Origin: a virus
Taxonomy: Duplodnaviria; Caudoviricetes
Reading direction: 5' to 3' (one strand)
Length of the DNA stretch: 64,000 bases
IMG/VR virus record: IMGVR_UViG_3300009979_000004
Coordinates: 1 to 64,000 of that record
Shown here: in pieces, positions 1 through 64,000 of the stretch
How positions within the stretch are numbered: the first letter of the stretch is position 1
Layout of the letters: every line of letters begins with the position of its first letter
Notes under the pieces: model-generated
The model's database searches: none
What the model was told of the DNA's origin: nothing
What the model saw: the letters and a program-made list of their open reading frames with translations, nothing else
Program-made: the position numbers and the translations under genes

Positions 1-936
1 GGTAAAAGGCTTCGCCTCTATTCTGCCCTTAGCTTTCATAATAGGCTTGTGTAACTTTGCAAATCCTAAAGCATCAGAGAACACATAATCTCCCTTTACT
101 GTTTCATTACCTTCCAGCTCTACCCCCATCTCCGGAAACTTTACTCCGGAATTCTGGTGAGTGTTTCCTATGATCTCGGATCCGTCTGAAGATATTGGCT
201 TTGCATAGCCCCCTGTTGATGTACCGTAGGATAGAGCACCACCCATGGCATATCCGTTCTTAGCAATTTGTTCCATTATTTCTGGAGGAGCATAGTCATC
301 GTTAGGTGGTGTCCTTCTTTTCTTTTTCATCTTTCCGCCCATCTTAAAATACTCAGACCTGAGATATCCCTGATACAAAGATGGATTAGCTGCCAGTTGA
401 GCAGCTGAGTAATCCTGTTCCATTTTTTTATCTCTCAATGCTTTCTCGTACAGCATTTTTTCCTCTGCTTTCTTTTGCTTCCCGGAGGATATCAGGCCGG
501 CAGTTGCTCCCAGTATTGCTCCGGCAGCCATGCCATACGGTCCTAGTGCAGCTCCAGCGGTAGCTCCTGTTAATGCTCCTTTTCCTATTACTGTTCCTCT
601 TTTCTGTCTTCCATATTCGTTTCCACTATCGGTAGCATCTAAAATTCCAGCAGCAAGAGGTGCTAATCCTCCAACAACACTGGTAGCCATAGAGCCCTTT
701 GCTGCATCAGCGCCGGCACTAGAGGTACTATTGGCTGTCTTAGGAGACTCTGTTATCTTTTGAAAATTAGCAGGCTCAACTTTAGGAACCCTGTTTGGCA
801 TGAGTTGATTGTTATACCTTATCTCGGGTCTACCAAGAAGAGCTTCTTCCGTATCTGTCCACAGCTCTGAGTCTCCACCATAGGCATACTTCAGATATTT
901 CTTCCTGTTGAATGAGCTGCTTAATTTATTCTTCAT
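1..936 (-). CDS. Virion cargo/ejection protein (crAss cargo protein 1-like), partial; runs off the left window edge
   Basis: Not in the ORF track. ATG at 936-934 overlaps the upstream stop and the frame is open to base 1 (MKNKLSSSFNRKKYLKYAYGG...). Has a Gly/Ala hydrophobic hairpin (GALTGATAGAALGPYGMAAGAILGATAGLI), repeated YAYGG/FKMGG/YAMGG motifs and a GNTHQNSGVKFP...ELEGNETV motif. Lies directly after the muzzle gene, as in crAss-like genomes. Confidence 0.8.
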   Translation of the reverse strand, partial: MKNKLSSSFNRKKYLKYAYGGDSELWTDTEEALLGRPEIRYNNQLMPNRVPKVEPANFQKITESPKTANSTSSAGADAAKGSMATSVVGGLAPLAAGILDATDSGNEYGRQKRGTVIGKGALTGATAGAALGPYGMAAGAILGATAGLISSGKQKKAEEKMLYEKALRDKKMEQDYSAAQLAANPSLYQGYLRSEYFKMGGKMKKKRRTPPNDDYAPPEIMEQIAKNGYAMGGALSYGTSTGGYAKPISSDGSEIIGNTHQNSGVKFPEMGVELEGNETVKGDYVFSDALGFAKLHKPIMKAKGRIEAKPFT

Positions 937-1709
937 TATCTGTCAGATTTAAGAGCTTCTACTGTAACATCATGCAGTATAAGCTGTTTATTAATGCTGT
1001 TATCAAACTCAAATCTTACTACAAAATACTTGTCTTCCATAATTGCTTTATCATACCACGGTTTGAAAAGGTCCACTGTCGTATCATCCAGTGCATAATC
1101 ATTGAATATGTCCTTCAGGAACTGAAGCCCTCTTTCTTTAATAATATCTCTGAAGGAATTAAAGGACCACTGACCCTGAGTTTTTCTGTGAGTCTGGTAT
1201 CTTAGATTCAGGAATATGTCCTGCAAAGCAATTCTGCCAGTATGCTGTTGAGAGTTCCATATACTTATATGAGTAAGAGTGTTCCACTCCAGTTCAGTCT
1301 GGGAATTATCTGCACTCTCCTTTATAACTTCTGTAATCCATTGAATGGTTTCCAATATCAAATCACTGTCAGATTTGAAGACTACATCTATAAAGAACGG
1401 TTTTACGTCTTTATCATAATACTTTCCGAATGGTCCTGCATTATGTTTGTAGAAACTCTGATTGTTTATAGACCATAGCTGTTCCCTAGTGTGGAAATAG
1501 AAGTCCGGAATGTAATCATGGAAGAATACCCAACTGTTTCCTTCTATACTATGAGACATAGTAAAAGACTTATCTACCAAGAGTTCATCTGGATAAGAAG
1601 AAAATTCCAGACACTGACCCTTGTGTTTGAATAATAACACGCAGCTACCATCGTCTATAGTGGCTGCCGGGTTATAGTTGACTGCATTTATATTGGTACA
1701 TCCTAGCAT
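936..1709 (-). CDS. C-terminal portion of muzzle/tail stabilization protein, preceded by a GCTNxxAxNYNPxATxDDGSC repeat
   Basis: The SFTMSHS...WVFFHDYIPD...FYKHN...PFFIDVVF segment resembles the C-terminal part of crAss stabilization proteins. In frame with 1728..5207. Confidence 0.6.
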   Translation of the reverse strand: MLGCTNINAVNYNPAATIDDGSCVLLFKHKGQCLEFSSYPDELLVDKSFTMSHSIEGNSWVFFHDYIPDFYFHTREQLWSINNQSFYKHNAGPFGKYYDKDVKPFFIDVVFKSDSDLILETIQWITEVIKESADNSQTELEWNTLTHISIWNSQQHTGRIALQDIFLNLRYQTHRKTQGQWSFNSFRDIIKERGLQFLKDIFNDYALDDTTVDLFKPWYDKAIMEDKYFVVRFEFDNSINKQLILHDVTVEALKSDR

Positions 1710-1727
1710 ATTACAAAAGTATCTAAA

Positions 1728-4700
1728 TTATTGTAACAGTGTTTTAAATATAGCTTCCAGGTAAATACTCTCCGAAGTTTCAGAACAGAGCTTAGTTACA
1801 TGAATACGGTATGTTGTATTAAATGTAAGCATGTTCAGAGCCAGGTTAGTCAGTGCAGTATCTGCCTGTTTGATTTTCACGTATTCATTTTCTACCAACT
1901 GGTATAATTTGTATCTGAAATTACCTACGCCTACCCAGCTTACATCTGCACTATTCTTTGTAATGTTTTCTACTACCAGATCAGATACTGGTAGGCACAC
2001 TGCTTCTGGATCCGGAGGACACTCAAAAGGAGAATCATTGATTCCCTGAAAAACAATAATCTTTCCCTTATACCATACCAGTTCTCCAATATTCAAATTA
2101 TCCCAAAAACTATCCGTATCATCAAATATCTTTATGAGTTGATTTTCTGTTGGCACTTTACCCTTTACTGTCAATAGTATTCTTTTGAATCGTTGATCCC
2201 ATCCTATAGTGATTCCATTTCCTACGAAGGGGTTATTCTGTCCGATGCGAATAAATTCCTGAAAGAAACGATCAACTCCTACATTGAGATTTTTCAACTT
2301 CCCTTTGAACAGGTACATCTCTCCCTGCTTGGCATCTACAAACACATAGCCTGCAGGAGTCCTCACGCAGGCCAACTCATGCTGTGTACCAGCATAACCT
2401 AACTTGGCACTCTGCACTTCCTGTGGTTCAAACTGAAAGATGTCTCCTGAACCCAGTGTTACAGACAATAGACCACTTTCCAGTCTTGCTTTATCCTGAG
2501 TAACAAATAACGCATTCTCGTGATGAATCAATAGCCGGTCATCCATACCTTCCAGATGCTGGATGAATCCCATATTCTTCTGGCATTCATAGTAATCTAG
2601 TGGAAGGAATGTTCTCCATGACCTAAAACGAGTCTGACGACTTAGCTTTCCGCCCCGGTGTATTCTGTAAGGAAAATCTGTCAGATCCTCATTAGCAGGA
2701 TTGAATATAGATGTATTGATTAGATCGTTCAGTGCATTAAGGTCTTTCGAGTAGCCGAACTGGTTAGGATCTTTATTCCTATCCCAGTAAACCGGGTAAC
2801 AGTTTGGCGGATTATTTCCCTGCATGAATGTCTTCGGGTACCACTTGCTGTATTCGTTTCCTGGAATCTCGTATCGCAGATGTATATTCGATACACTCTC
2901 ACATACAAATCGTCTTACTATCTTTTTACCATTGTAACTCGGTCCTACTGTTTCATCATTAGCTGAGTGACGACCATACGTGTGAAACGTGTAATCACAT
3001 ACAAAGATGTCTCCGCCGAAGTAAGGAGAGAGATCCGATAGTAATTTACTATCGCCTGCTGCCACCAGAGTCTGTGAATAGAAATTTACGTAGACATTTT
3101 TCTTTAAACTCATCATATTGATCAGATGAGTTTCTTCAAATGGAACAGCAAATTCCGGAGGTGAGTTATTATAGTTCTTCTTTAACCTGAATACAGACAT
3201 ACCAATGTTTATATTCCAGTTAGGCGAGTTTAGTGTACCGGCAAGACAGGTCTCATGTCTTACATTGACAAAGCGTGATACTGTTATTCCAATATTAGCA
3301 TAGAAGCTCGTCTTTACTTTCTTCAACAATCTTCCTGGCAGAGGAGTCAGTGGAGTAGTGACTCCTGCTCCTGTAGTATAGTCTACCAGATGCACCAATG
3401 GCAGTTCATTGTCCCCATCTGCACCATCTTCAAAGTAACCTTCTCCATTCAACTGATTCTTTCTTAATCTCAGTTGAGAAGATATATAACTTGGTTGAAT
3501 AGCCGGCTTATTGAGCAGTATATCGAATGCATGAAAACGGAATGTATCCAGCCTCAATCTAAGGTCATTATTATCATCGTAATCTCCTTTAGATTTATGA
3601 GCAATCTCTGAGTTCCAGTTTCCACCCGTTGTGTATATATCACAGTTCCCGGTAGGTACAGGGATACTGGGAAGATCTGTAGCTCCGTGAAGAAGGAGTC
3701 CCTGTCCGTATACAGTCATATTGGAGACTGTTCTTTTGGCATACAGTATCTCATATCCTGTAATCTTATCTGCATACTTAGGTGGAATGATTATATTGGT
3801 AGCTTTGATTCCTAATATGTCAAGCTTGGTTCTGCCATAATCTGCTACGTTTGCGTATAGATTTGTCTTACAGAATCTAATAGTAGGCATCTTATGATGG
3901 CGAACAGGAGTAGCTCTTAAATTTTCTCCACCTAACGTTGTACTGTCGAATGCAGGATCGTCAGGATATTTTTCTGTATCATTCAACCATACACCGGTTT
4001 CTCCAGAAAAAGTGCCGGCGCTAAAATTATGAATAGAATCTTCTACTTTAAACTTCTGAGCTACAAATCCACCTATTCCTGCTTCTCCGGATATTACCAG
4101 ATCTCCTGCCAGGGGAGCATATCCTGGAATGGTAAACGCTTTACTAACTCCACCCTGAGTAAGATTATACCGGATGTAGAAAGCATATACTTCCTCGTGC
4201 ATGAATCCTTTAATCTCTCCTGTAATATGATTGTCAGGAGCTCCTACTGCATCCAGTAACTGGCTTACCCATTCCAGCCTTACCAGATTGGCAAAGGGCT
4301 GCATATCACTTACATCAATTTCCTTTTCAAGATCTGCTATATAAAGAGCATCGTTCAGCTGTCCCATTGTTCCTACCTTGCTGTAAATAGCAGGTGGTGT
4401 CAGAATTTCTTCCAGACTAATATCCTGTACAAGATTGTCTCCTGTGTAAACTGCTACTGTATCTCCGGTACTGATTGGAATCGGATCAAGTACCACAGCT
4501 TTAGTAACACCATTAACTCTGGAGATAATTGCAATCACTATAAAATCATAAGAGCTATCTGTATCCGTTAGTGTAATAGTCAATGATTTATCTGTAAGAC
4601 TTAGCTGATCAATCCCAGCTATTGTTTTACCAAGACTTACCGGAGAGAATGGAGTTTCTGTCCCGTCGCTTTTCTGATACTTTGCTGCCACATAATAAGT

Positions 4701-5207
4701 TCCGGGAGCGAGCCTTCCGCCAATGTCTACCGATGTCTTGATTTTAGGAGCTTTATAGAATGGGAATAAATTCCAGTCTTCCAGTTTTTCCACCTGCAGG
4801 TTGTCTGCATTCATGTACTTGGGAAACTGAAATTTGTCTGTAAACGCACATACCATTTCTCCTTTATAATTTCGTTGAGCCTGTCCTGTTATGTACCAGT
4901 CTATTTTAAATCCTAACTTGTAAGAGGCTATCGCATCATCAAATATTGGCTCATAGAGTTCCGTTACCGGATTGAAATATCCTATTGCAGAGTTTACATT
5001 ATCTGTACTGAATACAATGGGCTTACTGTCTGTCTCGATAATTCCATTAAACCTGTAAGGGACCACCGCACTCATTTTCTTAAATCCCAGTTCATTGGTT
5101 ACTGCTCCCTTCAAATCAAATTGCAAACCATTCTTTCCATAGGGATAAGTCCCCTCTGGTTGAGAGACAGGCCGTGTATCTATATCTAATCCTTTGGTTG
5201 GTTGCAT
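1728..5207 (-). CDS. Muzzle / tail stabilization protein (P22 gp10-like) with C-terminal FN3-like domain
   Basis: 1159 aa. KGLDID start, GYAGTQH and TPAGYVFVD motifs, FN3-like end (VENITKNSADVSW...YRIHVTKLC). Synteny after ring proteins. Confidence 0.75.
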   Translation of the reverse strand: MQPTKGLDIDTRPVSQPEGTYPYGKNGLQFDLKGAVTNELGFKKMSAVVPYRFNGIIETDSKPIVFSTDNVNSAIGYFNPVTELYEPIFDDAIASYKLGFKIDWYITGQAQRNYKGEMVCAFTDKFQFPKYMNADNLQVEKLEDWNLFPFYKAPKIKTSVDIGGRLAPGTYYVAAKYQKSDGTETPFSPVSLGKTIAGIDQLSLTDKSLTITLTDTDSSYDFIVIAIISRVNGVTKAVVLDPIPISTGDTVAVYTGDNLVQDISLEEILTPPAIYSKVGTMGQLNDALYIADLEKEIDVSDMQPFANLVRLEWVSQLLDAVGAPDNHITGEIKGFMHEEVYAFYIRYNLTQGGVSKAFTIPGYAPLAGDLVISGEAGIGGFVAQKFKVEDSIHNFSAGTFSGETGVWLNDTEKYPDDPAFDSTTLGGENLRATPVRHHKMPTIRFCKTNLYANVADYGRTKLDILGIKATNIIIPPKYADKITGYEILYAKRTVSNMTVYGQGLLLHGATDLPSIPVPTGNCDIYTTGGNWNSEIAHKSKGDYDDNNDLRLRLDTFRFHAFDILLNKPAIQPSYISSQLRLRKNQLNGEGYFEDGADGDNELPLVHLVDYTTGAGVTTPLTPLPGRLLKKVKTSFYANIGITVSRFVNVRHETCLAGTLNSPNWNINIGMSVFRLKKNYNNSPPEFAVPFEETHLINMMSLKKNVYVNFYSQTLVAAGDSKLLSDLSPYFGGDIFVCDYTFHTYGRHSANDETVGPSYNGKKIVRRFVCESVSNIHLRYEIPGNEYSKWYPKTFMQGNNPPNCYPVYWDRNKDPNQFGYSKDLNALNDLINTSIFNPANEDLTDFPYRIHRGGKLSRQTRFRSWRTFLPLDYYECQKNMGFIQHLEGMDDRLLIHHENALFVTQDKARLESGLLSVTLGSGDIFQFEPQEVQSAKLGYAGTQHELACVRTPAGYVFVDAKQGEMYLFKGKLKNLNVGVDRFFQEFIRIGQNNPFVGNGITIGWDQRFKRILLTVKGKVPTENQLIKIFDDTDSFWDNLNIGELVWYKGKIIVFQGINDSPFECPPDPEAVCLPVSDLVVENITKNSADVSWVGVGNFRYKLYQLVENEYVKIKQADTALTNLALNMLTFNTTYRIHVTKLCSETSESIYLEAIFKTLLQ

Positions 5208-6025
5208 TAATATGTTTTTTCGTAGTAGTCAGTTCTAAAGAAATTCTCCCAATAGTTCTGGGGCGGTATAAACCTCACCAGGCTTGCTATCCTTGAATCC
5301 ATTATGTCTGTTGAAGGATATCTTATCTGTGCCTTAGCTCTTCCTGCATATAGCTCAAACCGCCTCATGAGTTCGTCCTCAGAGAATACCTTGTCTTTGT
5401 AGCCACATCCTACCATCTTAGCTCTTATATAATAGTAGAGAGCTTCTTTGTAGTTCTCATTATCTGGTATAAGAGGAAATCCCTCTTTATCCGTAGGCTG
5501 GGCATAATAGTGAATCCTTGGACATCCATCCTTGAATGAAGTATTGAGGTAATCCATCTCAATTTGATAATAAGCAGTTGGATGTTCTGGTAAACAAAGT
5601 GCGTCCTTCACACAGGTACAACTACAGCCTTCTTTCTTTATGTCACTTTCCCAGATATAATTTCCAGGAATGTCATCGAGGCATTTAGTCTTGATAACAG
5701 AGGTAAACAATTCAGCTGAGGCAGGAATGCTTCCTATTCCAAGATTATGTCCTGTTGCATAATGTTTTACTGTGTTACTCCACTTTAATCTTCTGCCACA
5801 CCATTCCACAGCAAGGATATGAATTGTTCCGCAAGGCAGTCTCCCCTTATGGAATTCTACTTCAATATCTTTATAACGTTCTTCCATCTCCATCTTTGTC
5901 CTCATGTATCCCATGGCTTCAGGGATCCATTCATTCATATCTATGATGTAAGAAGAATCCTGGATACGGGTATTCCGTATAACTCTTCCTATTACCTGCT
6001 GAATAGAAACTGATGTATGTATCAT
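5207..6025 (-). CDS. Tail tubular / ring protein
   Basis: 272 aa. YLNTSFKDG...PLIPDNENYKEALYYYI motif of crAss ring proteins. Immediately upstream of the muzzle gene. Confidence 0.7.
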   Translation of the reverse strand: MIHTSVSIQQVIGRVIRNTRIQDSSYIIDMNEWIPEAMGYMRTKMEMEERYKDIEVEFHKGRLPCGTIHILAVEWCGRRLKWSNTVKHYATGHNLGIGSIPASAELFTSVIKTKCLDDIPGNYIWESDIKKEGCSCTCVKDALCLPEHPTAYYQIEMDYLNTSFKDGCPRIHYYAQPTDKEGFPLIPDNENYKEALYYYIRAKMVGCGYKDKVFSEDELMRRFELYAGRAKAQIRYPSTDIMDSRIASLVRFIPPQNYWENFFRTDYYEKTY

Positions 6026-6618
6026 TCTTCTCTGCTTTTAAGTGGATAATATGGATAGCGGTATCTTAGCAAAGGATTTTTTTCGAGAGCTTTAGAGAAC
6101 TGCTGTTTGAAACATGCTCCTGACTTTGTGTGAGAAGCAGGACAAAACTCATATACGCTCTCGTTAGGAATCTGAGAAAATTTATTCCAGGCAATGCGAC
6201 ACCAGTCGTCACCTGTGTTATAGATTATTTTGGCTCTTACTTCTCGTCCATGCTTCTCACTGTATACCTTTGGCTGCAAGCGGGTCTTTGCATAATTGAT
6301 TGATCTTTTATTATGATTGCGCTGTACTCTTCTGGCACAAATTTTTCCCAGTTTGCTTTTCATGTCTATGCATTCTCCTTCTATAACAGCCTGTTTCGCA
6401 CGATCATAATAGTCTTCTACAATACCTTTGAATTTTTGCCAGCTGAATACCTCTATTACATTGCGCTTTCCGTTTTCATCATAGTATTTTCTATAGATGA
6501 AATAGTTGGGAATCTTGTGTTTGTACACTCCCCAGCATTCCGGATTCTCACTTAATATTGTATTAGAATAAGACTTCCAGATGTCAGCTAGTCTGTATGT
6601 TTTTGGAACTGTCTTCAT
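6022..6618 (-). CDS. crAss-type IHF-like DNA-binding protein
   Basis: Basic 198 aa protein. LGKICARR...INYAKT...IYNT...WCRIAWNK pattern. Conserved position between ring genes. Confidence 0.6.
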   Translation of the reverse strand: MKTVPKTYRLADIWKSYSNTILSENPECWGVYKHKIPNYFIYRKYYDENGKRNVIEVFSWQKFKGIVEDYYDRAKQAVIEGECIDMKSKLGKICARRVQRNHNKRSINYAKTRLQPKVYSEKHGREVRAKIIYNTGDDWCRIAWNKFSQIPNESVYEFCPASHTKSGACFKQQFSKALEKNPLLRYRYPYYPLKSREE

Positions 6619-7313
6619 ATAGTTTTATCACTCTCCTGGGTTACAGGAACGTGTATAGTTTTCTGATCTCCTTTACGATTATAATCTACTTCTAATATTC
6701 CTTGTACCGCAAGCTGCAGGATATCTCCTGTAATCGGATATTCCTGGTTCCAGTAATCACATGCTTCTTCTATGGTTTTACAAGTGAGCTGTAGCGCTTC
6801 TTCAGGATTATCAAATATTCCATCTACTCTTATAATTGGGATATTGGGAACATTGTACACCTTGATATGGTCATTCTCATAAGTATAGTATCCCTGCTTG
6901 GCACCGTACTTGCTGTTTAGATAATAGGATAGCATTCCGTTAGCTACTTCCTTGAATGGATTGTTTCCATCTATAGCGCCTACATAATCAAACAGGATCC
7001 CATTTACCCTGAGGGGTTTTGGAACTTTATCTATTGTTATAGAAACCTTGCACTGACAATAGGGAACTTCGCACTCTACCTCATTGATTTCTTTCATCTT
7101 CATGTAGATGGTCTGCTTAAAGAATTTCCTCTCCTTTTCATCTTTTTCTACAGAATTCTTTATAAGTCTTGATCTCCAGTAATTAACTCTTTCAATCATC
7201 ATAAGCTTGAATGGAGTATCAAGCTGTTTATCAAGATTAGAGGCTATCAGAGTAGTTATTTCATTTGGAGTCATCTGCAAGAGATTTATTAGTAAAGATA
7301 AATAAAAAGCCAA
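6615..7313 (-). CDS. Tail ring protein
   Basis: 232 aa. WRSRLIK...KQTI...VPKP...IRVDGIFDNPEE pattern plus synteny. Confidence 0.6.
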   Translation of the reverse strand: MAFYLSLLINLLQMTPNEITTLIASNLDKQLDTPFKLMMIERVNYWRSRLIKNSVEKDEKERKFFKQTIYMKMKEINEVECEVPYCQCKVSITIDKVPKPLRVNGILFDYVGAIDGNNPFKEVANGMLSYYLNSKYGAKQGYYTYENDHIKVYNVPNIPIIRVDGIFDNPEEALQLTCKTIEEACDYWNQEYPITGDILQLAVQGILEVDYNRKGDQKTIHVPVTQESDKTI

Positions 7314-7333
7314 AGTGGTGATACCTTGGCTTC
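7304..7333 (-). terminator. Probable intrinsic terminator after the 7362..8324 gene
   Basis: AAGCCAA...TTGGCTT inverted repeat followed by a T-run on the minus strand. Confidence 0.55.
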
Positions 7334-7361
7334 AAATGTATATGGATATTTGCAAGTCTGT

Positions 7362-8324
7362 TTATGCAAATACGTCTACTAAGTCTTGTCCTAGACCAGC
7401 TGGAACAGCAGCAAATATATAGTGCTTCATCTGATGGATTCCAATATAAGTAGGAGAGGCTTCCTGTTTCAAACCTGTTAGTACTACTATATCCCATTCA
7501 GTTGTAGCAGCTGCGGTCACCACATCGTATGGAAGACCAAATTCTCCTGGTAATGTACCAGCTTGAGGATAGAAGTGTCCAATACCTCTGCGTACCTGAG
7601 CTTCTGCTTGTAATGCTAATACTTGTTCAAGAGTACCACTACCTTCACTTGCAGGAGTTGTAACAGTGTAAGTAAACGTTACACCTTGTTCATCTGGAGC
7701 TACCTTAGTAGGAGTAACTACTGCTACCAATTTGAAATGTCTACTGGAATCTGTAGAAGTGATGATAATACCAGTTGCCTGATCATTTGCAGTAAAGAAT
7801 TCTCCTTCGTTAGCTGCATTGATACGATCTTGTATCTTAGTCCATGTAGCGGCTTCAGTGGTAATTATCTCTGTATATTCCCACACAGGCAAAGGTTGAT
7901 TGGCAGGAGTAGTCTCGATCACTTTGAAAGTTAATTCCTGTCCTGCTACAAAAGTACCTGCTGATTTCAACAAGCTTGCTACTTGAAAGGAAGGAGCTTT
8001 ATAGGCTACCAACTCTGCATTGATTGTCTTACCAATCATTGGAGTAGTACTCACTATAATAGCTTCTGGGGTTGCAGTAACTGTTTCCACGAAAGCAAGA
8101 AATACCGGCTTGTTTTCAGCAGCAGCAGGTAGAGCTGCTCCTTGAGGAATTCTCACAGGTTGAGCTGCAATTGAGTCTACATAGAACAAGGCGATGTCTA
8201 ATGCAGCACCATTGTCTACGAATTCCTGAAATGTAGTAATAAGAACATCTGCCCACTGTTTACCAGCTGCAAACTCATAAGCTACTCCCTGGGTAGTTTT
8301 ATACCATCTATTTTTTATCGCCAT
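7362..8324 (-). CDS. Putative auxiliary capsid/decoration protein
   Basis: 320 aa, Ala/Thr-rich, with a GSGTLEQV motif. Followed by a terminator (highly expressed gene). Synteny with crAss auxiliary capsid genes. Confidence 0.55.
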   Translation of the reverse strand: MAIKNRWYKTTQGVAYEFAAGKQWADVLITTFQEFVDNGAALDIALFYVDSIAAQPVRIPQGAALPAAAENKPVFLAFVETVTATPEAIIVSTTPMIGKTINAELVAYKAPSFQVASLLKSAGTFVAGQELTFKVIETTPANQPLPVWEYTEIITTEAATWTKIQDRINAANEGEFFTANDQATGIIITSTDSSRHFKLVAVVTPTKVAPDEQGVTFTYTVTTPASEGSGTLEQVLALQAEAQVRRGIGHFYPQAGTLPGEFGLPYDVVTAAATTEWDIVVLTGLKQEASPTYIGIHQMKHYIFAAVPAGLGQDLVDVFA

Positions 8325-8347
8325 GTCATTGGGTTTATATAGTTAAA

Positions 8348-9460
8348 TTATATGATTACACGAAGTTCGTTATCTCTCTCTGTCAATTGTTGTCCCTGGG
8401 TGTTTTCTAATCTTCCTTTTATATATTCTACCGCCATGTCACAGATAGTTTGATGAAACTCAGGAGCAATCTCACAATCACTTCCCAAAAGTAGTGATAG
8501 GATACGAGGTTTTCTCACATACGTGATTTCACATCTATTTACTGTGTAGCTATCATCACGGTATACATACAGGATGTTCTTTGATAATTCAGATACCGGA
8601 GAACGTTTATTAGGACCATAAAATGATGTACTGAGCAACATGTCTACATTCTCAGAGCTCTCCAACCTGTTGTCTATTCGTTGCTCTGTCTTAAGTGTTT
8701 CATGCTGCTTAAGATTCTTTAACTCCTGAACAAGTACTGTATTTATATTTCCATCCATCTTAAGAGAGGCTGTTGGTTGTGCATCCGGAGAGATAAAGAA
8801 ATAATGAGCTGGCTTGTATAGATCTCCATAAGTCTCAAATCCCGAGATCAGTGTACCTTGGGATTGGAAGTAGTTTACTATCCAGGGTACAATGAAAGCT
8901 ATATCTTTCTTTGCGTTGTAGCCTACATATTCATTATAGTAGGGAAGGTCCAAGGGAATTTTTAAAGTAGTTGCATTAGCACTAATCTCTATACTCTCAT
9001 AGAATTTAGGATTTACTTTAGTAGTTTTTACCTGCTTCAGCCATGTGATATAAAACTTTGAAACAACTTCTGAAGCAGTGACTTTGCAGAGTTCTGACAC
9101 ATAAGAAGCATCTGAAACAAGATAAGCGTAGTCAGGAGGAAGATAGCATTTATATCTTCTGGTATTATCTATGTATGCCGGAAGGCTTTTCTGAGAAACA
9201 ATTAGGGACCTGACTGAATCAAGATCCACTTCTTCCATTGTGTATCCTCTTCCTTCTTTCTTTGGTCTCATCTTCAATTGTATAAAACGATCCTGCATCT
9301 TGTTAAGTACCCAGTCAATCTCATCAGAGAAATATTCTCTTGTCCGGTTGGCTGCTACTTTTTGCAAAGACTGGTTTACTTCGATGTGCATTTCATTAAT
9401 TGTCATGTCATCTGTATTTGAAGTAAAGGTAAGAAAAAGGGTGGACGCTGATCCACCCAT
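8348..9460 (-). CDS. Tail ring protein (crAss gene 74-like); probable start at the MTINEMHI Met
   Basis: EIDWVLNKMQDRFI...DLDSVRSL...ITYVRKP...HQTICDMAV motifs. Confidence 0.65.
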   Translation of the reverse strand: MGGSASTLFLTFTSNTDDMTINEMHIEVNQSLQKVAANRTREYFSDEIDWVLNKMQDRFIQLKMRPKKEGRGYTMEEVDLDSVRSLIVSQKSLPAYIDNTRRYKCYLPPDYAYLVSDASYVSELCKVTASEVVSKFYITWLKQVKTTKVNPKFYESIEISANATTLKIPLDLPYYNEYVGYNAKKDIAFIVPWIVNYFQSQGTLISGFETYGDLYKPAHYFFISPDAQPTASLKMDGNINTVLVQELKNLKQHETLKTEQRIDNRLESSENVDMLLSTSFYGPNKRSPVSELSKNILYVYRDDSYTVNRCEITYVRKPRILSLLLGSDCEIAPEFHQTICDMAVEYIKGRLENTQGQQLTERDNELRVII

Positions 9461-9479
9461 CTTTACTATTCTGTGCGAA

Positions 9480-10400
9480 CTACTTGACCATAGATGGCGC
9501 TCTCTTTATTGGGCGTTTCAAAGCTTCCTGAGCTTTTGATTTTAATGCAACAACCATATCAGAGTTCAATTCATCTTTGAAGTAGTACATCGTTTCTTCC
9601 AAGTTGTTTCCAATTAGTTTGTTTGTTTCTGCGTCCAGATGTTTGGTGCCTATATTCTTCAATACACCAGTATTTATCATAGTCTTGATCCAGTACCTGA
9701 TCTTCAGGTCGCCTTCATTGTAGATTTCTATAAAATTCTTTGGCTTTGTTTCTGCCTGCTCTCTTAGAGCCTTTATCTTCAACTCATCAGCGTTGGGACC
9801 TGAGAATTCTCTTGGATCAATTGCAAGCAGTGTAAGCATTGTATCTACTTTTTCCAAGTCCATCTTTATTTCTAAATACAATTGCATAGCTGCATCTTTC
9901 TCTTCCTGCTTTTTGGTATTCTGTTTGGTAACTTCGGATTTGTCAAAAATGTAAAACTGCATTAGTGCATTTCCATCTGATTGTTCTTTTGAAGAAGCTA
10001 CATAAGGATGTTTGATTGCATGACGGTAACGTATATAGTCCATTACATCTATTGGAAGATTTTTCTCAGAGAGTGGTTTGCTGTTATCTTCCAATCCGAT
10101 CTCCAGCGTCTTACCCTGACCGTGAGGTACCTGAGTTTCCAGGTTTACATAAAATTCTGTGACTTTCTTTCTGAACTCTCTATCTGTCTTATCTACATCT
10201 ATAACAAGAGGAAGTAATATTTCTTCTTCTTTGAAAGACAAGCCAGAGCCTATTCTCTTGGAAGAGACACTTTCCCAATAAGATCCTACTGCTCTTTTGG
10301 AAGTAGAAAAAAAGTCTTCAATTTCTTTTCCCTGTGCCCTGGAGAGAAATGAGCCTGCTCTGAAAATGGTTACGGTTCTACTGTTCGTGTTTGTGTGCAT
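9480..10400 (-). CDS. Conserved crAss protein downstream of MCP (gene 75-like)
   Basis: 306 aa. PIDVMDYIRYRHAIKHPYVA motif plus synteny. Confidence 0.65.
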   Translation of the reverse strand: MHTNTNSRTVTIFRAGSFLSRAQGKEIEDFFSTSKRAVGSYWESVSSKRIGSGLSFKEEEILLPLVIDVDKTDREFRKKVTEFYVNLETQVPHGQGKTLEIGLEDNSKPLSEKNLPIDVMDYIRYRHAIKHPYVASSKEQSDGNALMQFYIFDKSEVTKQNTKKQEEKDAAMQLYLEIKMDLEKVDTMLTLLAIDPREFSGPNADELKIKALREQAETKPKNFIEIYNEGDLKIRYWIKTMINTGVLKNIGTKHLDAETNKLIGNNLEETMYYFKDELNSDMVVALKSKAQEALKRPIKRAPSMVK

Positions 10401-10418
10401 GAAATATAGTTTTGTTCA

Positions 10419-10449
10419 CAAATGTAACCTCTTTATCTATATATGCAAA
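10419..10449 (-). promoter_or_regulatory. Bacteroidetes housekeeping-sigma promoter (-33 TTTG, 19 nt, -7 TACATTTG)
   Basis: Minus strand reads TTTG-CATATATAGATAAAGAGGT-TACATTTG, an exact match to TTTG-N19-21-TAnnTTTG, 19 nt upstream of the ATG at 10400. Confidence 0.75.
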
Positions 10450-10479
10450 AAATCCCTCACTTAATTAAAGGTGAGGGAT
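10447..10479 (-). terminator. Intrinsic terminator after major capsid gene
   Basis: ATCCCTCAC/GTGAGGGAT 9-bp stem followed by T6 on the minus strand. Confidence 0.75.
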
Positions 10480-10529
10480 CAAACACACAGAACAGTAAAC
10501 CATGCTGTGTGCTCAAGAGTATATGTGAA

Positions 10530-12047
10530 TTACAATCCGGCAACACACTGTAAGTCAAAGCAACGATTTGCTCTGAGAATCTGTATACCAGCGGATTTCA
10601 TGCGAACGTAAGAACTCTTATCTATATCAGTAGCTAGATCAACCGCTTGTGTTCCGGTAACGTTTCCTGACAAAATATTCAGAGAACGAGGAACAGGAGT
10701 CAAACCTTTGATCACACCATGAATGTAGCTACGACCTTTTTGAGATACGTGCTGAATGTTCGGTTGTCCGTCCACGTCACTATCATCCAGGAATACCATG
10801 CGATAGGATTCAAGAGGCAATCCACTTTCAGGATGCAAAGGTGAAGCAAGTGCTACACGACCAATATCAAATACAGGGTTCTTCTTAACTTTTACTACAT
10901 AGCCATCTATATGATAGAATGTATCAAAGAATCCACCCAATGCCAAATTGTGTCCTGTACCTGTTACAAATTTGGAAGCCACATCGCCGGCACCGAATGG
11001 TCCAATGATTGTTGCTCCTGCGTCTTTCATTGCACGATCAAATTCTCTCATACCACCTGTACCAGTCATTAAAGTGATATTCATTGTACCACTATCTGTC
11101 TGACCAAACAATGCATCACCTACTTTATTCACCAGGGTGTTGTAAGTAAGCTTGCTATAAGTAGACTTGTTTAGAATTTGTTCTAGTACACCACTACCAC
11201 GAGGAATCACTTTTCCTGTTTGAAGATCTTTCAAAGGAATAGTACCATCTACCAATCTGTTGTAACGAGAATACCAGTAATAGTGTTCACAATCTTCCAA
11301 CCAGCGTTTCTCAAACTGCCACATGAAGAAATCCATCCAGATGCTGGTCTCTCCTTTGTCAGTCATTACTGTGATACGCATTACCTTGTTTGCGGCATTA
11401 CCGGCCCATGTCATACCTGTTCTCATGAATGACATCTGATTCTTAAACAATGCCGGCATTACCATACCTGATTCTGTAGTACGGGATTCAGACTCTGCTA
11501 CTGCGGTATGAATCGCAATCCATTTTATACCTACTTCCAATTGATCCAATGGACAGAAGTCTAACGGGCCAGCGGGATCCAACTGTAATTTGTACCGGTA
11601 ACTACCATTAGGCATTGGTTCCGGATCTTCTAGCACGTATGCCTGGATACCCATTTCTGATTGGATGATGAAGAATCTCTTTATCCAGTTATCTCCGAAG
11701 AAAGCATAGAAAGGCTGATTGCCTATACCTGGCTTGTCTCCTACCTGATAGATGGTATCAAATATGATGGAAGCTTTGTTATCACGTCCCATTACAGGAT
11801 AAGTGAACTGAACATCATCTATCTCTTTAGCAGAGCGTGGGTTGTTGTAACCTACTCCACCTACTGTCATCATAGACAAAGGAAAATTCTTGTTGTAATC
11901 TCCTAAGATGTATGTTAGCTTTTTGGTAAGCTCTGAGGGAGCTCCCTGCCTCTGGTGGTAGAAGTTCAATTCGTCAAGCATAGATTTTCCATCAAAAATC
12001 ATTTCTTGCACCTGATACTTCAAAGGCTGAAACACTTGATTTGGCAT
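10530..12047 (-). CDS. Major capsid protein (crAss-type HK97 fold)
   Basis: 505 aa. GSGVLEQI, TGTGGMREFDRAM and HPESGLPLESYRMVFLD motifs. Follows portal and scaffold. Confidence 0.9.
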   Translation of the reverse strand: MPNQVFQPLKYQVQEMIFDGKSMLDELNFYHQRQGAPSELTKKLTYILGDYNKNFPLSMMTVGGVGYNNPRSAKEIDDVQFTYPVMGRDNKASIIFDTIYQVGDKPGIGNQPFYAFFGDNWIKRFFIIQSEMGIQAYVLEDPEPMPNGSYRYKLQLDPAGPLDFCPLDQLEVGIKWIAIHTAVAESESRTTESGMVMPALFKNQMSFMRTGMTWAGNAANKVMRITVMTDKGETSIWMDFFMWQFEKRWLEDCEHYYWYSRYNRLVDGTIPLKDLQTGKVIPRGSGVLEQILNKSTYSKLTYNTLVNKVGDALFGQTDSGTMNITLMTGTGGMREFDRAMKDAGATIIGPFGAGDVASKFVTGTGHNLALGGFFDTFYHIDGYVVKVKKNPVFDIGRVALASPLHPESGLPLESYRMVFLDDSDVDGQPNIQHVSQKGRSYIHGVIKGLTPVPRSLNILSGNVTGTQAVDLATDIDKSSYVRMKSAGIQILRANRCFDLQCVAGL

Positions 12048-12074
12048 TTTTGATTATTTTAGTGAGTACTATAA

Positions 12075-13175
12075 TTATATGTCGCCCAAAGGTACAAACT
12101 CAGTTTTGCTTGACTCTGTATTTGTTCCCCTAGAATTTAGTGCAGTGTCCTTCTTTACGGCAGCTCTTAATCTCTGTGTCGCTACTGTCTTTGACTTCTT
12201 CTCTACAATGGAGTTAAGATCATTGTTCATAAACTGAAAGAATTGAGATTCTACTACCTTCTTGAGATTTTTAAAGCTCCTGTCTAATTCAGTTACTATA
12301 TAAAACCTTCCATTGTCATAGCGAAGATTTTCTTTGATGAACTTATTGAATTCTACTTTCTTGGCTTCTGGAACAATGAACTTCAGGCCATCGTTGATAG
12401 TCTCGGTGATTCCACCTACCACTCTATCTACTTCTTCCTTGTATAATCTTTGCTGTTCCATCTGAATGGCTTCAATCCTCTTTACCTGTTCCTGTTCAAC
12501 TTTCCTTTGTTCATCGTATATCCCCAATGCTTTGTCCTTTAAGAGATTGTCCTTGATATATTTATCAACTGTAGCCTGTGCCAGTTCTTCCGGTACACCT
12601 CTATGAATGAGTGCAGTCTTCACAAGCTGCGACTGCTTATCTACACTTTCCTCAAACTCTTCTCTGTCTGGCAGTACAAAAGACTTCTCTGAAAAGAATT
12701 CCTCATCAGGTCTTCCTGCATCCCTGTGTAACAGGTACGCATACCCTCTTGGATCTTTTTGTTTAAGATACTCTTCAAATTTCTGGGATGCCTGCTCTCT
12801 GACTTTCTGTTCCCTGAGTGCTACTCCCTGTGGAGATATAGGATCTATTTCTCCGAAGTCCACTTCTACGGTCTCACCAGTAATCTGATCTACTGTACTC
12901 CAGAATGCTCCTACATCCAGGTCATCTTCCTGAGTGCTCTCTTCTGCTGAATCCTCCTGTTCTTCTTTTTTAGGTTCATCTTTCTTTTCAGTACTGTCTG
13001 ACTTTTTAGGGTCTTCCTGTGCTGGTGGTTGTGTAGCGGGATCAGTAAGTTCTGTAGAAGGTTCTGATGGTGTGCTTCCTTCTGGTTTAAAGTCCGGGTC
13101 TTCTGACAACCTATCTAGGTCTGCCAGGCTGTTAACGTGTGTGAGTGGTTGTTCTGCTGTGTTTTGTGTTGCCAT
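12075..13175 (-). CDS. Capsid scaffold-like protein (crAss gene 77-like)
   Basis: 366 aa with an acidic low-complexity N-terminus and coiled coil, between portal and MCP. Confidence 0.7.
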   Translation of the reverse strand: MATQNTAEQPLTHVNSLADLDRLSEDPDFKPEGSTPSEPSTELTDPATQPPAQEDPKKSDSTEKKDEPKKEEQEDSAEESTQEDDLDVGAFWSTVDQITGETVEVDFGEIDPISPQGVALREQKVREQASQKFEEYLKQKDPRGYAYLLHRDAGRPDEEFFSEKSFVLPDREEFEESVDKQSQLVKTALIHRGVPEELAQATVDKYIKDNLLKDKALGIYDEQRKVEQEQVKRIEAIQMEQQRLYKEEVDRVVGGITETINDGLKFIVPEAKKVEFNKFIKENLRYDNGRFYIVTELDRSFKNLKKVVESQFFQFMNNDLNSIVEKKSKTVATQRLRAAVKKDTALNSRGTNTESSKTEFVPLGDI

Positions 13176-13180
13176 ATTTA

Positions 13181-15616
13181 TTATTTGCTTTTAGTTAGTT
13201 TCTTATGGTTGATTGCGTTTTTCTGCTTCATATCTTTTGCTTTCAGATCAAGCCCTTTCTCCTGTAGATTAAGTTTCCTGTTCTCCATTACCATCTTGCT
13301 TACCCGATCCCTGTTTTGCTGATCGGTTTTCATACTAAGTTTCTCCCTCTCCAGTCTGAACTTCTCAATTTCCACCAGATCAGGAACTCCATTGTCATTA
13401 GCATCTCCATCCTGGAAAGTAAAGGTGTTATACTCTCCTCTGATTTTTTCAATTTCTTCCTTACGATCATACTCTGCATTCATGTAAGCTTCCTTGAGCA
13501 TCATCTCATACTCCAGGAATTCTTTTTTCCGATCATCCATGGCAGCCTGGGCTTCCTGTTCAGATGAAGCGTTCTGAGCATCTATAGTCCTTTGAATTTC
13601 TTCTATATCCTTGAGCTTGGCTTTCAGGTCAGCTACGTTTGTAGTCTGTAAAATTTCTACTATCGTAGACGGCTGTACGGCATTTTGAATCATGGCCTGT
13701 ACATTCCCTTCCAGCTTATTCTTTCTTGCAATGGCTTCTGCAGAAGAATCTACAAATACCCCCAGCTCTGCATTGCAATAATCTTCCGGAGTAATTTCCA
13801 GAAGTTGGTTTCCAAGTTCGGTATCGTACCAAAGTTTTCTCAAGCCATCTACATTGGTAAACTTGCTAAGATCCAGGAATCCCTGAAGTTCTCTTTCAGT
13901 AAACTCTTCAAACAGATTAAAGATCATGTCTGTAATAACAGTTGACTGAAATACTGCCCGCTCATTTACTCCCTGAAGATCTGAGGCATACGTCTGGCCT
14001 TTTCTTTGACGGTTGATCCCTATTATATCATCCCACTGCTGCTTAAAGTAATTCTGTAGCTCTATAAGCTGCGTAATGGACTCAAAGAGTGTCATATCAA
14101 GAACCTGATACTGGTTCCAGCTTTTATCTACTCCTATCTGATTCCGATTAAGCAGGGCATAACCAAGCGCCTCTGCATAGTAAAAGAATTTCTCATCATC
14201 CCAATCGCCTTCATTGGGAATCGTATTCTGGTCTATCAGTAATATCTTGCCTTTCGACTTGGCAATCGTTAACTCCAGTGTACGATTTACAATCATGTAC
14301 ATGATCTGAAACGGAAGTCCGATCTCCAGTATGGATATATTTTGAGAATGTGTGTTGCTGAACTTTCTTCCATTATAAGGAAGCTTGCAGGAACTAAGAT
14401 TGTTTAATGCATTTCTCTGAACTGGTATTGGCCTCATTCTCAAGTAAAGCTTTTCTCCTATTCTCCATCCCTCATATACTTCATTAGGCCATAGCCACTC
14501 TACTGTTTCCCCCATCTCTTTATCCGGTACATAATCTTCGTCTACCTCGAGCTCTTCATATTCTCCATTCTCCGGATTTATCCTGGATAATATTCCAATC
14601 TTCTTTCTACCTTTCCATACTACGTGCCATACAGGAATTTTATTGTAAGATTCCGAGTCTACATATAGTGTCTGAAGATGATAATGGAAAGAGTCGGGAG
14701 TACTAAACATGGCTATAGATTCCAGGTCTTTAGTCTCCTTATAACTATTTTTAAAATCCTGATAAAACCTGTCTACCACGTCAGAGCCTGTCATGTGCCT
14801 CAGACTGACTGCCCATTCTCCATCTTCCACATAATCAGAATCAGGAGATTTGTCATAGTCGAAATATAATCCCGGAATCCGCTCATATATTAAGTTGCTA
14901 TTCTCTACTGCTTTATAAGAATAACATTCTCCTATGATCAGCCAGTCTTTGAACATCTTGAGAAACTTGGATCTTATATGATGTTCTACTATTGCCCTGT
15001 TCAACCACTTCTGTCCCTTGATGGCAACCTTATCCCTGTAAGTAGTATGAAATGCTTCCTTGATGTCCTGCGGATATTGGATATTATTCATCTGTTCCTG
15101 TATCTGAGCCTGTGCCTCTTCTGAAACAGGCTGACCATTTTCATCCATCAATCCCTGCTGTATCAGTTCTAACTGAAGAGCCATCTGAAAGTATTGAGAG
15201 AGCCCATTGTGTATCTGCTTATTTAACTCTTCTGTGTACCGGTTGTAACCATCATCACCCATGTTGTTTACCTGATAGATAAATGGTCTTCTAGGGTACT
15301 CTGCCATTAGAAGATCGAGGTTCGTCCTGAGAATTGTTACCGGTCTTACTTTAGCCGGAAACTGTTTATGCAGAGGATTCTTTGCAGAGAGAGGGTCTGT
15401 TACATGATTGAACCAGTTCAATGGGAACTGATTATTGTATACATCATACAACATCTTCATATCTCTTCTTCCAGAAGGGCCTTGTCCCAGGTTCATACTG
15501 GATAGACTAATGTAATAGTCTACATTTTTTTTATACCATTCCTGCTTATTTTTCTCTTTCTCTCTCCAGCTGACTACCTGAATCGGTTTATTTGAGTTGG
15601 TAACTTCTACAGACAT
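13181..15616 (-). CDS. Portal protein
   Basis: 811 aa. EVYEGWRIG, KLPYNGR, WDDIIGINRQRKGQ and ERAVFQS motifs. Directly downstream of TerL. Confidence 0.9.
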   Translation of the reverse strand: MSVEVTNSNKPIQVVSWREKEKNKQEWYKKNVDYYISLSSMNLGQGPSGRRDMKMLYDVYNNQFPLNWFNHVTDPLSAKNPLHKQFPAKVRPVTILRTNLDLLMAEYPRRPFIYQVNNMGDDGYNRYTEELNKQIHNGLSQYFQMALQLELIQQGLMDENGQPVSEEAQAQIQEQMNNIQYPQDIKEAFHTTYRDKVAIKGQKWLNRAIVEHHIRSKFLKMFKDWLIIGECYSYKAVENSNLIYERIPGLYFDYDKSPDSDYVEDGEWAVSLRHMTGSDVVDRFYQDFKNSYKETKDLESIAMFSTPDSFHYHLQTLYVDSESYNKIPVWHVVWKGRKKIGILSRINPENGEYEELEVDEDYVPDKEMGETVEWLWPNEVYEGWRIGEKLYLRMRPIPVQRNALNNLSSCKLPYNGRKFSNTHSQNISILEIGLPFQIMYMIVNRTLELTIAKSKGKILLIDQNTIPNEGDWDDEKFFYYAEALGYALLNRNQIGVDKSWNQYQVLDMTLFESITQLIELQNYFKQQWDDIIGINRQRKGQTYASDLQGVNERAVFQSTVITDMIFNLFEEFTERELQGFLDLSKFTNVDGLRKLWYDTELGNQLLEITPEDYCNAELGVFVDSSAEAIARKNKLEGNVQAMIQNAVQPSTIVEILQTTNVADLKAKLKDIEEIQRTIDAQNASSEQEAQAAMDDRKKEFLEYEMMLKEAYMNAEYDRKEEIEKIRGEYNTFTFQDGDANDNGVPDLVEIEKFRLEREKLSMKTDQQNRDRVSKMVMENRKLNLQEKGLDLKAKDMKQKNAINHKKLTKSK

Positions 15617-15656
15617 ATTGTGGAATTAAGTTGTACGAAGTTATAGTTTTATTCTA

Positions 15657-15664
15657 TACTTTTG
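15657..15664 (+). promoter_or_regulatory. Bacteroidetes -7 element (TACTTTTG) oriented antisense to the structural operon
   Basis: Exact TAnnTTTG in the portal-TerL spacer. No well-spaced -33 element. Confidence 0.4.
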
Positions 15665-15693
15665 CAGAAGGACCACTAAACCTGCACAACGGG

Positions 15694-15719
15694 AGCCACT
15701 CTTTACGGAGTGGTTTTTT
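15694..15719 (+). terminator. Plus-strand intrinsic terminator in the TerL-portal spacer
   Basis: AGCCACTC-TTTACG-GAGTGGTT followed by TTTT. The U-tract is present only on the plus strand. Confidence 0.55.
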
Positions 15720-17781
15720 AGTATGCAGTAGTTGTACCACTAACAGAAGATTCTGCAAACAGAGATCTTGAATAGAATGAATCCATGTTTTTCCTGTAGT
15801 GTATCTTCTTTGTAATATTTTCTTTCAGCATGAACATGGCAATTACCAATGCCGATACCCTGTCCGTGTTTAGATATCCCGCTTTCTTCATCTCTTTTAA
15901 TAGTGGTATATCATATATCTTATGTATATTCAGAATCCTGTTTCCTTTCTCATCTATTCCTCTTTCTTCGGTATGCCAGTCTATCAGGTAGGCCATTCCC
16001 AAATTCTTGCGATCAGTAGTCATGTTCATCAAATAAGCACGGTTACGCATATTCGATGCAATCTCTTTATTATGGACCATCTCTGGTTCAAACTCTACCT
16101 TATGCAACAGGCGATGCTGGCGTGCATGATCCAGTACTCCCTTTCCGCCACCGGCAATCTCCCCCTGTACCGTACAGTTGTAATAATCCGCCAGCATGAA
16201 TAAATTATCATAACATGTCCTGAGCCTTTGGGGCCTTCCTACGTAAGAGGCCACCGGCAGACCTGCAAAAGACGGATCAATATTATTATCCTGTTTCATT
16301 ACGTATATGGCAAACAGTGAGGTCCTGTCTTCCGCATCATCTTTGTAATAAGCATCAAATACAATCTGGTAGATTCCTTCCGGAACAAATCCTTTGGCAT
16401 CGAGATAGGGCTTCTCAAATATGGTAATGCACCCTGACAGATCTGAATCATCTCCAGCCTTGTGAGGAAACTCTAAGATGGGCTTGGCTATTTCCTTCTT
16501 ATAATTGATAAACTCTACTCCATTTAAGGCATCTGCCGAATCAGACCTGATAAACTGCCCATATCGTATCAAACCCTGTATAGCCTGAGAAGATTGAATC
16601 CTCTTTATCTGGGCATCTATTTCTGCTGTATTAAAGCCATTACCATGTACACGCTGGAAGGCTTCCGAGGGCTTCCTGGGAAACTCAGCCTTTCTCCTAT
16701 CCAGTGCCTTAGGATCTTTTGATAATAATTTCTTTTCTCTCTCCACATCATCAAAAGATACCGCTCCTTCTATGTCTACATTCCCATCATCATCCATGAA
16801 TCCGAAGTTAGTCCTCCAGCAGGGAACAAAATATCCGCAGGTATCATTAGCTCCACCATACTCCCAGATATTTGGAAAAGCCAGCATGTCATAAGCTTCC
16901 GGACAGTTGAACATATCTTCTAGTCCCTCTATGCTTTCTCCTTCTTCACCCCCTGTACCAAATACAGAAATCTGTCCACAATATTTATCAGACGCTTTCA
17001 TGGATCCCAATACAATTTCATAAGCCTGCTTGAGCTTTGGAAAGGAACCCGCTTCCTCGAATGTAAACTTACGTCCTCTTTTTCCTCTGGTCTTGTGCGG
17101 ATTGTCCACTATCAGCCCCATGATTTCCGACATTGCTCCCATCTCCTGACCAGCAGAATCCAGGAAGGATGCTTTTTGATGAAGCAGTGTATTTTTCTTC
17201 ATGCGATTCTGCTTCCAGTATGGTATGTGCATGTTGATGAAATCCAATCCTTCCTGTACCTTGTTTAAGATCCCATCCTTAGTCAGGTATTGTTCGCTGG
17301 ATGCTGCGAAGTAGGATTTGGATACCGGAATAAATGTATAATTGTATACAGCATCTGCCGCTTCCATATAAGAGAATCCTGCTTCACGAGTCTTTGCACA
17401 ACAGATGTGCCTTCCGCCAGGAGATTCTATACCCATGAATGTACCCCCGTTCCAGGCAATATGCTTGAAGCGCCACCACTCATACTGCACTTCTGCAAAC
17501 CTGGGGAACCCAATCTCCTTGGTAACTGTCTTGCGGTTACTCTTCATATCTTCCAGAGAAGCCCGTGACATCGGAAAGAAATTGAGATAGAAGTAGTACC
17601 TGCCAGGAATCCATATATCTCCTACCTTGTATCCCTTGATACATCTTCTCTCCTGTTCTTCCCAATATTCAAAGTAATCCTTGCTGCCTCTTGGAGCAAT
17701 ACAATACCTTCCATTGTTTTTCTGGAAGTCATTGGCTGCTTCAGAAAAATATACCGTATTTACCAGGTTATGCCATCCCAT
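15718..17781 (-). CDS. terL: Terminase large subunit
   Basis: 687 aa. Walker A-like KTREAGFSY, Walker B FTFEEAG, FGTGGE and the nuclease-domain FDAYYKD...SLFAIYVMK. Confidence 0.92.
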   Translation of the reverse strand: MGWHNLVNTVYFSEAANDFQKNNGRYCIAPRGSKDYFEYWEEQERRCIKGYKVGDIWIPGRYYFYLNFFPMSRASLEDMKSNRKTVTKEIGFPRFAEVQYEWWRFKHIAWNGGTFMGIESPGGRHICCAKTREAGFSYMEAADAVYNYTFIPVSKSYFAASSEQYLTKDGILNKVQEGLDFINMHIPYWKQNRMKKNTLLHQKASFLDSAGQEMGAMSEIMGLIVDNPHKTRGKRGRKFTFEEAGSFPKLKQAYEIVLGSMKASDKYCGQISVFGTGGEEGESIEGLEDMFNCPEAYDMLAFPNIWEYGGANDTCGYFVPCWRTNFGFMDDDGNVDIEGAVSFDDVEREKKLLSKDPKALDRRKAEFPRKPSEAFQRVHGNGFNTAEIDAQIKRIQSSQAIQGLIRYGQFIRSDSADALNGVEFINYKKEIAKPILEFPHKAGDDSDLSGCITIFEKPYLDAKGFVPEGIYQIVFDAYYKDDAEDRTSLFAIYVMKQDNNIDPSFAGLPVASYVGRPQRLRTCYDNLFMLADYYNCTVQGEIAGGGKGVLDHARQHRLLHKVEFEPEMVHNKEIASNMRNRAYLMNMTTDRKNLGMAYLIDWHTEERGIDEKGNRILNIHKIYDIPLLKEMKKAGYLNTDRVSALVIAMFMLKENITKKIHYRKNMDSFYSRSLFAESSVSGTTTAY

Positions 17782-18196
17782 TGCTTTGCTTGTTTAGTTT
17801 CCAATACCATACATAAAATTGCATTACTGCATAACTATGATTATGAAGCAAGACTTCTTCTTCCCGCATGCTCTTGATTACAAACGGGTACTGCTTCTTA
17901 TACCTTGTATGCCTGTAAGCCCACATTACCGCATGCATAAATTCATGTGCTACTATTGCTGCTCCACAATACTCTCTGCATAGAAATACTGTTCCTACTT
18001 CAGGAGATAGTTTGTAGGGACGGTAAGTAAGTTTAGAGTAGTGACAGGAAGCCCCTTTTACCTTAGAAGACTTTCTATCTCTTGTAAACTCCTTGTAGGC
18101 ACACTGCATTTCTTTCTTATGATCATACAGTTTCACTATACAATACTTCGTCTTCCTGGTATTTAGCCATATTTTCTTACGCCGGTACTTCATCAA
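17768..18196 (-). CDS. Small HEXXH (zincin-like) putative metallopeptidase
   Basis: AIVAHEFMHAVM motif with a downstream Glu (REEEVL). Confidence 0.5.
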   Translation of the reverse strand: MMKYRRKKIWLNTRKTKYCIVKLYDHKKEMQCAYKEFTRDRKSSKVKGASCHYSKLTYRPYKLSPEVGTVFLCREYCGAAIVAHEFMHAVMWAYRHTRYKKQYPFVIKSMREEEVLLHNHSYAVMQFYVWYWKLNKQSNGMA

Positions 18197-18903
18197 TTAG
18201 ATTCCAGTATTGTATCAATATCTTTAAATCGTATAGAGCCTCCCTCATCGGGAGAAGTTTCATCAAATTCAGATTCTGTTTTCACCAGTGCATTCGTGCT
18301 GTACTTCAACTCACGGTCACCCATAGTTGCAGATCCCCTGATGCTTGATCCCTGAGAAAGTTCTTCTTCAATCTTCCTCTTCAGCTTGGCCAGCTCATCA
18401 TAAGCCTTGTTCACCGAACTGATGTTGGCAGTAAACTGATTGGGAGTATAGAGCAGCTTCCCCTGCTTGTCTGTCTGCTTGAAGTTTACCGAATCCAGGT
18501 ATTCATCCATTGCATCAAGACCCTTGAGTACTGCCTTGTAACTCTTCAGAGAACGGGAAGCTTCATATTGCAACTCCTCGTATTTCACCATAGCCTGCTG
18601 GACCGATTCCCTGTCCACATCCGATGCCTTGAGATTGGTGTACCGTAAAGATTCCTCTTTGCGTTTGGACTCCTCCCACTGGAAGATGGGAGAACTGAAG
18701 TCCAGCATGAAGTAGATGTATGCAAGCTGCCTGCGGGCGTAGTCATTCCGGTCTAGGGGAGTGATAATACGATTCTTCCCTGCTGCATAAAACAGCCTGG
18801 CGAACTCAGGAATGAGCTTGACCCATGGAGAATTCACCTTCACTGCATTGTTCTCATCAATAATAAATAGCTTCATTCTCTTTGAGGGGTTTTGGTTCAA
18901 CAA
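18193..18903 (-). CDS. Conserved crAss protein upstream of TerL (candidate small terminase)
   Basis: 236 aa. LAYIYFMLDFSSP...DKQGKLLYTP...IRG pattern. Helical, and adjacent to terL. Confidence 0.5.
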   Translation of the reverse strand: MLNQNPSKRMKLFIIDENNAVKVNSPWVKLIPEFARLFYAAGKNRIITPLDRNDYARRQLAYIYFMLDFSSPIFQWEESKRKEESLRYTNLKASDVDRESVQQAMVKYEELQYEASRSLKSYKAVLKGLDAMDEYLDSVNFKQTDKQGKLLYTPNQFTANISSVNKAYDELAKLKRKIEEELSQGSSIRGSATMGDRELKYSTNALVKTESEFDETSPDEGGSIRFKDIDTILESN

Positions 18904-19165
18904 TAGGAAGACGGAATCTGACTCTGTCGTGATTCATGTGCTGGATATTTTTCACCTTAGCTCGGAATTTTCCAAAATGAGGAACTACTACTGTTTCAAA
19001 AGCTCCCTTCTTGATAGTAGCTGCAATGAACTTGCTGACAATTCCAATACACTCTTCCACTTCTTTAGGGGATACTTTGAACTTCATTGCTGTCTCCTTG
19101 TAAAGACGACTGTTAGCTATAGTAAGATCCTTGAGCTTTTTATGATCTTCTCTTGTGGTTAACAT
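18857..19165 (-). CDS. HU/IHF-like DNA-binding protein
   Basis: VVVPHFGKFRAK matches the HU/IHF signature. Basic, about 100 aa. Confidence 0.7.
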   Translation of the reverse strand: MLTTREDHKKLKDLTIANSRLYKETAMKFKVSPKEVEECIGIVSKFIAATIKKGAFETVVVPHFGKFRAKVKNIQHMNHDRVRFRLPIVEPKPLKENEAIYY

Positions 19166-19892
19166 ATAGTTTGGTTTTATGTTCCAATATTTCCTGCACT
19201 TCTGCTCTCAGATAAGGGATATCATACTCTACCCTGGTGTTTTCATCCGGTACATGGATCAATTTCCTGTAGCCTGGCTTAAATCCAAGAGATTCTGCCA
19301 TAAACTGGTAGATGGCGAACTGAAGTGCATAGTGATTATAATTACAGTCCTGCAGGTGATTGACCGGTGGCAGCATTTTCTTGTAAGACCCATCAGGAAA
19401 CTGATAAGACTCCTGAGAGATTTTCTTATTTGTCTTATAATCCTCGATGTGCATGTACCGGGAAGATCCTACCTTTTCCAGAATAGCTTTATCTGTCCTG
19501 CCAGCGATTCTATAATAGTGATGCCAGAGTTTCAGTTCCGGATAGATGCCCTCTTCCAGTGAATCATAATTGATAAGATCCACAGGTAGCTGGTGGTGTA
19601 CCTTGAGAGACCTGCCACTCAGCGTAGCTGCACCTTCTTTTATCATTTGCCGCTCGTACTTGTCATGAACAGATGTTCCATAATCTGCTGCATCTTTGGA
19701 AATCTTAGCCCACTCCTTTATCCAGTACTCAGGAGTATTCCCCTTCTTGCGTGCGGTAATTTCTGCCATCTTCCTCTTGTCAAAAGGCTGCTTGTATTGG
19801 GAAATTATCTGAGTAGCAGAAGTATAGAATATCTTCTTTCTCCCATCGAGTATAAAATACGTATGTGTCCTGTCATCGTAGAATACCTGCAT
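19140..19892 (-). CDS. PD-(D/E)XK (Cas4/RecB-like) exonuclease; start re-called to MQVFYDD
   Basis: YGTSVHD, IAGRTD, IEDYKTN and YALQFAIYQ motifs. Confidence 0.8.
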   Translation of the reverse strand: MQVFYDDRTHTYFILDGRKKIFYTSATQIISQYKQPFDKRKMAEITARKKGNTPEYWIKEWAKISKDAADYGTSVHDKYERQMIKEGAATLSGRSLKVHHQLPVDLINYDSLEEGIYPELKLWHHYYRIAGRTDKAILEKVGSSRYMHIEDYKTNKKISQESYQFPDGSYKKMLPPVNHLQDCNYNHYALQFAIYQFMAESLGFKPGYRKLIHVPDENTRVEYDIPYLRAEVQEILEHKTKLYVNHKRRS

Positions 19893-28000: not shown

Positions 28001-28219
28001 ATGATGAGTATACAGGAAGTCGTAGAAATCATAGTCGAGCATCCACCAATACTGTTTCCACTATTCATATTGTTGATACAGTGGGGCAGCCGTTCGTTGT
28101 ACCGTAAGAAAGGACCAGACATTTCTGTCTTTATCATGATTCTTATAGGTGTACTTGTTCAGATGTTTCTGGCGGTAGGACTGTTGATATGGGTACTGGC
28201 ATATAGTGAAATCTGTTAA
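28001..28219 (+). CDS. Small membrane protein
   Basis: Two hydrophobic segments. Confidence 0.6.
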   Translation: MMSIQEVVEIIVEHPPILFPLFILLIQWGSRSLYRKKGPDISVFIMILIGVLVQMFLAVGLLIWVLAYSEIC

Positions 28220-28235
28220 CTAAATAAATCATGAC

Positions 28236-28730
28236 ATGAATACAACTCTTACTAAAGAGCAGGAGACTGCTTTTAGCAAAGTTCAGGATACGGAACTTGA
28301 TGATCTGCTCCAGGAGATAAGGGACAAGTTTGATAACAGGTGGTTCATACAGTCTGAAACTGTTACCAGGACTAACTGGATTGGAAAAAAGGAAAGTAGT
28401 ACACTTTACACACTGTACAATAAAATCTCTGAGACTGAGGCTATCAAGGTAAAGTTCAAGAGGAAATCTACTGTCTATACACTCGTTCCCAAACATTATA
28501 TAATGATATATCTTTACGGAATGTTGGAGGGCAATAAGAAGCGGGAAATGGAAAGAGACCATAGCTCCTATCTCATGGGAGTCTGCGAAATGAAAGCGAA
28601 GATGGAAAGGGAAAAGGAAGATCTGTTGGATTGGGTGTTTGAAGAACCTCAGTGGACTCAATGGTCTCAGGGTAAATTAGATTCCAAAGCTCTCATTGAA
28701 CAGTTTGACAAAGTAAAATACGAATTATAA
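28236..28730 (+). CDS. Hypothetical protein
   Basis: 164 aa tiled ORF. Confidence 0.7.
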   Translation: MNTTLTKEQETAFSKVQDTELDDLLQEIRDKFDNRWFIQSETVTRTNWIGKKESSTLYTLYNKISETEAIKVKFKRKSTVYTLVPKHYIMIYLYGMLEGNKKREMERDHSSYLMGVCEMKAKMEREKEDLLDWVFEEPQWTQWSQGKLDSKALIEQFDKVKYEL

Positions 28731-28912
28731 TGACTATGCAATCCGAAAGATTAGGTCAACTAATAGATGAGCTGGATAATCTGGCACATGGGTTACAGAT
28801 ACCGTTAGCTCCTAAGATTCATGTAAAGAATCTAAGTGTTATATTGCCTGAGCTGGTAAATAAATTCAAGGGATCATTTGTGGAAATCACAGGAGAGAAT
28901 CCCTGGAAATAA
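28730..28912 (+). CDS. Conserved small phage protein
   Basis: LDNLAHGLQIPL...HV..L...LPE...GENPW pattern. Confidence 0.7.
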   Translation: MTMQSERLGQLIDELDNLAHGLQIPLAPKIHVKNLSVILPELVNKFKGSFVEITGENPWK

Positions 28913-28927
28913 GGTACTTGGACAGAA

Positions 28928-29227
28928 CCTGTAAGATGGTATGCCGGGAAGAGGCAGAATGCAGGAGCTCGCCTTTGGCCAAAGGAAAACCCTGGATGTC
29001 CAGGTTAATGCACCATAACTCACGTAGATATGAAGACTTCTTACAGGAGGGCAGGCATATTGAGCCTGCGAGGCTCCTGGATCTATCTCAGGAAAGGATG
29101 TAGGATGTGAAACTACCTGACTAGCTTAACATGCCTGCTGGGCTTAGTCAGCTCCCAAGGGTGAGCAGTTGCAGTAGACCAGAAAGTGAACCACCATACT
29201 GGGATAAATAGTAAACTATTGCAGCTG
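28928..29227 (+). ncRNA. Large (~300 nt) multi-domain structured RNA candidate with a pseudoknot
   Basis: At least ten complementary segment pairs in an intergenic gap, including CCTGTAAGA/TCTTACAGG, GCAGGCAT/ATGCCTGC, CTGACTA/TAGTCAG and CAGTTGCAGTAG/CTATTGCAGCTG. Strand is inferred from G-U pairs and gene context. Confidence 0.75.
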
Positions 29228-29274
29228 AGTGCAGAGGGAACTAAAATTAGTGAGCCTAAATAAATCTTAACACT

Positions 29275-29487
29275 ATGCGATATAAAAGACCAACTCATAA
29301 AAGACTATCAGACCTCAGTGTTGTTATCAGAAAGAATACCAGGAAAGTAAAATGCCTGGAGACAGGAAAAGAGTATGGTTCTATTAAAGAAGCATCTTAC
29401 TACACAGGAGTCTCTTCAACTTTGATTTCCAGATCCTGCATACGGGGAGAAACTATAAAAGGATTTACATTTGAATATCTCAACTAA
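29275..29487 (+). CDS. Stand-alone NUMOD1/IENR1-type HTH protein
   Basis: VKCLETGKEYGSIKEASYYTGVSSTLISRSC...GFTFEY. Confidence 0.75.
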   Translation: MRYKRPTHKRLSDLSVVIRKNTRKVKCLETGKEYGSIKEASYYTGVSSTLISRSCIRGETIKGFTFEYLN

Positions 29488-29499
29488 AAACTCATTTCA

Positions 29500-29763
29500 A
29501 TGAAAATAACATCAGAAGAATTTCTGGAAAAGTATGGAAATGTAAAAGTAGCTTTTCAGAGCTATTATAAATACATATTCACTTTCACCGGTACAACACA
29601 AGAGGGATACGATATTTCTGTATCTGCAGGAGGATCAGAAGAATCCATCTATATATTTGCTGTAGAGTCTGATTCCCATTATCAAATAAGGGATCTTAGT
29701 CCTTACTGTGGAGAAGTGAAAGACAGAGAGGGTCGTACTATAGAGGATTTCTTTGACCTCTAA
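29500..29763 (+). CDS. Conserved phage hypothetical protein
   Basis: EFLEKYGNVKVAFQSYYKYIFTF family pattern. Confidence 0.75.
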   Translation: MKITSEEFLEKYGNVKVAFQSYYKYIFTFTGTTQEGYDISVSAGGSEESIYIFAVESDSHYQIRDLSPYCGEVKDREGRTIEDFFDL

Positions 29764-29775
29764 AACTCAATTATA

Positions 29776-30174
29776 ATGAAGTTCCTTACAGCAGAAGAAC
29801 TTGCTAAAGCTCCTGATATAATACAGTTTATATACATCAACTCTGCGGCAGAGCATCCTGTAGGATACTCGGTGTATGAAGAAGCAATAAATGCCTACCC
29901 AGAATATTTTCCTGAAGAGGTAGAGTATAGGAAAAAATGGGAGTCAGTCCCACGGGAAGTAAAGGATGCTTTTGAGGAAGAGTTTGATCAAAGGGATCAG
30001 GAGCTTAGAAAAAAGTATCTGAAAACTGAAAACAAAGGGCTACTATACTGGATATCAAATTCTGAACATCATAAGTTGTACCGTGAAGAATATGCCCTCT
30101 ATTATCCTGAGCGTGTAAAGCTGGAAGAGCAATTGTATAGGAAATATTATACCAGGTTTGGTATTAAAAGATAG
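29776..30174 (+). CDS. Hypothetical protein
   Basis: HPVGYS...YPEYFPEEVE...W pattern. Confidence 0.7.
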   Translation: MKFLTAEELAKAPDIIQFIYINSAAEHPVGYSVYEEAINAYPEYFPEEVEYRKKWESVPREVKDAFEEEFDQRDQELRKKYLKTENKGLLYWISNSEHHKLYREEYALYYPERVKLEEQLYRKYYTRFGIKR

Positions 30175-30235
30175 TGTACATCTTTAGTTCAAATGTATAC
30201 TAATAACAGAGTTAGTAACAATATAAAACTTGTAA

Positions 30236-30583
30236 ATGCAGACGAGAACTATTACAGAAGTATTGGTCTATAAGCTTGTTCTCAATAATATGAGATCCAA
30301 TACAGAATCCAGGACCATAGTAGCAGTGTCTACTGAACGACAAAATCTAATTGACTGGTACAACGATCAACTGGCACCAGAGCCTTACTACTCAGAAGGT
30401 AGTCCAAGCTTTGACTGTCATGGAAATTCTCATACATGGTATAAGGTATTTAAAGAGGGAAGTGAGCTGGAGTGGTATAACCCCTGTTATTCAGACTTTG
30501 AGCCAGACCATTGTGGACATGGTATTTCCTCTGTGTGGATCAATGAATCAGAATTGTATAATCATTCGTATAGAATAGTATAA
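30236..30583 (+). CDS. Hypothetical protein
   Basis: HTWYKVFKEGSELEWYNP pattern. Confidence 0.7.
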   Translation: MQTRTITEVLVYKLVLNNMRSNTESRTIVAVSTERQNLIDWYNDQLAPEPYYSEGSPSFDCHGNSHTWYKVFKEGSELEWYNPCYSDFEPDHCGHGISSVWINESELYNHSYRIV

Positions 30584-30584
30584 T

Positions 30585-30926
30585 ATGCAGAAAGAAAAAA
30601 TAGTAGAAGGAAACAAATTGATAGCAAAATTCATGTCGAACTTTGATGACTATCATAAAAGGAATCATGACAAAACAGATAGATGGTTCTTTCACATTTC
30701 TTGGAATGTGCTGATGCCGGTAGTTGAAAAAATAGCTGAGAATTATAATATTAATCTTCATTCATTCGATGGGAACTGGACCTGTTATATACTAAAAAGA
30801 AACCTCGAGGATACAGAGATATCAAGCTTTGGAAACTTTAATCCACCTATAGTGAATATTTGGTTAGCAGTGGTAAAATTCATACAGTACTATAACCAAT
30901 TGACTCCTTATGAAAAGGAAAAATGA
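30585..30926 (+). CDS. Bacteroidetes-phage family protein (NKLIAKFM...SWNVLMPVVEKI)
   Basis: Recognisable family motif. Confidence 0.75.
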   Translation: MQKEKIVEGNKLIAKFMSNFDDYHKRNHDKTDRWFFHISWNVLMPVVEKIAENYNINLHSFDGNWTCYILKRNLEDTEISSFGNFNPPIVNIWLAVVKFIQYYNQLTPYEKEK

Positions 30927-31013
30927 AGATGGAAAATCTATTTGTATTAATAGCGCTCCTTTTAGTAATTCTAATCGGAGCTTTCACTAAAGAGAAATAA
31001 ATTATGGAATCGA

Positions 31014-31385
31014 ATGATGCAGACACTAACACTTAATAACCAGCAACTACTCTTTGTAAGAGTGCCTATGGAAGCAGGAAGCGTTCTATTGGATTCAATG
31101 GGCGGCATTAGTGCTCTTATTTATCGCTCTGGCCATGTTATGAATAAATATATGGCTAGCAATTCAATTTGGTTGCCCAAAGGAGAATACGAACTCCTAG
31201 GCACAATACAAAAGTCAAATGGAGTAGTAAGCACTACTATACCTGATGAAGTACTAGCGGAATTGACGGGCAATAGCAGGTTAGGGCAGTTGACTGGAAA
31301 CTTATCAGTACTATTAATATATATGGACGATAGAGGATTGATCCTTCAAGAGGATGATAAATATGTAATACTAAAAACAGAATAA
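31014..31385 (+). CDS. Hypothetical protein
   Basis: Tiled ORF. Confidence 0.65.
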   Translation: MMQTLTLNNQQLLFVRVPMEAGSVLLDSMGGISALIYRSGHVMNKYMASNSIWLPKGEYELLGTIQKSNGVVSTTIPDEVLAELTGNSRLGQLTGNLSVLLIYMDDRGLILQEDDKYVILKTE

Positions 31386-31386
31386 A

Positions 31387-31611
31387 ATGATACTAGAACT
31401 GAACAATATTAAAGAGGTAGTGATTGAGAAGAAGCTGGAGTATAAGTACTTTATGCTATTCTTGTACAATCCTAAAGCAGAACATCTGAATGGGAAATAT
31501 TATCTAGTGGCTCAGGGTCCTGCTATTGAAGAAATTGAAGGCGTGATGAGAAACTGGGAGCTTGGGGATGGTGACGTGTTCAGGATCTTTTCTATCATGC
31601 TTCCTGCTTAA
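31387..31611 (+). CDS. Hypothetical protein
   Basis: Tiled ORF. Confidence 0.6.
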   Translation: MILELNNIKEVVIEKKLEYKYFMLFLYNPKAEHLNGKYYLVAQGPAIEEIEGVMRNWELGDGDVFRIFSIMLPA

Positions 31612-31640
31612 TGTACTGGGTTTTTCCTTCTCTGTGTGTG

Positions 31641-31792
31641 TATGTGGTGGCGGAAATTAGACGCTAAATATGGAAAGTCCTACGTGTAGTGTGGAAACTA
31701 CGTAATAGCCTTAGCAGCTATATGATGAGCGTGGCCCAGCTGAAAAGCTAACGCCTTATGACCATTACAGGTATCGAATCCTGTCCACAAAA
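31641..31792 (+). ncRNA. tRNA-like RNA 2 (~150 nt) with a multi-hairpin domain replacing the anticodon and variable arms
   Basis: Acceptor TATGTGG/CCACAAA, D-arm GCG-GAAATTAGA-CGC, T-arm ACAGG-TATCGAAT-CCTGT, plus a 12-bp flanking stem 31628-39/31793-804. Confidence 0.75.
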
Positions 31793-31831
31793 GCACACAG
31801 AGAATGAAGAAATAAAAATCAATATGCACAG

Positions 31832-31927
31832 TTGTAGTGGGGGACGGAAATTCTAAACCGGATTGCAGTAACTCAATTGAGTGGGGCTAAGTCGGAAAAG
31901 TTACAAGAACCTGCTCTCCCCCTACAA
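31832..31927 (+). ncRNA. 96-nt closed-stem structured RNA candidate
   Basis: TTGTAG-T-GGGGGA/TCTCCC-C-CTACAA terminal stem, with CGG/CCG, GCAG/CTGC and TAACT/AGTTA helices. Confidence 0.55.
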
Positions 31928-31971
31928 TTAGCAAAAGCAAAGAAAGAACGAAGGATATAAACTATCAAAAT

Positions 31972-32232
31972 ATGGAAAATAAAGTGATACACACGCTAAA
32001 GAAAATTCTTGTAGTTTCCATGCTCTCTTATCTGAGTTGTATACTGGCATTGGTTTACTATTGTGGTATAACGGGAAAGACGGCATTTCTGGAAAGCTAT
32101 TTTTCACTCCCATTGCACACACCAGGTTTTATAATTGTAACAGTGATGCTTCTGTTACCTGTTGCCATTCTGGGACTTATCTATAATTTCGCAGACTGGA
32201 TTTTCGGGAATGATAAAAACTGTAAGACATGA
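31972..32232 (+). CDS. Small membrane protein
   Basis: Two hydrophobic segments. Confidence 0.6.
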   Translation: MENKVIHTLKKILVVSMLSYLSCILALVYYCGITGKTAFLESYFSLPLHTPGFIIVTVMLLLPVAILGLIYNFADWIFGNDKNCKT

Positions 32233-32336
32233 ATATAATTAAAAAGATAAGAGAAGATTTAGGATCAAGCCCAAATAACACAAAACTCCTTATTAGCAGC
32301 AATGGCAAGTGTTCACGTTGCAACAAAATTTAAAAT

Positions 32337-32663
32337 ATGCTTACAGAAATATTACACCACGCAGATTTATTCAGAACACAAGTAGCTAATCTGAAAAACA
32401 AAGCTCCAATGTATCCTAAAGTTTATTTTGAGGATAAAGGTGGTTGTCAATGGGTAACGACAATGGTAGAGTTTAAATATAATGGTGTACGATACAAAAG
32501 GCATCATGTAGAAAGTATTGTACCTAACAAAAATGTAGGAACAAACGACTTGTATAATAAACTTATTGATGCCGCCGAAATGTGTATTAAGATGGCTGTA
32601 CCTTGTCAATTTGATGAAATTATAGGACTTGTTAATCCCGATGAATTAAAGACTATAGTGTAG
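32337..32663 (+). CDS. Hypothetical protein
   Basis: Tiled ORF. Confidence 0.65.
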   Translation: MLTEILHHADLFRTQVANLKNKAPMYPKVYFEDKGGCQWVTTMVEFKYNGVRYKRHHVESIVPNKNVGTNDLYNKLIDAAEMCIKMAVPCQFDEIIGLVNPDELKTIV

Positions 32664-32710
32664 CCGTCAAATAATCTATAACACTTTAGATAAACTATAA
32701 AGAGACTACG

Positions 32711-32926
32711 ATGCTTGACAACACAGTAATTGTTATTGATCTCAGTACTTATAAAGTAGAGCATCAGGAGCCAGTTCCCTTTAAGGCTATAGTCTTAAAT
32801 AAGTACGATAATGAATTAGAGGTAAGATCACTGGCTACAAATAAAGAGTATGAGATATACTACTCTCAAATATTGGAAGGACTGGATATTGAAGAGATCT
32901 TAAAACTGATAAACCTTAAAGGATGA
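32711..32926 (+). CDS. Hypothetical protein
   Basis: Tiled ORF. Confidence 0.65.
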   Translation: MLDNTVIVIDLSTYKVEHQEPVPFKAIVLNKYDNELEVRSLATNKEYEIYYSQILEGLDIEEILKLINLKG

Positions 32927-33138
32927 CTCACTTACCACCGGTATATGCTATATACAAGAATCCATCAGACTATCCCAATAGATTTGTACTAAGGAGATGG
33001 ATCGGTACAATGCCAGATGATGAACCATTAGCTGTAGAAGATGACCTGGATAGTTGTAGGGATAAATTACCAGAAGGACTGGTAAAAATGAAACCAGATT
33101 ATTTCGAGGATCCTGTAATTTTGGAAGTCTGGATGTAA
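32923..33138 (+). CDS. Conserved phage protein (YKNPSDYPNRFVLRRW...DPVILEVWM)
   Basis: Widespread family motif. Confidence 0.75.
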   Translation: MTHLPPVYAIYKNPSDYPNRFVLRRWIGTMPDDEPLAVEDDLDSCRDKLPEGLVKMKPDYFEDPVILEVWM

Positions 33139-33175
33139 AATAGGAATCTACATTTATAACACTAAAACATACCAC

Positions 33176-33337
33176 ATGTCAAAATTTGCAACTCTATTTG
33201 TTATATGGATCGTAGTGAACATAGGAATACTGATAGGACTGAAATTATTATCCAGCTTTAGCAACATTGATATATTGTTGTTGTCCAGCATTAACTCCTT
33301 GGCAATACTGTACATCGCTAACGAATCAAAAAGATAA
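33176..33337 (+). CDS. Small membrane protein (53 aa, MSKFATLFVIW...)
   Basis: Below the track cutoff. Hydrophobic, and fills the gap exactly before the next ATG at 33339. Confidence 0.55.
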   Translation: MSKFATLFVIWIVVNIGILIGLKLLSSFSNIDILLLSSINSLAILYIANESKR

Positions 33338-33338
33338 T

Positions 33339-33704
33339 ATGGATATGAAATACTTATTTGTACCGTATCATCTGGCAGTATTGGCTAGAGATAATGGGTT
33401 TGATGAAAAGTGCCTGGCAACTTTTGAGAGAAAAGATTACGGTCTGGAAGAGGTATCAGAAGAACCCGTTTTAGAAAATCATAACAGCGAATTGTATGAG
33501 TGTGATGCACCACTATATCAACAACTGGTACACTGGTTCAGGAAGAAGTATAATATCCATATTCATTGCTCTTATCTGTATGGATCAGCAAGTGTAGAAT
33601 ATTGGTATTTTATGTGTGATGCGAATAATAGCATGAAGCAAATCCAATGTGATACCATGATTGAAGCTCTTGAAAGAGCCTTTAAACTAATACAAAATGG
33701 ATAG
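33339..33704 (+). CDS. Bacteroidetes-phage family protein (start re-called to MDMKYL)
   Basis: FVPYHLAV...GFDEKC...APLYQQ...WFRKK..IHI motif. Confidence 0.75.
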   Translation: MDMKYLFVPYHLAVLARDNGFDEKCLATFERKDYGLEEVSEEPVLENHNSELYECDAPLYQQLVHWFRKKYNIHIHCSYLYGSASVEYWYFMCDANNSMKQIQCDTMIEALERAFKLIQNG

Positions 33705-34005
33705 CAATCAAATCTCAGAACTGGTCTATAAACTATTTGTATCAATGCTTTTCCTCGCATTCATAGTGCTAAAGTTATGCCAGGTAATCAACTGGTCCTG
33801 GTGGTGGGTTACAAGCCCGGTATGGATCAACTTTCTTCTAATTGTTCTTATCGAGATAACTGTACGATTATTCAAAAGAGAAGAAGAGCAGGAAGATGCA
33901 ATTGAAAACAATGAGCTTGAAAAAGATAAGTACAGGCTATATATTCATACAAAGAATTATAAGCAAATCAGAAAAGAAATAGAGAAGAAAAATATAAACC
34001 CATAG
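33697..34005 (+). CDS. Phage transmembrane protein (FIVLKL..VINWSWWWV.SP.W family)
   Basis: Recognisable motif. Confidence 0.8.
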   Translation: MDSNQISELVYKLFVSMLFLAFIVLKLCQVINWSWWWVTSPVWINFLLIVLIEITVRLFKREEEQEDAIENNELEKDKYRLYIHTKNYKQIRKEIEKKNINP

Positions 34006-34009
34006 TTCT

Positions 34010-34267
34010 ATGCAAAAAGGAGAAAATAAAATACCGATAGCAGAAGAGTTCGCTAAGTCTAAAGGCTTGTTAAAGTCATCAATATTAAGTATAAAAGGAG
34101 AATATTCTAATTATGATGCAATGATAGAGTTTGCAAAACTTCATGTAGAAGCTGCTTTGAAAAACGCAGGTGATAAGTATATCAATGCAGAAACTCATGA
34201 AAGTGATAACTCCGAATACTTAAAGGAAGTTATTATAAACGCTTACCCTTTAACAAACATTATATGA
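34010..34267 (+). CDS. Bacteroidetes-phage family protein
   Basis: IEFAKLHVEAAL...INAYPLTNI motif. Confidence 0.75.
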   Translation: MQKGENKIPIAEEFAKSKGLLKSSILSIKGEYSNYDAMIEFAKLHVEAALKNAGDKYINAETHESDNSEYLKEVIINAYPLTNII

Positions 34268-34548
34268 AACCAGGAGAATACATAGTAATTAAAGTAGCTG
34301 ATATAGAGGAGAAGATAAAAATGTTAGATGATGCAATAAAAAGTAAAAAGTTCAATGTTCAAAATACCTGTAATATGATAGGAGGTATAGTTGCCCTTTC
34401 TGATATACTCTCCAATCCCAAAGACCTTTATGATGTAATAGAAGATTCTTTCTATGCTGGTAGACTTGAAGAAGAAAATACTCCTATCATATCAACAGGT
34501 CTACAATATGAATTAGCTAAAGACTATCTAAAAAACCTAGAAATATGA
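34264..34548 (+). CDS. Hypothetical protein
   Basis: Tiled ORF. Confidence 0.65.
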   Translation: MKPGEYIVIKVADIEEKIKMLDDAIKSKKFNVQNTCNMIGGIVALSDILSNPKDLYDVIEDSFYAGRLEEENTPIISTGLQYELAKDYLKNLEI

Positions 34549-34742
34549 ATCAAAAATTGAGTGAAGATCTTACAGAAGCCAGAAGAAAGTTAAGCAGATC
34601 AATTGCTAACTGTGAAGACATTAATGTGAAGCTTGATTATCTGACTTATGATTTTATCCTTATGAACTTTCTTGACTTTGTGAATAAAGGAGTAGATGAT
34701 ATGAGTACTGAAATTCTACGTCTTAGGAAAAAACTACAATAA
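34545..34742 (+). CDS. Hypothetical protein
   Basis: Tiled ORF. Confidence 0.6.
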   Translation: MNQKLSEDLTEARRKLSRSIANCEDINVKLDYLTYDFILMNFLDFVNKGVDDMSTEILRLRKKLQ

Positions 34743-34750
34743 TACAAACT

Positions 34751-35044
34751 ATGAGAAAAGCAAAGAATATAACACAAGCCTGGGACCTTGAGATAAATAC
34801 TAAGGCCTCTGCTCACAATGAACCTCGTGCTATTATTAACTGGAAAGCAACTAATGTATGTATGGATGTATATTGTAAGTGTGGGACCAGATTCCATATA
34901 GATAGTGATTTCTGCTACGCAGTACAATGTCCTAAATGTGCAACCTTCTACGCATGTGGGAGCAGGATTGAACTCATAGAACTGGAAGAGAATCCTGGAA
35001 ACTTTTGTACCGATAACCATTGGGTAGACTACGATAAACTCTAA
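34751..35044 (+). CDS. Zinc-ribbon protein
   Basis: INWKATNVCMDVYCKCG...VQCPKC. Confidence 0.75.
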   Translation: MRKAKNITQAWDLEINTKASAHNEPRAIINWKATNVCMDVYCKCGTRFHIDSDFCYAVQCPKCATFYACGSRIELIELEENPGNFCTDNHWVDYDKL

Positions 35045-35054
35045 AATCATCATA

Positions 35055-35246
35055 ATGTCAACATTTCGCAAAGAACTGGAAGAAGTGATCAATAAGTACT
35101 CTAAGGAGAGTGACAGCAATACACCTGATTTCATCCTTGCAGAGTATCTGAATAATTGTCTTAATGCCTACAATTTAGCAGTACTGAAAAGACATCAGTG
35201 GCATGGACAAAAGGAATCAGATATATTTCCTAAATTGCAGGCCTAA
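35055..35246 (+). CDS. Conserved phage protein (ESDSNTPDFILAEYL family)
   Basis: Recognisable motif. Confidence 0.8.
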   Translation: MSTFRKELEEVINKYSKESDSNTPDFILAEYLNNCLNAYNLAVLKRHQWHGQKESDIFPKLQA

Positions 35247-35255
35247 ACAAAATCT

Positions 35256-35534
35256 ATGTCAGTAATCATCGAACCACTATTAGAAACAGAATGGGATTAT
35301 GCAGTCCTGCACAGACAAAGTGGACCACCACTCCTGTTAGAGAGAAAAAGTTCCAGGATAAATGTATCGCTGGGAAGTTCCATAATAGAGATATGTGTGA
35401 AAAAATGTCCACATCCCATTCAAAAAGACAAGCTAGCTTCTGTAATGCACATGATTCCCATCTCAGATGTTTCCGGAGCATCTTACTATACAGAATCAAT
35501 GATTGAAGAAGCTAAAACTCTAACAGCAGTATGA
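35256..35534 (+). CDS. Hypothetical protein
   Basis: Tiled ORF. Confidence 0.55.
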   Translation: MSVIIEPLLETEWDYAVLHRQSGPPLLLERKSSRINVSLGSSIIEICVKKCPHPIQKDKLASVMHMIPISDVSGASYYTESMIEEAKTLTAV

Positions 35535-35755
35535 TTTTGATACAATATACAGATGGGATCAGTCCCGATGATTTCAAGATAGAAGTAGATCTTACACAGG
35601 TTGGATTTTCCACAGAAGAATATTCTGGAAAGAAATTTGTGGTAATGATCAGAGATGGCAATTACCAGGTTGAAGACAGGGAAACGAACTCCATTATTTT
35701 AGGGCGGTTTCCAATTTCAGCTTCCATATTCCTCGATAAAAGAACTGATACTTAA
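35531..35755 (+). CDS. Hypothetical protein
   Basis: Tiled ORF. Confidence 0.6.
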   Translation: MILIQYTDGISPDDFKIEVDLTQVGFSTEEYSGKKFVVMIRDGNYQVEDRETNSIILGRFPISASIFLDKRTDT

Positions 35756-35767
35756 AACTATTTAAAC

Positions 35768-36289
35768 ATGGATCGCAGCGAATTGACCTATCACAGATCT
35801 CCAAGATTTGTTCTTAAGAGCAGTAACATCAAACGGTACATTGATATCCTTATAGGAGATTATAAATTTCATGGTGACGAACAAGCGGGCAGCCCTCTTC
35901 TGGTTGTACTGGATGGTTTCACAGTGGCTTCGGAAAAGCAGTCTCAGGTAAGAACTTTCCTGATGGAAGAACCAGGAATAGAATTTTTCAACTGGTATAT
36001 GAATCTGCATAAGGTCTTCGTACAGGTTATGCTGGAAGATAAATTCAGGACTTATAATCTGAGTAACTACGAGATCTACGTTTATAATAAACTCCTGATG
36101 ATAGAAGGAAGGATTTATACACTGGATCAAATCAAGGGATTCATAGATCATTATACCAAGTATGATATTGTACAGGCACCTATAGAACCTATAGAGGATA
36201 TGTCTGTATTCAAGATTGGATGTATTACTGTTTCTATACAAGATATTAGAAAATTAGTGGCGTTTGCCGAGAAAGAGGGAGACCTCTAG
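35768..36289 (+). CDS. Hypothetical protein
   Basis: 173 aa tiled ORF. Confidence 0.7.
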   Translation: MDRSELTYHRSPRFVLKSSNIKRYIDILIGDYKFHGDEQAGSPLLVVLDGFTVASEKQSQVRTFLMEEPGIEFFNWYMNLHKVFVQVMLEDKFRTYNLSNYEIYVYNKLLMIEGRIYTLDQIKGFIDHYTKYDIVQAPIEPIEDMSVFKIGCITVSIQDIRKLVAFAEKEGDL

Positions 36290-36372
36290 TCTGGTGTAGT
36301 TCAAGTTAGAACCCTGTATAGGTCCTGTAAAAAGGCTTCAGGCGGTTGGCAGTGCAAGTCTGCTCACCAGAA
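36290..36372 (+). ncRNA. tRNA-like RNA 3 (83 nt) with an anticodon arm 11 nt longer than canonical
   Basis: Perfect acceptor TCTGGTG/CACCAGA, D-arm GTTC-AAGTTA-GAAC, T-arm GGCAG-TGCAAGT-CTGCT. Confidence 0.7.
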
Positions 36373-36394
36373 CTTAATATAAAAACTATATACA

Positions 36395-36652
36395 ATGTCA
36401 GAAAGAAAAGATGGTGCCCAGGTAAATGAAGAACTAACCTTTGGACAAAAAGCTGTTGGCCTCACATTTAATCCAGGAGGTAATCCTTCTGTAAACAAGA
36501 TCAAGAAACTATACGCAGATGTGATTGATGAACTGAATGAAGAAAGAGAGAGAACAGAAAATCCTGAAGCTAAGAGACAACTGTCAGTAGCTATTACAGA
36601 AGCCCAGACATCTCAGATGTGGGCTGTGAAAGCTGTTACATGGCAATATTAA
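36395..36652 (+). CDS. Acb2/Tad1-hairpin-like protein; candidate immune second-messenger sponge
   Basis: LTFGQKAVGLTFNPGG...IK..YA.VID...LSVAITEAQTSQMWAVKA pattern, matched from memory. Confidence 0.55.
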   Translation: MSERKDGAQVNEELTFGQKAVGLTFNPGGNPSVNKIKKLYADVIDELNEERERTENPEAKRQLSVAITEAQTSQMWAVKAVTWQY

Positions 36653-36678
36653 TATTTACTCATACAATCTAAAGTATA

Positions 36679-36795
36679 GAATCCTCGCTAGGTGTCTACC
36701 TTATGAGGTTTTTAGACGTAAAGAAATCAGAACACACTTTTTGCCCTACAACACAACCTGGACCTCTTTTGATTTCTATCAGGAAGAGGTCTTTT
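36679..36795 (+). terminator. Two tandem terminator-like hairpins
   Basis: GAATCCTCG...TGAGGTTTTT (36679-36713) and GACCTCTTTTGAT/ATCAGGAAGAGGTC+TTTT (36761-36795). Confidence 0.6.
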
Positions 36796-36805
36796 GTTAT
36801 AAACT

Positions 36806-37111
36806 ATGAAGCGTAAGACATATAAGGATACTACACAGTACAAACATCTCGCTGAGGGCGTTGTCAACTATCGTAATAAACTCTTACAATCTATCATTAT
36901 GTATAAAGCAATTTGTAGAGTTATCTACAAGGAAGGTCCGTATTCTGTGACCAAGCAAATCTCTACTTTGGAGACCTACTATATGGTTTCTGACGGGATA
37001 TATGTTTTCACTACCAGGGAATGCCCTGAGCTTACACTTGAGGCCATACAGGCCGAAATGGAAGAATATAAATTCATGAGAAGAGAAAAGATCCGTGAAG
37101 ATTCTGAATAA
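36806..37111 (+). CDS. Hypothetical protein
   Basis: Tiled ORF. Confidence 0.6.
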   Translation: MKRKTYKDTTQYKHLAEGVVNYRNKLLQSIIMYKAICRVIYKEGPYSVTKQISTLETYYMVSDGIYVFTTRECPELTLEAIQAEMEEYKFMRREKIREDSE

Positions 37112-37131
37112 AAACTCAATCAAATAATAAT

Positions 37132-37413
37132 ATGGCTAAATCAACAAAAGAAACCGTTCCAGAACTTATAAAAGAGATAGAGGATCTCCGAAAGGAGAAC
37201 GCAAGGTTGGAAAACACCTTACAGGATATATACGCCAAGGAGCTGTCAGGCAGAGTAGAAGAACAAAAAACTATAAATAATGTTATTGAAGATTCCCTAT
37301 TTGAGATAAAAGCTGCCAATAATGCTATAGTAGAAGCTATGCAAAATCTTGCAAGATTATTACATGCTAATGATCAACACCTGACATTAGTTATGACAGC
37401 CATGCAAAGCTAA
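37132..37413 (+). CDS. Coiled-coil hypothetical protein
   Basis: Heptad-rich 93 aa. Confidence 0.65.
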   Translation: MAKSTKETVPELIKEIEDLRKENARLENTLQDIYAKELSGRVEEQKTINNVIEDSLFEIKAANNAIVEAMQNLARLLHANDQHLTLVMTAMQS

Positions 37414-37430
37414 GGGTAGGCAAGCCCACG

Positions 37431-37458
37431 AGCCGTACTTCACAGTGCGGCTTTTTTA
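37431..37458 (+). terminator. Intrinsic terminator
   Basis: AGCCGTAC-TTCACA-GTGCGGCT followed by T-run. Confidence 0.75.
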
Positions 37459-37487
37459 TTCTATATTGCAACGAAACACACAACATT

Positions 37488-37946
37488 ATGACGCTTGAAC
37501 AACAGAGAAAATCATTTGATGATTTCGTTTACAAAATGCATACAGTCATGCTGAAGAAAGGAGATGACTATTCTAACGAAGACCGTTTATCCAACTTCAA
37601 GCTTGCAGGAAATATTTGTGGAATTAAGCCAGAGCTTAATTGTCTCAATCTTATTGCTACTAAAGTGGCTCGTCTGGGAGTGCTTTTGAACTCACAAAGC
37701 AGTCCACAGAATGAAAGTATACAGGATTCCCTGCTCGATCTTGCAAATTATACAATTCTATTAAGCATGCTATTGGAAGATACGAGATCAATGACTGTCA
37801 ACTTAGAATGTAATTCGGGACTAAATATATTTCCTGACAAACTGCGGGAGATAAAGATGACGAAGATTAAAGAAGAAGATCTTCATCCTCTAGGAGAGCA
37901 ACCAGACCCCAATCAGCTCTATGGAAACAAGTCTATGCCATTTTGA
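37488..37946 (+). CDS. DUF1599/Nmad1-like all-alpha NTP pyrophosphohydrolase-fold protein
   Basis: LKKGDDYS...LSNFK...KVARL...NESIQDSLLDLANY. Confidence 0.75.
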   Translation: MTLEQQRKSFDDFVYKMHTVMLKKGDDYSNEDRLSNFKLAGNICGIKPELNCLNLIATKVARLGVLLNSQSSPQNESIQDSLLDLANYTILLSMLLEDTRSMTVNLECNSGLNIFPDKLREIKMTKIKEEDLHPLGEQPDPNQLYGNKSMPF

Positions 37947-37977
37947 AAACAATTCTATGACATTTTAAAGATTACAC

Positions 37978-38205
37978 GTGAAAAAGAGTATAGTAGGCTA
38001 CGTATGGTTTACCTCGACCAACTGTGTAGGCATCGTGCTAACCAGGACAGAGCAGGAAGAGTATAAAGCATTTATAGGACTGGCATCTGGCAAGAATATC
38101 CAAAGGGATATCAGGCAAATAGCGGACTGGGGAGCAAAGTTTCCTTATAGAGAAGCTATAAGCCTGATTACACAATTTGGCACCTGGATATCTCCTAAAG
38201 ATTGA
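37978..38205 (+). CDS. Conserved phage hypothetical protein
   Basis: WFT...VGIV...KAFIG...G...DI..I..WGAKFP pattern. Confidence 0.7.
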   Translation: MKKSIVGYVWFTSTNCVGIVLTRTEQEEYKAFIGLASGKNIQRDIRQIADWGAKFPYREAISLITQFGTWISPKD

Positions 38206-38241
38206 CAGAAATTATTTATATTTAAATCACAAATTCCCTAT

Positions 38242-38454
38242 ATGATAGAAGGCACTACAATAAAAAATGGCACCCTAAAGTTGATTCTTACCGGTACAGA
38301 CGAGATTGACCGGGAGATTCTAAAGAAACTGAATGGCGCTACCTGCAAGTTGGTTAGTGACAATTTTAAAGTAGGAGACCGCTCTATAGCAGAAGGACTG
38401 CTTATAGAACTTGTTACTACTCCTACAGAGAGATCTAGAACAGAGAAAGATTAA
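38242..38454 (+). CDS. Hypothetical protein
   Basis: Tiled ORF. Confidence 0.65.
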   Translation: MIEGTTIKNGTLKLILTGTDEIDREILKKLNGATCKLVSDNFKVGDRSIAEGLLIELVTTPTERSRTEKD

Positions 38455-38459
38455 ATATA

Positions 38460-39125
38460 ATGAACCTTAAGGAAGAGTTAGGAGAATGGTATGAATTACT
38501 ATCTCCTGAATTCAAGAAACCGTATATGGTAAAGATCGGAAAGCAAATAACGCTTGATCTTTCCAGGATACAGCCAGCCTTATCAGATATACTCAGGGTA
38601 TATAGAGAATGTCCACCTGCTGGAGTGAAGGTGGTCATCATGGGACAAGATCCCTATTACAATGGAACTGCTGATGGATTTGCCTTTAGCACAAGAGCCA
38701 AAACTATTCCTGCTTCTTTAAGAGTGATCTTTAAGGAACTGGAGAGAACAGGGTATGGCTTAAGGACTAATGCAGATCTTACAGACTGGGTTAGTCAGGG
38801 AGTGTTTCTGCTCAATGCTTCGCTAACCACTACATCAGGAGTTGCAGGCGCTCATAAGAGTTTAGGATGGGAAAAATTCATACAGGCTACTCTTGCTCAT
38901 ATTATAAACAGAGATCAGCCTTATGTATTTATAGCATGGGGCAGAGATGCTCAGAATATAATTGATAAAGCTACTGTATCCAAGAGTAGTAATTGGATGA
39001 TCCTCAAAGGAATTCATCCTGCAGCAACACTCTATAATCCAACACTGTCATTCGATACTAACCATTTCAATCTGACAAATGAGTATCTTGTACGTAACAA
39101 TAAAACTCCTATCAAATGGGTATAA
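38460..39125 (+). CDS. ung: Uracil-DNA glycosylase (family 1)
   Basis: VVIMGQDPY, GVFLLN, WGRDA and HPAA motifs. Confidence 0.92.
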   Translation: MNLKEELGEWYELLSPEFKKPYMVKIGKQITLDLSRIQPALSDILRVYRECPPAGVKVVIMGQDPYYNGTADGFAFSTRAKTIPASLRVIFKELERTGYGLRTNADLTDWVSQGVFLLNASLTTTSGVAGAHKSLGWEKFIQATLAHIINRDQPYVFIAWGRDAQNIIDKATVSKSSNWMILKGIHPAATLYNPTLSFDTNHFNLTNEYLVRNNKTPIKWV

Positions 39126-39133
39126 TAAAACGT

Positions 39134-39295
39134 ATGAGGAACTTTTTGCGAAGTAAAAAAGTTATAAACACTCAGCTTTTTGCAGAACCAACTTCTAAGC
39201 CGGAGCGAAGCAACTCGGCTCCAAAAGCAATCGTACCACCTTTTGGTTATGGTGGAGAAGGTCCGGAAAGCGCTGAGGAAATGAGAGCACTATGA
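39134..39295 (+). CDS. Small hypothetical protein (53 aa) translationally coupled to polA
   Basis: MRNFLRSKK...EEMRAL. The stop overlaps the polA ATG (ATGA). Confidence 0.5.
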   Translation: MRNFLRSKKVINTQLFAEPTSKPERSNSAPKAIVPPFGYGGEGPESAEEMRAL

Positions 39296-41463
39296 ACAAC
39301 AAGATATATGTATTAGGACAGGCTCCTGAAGATGAACGCTATGAAAACAGCTTATGGGAGAACTTTGTCCAGTGGGCATCATCTCTTAGAGAATTCCAGT
39401 TGGATATAGAGACTGATATCACCAAAGACTGGTGTACCCGAAAGTTGATTACTATCCAGTTTGGGTCTTGTGATTGCTACGATAAAGTACAGTGGGTTAT
39501 CCAGTGGAGTTCTCTGTCTGAAGAACAACAGCAATGGCTTAAGGTGTACCTGGAAGACAGTAGCAGAAAGAAGCTGATCCATAATGCTGCCTATGAGTAT
39601 ATCGTTCTTCGCTTTCATGGAATAGAAATTGATAACATCTATGACACCATGCTGGTAGAGAAGATCCTCAATGGTGGTATAGAGAATGAAAATTATGCAC
39701 TGGCAGATATTTCTTACAAGTATGTAAACGTGAAGCTCGACAAGACAGAACAGAAAAACTTTGGAGACGATATTCTTACTGCTGACAAAGTGATCTATGC
39801 AGCTACTGATGTTACCTTTCTGGATTGTATTCGCAGAATGCAGCTTCCCGAGGTAGGAAGATGGAATCTTTATGCAGTGGTTGCTTTAGAAAATGATGTA
39901 GTGACTGCCTTTAGTGAAATCACTTATCATGGGCTGGTTATGGATGTTGCAAAGTGGAAAGAGAATGAATCGCTGGCACAGCCAATTGTAGACCAGGCTC
40001 TTCTAAGATTGAATGAATGGCTATTGAAGGATGAGAAGCTAAATACCAAAGCACATGAACTTGGATATCTGAGTAAAGAAGACCGGCTATTATACAATAT
40101 GAATGCCCCTCAGCAAAAACGTGAGCTGCTTAGTCTGCTCTTTCCAAATATTCCCGGGGCCACTAAAATCATTCTAAAGAAATATCTATCAGAAAATCAA
40201 CTCTCTGATGAGGATAGGGCACTGCTGGAAGGAGTCCAGGAGAAGAATTACATGCTACTGAATGAGCGTGTCATGAAACATCATAGGCAGTATCTTATAG
40301 AAAAGGACTGGCTGATTCCTGCCAATCAGGTGAAGCTCAACTGGAATAGTACTACTCAGGTACTTCCTCTTCTAAAAGCTGTTCATCCAAGGCTCAGGGA
40401 TCTGTCGGAACAATCTGTTGCTAAGACAACCCACCCGGTATTTGCTGACCTCTCTGAATACAAGGATAGTCTGAAGCTTATTAGTACCTATGGACAGAAA
40501 TTCATAGACGATCATTTGGAGTGTGATGGAAGAGTTAGAACTGAGTTTAATCAGATTGTCAGTACAGGTAGGGTAAGTTCCAAGAGACCAAACTTCCAGA
40601 ATATCCCTGCTAAGAAATCTGTCGGTACACGTTATCGTAATGCGTTTGTATACGAGCCAGGATGGGTATTCGTAGATAGTGATTACATCAGCCAGGAACT
40701 AGTGCTAATAGCTTATGCTTCCAAAGATCCGGTATGGATGGAAGCTATAGAAAAAGGACAGGATCTTCACAGCGTATGTGCAGAACTTGTATATAAGAAT
40801 AAGTGGAAAGATGCTGCAGATAATAACTGTGATTACTATACGAAGGGAAAGCAAAAGTGTAACTGTAGTCGGCATAAAACCCTTAGGGATTCTGTAAAGA
40901 CCGTGAATTTCGGTCTGGCTTATGGGATGAGTGAAATGAAACTCTCTGCTACTACCAAGACTTCTATACATGAAGCTGCTGCACTTATTGAAGAATACTT
41001 CAGGGTATTTCCAAATATTGGCAGGACATTAAAATATTTTGGTACCTTCGGAGTTCAGAGAGGTTATATACAAACGCTTCCACCATTTCTTAGAAAGAGA
41101 TGGTTCCCATACTGGAAGCTAAGTAGGGCAAACATAGAAACTCATCTCAGGGGAGTTGATTATGATCATAATCTTGGAGCAATAGAAAGGCAGTCTAAGA
41201 ATCTTCCGATACAGGGAGCAGCTGCGGATATTACCAAGACTGCTATGGTTATGATCTATCAATATATCAGAGAACATGGTATGAAAGACAAGGTACACAT
41301 AGTAGCTCAGGTACATGATCAGATTACTACTGTATGCCGGGAAGAAATCAAGGAAGAATGGAAAAGTTCCCTGGATAAACTCATGTGTGATGCAGCTAAA
41401 TTTGTCATACCTACCGGAATCTTAAAAGCGGACACTAATATCTCAACCACATGGACCAAGTAA
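39292..41463 (+). CDS. polA: DNA polymerase, family A, with 3'-5' exonuclease
   Basis: Exo motifs DIET, HNAAYE and YAATD. Pol motifs TGRVSSKRPNFQNIP, DYISQE, KTVNFGLAYG, PIQGAAAD and QVHDQ. Confidence 0.95.
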   Translation: MNNKIYVLGQAPEDERYENSLWENFVQWASSLREFQLDIETDITKDWCTRKLITIQFGSCDCYDKVQWVIQWSSLSEEQQQWLKVYLEDSSRKKLIHNAAYEYIVLRFHGIEIDNIYDTMLVEKILNGGIENENYALADISYKYVNVKLDKTEQKNFGDDILTADKVIYAATDVTFLDCIRRMQLPEVGRWNLYAVVALENDVVTAFSEITYHGLVMDVAKWKENESLAQPIVDQALLRLNEWLLKDEKLNTKAHELGYLSKEDRLLYNMNAPQQKRELLSLLFPNIPGATKIILKKYLSENQLSDEDRALLEGVQEKNYMLLNERVMKHHRQYLIEKDWLIPANQVKLNWNSTTQVLPLLKAVHPRLRDLSEQSVAKTTHPVFADLSEYKDSLKLISTYGQKFIDDHLECDGRVRTEFNQIVSTGRVSSKRPNFQNIPAKKSVGTRYRNAFVYEPGWVFVDSDYISQELVLIAYASKDPVWMEAIEKGQDLHSVCAELVYKNKWKDAADNNCDYYTKGKQKCNCSRHKTLRDSVKTVNFGLAYGMSEMKLSATTKTSIHEAAALIEEYFRVFPNIGRTLKYFGTFGVQRGYIQTLPPFLRKRWFPYWKLSRANIETHLRGVDYDHNLGAIERQSKNLPIQGAAADITKTAMVMIYQYIREHGMKDKVHIVAQVHDQITTVCREEIKEEWKSSLDKLMCDAAKFVIPTGILKADTNISTTWTK

Positions 41464-42032
41464 AAGATAAGACATGTACACGTTGCCATAAAGCATTCCC
41501 AAGAAATACGTTTCCAAAGAATTCTCATAACAAAGACGGATATAACTCCTGGTGTTCTAAATGCAGTACTTCTCATGGATCCGAAATCCGGAGACTGCAG
41601 AGAGCAAAGATGCTTTCCAATGTTTCTCCTTATGCTATTCCGGGAGTCCATATTAAGACTATTGGACCTTCTGGTTCAAATGGATCTCCATTAATAGAAA
41701 GAATCAAGGAAGCTATTTCCAAAGTCACAGGGCTAACCTGGGATGAGATATTGAACACCAGGAAACTTAAAAGTGGACCACGTGCTACAGCCAGGGCAAG
41801 ACATCTATTTGCCTACATTACAAAAGTGATGGCACCACATCTGTCTCTTAATGAAATTGGAAAACTGATGGGAGGCAACCATCATACTACTGTTATGTAT
41901 GGGATCAATACTATTGAAGGATACATCAGCATCAATGATGATGAAACCATGCAGCAAATTCAGCAGTTGAAACTATTATTTTCAAATATTAAACTCTCAG
42001 ACAATGCAACAAAACCCACCAACCCTGTTTAA
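41451..42032 (+). CDS. Zinc-finger plus DnaA C-terminal (domain IV-like) HTH fusion
   Basis: CTRC...F.KN...DGYNSWCSKC, then ARHLFAY...LSLNEIGKLMGGNHHTTVMYG. Confidence 0.7.
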   Translation: MDQVKDKTCTRCHKAFPRNTFPKNSHNKDGYNSWCSKCSTSHGSEIRRLQRAKMLSNVSPYAIPGVHIKTIGPSGSNGSPLIERIKEAISKVTGLTWDEILNTRKLKSGPRATARARHLFAYITKVMAPHLSLNEIGKLMGGNHHTTVMYGINTIEGYISINDDETMQQIQQLKLLFSNIKLSDNATKPTNPV

Positions 42033-42591
42033 CCGGGAAGTGAAGAATTTCTCCAAGACGATCGAAGAGCTGACCTACAATGATGTAGCCAGGACACTCT
42101 TCTTTACCAGGATCGCCAGTCTACAGCTAAGAGCTCTGAGCAGGTCTCAGATTATCTCTGACGGTATCAGGAACATGATCTATTATACACTGGATACTAT
42201 CCGTAAGTGTGACTATAGAATGGTTTCTGCTATTGGAAAGGATAGGGAAGCCCTCTTATGGAAAGAACTGAAAAAGGACAAAGTCTATGACATTGGAAAC
42301 CTCGTAGAAAGCATGATGATAATCTCTAATGATGAATCTCATTCTACTTATGAGGAACAATTAGGACTTGTTACCACATGGATAGAAGCTATAACCAAGA
42401 TGCAAAAAAAGAATCGTAAAGTAGATATTAGAAAGTATGCAGCTATGATACAGTTTATGTTGGAAGAAATGAAAGCTGAAGCTGAAGGCGGTATTACTTC
42501 AGTGGTCTACGATTCTCAGACAAATGAATTAAATTTCAAACTAGTACAGCCTAATAGCAATGTACCTGTTCAACCAACTATCACTAAATAA
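42004..42591 (+). CDS. Hypothetical protein
   Basis: 195 aa helical ORF. Confidence 0.7.
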   Translation: MQQNPPTLFNREVKNFSKTIEELTYNDVARTLFFTRIASLQLRALSRSQIISDGIRNMIYYTLDTIRKCDYRMVSAIGKDREALLWKELKKDKVYDIGNLVESMMIISNDESHSTYEEQLGLVTTWIEAITKMQKKNRKVDIRKYAAMIQFMLEEMKAEAEGGITSVVYDSQTNELNFKLVQPNSNVPVQPTITK

Positions 42592-42597
42592 AAGACT

Positions 42598-44160
42598 ATG
42601 CAACTCTCTGTAGACACAGGGTTTGAGCTTAACAAGGACCAATCAGAGGCCTTTGAATCTCTTACCCGTATGGTTCTTGATAAAGACAAGACTTCTATTG
42701 CAGTCTTGATAGGCTATGCAGGCACAGGAAAGAGCTATACGATCAACAGAGTTGTAGAACATTGCCTTTCTGTAATGCCTATTCTGAGATTTGCTATGAC
42801 TGCTCCGACACATAAAGCAGTAAGGGTATTGAAAGCAACTTCAGAAAATCCTGATGATTTCTTATTCTCTACTATTCATTCCCTACTGGGATTACAACAG
42901 GATGTAACTTCCAAAGGAAAAGTGATCTATACCCGTGATCCACTATCTATTCCGGACAAGATCAGAAATGTAGACATCCTGATAGTTGATGAAGCAAGCA
43001 TGCTGAATGCAGAGCTATTCGATCACCTGATTAATTTTCAAAAGAGGCTTTCATTCAAGCTTATCTTTGTAGGAGATGCGAAACAGATCAATCCTATAGG
43101 AGAAGAAAAATCCAATCCATTCATTTCCACGGTACAACAAAAGCATGATATGAAAGTCATCACACTTTCAAAGATTGTAAGACAGGCTGGTGAGAATCCC
43201 ATCATAGATTATGCTACTGCTATCCGAAGCAACCAGAAGTATGACCTCAACTCTGCCGATAAAGGAGATACTGGTATTTCCTGTATTGGTAAAACGATGT
43301 TCGCTCTTGCTCCTATACTGGAGAAATACTTTCTAAGTGAAGAGTTTAAAGCTAATCCAGACTATGTTAAAATTATAGCCTGGAGAAATCAGACAGTAGA
43401 TGAATTCAATCGTGTAGTAAGACAGATGGTCTATAAAAAGAAAGTCCTTCCCAAAATACTAGAAGGAGAATATCTGGTTGCAGATAAACCTATAGTAAAG
43501 TGGGATGTCAAAGCAAACAGGTGGGCAAGCATTATTAATACTAATGAGGAGATGACAGTTACCAGGATTCATGGAGTTATTGATTATCCAATTACTTATA
43601 AGCTGTATGAACTTGTCAAGAAAGTCTTTTCTACGAGGGAACATGCCATTAGCTATATAGAGAATGAAACTTCTATCTCTCAAAAAGGAAGAGACTTCTG
43701 GTCAACCAAGCTTGCTCTTCATGACTTTGCCAATGGGCCATTTTCTATGAGGTACAGGATCTGGAACAGGTATGAAACTTGCGTAAAAGTGTATCGTTGT
43801 ACTGTGAGACTGGCACAGGGCTGTAGTAACTTTTTAGATCATACAATAGATATTCTCCATGAATCTTCTGAAGGAGAATTTGAAGATGTCTTAAAGCAAA
43901 TCAAGCAGTGTGCTTTATCTGTCACAGATGACCTGATCCGCAGGCAGGTATGGGTAGGCTATTATAATATACAGAATCATTTTGCCTATACAAAGTATAA
44001 CTATGCTTTAACCTCTCACAAGTCTCAGGGATCTACCTATGAATACGCTATCATTCATGATTGGGATATCAATCTTAACACGAATGAAGAAGAGAAAAAC
44101 CGGATCAAGTATGTGGCTGTTACAAGAGCTAGAAACAAATTATTCATTGTAAAAGAATAG
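42598..44160 (+). CDS. Dda/RecD-like SF1B helicase
   Basis: GYAGTGKS, APTHKA, VDEASM, VGDAKQ, HKSQGSTY and YVAVTRA motifs. Confidence 0.9.
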   Translation: MQLSVDTGFELNKDQSEAFESLTRMVLDKDKTSIAVLIGYAGTGKSYTINRVVEHCLSVMPILRFAMTAPTHKAVRVLKATSENPDDFLFSTIHSLLGLQQDVTSKGKVIYTRDPLSIPDKIRNVDILIVDEASMLNAELFDHLINFQKRLSFKLIFVGDAKQINPIGEEKSNPFISTVQQKHDMKVITLSKIVRQAGENPIIDYATAIRSNQKYDLNSADKGDTGISCIGKTMFALAPILEKYFLSEEFKANPDYVKIIAWRNQTVDEFNRVVRQMVYKKKVLPKILEGEYLVADKPIVKWDVKANRWASIINTNEEMTVTRIHGVIDYPITYKLYELVKKVFSTREHAISYIENETSISQKGRDFWSTKLALHDFANGPFSMRYRIWNRYETCVKVYRCTVRLAQGCSNFLDHTIDILHESSEGEFEDVLKQIKQCALSVTDDLIRRQVWVGYYNIQNHFAYTKYNYALTSHKSQGSTYEYAIIHDWDINLNTNEEEKNRIKYVAVTRARNKLFIVKE

Positions 44161-44162
44161 AT

Positions 44163-44444
44163 ATGAAATTAGAAATGACTCAGGAGAGCTATAAGTCAGA
44201 GATCCGTTTGGAAGACATCCTGATAAAATGTTCTCATACTAAGAGAAGGGCTCAGATAGAAGCTCTTGTTGACAACCAGGATGTAGATGCTTTGCTGGAG
44301 ATGATGAAGCAGATAACCGAGCAGGCATATATTGCAGGACTCAACAGGATCAGCCTGGATAATATACAGCTGGATCATCAGGGGTATACCGGGGATCTGG
44401 CAGTACTCGTAAAGAACTTCTTAAAAGACAAAGGGCTATGTTAA
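44163..44444 (+). CDS. Hypothetical protein
   Basis: Tiled ORF. Confidence 0.65.
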   Translation: MKLEMTQESYKSEIRLEDILIKCSHTKRRAQIEALVDNQDVDALLEMMKQITEQAYIAGLNRISLDNIQLDHQGYTGDLAVLVKNFLKDKGLC

Positions 44445-44659
44445 AGGAGACAGATATTCAAAAAGTAGATAAACTCAGGAAACAACTCAGTGATATGTTT
44501 AATTCACTGGACTTTGCAAAGGCATTTATGAGAGATGCTATTTATTGTAGTGAAGACTTATATAACAAACATTGTTTGAGTTTGGAACGTATCAAAGGAC
44601 TGCTGGCTAATATCAATACACAACTCTTAAAAGATGGTATAGCCATCATAGAACCATGA
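44438..44659 (+). CDS. Hypothetical protein
   Basis: Tiled ORF. Confidence 0.6.
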   Translation: MLKETDIQKVDKLRKQLSDMFNSLDFAKAFMRDAIYCSEDLYNKHCLSLERIKGLLANINTQLLKDGIAIIEP

Positions 44660-45837
44660 GTATAGAAAACAAAATCAGAATACAGAAAGAAGGCAAAGAA
44701 GCATGGTTTGCAAACTATTGCAAAGGGACTCTTGCATGGGCTACCGGAGTTGGAAAGACGAAGGCAGCACTGGATATCATAGAACAACTTCGGCATGACT
44801 ATCTTCAGAGATATGGAGAAGGTATGCCTCAAGGCTTGATCGTAACTCCTACGGAAGAGATGAGGGATAATGACTGGCCAGATGAGTTCAGGCGCTGGTA
44901 TGTAGGTACTGAAGGAATAAAGTTGATTTGCTATGCTTCTCTTGCAAAAGAGAATCTCTCCAAGTATGATTTTATCGTTTATGATGAATGCCACCGTATC
45001 ACGCTGAAGAATCTTCAAAAGCAAAAAGAAGCTAACGTTCCTGCACTCGGGCTAACAGCTACTTATCCCAGAGCAAGATATGAAGATGACAAGCCTAGAA
45101 TAGATTTACTCTATGAAGTGCTTCCACCGGTACACTACATGAAGACAGACGATGCAGTAGATTTGGGACTCATATCCAATTTTGAGATTGTAGTCCTGAA
45201 GTTTGAACTGGATACCGTGAATAAGAATGTCAGAGGCGGGACAAAGGCAAAGCCATTCATGACTACAGAGAAGGCATCTTATGATTACTATACCAAGAGT
45301 ATACGGTCTGCTGCTATGAAGAGCATAGATTCTCTGAAATTTGCTTACGTTAGTAAGAGAGCTCAGTTGATCTACAATCTTCCCTCTCGTCTAAGACTTG
45401 CCCAACAATGTTTGGAAAGGCTTCATCAACCTGGAAAGCGCACGCTGGTATTCTCAGGATCTATCGAACAGGCTAATGCTCTCTGTGGAGATAATGTATA
45501 TCACTCAAAGTCGGATGACAGTGCTCTGAAAGCGTTTCAGAATAGAGAGATTGACATACTGGGAGCAGTGAAAGCGCTTAATGAGGGAAAGAACCTGACA
45601 GCTCCGGATCAGTCCCTGATTGCCAACATAGATGGGGTAGAAAGAAACCTTGTCCAGAGAATCGGAAGAGCTATCAGGAGAAGAGAAGATAACCTGGAGT
45701 TTACTGCCAAGATCGTTATTCTGGTTGCTATGGGAACAGCTGATGAAGAGTGGTATAAGACTTCTATCCGGGACTTCGATTCCAGTAGAATCAAAGAATA
45801 CAAGGTCAAGGTTCCAGAGTTGACAATGGTCTCCTAA
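44656..45837 (+). CDS. Superfamily 2 helicase (UvsW/RAD25-like)
   Basis: TGVGKT, DECH, GLTAT, LNEG and VQRIGR motifs. Confidence 0.88.
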   Translation: MSIENKIRIQKEGKEAWFANYCKGTLAWATGVGKTKAALDIIEQLRHDYLQRYGEGMPQGLIVTPTEEMRDNDWPDEFRRWYVGTEGIKLICYASLAKENLSKYDFIVYDECHRITLKNLQKQKEANVPALGLTATYPRARYEDDKPRIDLLYEVLPPVHYMKTDDAVDLGLISNFEIVVLKFELDTVNKNVRGGTKAKPFMTTEKASYDYYTKSIRSAAMKSIDSLKFAYVSKRAQLIYNLPSRLRLAQQCLERLHQPGKRTLVFSGSIEQANALCGDNVYHSKSDDSALKAFQNREIDILGAVKALNEGKNLTAPDQSLIANIDGVERNLVQRIGRAIRRREDNLEFTAKIVILVAMGTADEEWYKTSIRDFDSSRIKEYKVKVPELTMVS

Positions 45838-45897
45838 AATGTGGAAAACAGATCTTGTAGGGTATCATAAATTCCTTAACTTCACAACCCTTTTATT

Positions 45898-46461
45898 ATG
45901 CAATTGAAGCAAGTTCTTGAATGGCTAATAACTAATGGCTTAGTACAGAATCAACAGGGCAAATTCAAATTCACGAACAAATTCTATAAGCAGTTAACAG
46001 AGGAACATCATCCGGTTTCAGAGACTGGTTTAATGGTTGTCAGTACACAGCAGGAGTTAGCAATACCAGATGTGACTAACTACCATACGTACCGGTACGA
46101 GGACTGGGTAAATTTATATCAGGGCTTCATAATGCAGTGTAAGATTCCAGCTAAGATGGAGAGTAGTAACGGTAACGTATATTCGGGAAATAAATATAGC
46201 GAAGATGGAATGAAGGCTTTTCAAAAAGCAATACGTGACGGATACCGCTATGATGTACTCAGAGTAGCTATAAGCCTTTACTATGCTTCTGGAATACGCT
46301 GGAAAAAAGCCATCGGGTCCTACATGACTAGCGGAGAATGGAGAAGTGATTATGCTTCTCTGCTAAGTGAAGCCAGTAAAGGTGAGCAGTCTTTGAATCA
46401 ACATATTAAACGTAGTATAGATGACAGAACAGGAGCAGGAACTCATTACGAATTGGGATAA
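45898..46461 (+). CDS. Conserved crAss protein upstream of DnaB
   Basis: 187 aa, overlaps the dnaB start. Possible helicase loader (inference). Confidence 0.6.
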   Translation: MQLKQVLEWLITNGLVQNQQGKFKFTNKFYKQLTEEHHPVSETGLMVVSTQQELAIPDVTNYHTYRYEDWVNLYQGFIMQCKIPAKMESSNGNVYSGNKYSEDGMKAFQKAIRDGYRYDVLRVAISLYYASGIRWKKAIGSYMTSGEWRSDYASLLSEASKGEQSLNQHIKRSIDDRTGAGTHYELG

Positions 46462-47617
46462 CTGGAAAGATCTGGAGCCTAATAGTTTCATCTATCAGGT
46501 ACAAAAAGGAAGAGATGGTTTCAATACCGGACTGGAAAATGGTCTGGTCACTCTGAATAAATATATCTACGGAACACAGAGAGGAAGGTATTATCTCATT
46601 GGTGGAGACAGTGGAACTGGCAAGACGACCATAACTGACTTCATGTTTATTCTTAACTCTTGGGAATCAGCGAAGCTCAGAGATATTCCCATCAGGATAT
46701 TCTATTGCAGCTTTGAGATTTCGAGGCTGGAAAAAGAAGCCAAGTGGGTAAGCTACTATATCTATCTACGAGAAGGAAAGTGCATTCCTTCAGATTATAT
46801 ATTAGGTAGAATACCTGGAAGACTTCTTAGCGAAGAAGATCAGGAAATTGTAAAGAAGGCTTACCACTGTGTAAAGGTCATCATGCAGGATATCATCTTT
46901 ATGGAAGATGCAGTCCATCCTACTGCTATCTTTGAGAGCATCATCCAGAACCACTATGAGAACTATGGTATCGTCAAGAGATCTCCAGTGGCCGAAGCAG
47001 ACAAGAAAAAGGGGAAAAAAGGAAGGATACTCGGTTATGTACCGAAAGAACCTGATATGTATACGATCCTGGTAGTAGATCATCTTGCTCTGTTGCAATC
47101 AGAGATGGGATTGAATCTCAAAGGCACCATGGATAAAATGAGCCGGTATGCTGTTATATTACGGAATATGTTTCAGTGTACCTGTGTATTCATCCAACAG
47201 TTCAGCGCCGATATGCTACAGCATAAGAGAACCAGTATGAGGTATCTTGCCGGTACAAAAAAAGAGTCTGCCATCGTTCCAAGTCGCTTAGATTTCGGAG
47301 ATAGTAAAGCTACTTTCAGAGATTGTGACATTGCTCTTGGGATTGTAAAACCTTTTCAGTTTGAACTTGAAAGCTACTGTGATATCAACACATCCAAGAT
47401 TTCTCTGGGAGGTCTGGGAGATTTTATGGTTCTTATGACACTTATGAAGAACCGGTATGGTACTACTAACCGAAACATACCAATGTATTTCAATCCCATA
47501 GCAGGGATTGTAGAGGAACTGCCTTCTCTCAAACTGGATCCCAATGCAGCGGATCCCTGGTATGACAAGGCAACACACTTAGATAAAATATGTCAGCTCT
47601 ATTTTCCTCAGAGCTGA
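46421..47617 (+). CDS. dnaB: DnaB-family replicative helicase (crAss type)
   Basis: GGDSGTGKT, CSFEIS, VVDHLAL, FIQQ, DFGDSK and KNRYG motifs. Confidence 0.88.
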   Translation: MTEQEQELITNWDNWKDLEPNSFIYQVQKGRDGFNTGLENGLVTLNKYIYGTQRGRYYLIGGDSGTGKTTITDFMFILNSWESAKLRDIPIRIFYCSFEISRLEKEAKWVSYYIYLREGKCIPSDYILGRIPGRLLSEEDQEIVKKAYHCVKVIMQDIIFMEDAVHPTAIFESIIQNHYENYGIVKRSPVAEADKKKGKKGRILGYVPKEPDMYTILVVDHLALLQSEMGLNLKGTMDKMSRYAVILRNMFQCTCVFIQQFSADMLQHKRTSMRYLAGTKKESAIVPSRLDFGDSKATFRDCDIALGIVKPFQFELESYCDINTSKISLGGLGDFMVLMTLMKNRYGTTNRNIPMYFNPIAGIVEELPSLKLDPNAADPWYDKATHLDKICQLYFPQS

Positions 47618-48327
47618 TGACTAAATTCATTTACATGGCAAAACTCATAGCTATTGTTGGGGACACTGGTACTGGTAAAAGTACCTCTATCGAGAAGCTC
47701 GATCCCAAAGAGACCTTCGTGGTCAACTGTATGGGTAAACCATTACCCTTCAAAGGCAGCTCAAAGAGTTACTCTACAGAGCAGAAAAATAGTATGAGTA
47801 CGACTCAGGCTGCCAGTATCCTGGCTCTTATGGAAAAGATCCACAAAGAGGCAGCGCATATAAAGAACCTAATCATTGATGATTCCGGGTTCATAATGAC
47901 AGATCTGTTCTTCGCAAAGGCTATGGAGACAGGATATACTAAATTCACCGAGATTGCCAAGGCTTATCAGTCTATGTTGAGCAAAGCCAAATCTCTCAGA
48001 AACGATCTTAATGTAGTATTAATGCTGCATGAAGATGATGAGGTTAGCAACTCTACCAAGGTGAAGAAGAAAGTAAAGACAATCGGAAAGTTACTGGATG
48101 ACCAGTATAGTCCGCTGTCAGCTGTGTCTATAGCTCTATTTACTGCTGTAACGTATGACAAAGAAGGACAGCCTGTCTACAACTTTATTACCAATAGGAC
48201 TTCTATTAATGGAGTAGAAATACCTGCAAAAAGCCCTAAAGGCATGTTCAAAGAATTATATATTCCAAACGATCTTTCCCTGGTATTCAAACAAGCTGAT
48301 GAATACTACTTAGGAGAGAATATTTAA
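47590..48327 (+). CDS. AAA ATPase (Sak4/AAA_24-like); probable start at MAKLIAIVG
   Basis: GDTGTGKST, IIDDSGF, KTIGKLLD and PAKSPKGMF motifs. Confidence 0.85.
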   Translation: MSALFSSELMTKFIYMAKLIAIVGDTGTGKSTSIEKLDPKETFVVNCMGKPLPFKGSSKSYSTEQKNSMSTTQAASILALMEKIHKEAAHIKNLIIDDSGFIMTDLFFAKAMETGYTKFTEIAKAYQSMLSKAKSLRNDLNVVLMLHEDDEVSNSTKVKKKVKTIGKLLDDQYSPLSAVSIALFTAVTYDKEGQPVYNFITNRTSINGVEIPAKSPKGMFKELYIPNDLSLVFKQADEYYLGENI

Positions 48328-48338
48328 AACACACTTAT

Positions 48339-49004
48339 ATGAGTTTTTTAGATTTTCTAAAAGATGTAACACTTGAAGAAATTCCTGTGAGTATTAAATC
48401 ACAGGCTGTTGCTAAGAAGCAATACAATCCGGATGAATCAGTTCTGGCAATCCGTGTCTGGAAAGATGGGGAGATTTATCCATCCAAAGCGCTGGTAGAT
48501 CAGTTCTGCCTTGAGTATCCTAAAGCCACGATTCTTACAGAAGTAGATGAGAATGGCAAGGAAAAGAAGACTTATACATTTGCAGATAAAAGCAATGGGT
48601 TTGATGTCATCGACAGCCGTCTGTGGGGACAATGCAAGGGTGCTGCCAAAGATTTCATAGCAGTTGCTATCGTAGATAAAGAGCTTCCTAAAGTAGATCT
48701 GTTTGCCAATGTGAAATATAATGATGATGGCAGCCCGATTTCCAGCGTACTGTCACAGGGAGCTGCTACTTTTGGTAGTAAAACTCTTCTTCCTATGATT
48801 AAAGAGATCTATGATGTGGAACCAAATGAAGAAGGATATATAGATCTTATTATAGATACTTCAAAGAATCTGAAGTCTATATCTACTAATGGATTATTCA
48901 ATTTTCCAAAGAAGGTTTCTCGTGGAAAACATCAAGGAACAGAGACCTATGAGAGAAGAGAAAATGTAGATATATTTGCTCTTATCCCAGCACAGCTCGT
49001 TTAA
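48339..49004 (+). CDS. Conserved crAss replication-module protein
   Basis: RVWKDGEIYPSKALV...GFDVIDS pattern plus synteny. Confidence 0.65.
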   Translation: MSFLDFLKDVTLEEIPVSIKSQAVAKKQYNPDESVLAIRVWKDGEIYPSKALVDQFCLEYPKATILTEVDENGKEKKTYTFADKSNGFDVIDSRLWGQCKGAAKDFIAVAIVDKELPKVDLFANVKYNDDGSPISSVLSQGAATFGSKTLLPMIKEIYDVEPNEEGYIDLIIDTSKNLKSISTNGLFNFPKKVSRGKHQGTETYERRENVDIFALIPAQLV

Positions 49005-49038
49005 AATAATCTATTCTAATCACTAAATATAAACAACT

Positions 49039-49761
49039 ATGATGACTGTAGGAATCAATGAAAATCTGATTCTGTCGAAAGCAGAACTATTTACAGAGAC
49101 AAATGTATATCTGGCTCTTTCGTTCAGAGAACGCTCTGGTGAAGCCTTGAGCGATTTTGCTCAACTAACTTCCGGTGGAGAAGTAGATACTGGTAATCCA
49201 ATGGATCTGGCTCAAAAACTCTGGTGTCCTAAAGCTCCAAAAGATACTAAGCAGAATGGAGATACAAAGACTAAAGCAGAAAAGGTAAAAGAAGCCAGAG
49301 ACGGATTGGGAGAAATTCAGAATACTTTAGTAGGATTTCTCAAATGCTATACTACTACAGATAAGATCAAACTCAATCCTTTCAAAGGAATGGAAGATGT
49401 TATCAGTGAAGCCAATTATGAAGAGAAAATTGTTGAAGAGTATGTGCTACACAAAGCCTTCATTAATCTCTGTACTCAGTTCATTGAGCAGGTACAACCG
49501 TTCCTAAATAAAGATGAGTTCCCTATAAGGCTATTGTTGCTTCGTCAGAAAGACAAGCATTTCTTGGAGTTGAGAAGAAGATTTATCAAAGATAATCCCA
49601 TAGTAGAACCTATGAGCATTCCAAGGGCCCAGACCAAGCTCAAATTCACCAAGCGTGAGATTGAGAATGGACAGGACAAGATGGAATATCTTACTCAAAG
49701 TGATGCAGATCAAGTTCCTCTGGAAAGTGGAGAAGTGAATGACATCTTCAATGAGAATTAA
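49039..49761 (+). CDS. Putative SSB/recombination-associated protein
   Basis: VGINENL start and acidic C-terminal tail, between the AAA ATPase and primase. Confidence 0.5.
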   Translation: MMTVGINENLILSKAELFTETNVYLALSFRERSGEALSDFAQLTSGGEVDTGNPMDLAQKLWCPKAPKDTKQNGDTKTKAEKVKEARDGLGEIQNTLVGFLKCYTTTDKIKLNPFKGMEDVISEANYEEKIVEEYVLHKAFINLCTQFIEQVQPFLNKDEFPIRLLLLRQKDKHFLELRRRFIKDNPIVEPMSIPRAQTKLKFTKREIENGQDKMEYLTQSDADQVPLESGEVNDIFNEN

Positions 49762-49784
49762 AGATCACTCATAACTAACTGACT

Positions 49785-50777
49785 ATGCAAGAATATATGT
49801 CCTATACGGATAGCGACATATTGGAGCGAGTAGATGAATACTCGCTCTTTTGTCACTATCTTGAATTTGAACCTTTGTTGGGGAGAAAGTATTCTTCACC
49901 ACTAAGAAGCGGAGATAATGATCCATCCTTTGGAATATTTGAAAGGAAGAATAAATGTATGCTTCCCAATGAATATATGTGGAAGGATCAGGCTCATCCC
50001 GTTAAACAACACGGAGATATTTTTGATCTGGTCCAACTATTATATAATCTTTCTTCCAGGGTTAAAGCCTGCTGGAAGATTTGTTCAGACTTTGGTCTTG
50101 GGGGATGTCAATCCAGCATCCATAGTAAACTGGTCTATAAGGAGATTCGCTATTTTGCTGCTACCAATATAAAGATAGTCAGCAGGCCATTCTCTTTACA
50201 AGATCTTTCTTACTGGGATCAGTATGGCATCTCACAGGAGATTCTAAACCGGTACAACGTAAGCTCTATAAAAGCTTACTGGCTTCATGAAGAAGACAAA
50301 TTTCCGTCTTATCCCAATGGATTGGGATATGCTTATAGAATCAATAGTCGCTACCAGTTATACTTCCCAAAAGCTCAGAAGAGAAGGAAGTTTAAAAACA
50401 ATTGGAACTATAGCAACGTTCCTGGTCTTCAACAGTTAGAATATAATTCCAAGATGCTGATTATTACTAAAGCTATGAAGGATGTAATGTGTCTCAGATC
50501 CATGGGTTATGAAGCAATTGCTCCAAGAGGGGAAGGGATTCTCTTACCTGCAGAATGTATAGAATATGTGAAACGGAAATACAGGAATATTGTCGTATTA
50601 TTTGATAACGACAACAAGCATAGAGGAAATGAATATCCTTTCCCCAGAATAGAGCTTCCATTGGAAGATGGTAAAAAAGACATTACAGATTATTACGCAC
50701 ACTATGGAAGAGAGAATACTTCTCTAGTCCTCAAACAATTGTTATATGAATGTATCCAGCAACAAGCTTCAGTTTAG
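49785..50777 (+). CDS. dnaG: DNA primase (crAss DnaG-type)
   Basis: SPLR.GDNDPSF, W.DQ, TOPRIM-like ITKAMKDVM and VLFDND motifs. Confidence 0.85.
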   Translation: MQEYMSYTDSDILERVDEYSLFCHYLEFEPLLGRKYSSPLRSGDNDPSFGIFERKNKCMLPNEYMWKDQAHPVKQHGDIFDLVQLLYNLSSRVKACWKICSDFGLGGCQSSIHSKLVYKEIRYFAATNIKIVSRPFSLQDLSYWDQYGISQEILNRYNVSSIKAYWLHEEDKFPSYPNGLGYAYRINSRYQLYFPKAQKRRKFKNNWNYSNVPGLQQLEYNSKMLIITKAMKDVMCLRSMGYEAIAPRGEGILLPAECIEYVKRKYRNIVVLFDNDNKHRGNEYPFPRIELPLEDGKKDITDYYAHYGRENTSLVLKQLLYECIQQQASV

Positions 50778-51006
50778 AAGTGTAAAAGAAGCAGAAGACT
50801 TTTTAGAATCTACTTATCTCAATAAGGTTATACAATTTGAGCAATATGCCGCTCATTCTACTAAACTTATTGCAGGAAAGGTGGACAGGATAGCACTGGA
50901 TATAGCCACTAAAAGTCCTGGTGTAGTGATAATCATACTTAATGATGGCATGAGGTATGAGATAGAGAAAGATATGTTTTTCAGCATGGTAAAACTACTT
51001 AATTAA
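50746..51006 (+). CDS. Hypothetical protein
   Basis: Tiled ORF. Confidence 0.6.
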   Translation: MNVSSNKLQFRSVKEAEDFLESTYLNKVIQFEQYAAHSTKLIAGKVDRIALDIATKSPGVVIIILNDGMRYEIEKDMFFSMVKLLN

Positions 51007-53708
51007 TGGCAATACATGTAGAAGCTCAAACCCAGGTAGAGGGGGGATTTGAGAAAGAAATAGAAAAATCCTCTGTAGGGATGATGCTGGATATTCTTCA
51101 GAAATACCAGTATCAATATCCGATTCGTTCAATTATAAGAGAGCTGGTGTCAAATGGTATTGATGCTATTTATGAAAGAGAAGCAGCTCTTTCTATATTG
51201 AGGGAAGAAAGTAAAGTAGAAGACCACTATTCCACTATAGAAGGATCTTTATATGAAGATAGCAAGTTTGATCCTTCTTATTACAATCCCGATTATCTGT
51301 CTGCCGAGAACCGTGTGTTTATAGATTATTATCAGTCTAATATGGAAAAGGACTATATTACTATTACAGATAATGGTGTTGGATTGGGTGGCAAGAGGTT
51401 ACAGAAATATTTCAATCCTGGTTATTCGACCAAGCGGCTTAATAAAGCAGCGATAGGAAAATTCGGATTGGGCAATAAGAGTCCTTTATCCATTGGACCA
51501 TTTTATACGGTTGAAAGCCGGTATAACGGGAATCTATTCAGATTCAATGTATATGACGGAAGGGTAGAAAGTCTGATTCCACGATTCAATTTGGAAACCG
51601 AACAAGAGAATGCTTCTATTGTATTTGACAATGGGTACAGGTTGTATTGTGAGAAAACTTCTTTACCTAATGGTGTAGAGATAAGGATAGAATGCAAGAA
51701 GCATCACAGGCAACAGTATATAGAGGCTGTTAAGAATCAATTGCTTTACTTCGATAACATCTCCTTAGTTGTACATGGTGAAGATGGACACATGGAAAGG
51801 GTAGAGTATCGAGCAAGGATATTCTATGAAGATGACCATATTATTCTGTCTGATAACAGCTATTGGGCAAAGCCTCACCTGCTGATCAATCGGGTGAATT
51901 ACGGATTCATAGACTTTGCAGAGCTGGAGCTTGAACAGAAGTTTGGAAATATTGGTATCAAGATGGATCCGGAGATGTTGGACATTAATCCTTCCCGGGA
52001 AGCTGTCAGATGGAGTGAGAAAACCAAGAATGTTGTACTGGAGAAATTCAGAGATGTAGTAAAGATGGCTACTAAATTAGTACAGGAAGAGTTGAAGGAA
52101 TTCGACTTTATTAAGTGGGTTAAGAATTGCTATCAGCTTTCTGTGAGATACAACAGCTCTCATAAAGATACTGTGCTCACCAGGCTTGCAGGAATCATAG
52201 ATCTCTCTGAAATAGAACCTCACTTTCCTGGAGATAAAACCATTCGTTTCAATCCCAATTTGTTTGACTATTTTTCATGCAGAGAAATTATACAGTCTGT
52301 TACGTTTAAGGGTGGAAAGAAGATTACAAAGATTATCAGAAATGATTTGAAACATGGATTAGGCAACTATACGCATCTTCCCATTGTGATCAGTGATGAA
52401 CGGACTTCACCCAGAAAAGACAAGTACCTTTTATCCCAGTACACCGAAGGAGCTTTCATAGTTATCAAACCACCTGTATGGTTATCTGAGGAAAAGATTA
52501 ATCTCACGGAGACTATTGCAGAGATTGGAAGAGAAGATTACGATAAGATAAAGCCTCTCACGACTGCTATCTGGAAAGCTTTGAATAATTCCTCTGAGGT
52601 TACACTTTATTCTGAAGTTGTTGTACCAGAAGATTTCATAGCCACTGAATCTGAGGAGGAAGAAGAAATTGTAAATGAGGAACAGGCAAAACAGATAGAC
52701 ATAACTCACGAGGAGAGAAGAAAGCTTGAAGGTAAAACAGTGATACATACTCCCAGAGTAATTCATCATACCTCTTACAGGTCTCAGGATGTCAAGTTAT
52801 TTGAGTGGCAAAAGCTGGAAGTTCCTATACAAGAGATTAACGATTGGGATGAAGAGGAAATATTTTATGGCAATGATGAAGATGATGAACTCCTGCATCT
52901 TGCAGCTTTCATATCCAGGGATGGCCGTAACACTATGCGTGACCCGAGAAGATATAATTTCTATGCTTGGAAAAGTAGTCTGTATGATGCTAAGAAGCAT
53001 ACTCAAATAGAAAAGCTTTGTACGTTAGAAGAAGCTTATCGCTGTTATACTTTCTTTGACAATCCTGAGATCAAGATTATAAAAGTTGCCAAGACTGTCA
53101 ATAAGTTATATCGGGACTTTAAGCATATCAAACAATTCTTCTTAGACATAAGGAATAAAACTATAACAATGTCAAACGTTTTAATAAAGTGGAATACTGC
53201 TCGTCAGATAAAACCATTTCTTCATAAGCTACATTTCCTCTATAACTTTCCATTCGATCCAAACAAGCAGAATACGTTTCGGGCATTGATGGAATATGTA
53301 CAGGAAAACGGTAAGATTATCGAGCCTGGCTCTCATAGGTATTATTCCATAACTCCGGAAGCTATTACTGACTTAGAAGTGCACATAGAGAAAGTACAGA
53401 ACTTTCAACTCTTTGTTAACCAATGTCAGGACCCGGCAAAAATTGCTGAAGTGGCTAAAGACCTATGGGGGAATGAATCCATAACTGACGGACAGGCTAT
53501 AGACTTGAAGCTCTGGAATAGCTTCAAAGAACTACTGGATTGGGCTGAACCCATACAATCTTTGCTCAATAGTATTTGTCTTCTTACAGGACATGACAGA
53601 TCCAGTATTGACGAATTTAGTGAACATAGAAATCCAGAAGAAAACGAAATTCCCGATGATGTGTACCGTGAAGTACAACAGTATCTTCAGTGGAAAAATG
53701 TATCTTAG
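51006..53708 (+). CDS. rIIA: rIIA-like protein with HSP90/GHKL ATPase domain
   Basis: IRELVSNGID, ITDNGVGL, YSTKR and GKFGLGNKS motifs. Paired with rIIB. Confidence 0.85.
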   Translation: MAIHVEAQTQVEGGFEKEIEKSSVGMMLDILQKYQYQYPIRSIIRELVSNGIDAIYEREAALSILREESKVEDHYSTIEGSLYEDSKFDPSYYNPDYLSAENRVFIDYYQSNMEKDYITITDNGVGLGGKRLQKYFNPGYSTKRLNKAAIGKFGLGNKSPLSIGPFYTVESRYNGNLFRFNVYDGRVESLIPRFNLETEQENASIVFDNGYRLYCEKTSLPNGVEIRIECKKHHRQQYIEAVKNQLLYFDNISLVVHGEDGHMERVEYRARIFYEDDHIILSDNSYWAKPHLLINRVNYGFIDFAELELEQKFGNIGIKMDPEMLDINPSREAVRWSEKTKNVVLEKFRDVVKMATKLVQEELKEFDFIKWVKNCYQLSVRYNSSHKDTVLTRLAGIIDLSEIEPHFPGDKTIRFNPNLFDYFSCREIIQSVTFKGGKKITKIIRNDLKHGLGNYTHLPIVISDERTSPRKDKYLLSQYTEGAFIVIKPPVWLSEEKINLTETIAEIGREDYDKIKPLTTAIWKALNNSSEVTLYSEVVVPEDFIATESEEEEEIVNEEQAKQIDITHEERRKLEGKTVIHTPRVIHHTSYRSQDVKLFEWQKLEVPIQEINDWDEEEIFYGNDEDDELLHLAAFISRDGRNTMRDPRRYNFYAWKSSLYDAKKHTQIEKLCTLEEAYRCYTFFDNPEIKIIKVAKTVNKLYRDFKHIKQFFLDIRNKTITMSNVLIKWNTARQIKPFLHKLHFLYNFPFDPNKQNTFRALMEYVQENGKIIEPGSHRYYSITPEAITDLEVHIEKVQNFQLFVNQCQDPAKIAEVAKDLWGNESITDGQAIDLKLWNSFKELLDWAEPIQSLLNSICLLTGHDRSSIDEFSEHRNPEENEIPDDVYREVQQYLQWKNVS

Positions 53709-53740
53709 CTCTGTGAAGAGTTGTAAATTATAAACACAAC

Positions 53741-54925
53741 ATGATGATAAATGTAAACAGGACTGAGTCTGTTATTTCAGGCTCAGTAAATGGCAAACCT
53801 TTCAGCGTTACTTTCAATGAAGGAAAGTATTCATTGATGAAAAGCCTGGAAGCAAAGTCTGCAGCTGCTCAAACGATGGATGAGCTAAAGGCTATAGTAG
53901 AGGAATTTGAACCTCTCACCAAAGAGTCCTACAAAGAAATTGTAGAGACTGCATCTCCTTATTTATTCGTGAATAAGGCGACTAACAGATTCTATTTGAA
54001 ATACAATAATGTAATATCTTCTAAAGCTGTTCCACAGGCTTTAGTAGATCGTATCTTAATATCCGTGGAAAAGAACATTGATATTACTCCTCTGATAAAG
54101 TGCTGGGTAAGATTCTTGAGGAATCCTAATTTCTCAAACGAAAAAGCAGACCTATTTGCCAAGTACATCAATTCAGAGTATGTAAATTATGAGAGAGTAA
54201 CAGAATTAATGGAAACTGAAGGCCTTAGTGAAGAAGCTGCCATACGTCTTTCCACAACTCCACAAGTAGCTATTACTTTGGAAGGATTGATTGTAGGCTA
54301 TAAAGTATCCGAGGAAGTGAGAGAACGTTATGATCTTAATGAGCAGGAAGAAGTAATCACTAAAAGCAGGTACAAGAAAACTGTTGATCCTGATACAGGA
54401 ATGGTTACTTACGCCGAACCAGAGTATGTGGAAGAGAGATTATTTATTCCTGCAGTACAACGCATGAGTGGAGATGAATTCTGGAGTGTAGGAGTTGATG
54501 TAAACAATCAGCACTATTCTAAGAAAGGACATCATATCCGTGTAGGTGCTTCTCATTTTCTTGATAGCTGGGACCAAGTAGACTGTAACGATAACAGAAC
54601 TTGTGTAAAAGGTCTTCACATAGGTGGATTATCCTACATTCATGGATATCAGAATGAAGGTACAGTAACTCATAACATTCTTGTAGATCCAGCCGATATT
54701 GGAGCTGTATGCAATATAGACCACAGTGATGGAGCTATGAGAGTTAAACGATATTTCGTTCACTCTTCTTTTGCCGGAGTTAACAAAAACATCTATCACA
54801 GCAGCAAGTATGCAGCGATGAATGATGCAGAGTACAGAAAATCTCTTGAAGAGGTAGTTACCAAGACTCAAATGGCCAAGGAAGAACTAGATAAAAATCT
54901 TGCGGAAGCAAGTTCATTAGTCTGA
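53741..54925 (+). CDS. rIIB: rIIB-like protein
   Basis: W.RFLRNP, ITLEGLIVGYK, DCNDNRTCVKGLHIG and VDPADIGAV...MRV motifs. Confidence 0.85.
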   Translation: MMINVNRTESVISGSVNGKPFSVTFNEGKYSLMKSLEAKSAAAQTMDELKAIVEEFEPLTKESYKEIVETASPYLFVNKATNRFYLKYNNVISSKAVPQALVDRILISVEKNIDITPLIKCWVRFLRNPNFSNEKADLFAKYINSEYVNYERVTELMETEGLSEEAAIRLSTTPQVAITLEGLIVGYKVSEEVRERYDLNEQEEVITKSRYKKTVDPDTGMVTYAEPEYVEERLFIPAVQRMSGDEFWSVGVDVNNQHYSKKGHHIRVGASHFLDSWDQVDCNDNRTCVKGLHIGGLSYIHGYQNEGTVTHNILVDPADIGAVCNIDHSDGAMRVKRYFVHSSFAGVNKNIYHSSKYAAMNDAEYRKSLEEVVTKTQMAKEELDKNLAEASSLV

Positions 54926-54934
54926 TGAATTACC

Positions 54935-54967
54935 AGAAGAGATGTGTAGGTGCATCTCTTCTTTTTA
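54935..54967 (+). terminator. Intrinsic terminator
   Basis: AGAAGAGATG/CATCTCTTCT stem followed by T-run. Confidence 0.75.
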
Positions 54968-54976
54968 TAACCTTAT

Positions 54977-55405
54977 ATGACTACAAACGGAAAAAGAAAC
55001 AGAGCAGTAGGACATAACTACGAAAGAGTGGTCGCTGAATCTTTCAGGAAACTGGGGTTCAGACATGTTATTACTTCCAGGAATGGAAACAGAGACAGGG
55101 ATGGGCAGAAAGTAGATCTCGTGAACAGGGATGAACTAGTGAATGGAAGATTCCCTTACAATGTACAGTGTAAATGTACTACCAAAGCACTTGCTTACCC
55201 AAAGCTTCTCAAACAGTTGCCAAGAGTAGATGGTGTGATGAATGTAATCTTTCACAAACAGACTAAGAAATGTAAGTCGAAATTCATGCCCTCTGACAGA
55301 TTTGTAATATTATATGAGAAAGATTTTCTTGAGATAGTTTCAAGGCTTGATAAACCACCTCTCACAGCAAAACTATTTGTACAATCCTCTAATTCCAAAT
55401 CATGA
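54977..55405 (+). CDS. PD-(D/E)XK Holliday junction resolvase-like nuclease
   Basis: GHNYER, KVDL and NVQCK motifs. Confidence 0.75.
   Translation: MTTNGKRNRAVGHNYERVVAESFRKLGFRHVITSRNGNRDRDGQKVDLVNRDELVNGRFPYNVQCKCTTKALAYPKLLKQLPRVDGVMNVIFHKQTKKCKSKFMPSDRFVILYEKDFLEIVSRLDKPPLTAKLFVQSSNSKS

Positions 55406-64000: not shown

Follow-up and report, generated by a model that had tools for sequence, protein, structure and literature searches.

A probable twister-type ribozyme carrying three added arms, from a phage RNA family missed by Rfam

The window, that is, the whole 64-kb stretch of DNA analysed, is the first part of an 88.8-kb tailed-phage record. Between the genes for two flanking proteins (164 aa and 70 aa), G+C content rises to 0.47-0.49, against about 0.35 in the flanks and 0.39 in the genome, and no promoter-like or terminator-like site was found there on the + strand. 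Neither protein has relatives in collections of 5.8 billion and 1.84 billion proteins, the 70-aa ORF being a singleton among the 5.8 billion, and fused relatives of the flanking ORFs were absent from these searches. The first downstream gene (29275-29487, + strand), encoding the 70 aa, resembles the DNA-binding tail of homing endonucleases: Pfam I-HmuI_NUMOD-like matches at 19.6 bits, under its cut-off of 27, and PHROG 4538, 20162 and 314 match via their C-terminal parts. We regard it as a neighbour only. A 55-aa protein had been called at the intergenic stretch itself. The stretch begins with a G+C-rich leader (28913-29001, + strand), which runs from the upstream stop codon to the RNA described below. 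A 61-aa ORF over this leader is a singleton without Pfam or PHROG match.

A preliminary description had read the gap, 28928-29227, as a non-coding, pseudoknotted RNA of about 300 nt, built of three domains and matching no recognised class. All the helices that it named are present where it placed them, as read directly, and no Rfam family reaches threshold in the window. Translation of overlapping 61-aa ORFs was among the refutations that it named; relatives of these ORFs were sought in the 5.8 billion and 1.84 billion proteins, and none was found. Compared with dinucleotide shuffles, the folding energy of the whole stretch is only moderate, with z = -1.9 on the + strand and z = -0.8 on the - strand. 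Domain 2 (29051-29138) and Domain 3 (29166-29227) gave z = -3.3 and -3.5, and Domain 1 (28928-29047), with z = -1.0, folds at chance level. The leader, in which the Domain 1 hairpins lie, has the same minimum free energy as its shuffles (z = -0.1). ARAGORN and Rfam find no RNase P, tmRNA or tRNA with an intron, and a group I intron was rejected (no P8 between the candidate strands, no Rfam match at E <= 10, no exons), in agreement with the absence of tmRNA, RNase P and group I signatures noted before. The GACUA/UAGUC look-alike of group I R/S is the arm-2 stem described below.

No relatives were obtained by blastn against 50,697 phage records, nor by searching IMG/VR for an exact Domain 2 27-mer. 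At 45 IMG/VR and 80 metagenome loci reached via an RNase H gene, neither the RNA nor the small genes were present, and R1, a model made from the Domain 2 sequence alone, had no match in 45 related records searched whole or in 32 loci. The exact 17-mer 29149-29165, used as an IMG/VR query, matched 37 contigs, 35 of which form one family; a second core block gave 54 matches, and a third at least 120. The 17-mer from the core led to a family on more than 120 IMG/VR phage contigs (loci L127-L303), in which core variation is under-sampled because loci were collected by exact core words. Its structure was derived from 101 distinct units. They occur in two forms, often in tandem: a minimal one of about 100-170 nt and an expanded one of about 240-600 nt, to which the window copy belongs. 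The family is almost confined to phage contigs. When bacterial genomes were scanned with the 17-mer, 27 matches were obtained, of which only about six belong to the family, each on a metagenome-assembled (MAG) contig; among 125 unrelated loci searched with a descriptor, two to three matched by chance. Units are intergenic and adjoin unrelated genes, the nearest downstream ORF being on the same strand in 72 of 89 cases and starting a median of 137 nt past the unit (35 nt in the window). A conserved partnership between the RNA and a NUMOD-like protein was dropped, as no protein encoded downstream of 62 units falls into one family with the product of the 70-aa ORF.

In the window, the conserved RNA covers about 240 bases of the + strand, approximately 29002-29243. 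With leave-one-out block HMMs, blocks A, C, E and G were each found once and in order, at 29004-29043 (E = 2.6e-14), 29104-29123 (4.4e-5), 29144-29176 (2.5e-11) and 29217-29249 (2.8e-5), and nowhere else in the 88.8-kb genome. A covariance model (R2), built from 35 minimal units that all come from other phages, with the window excluded, has a single match in the 64 kb, at 29130-29245 (38.7 bits, E = 4.3e-8); this match is misaligned in its 5' half because of the inserted arms. The leader has no counterpart among 175 family loci.

Every helix of the family structure is backed by covariation. In the alignment of 29 expanded units (A2, 48 pairs), 93% of cells are paired, versus 34-45% with the partners slid, and both sides change in 24 pairs, versus a shuffled mean of 10.0; five measures were reached by none of 500 shuffles. 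In the alignment of 35 minimal units (A3), 94.8% of cells are paired, versus 33-53% when slid, again with 0 of 500 shuffles. In an unbiased MI-APC scan, the top three ranks were taken by pairs predicted for P3, P4 and P2. G•U pairs are compatible with the + strand only. The compensatory changes for which the preliminary description called are therefore present in the family alignments, and together with the T1 pseudoknot described below they bear out its proposal that the + strand yields a folded non-coding RNA with a pseudoknot. That the stretch is no RNA, being instead the N-terminal half of a homing-endonuclease gene in decay, with the 70-aa ORF as C-terminal remnant, or a DNA-level site, could be argued from the likeness of this ORF to endonuclease C-termini and from a 61-aa ORF in frame with it. 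However, stops of all three kinds break that frame, which also disposes of recoded or decayed coding sequence; no similar protein was found, G+C differs from that of the ORF, and family units stand beside unrelated genes. Such a reading is hardly credible, and is refuted by the covariation, which is strand-specific and includes G•U pairs.

The family was compared with the twister ribozyme of type P1 (Roth et al. 2014; RF03160; Oryza sativa Osa-1-4, PDB 4OJI). Published twisters have helices P1, P2 and P4 and an L4 loop with a closing pair, a U•A pair, four T1 bases and bulged T2 bases; they are cleaved at a U-A beside P1, with a guanine as general base (PMC5408937, PMC6154101). In Osa-1-4 the cut site is U6-A7, in the same placement beside P1 and P2 as the one predicted here (PMC6154101, PMC5408937).

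In the window copy, whose elements are all given on the + strand, the 5' strand of P1, AGGU (29002-29005), pairs with AACU (29239-29242). This helix is weak here because it has three pairs and one G•A mismatch. Across the family, column A12-G25 is AU 34 times, UA 18 times and GC 6 times, and A13-G24 is UA 36, UG 25 and CG 11 times; the pairing is matched by 0-4 of 1000 shuffles, and all four pairs show both-side changes in A2 and in A3. There follows the 5' side of L1, U^A-A (29006-29008), conserved in 93/96 (U), 98/98 (A) and 98/98 (A) units. By analogy with twister, the scissile bond is predicted between U29006 and A29007, and A29007 would be the counterpart of the general-acid adenine. A second U^AA, at 29127 in the arm-2 loop, is excluded as the cut site by the family alignment. 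P2, formed by UGCAC (29009-29013) and GUGCA (29229-29233), is paired in 98-100% of units and provides one of the top three MI-APC pairs; compensatory changes affect 3 of its 5 pairs (C-G to U-A in five units, U-A to C-G and G-C to A-U in single units). After C29014 and the L2 linker AUAA (together 29014-29018), P4 joins CUCAC (29019-29023) to GUGAG (29161-29165). It covaries as CUAUC/GAUAG, CUACA/UGUAG, CUCAU/AUGAG, CUCUU/AAGAG, CCUGA/UCAGG and CCUAC/GUAGG, with both-side changes in 4 of 5 pairs and 98.6% of cells paired.

The equivalent of L4 is the strand C-U-CCCA-A-G-G (29152-29160), of which U, CCC, A, A and G are each kept in 99-101 of the 101 units. Its closing pair, C29152-G29160 in the window, is CG 49, UA 2, UG 1 and CA 3 times in the family. 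As in twister, there is a Watson-Crick closing pair followed by a U•A (U29153•A29158), the orientation of the closing pair being opposite to the published G-C. On the 3' side (29228-29238), a linker base, A29228, precedes the P2 strand, itself followed by G29234, A29235 and GGG (29236-29238); the G is conserved in 100/101, the A in 101/101 and the GGG in 97-99 of units. G29234, immediately 3' of P2, would be the equivalent of the twister catalytic guanine. The general-base guanine is G45 in Osa-1-4. Our alignment of the family to Osa-1-4 is provisional, its cross-check being by residue numbers in two reviews only.

The true pseudoknots are T1 (29154-29156 with 29236-29238) and a proposed one-pair T2 (29014 with 29159). 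In T1, C29154-C29156 pair with G29236-G29238, and A29157, the fourth base of the L4 strand concerned, faces A29235. The third C-G pair is replaced by A-U and U-A in single units (CCU/AGG and CCA/UGG; the changes are visible in L164, L178 and L175), which none of 1000 shuffles reproduced. The twister T2, with its conserved GC in L2 and two bulged L4 bases, is not seen. A29158 and the closing G29160 are separated by G29159 alone, leaving C29014-G29159 as the single candidate pair, and we propose that T2 is this one C-G. The two positions do not covary because both are invariant (C in 99/100 and G in 101/101 units).

Beyond this core, the expanded form carries two arms, and P5 forms a third; all three, the long P5 arm included, lie at the periphery. 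Arm 1 (29024-29116, + strand), between P4 and L4, is closed by the stem GUAG (29024-29027)/CUAC (29113-29116), which covaries as GUGG/CCAC and GCAG/CUGC; column A34-C17, GC 33, AU 22 and GU 1 times, is the top MI-APC pair. Its conserved internal loops are AUAUGAAGAC and, at 29104-29112, GAUGUGAAA, and across the family the loops are nearly invariant (AUAUAAAGAC and GAUGUGAAA). A second stem, UCUUACA (29039-29045)/UGUAGGA (29099-29105), holds a variable insert (29046-29098) for which a two-hairpin junction is possible in the window copy.

Arm 2 (29117-29151, + strand) is the stem CUGACUAG (29117-29124)/UUAGUCAG (29144-29151) with a 19-nt loop. Its CTGACTA/TAGTCAG helix (29117/29145) had been described as a pseudoknot or switch: the pairing is real, conserved and covarying, but it is an ordinary stem that closes the arm. 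Relatives have CUGAUUAA/UUAAUCAG, the window differing by a compensatory U-A to C-G, and 97.4% of cells are paired, with both-side changes in 4 of 8 pairs. The arm-2 insert ranges from 17 to 150 nt across the family (median 53.5), that of the window being the shortest. The third arm, P5 (29166-29227, + strand), has a 12-bp stem (29166-29177/29216-29227) with two G•U pairs and an insert at 29178-29215. It is the helix at 29166/29216 reported earlier for Domain 3, here recognised as the conserved P5 stem. In relatives it reads CAGUUGUAAU/AUUACAACUG, with both-side changes in 8 of 11 pairs and 95.6% of cells paired.

These assignments bear on the three-domain architecture. A new class of about 300 nt spanning 28928-29227 would fit the presence of all its helices and the lack of an Rfam match, but it is contradicted by the family alignment and is highly improbable. 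Its 5' 90 nt or so are unconserved and fall outside the conserved RNA, Domain 1 folds no better than chance, and the strands of the two Domain 1 closing helices are taken by the covarying P2 (UGCAC, 29009-29013) and arm-1 stem (UCUUACA, 29039-29045). The Domain 2 closing helix (29051-29058/29131-29138) joins two variable inserts and is matched in none of 54 other expanded units, and CUAC 29113-29116, assigned in Domain 2 to a local GUAG at 29100, pairs in the family with GUAG 29024-29027. The conserved core is twister-like.

The region of approximately 29002-29243 (+ strand) is thus, in our judgement from its sequence and that of its relatives, probably a twister-type self-cleaving ribozyme in expanded form, of an uncatalogued, phage-restricted subfamily. 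Covariation of P1, P2 and P4, the N^A dinucleotide, the L1 guanine and T1 were all found as in twister. Shared with twister P1, in 5'-3' order, are P1, U^AA, P2, P4, L4, P5, P2', G-A-GGG and P1', and also the conserved A after the scissile bond, the conserved G right after P2, the termini in P1, the L4 closing pair, U•A and CCCA, and a T1 made of three Watson-Crick pairs and an A•A. The suggested likeness to ribozymes is thereby borne out, as twister loops, helices and T1 are present. The proposal of an RNA outside all recognised classes was wrong: these features recur through a large phage family, and the RNA, with the twister fold and key bases plus three extra arms, varies on an established ribozyme class.

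The family departs from twister P1 in several respects. Its T2 would be one C-G instead of GC:GC, which shortens L4 by one base. L4 closes with C-G (U•G in minimal units), where a near-invariant G-C has been reported for twisters; P3 is lacking, and P5, carrying 26-404 nt, is always present, whereas it has been reported for some 1% of the twisters known (PMC6154101). In expanded units, two additional arms of some 125 nt or more are inserted after P4, where L4 begins on its 5' side. Unlike catalogued twisters, the family is missed by the Rfam models: the twister models match neither the window nor the minimal units, and twister-P1 (RF03160) gives no match at E <= 10 in the genome. Both this failure and the reduced T2 would suit a conserved RNA that does not cut, twister-derived or convergent, and acts as a protein-binding or protective 5' or 3' element on early messages. 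Its large conserved arms exceed catalytic need, witness the arm-1 loops and the 98% identical P5 insert (45 of 46 positions, shared with the minimal unit of L247, an otherwise unrelated phage). We find it unlikely nonetheless, because the twister catalytic positions are invariant across 101 units while the helices vary freely, and because minimal units of about 97-120 nt consist of the twister core and P5 only.

Other known RNAs are more distant. Twister-sister (RF02681) has similar P4 loop bases, a multi-helix junction and a place near phage genes, but it is described as lacking pseudoknots and cutting the opposite strand (PMC5408937, PMC6154101), whereas the family has a T1 with compensatory changes, a twister-like U^AA loop and no Rfam match to it. 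Hatchet, hammerhead and pistol share the phage niche and presumed polycistronic cutting, with unrelated folds; a Hatchet (82 bits) lies about 1 kb from the family unit in L128. ROOL and GOLLD, to which the preliminary description likened the RNA, are also large, structured, phage-borne and near tRNA-like genes, but neither gives an Rfam match, and the family RNA is much smaller, its core being a small ribozyme with peripheral arms. The arm-1 insert (29039-29105) can form a three-way junction similar to that of the 2'-dG-I/purine aptamer (RF01510). A purine/2'-dG riboswitch was rejected, at 22 bits versus a gathering threshold of 51, with the J2/3 ligand-pocket strand missing and the insert unconserved; the weak match is due to the shape of the arm-1 insert only. 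An HDV-like fold was discarded, its strand order being wrong.

The arms might be functional modules, binding a factor from host or phage or sensing some signal, making this a regulated or protein-assisted twister, a tentative idea to which we give a low probability. A particular version, in which the arm-2 loop (29124-29139) pairs over 14 bp with arm 1 (29050-29065), or the leader pairs with the P2 and arm-1 strands, so that an alternative fold would switch cleavage, is quite unlikely. The 8+6-bp complementarity exists, its 8-bp core being equalled in about 1 of 100 shuffles, and the arm 1/arm 2 bridging fold dominates the minimum free energy (MFE) structure; but none of 54 other expanded units has it, and leader-ribozyme pairing is at shuffle level, for which reason the leader was also rejected as an anti-ribozyme. 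The arm-1/arm-2 pairing competes with no core helix, and so need not switch anything. In nearest-neighbour energies, which count neither pseudoknots nor tertiary contacts, the nested fold compatible with the ribozyme is less stable than the MFE by 7.4 kcal/mol for 29000-29245, and by 12 kcal/mol with the leader included.

If the RNA is a twister, it would be transcribed within a rightward early or middle polycistronic message, and P1, P2, P4 and P5 would form first. The strand 29152-29160 would then dock, its CCC with GGG 29236-29238 (T1) and G29159 with C29014 (reduced T2), which would place G29234 and A29007 at the U29006-A29007 linkage. In the derived secondary structure, arms 1 and 2 meet P4 and the L4 mini-helix without unpaired bases, as a perfect four-way junction, which could hold P4 and L4 in the stack that ordinary twisters have. 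Attack of the U29006 2'-OH on the adjacent phosphate would split the message in two. The upstream piece would have a terminal 2',3'-cyclic phosphate, immediately past the hairpin CCUGGAUGUCCAGG; the downstream piece, with a 5'-OH at A29007, would keep the ribozyme as a 5' cap-like structure and carry the 70-aa gene and later genes. The likely effect would be that the genes on one side no longer share stability and translation with those on the other. A role in mRNA processing has been proposed for bacterial and phage twisters (PMC6765202).

The chemistry of twister is well understood, and its biology is open (PMC6765202). For annotation, the present case means that such stretches should not be called small ORFs. 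If the family is twister, its core can accommodate a T2 of one pair and the insertion of a four-way junction at L4, which is relevant to structure and engineering. If the arms are functional, the cut may be timed during infection, the window-specific 14-bp arm 1/arm 2 bridge being one route of tuning. The family is very common in phage genomes, yet missed by the standard RNA catalogue (Rfam), and sits within runs of early genes, shortly before a gene; its minimal and expanded forms would offer a direct route to test what role a ribozyme plays in phages, be it message processing or differential stability.

The + strand RNA at about 29002-29243 belongs to a phage-borne family of twister-like ribozyme candidates, of which it is an expanded form. 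It lies inside a rightward string of small genes, in a 362-nt gap between a 60-aa ORF (28730-28912, +) and a 70-aa ORF (29275-29487, +). The gap has a G+C content of 0.47-0.49, against approximately 0.35 in its flanks and 0.39 genome-wide. The window covers the opening 64 kb of an 88.8-kb IMG/VR record (completeness 97%), which encodes, among others, portal protein, large terminase, major head protein, family-A DNA polymerase, a Dda-like helicase and rIIA/rIIB; the closest phages, reached via RNase H, are at most 60% identical and have neither the small genes nor the RNA. ARAGORN found no tRNA or tmRNA at the locus, and called an 84-nt tRNA-Thr (GGU) at 36290-36373 (+). An Rfam tRNA match at 24437-24561 (+; 31.7 bits, gathering score 29) spans 125 nt, pointing to a tRNA-like gene into which about 50 nt are inserted; neither ARAGORN nor the Rfam run in gathering mode called it.

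As the preliminary description had anticipated, Rfam gave no match at gathering score, and a permissive search returned only the 2'-dG-I aptamer, at 22 bits (gathering score 51). The two 61-aa ORFs across the gap, whose translation would have spoken against a non-coding RNA, had no family matches and no relatives. A coding frame running into the 70-aa ORF was rejected, being interrupted by stops of all three kinds. Relative to shuffles, the folding energy of the whole gap gave z = -1.9 for the + and -0.8 for the - strand; among the three domains initially proposed, z was -1.0 (28928-29047), -3.3 (29051-29138) and -3.5 (29166-29227).

A single-sequence model of the second domain found no relatives. 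The exact 17-mer CAGCTCCCAAGGGTGAG (29149-65) was present in 37 IMG/VR contigs, and in 35 of them the flanks on either side clearly align with the window as well; 54 and more than 120 IMG/VR matches were listed for two more conserved words. In bacterial genomes the 17-mer occurs at chance frequency, and the only true members, about six, are all on metagenome-assembled contigs; the family is thus essentially phage-borne. We parsed 101 distinct units, 45 minimal (97-225 nt) and 56 expanded (242-599 nt, the window copy included), from loci seeded by exact core words, so that variation in the core is under-sampled. A literature search found no published description of this subfamily.

Minimal units read P1, U^AA, UGCAC, C-AYAA, CUCAC, U-U-CCCA-A-G-G, GUGAG and a P5 hairpin of any size, followed by A, GUGCA, G-A-GGG and P1'. 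In the expanded form, two additional arms separate CUCAC from the U-CCCA strand. A GUAG/CUAC stem closes arm 1, whose internal loops are conserved and which also contains a second stem (UCUUA/UAAGA) and a variable insert; arm 2 is a CUGAUUAA/UUAAUCAG stem enclosing another such insert. A minimal unit often lies directly upstream of an expanded one (phage loci L140:9871-10351(-), L186:3176-4226(-), L146, L156, L128 and L134); at L140 the P1 3' strand of the minimal unit overlaps the start of the next (GAGGGAUAAUGCACC). Some units of L173, L185 and L180 have conserved blocks A, C and G, with the L4 block unrecognisable or replaced, and may be degenerate or rearranged copies.

When every column pair was scanned by MI-APC with no structure assumed, the predicted P3 (here the closing-stem pair of arm 1, not the P3 of published twisters), P4 and P2 pairs ranked 1, 2 and 3. 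Counted pair by pair across the 101 units, T1, the L4 closing pair, both arms and helices P1, P2, P4 and P5 all have compensatory changes. A MAFFT alignment of 29 expanded units, scored over 48 pairs with T1 and T2 among them, had 93% of its cells paired versus 34-45% with partners slid; both sides changed in 24 pairs, where shuffles averaged 10.0. None of 500 shuffles attained any of five measures, and the same 0/500 held for 35 minimal units (94.8% paired versus 33-53% slid); these shuffles do not account for relatedness among units. The slid controls and the many distinct P4 pair types (CUCAC/GUGAG, CUAUC/GAUAG, CUACA/UGUAG, CUCAU/AUGAG, CUCUU/AAGAG, CCUGA/UCAGG, CCUAC/GUAGG) argue that the signal is real. 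The third T1 pair also covaries (CCU/AGG in L175, CCA/UGG in L164 and L178).

In twister, P1, P2 and P4 are essential and P0, P3 and P5 optional; the cut falls at a U-A step of L1 adjoining P1 (U6-A7 in Osa-1-4), and a conserved guanine, G45, is the general base (PMC5408937, PMC6154101). An additional Watson-Crick pair together with U•A closes L4; T1 arises from four L4 bases that meet L1 in three Watson-Crick pairs and an A•A, and T2 from two bulged ones that pair with a conserved GC of L2 (PMC5408937, PMC6154101). The phage family shows each of these features in unchanged order, except that T2 is reduced from two bases paired with GC to one possible invariant C-G pair (C29014-G29159). A+1 and A+2 are found in all units, U-1 in 93/96 and the G after P2 in 100/101; U-CCC-A-A-G, A and GGG, likewise invariant or nearly so, also stand at twister's conserved places. 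By this analogy, the family most likely works like twister. However, its L4 closing pair is C-G or U•G rather than the G-C of catalogued twisters, the optional P3 is not present, and P5, rare in known twisters, is obligatory. Rfam models matched neither the window nor the minimal units. Given these differences, we class the phage family as a variant of the twister type and keep it outside the Rfam family.

Leave-one-out HMMs located all four conserved blocks in the window (29004-43, 29104-23, 29144-76 and 29217-49), with no further match in the genome, and a covariance model from other phages' minimal units only gave a single window match (29130-29245, E = 4.3e-8). On the + strand, a weak P1 (29002-05 with 29239-42) precedes the predicted scissile bond U29006/A29007, followed by P2 (29009-13 with 29229-33), P4 (29019-23 with 29161-65), arm 1 (29024-29116), arm 2 (29117-29151), the L4 strand (29152-60) and P5 (29166-29227); T1 joins 29154-56 with 29236-38, and the catalytic G, by twister equivalence, would be 29234. 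No unpaired bases separate P4, the two arms and the L4 mini-helix, giving a perfect four-way junction in which L4 could remain stacked on P4, as it is in ordinary twisters. By nearest-neighbour energy, which leaves pseudoknots uncounted, the fold compatible with the ribozyme is 7-12 kcal/mol less stable than the MFE. The 89-nt leader (28913-29001) is G+C-rich, not conserved and non-coding, and folds no better than shuffles.

Every helix named in the preliminary description can be read in the sequence at its place, and the 12-bp helix of the third domain is P5. The pairing of CTGACTA with TAGTCAG, proposed as a pseudoknot or switch, is real but forms the stem of arm 2, where a compensatory change has put C-G in place of the family's U-A, and is not the pseudoknot. 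The CUAC strand is indeed paired, but with GUAG at 29024-27 instead of a local GUAG. The closing helices of the first domain are at chance level and conflict with P2 and arm 1, and that of the second joins the variable inserts of both arms in this copy alone. This arm 1-arm 2 complementarity (29050-29065 with 29124-29139, the arm-2 loop) comprises 14 bp (8+6, with a 1x1 mismatch), and no equivalent bridge is present in 54 other expanded units. The arm-2 insert of the window is the shortest of the family. The P5-arm insert (29175-29220) is identical at 45/46 positions to the insert at L247:9585-9630, which belongs to a minimal unit of a phage whose one other similarity is a terminase at 33% identity; the P5 stems enclosing the two inserts differ through compensatory changes. 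This suggests that arm modules are exchanged between ribozymes.

Family units are intergenic; 72/89 share their strand with the nearest downstream ORF, which starts a median of 137 nt past the unit (35 nt in the window). In the window, this 70-aa ORF is a singleton with no relatives in protein collections; it stands alone, and its one resemblance is to the DNA-binding C-terminal portion of HNH/GIY-YIG homing endonucleases, with a below-threshold I-HmuI NUMOD-like match. It is probably what is left of an endonuclease, or else a small protein that binds DNA. Protein searches left both flanking proteins as singletons. As neighbour genes are not conserved across the family, the NUMOD-like ORF is not the RNA's partner. 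The phage contig L128 (191-325, 8424-8820 and 10900-11241) has, within a few kb, not just a family unit but also a tmRNA (63 bits), multiple tRNAs and a Hatchet ribozyme (82 bits), consistent with the way self-cleaving ribozymes are known to cluster in phage regions.

Between the flanking genes, no promoter-like or terminator-like site was found on the + strand. A message-cleaving role has been proposed, and not established, for bacterial and phage twisters (PMC6765202). The phage RNA most likely serves to cut the polycistronic early message that contains it, leaving an upstream piece that would finish with a hairpin and a cyclic phosphate and a downstream piece that would start with a 5'-OH and a compact fold.
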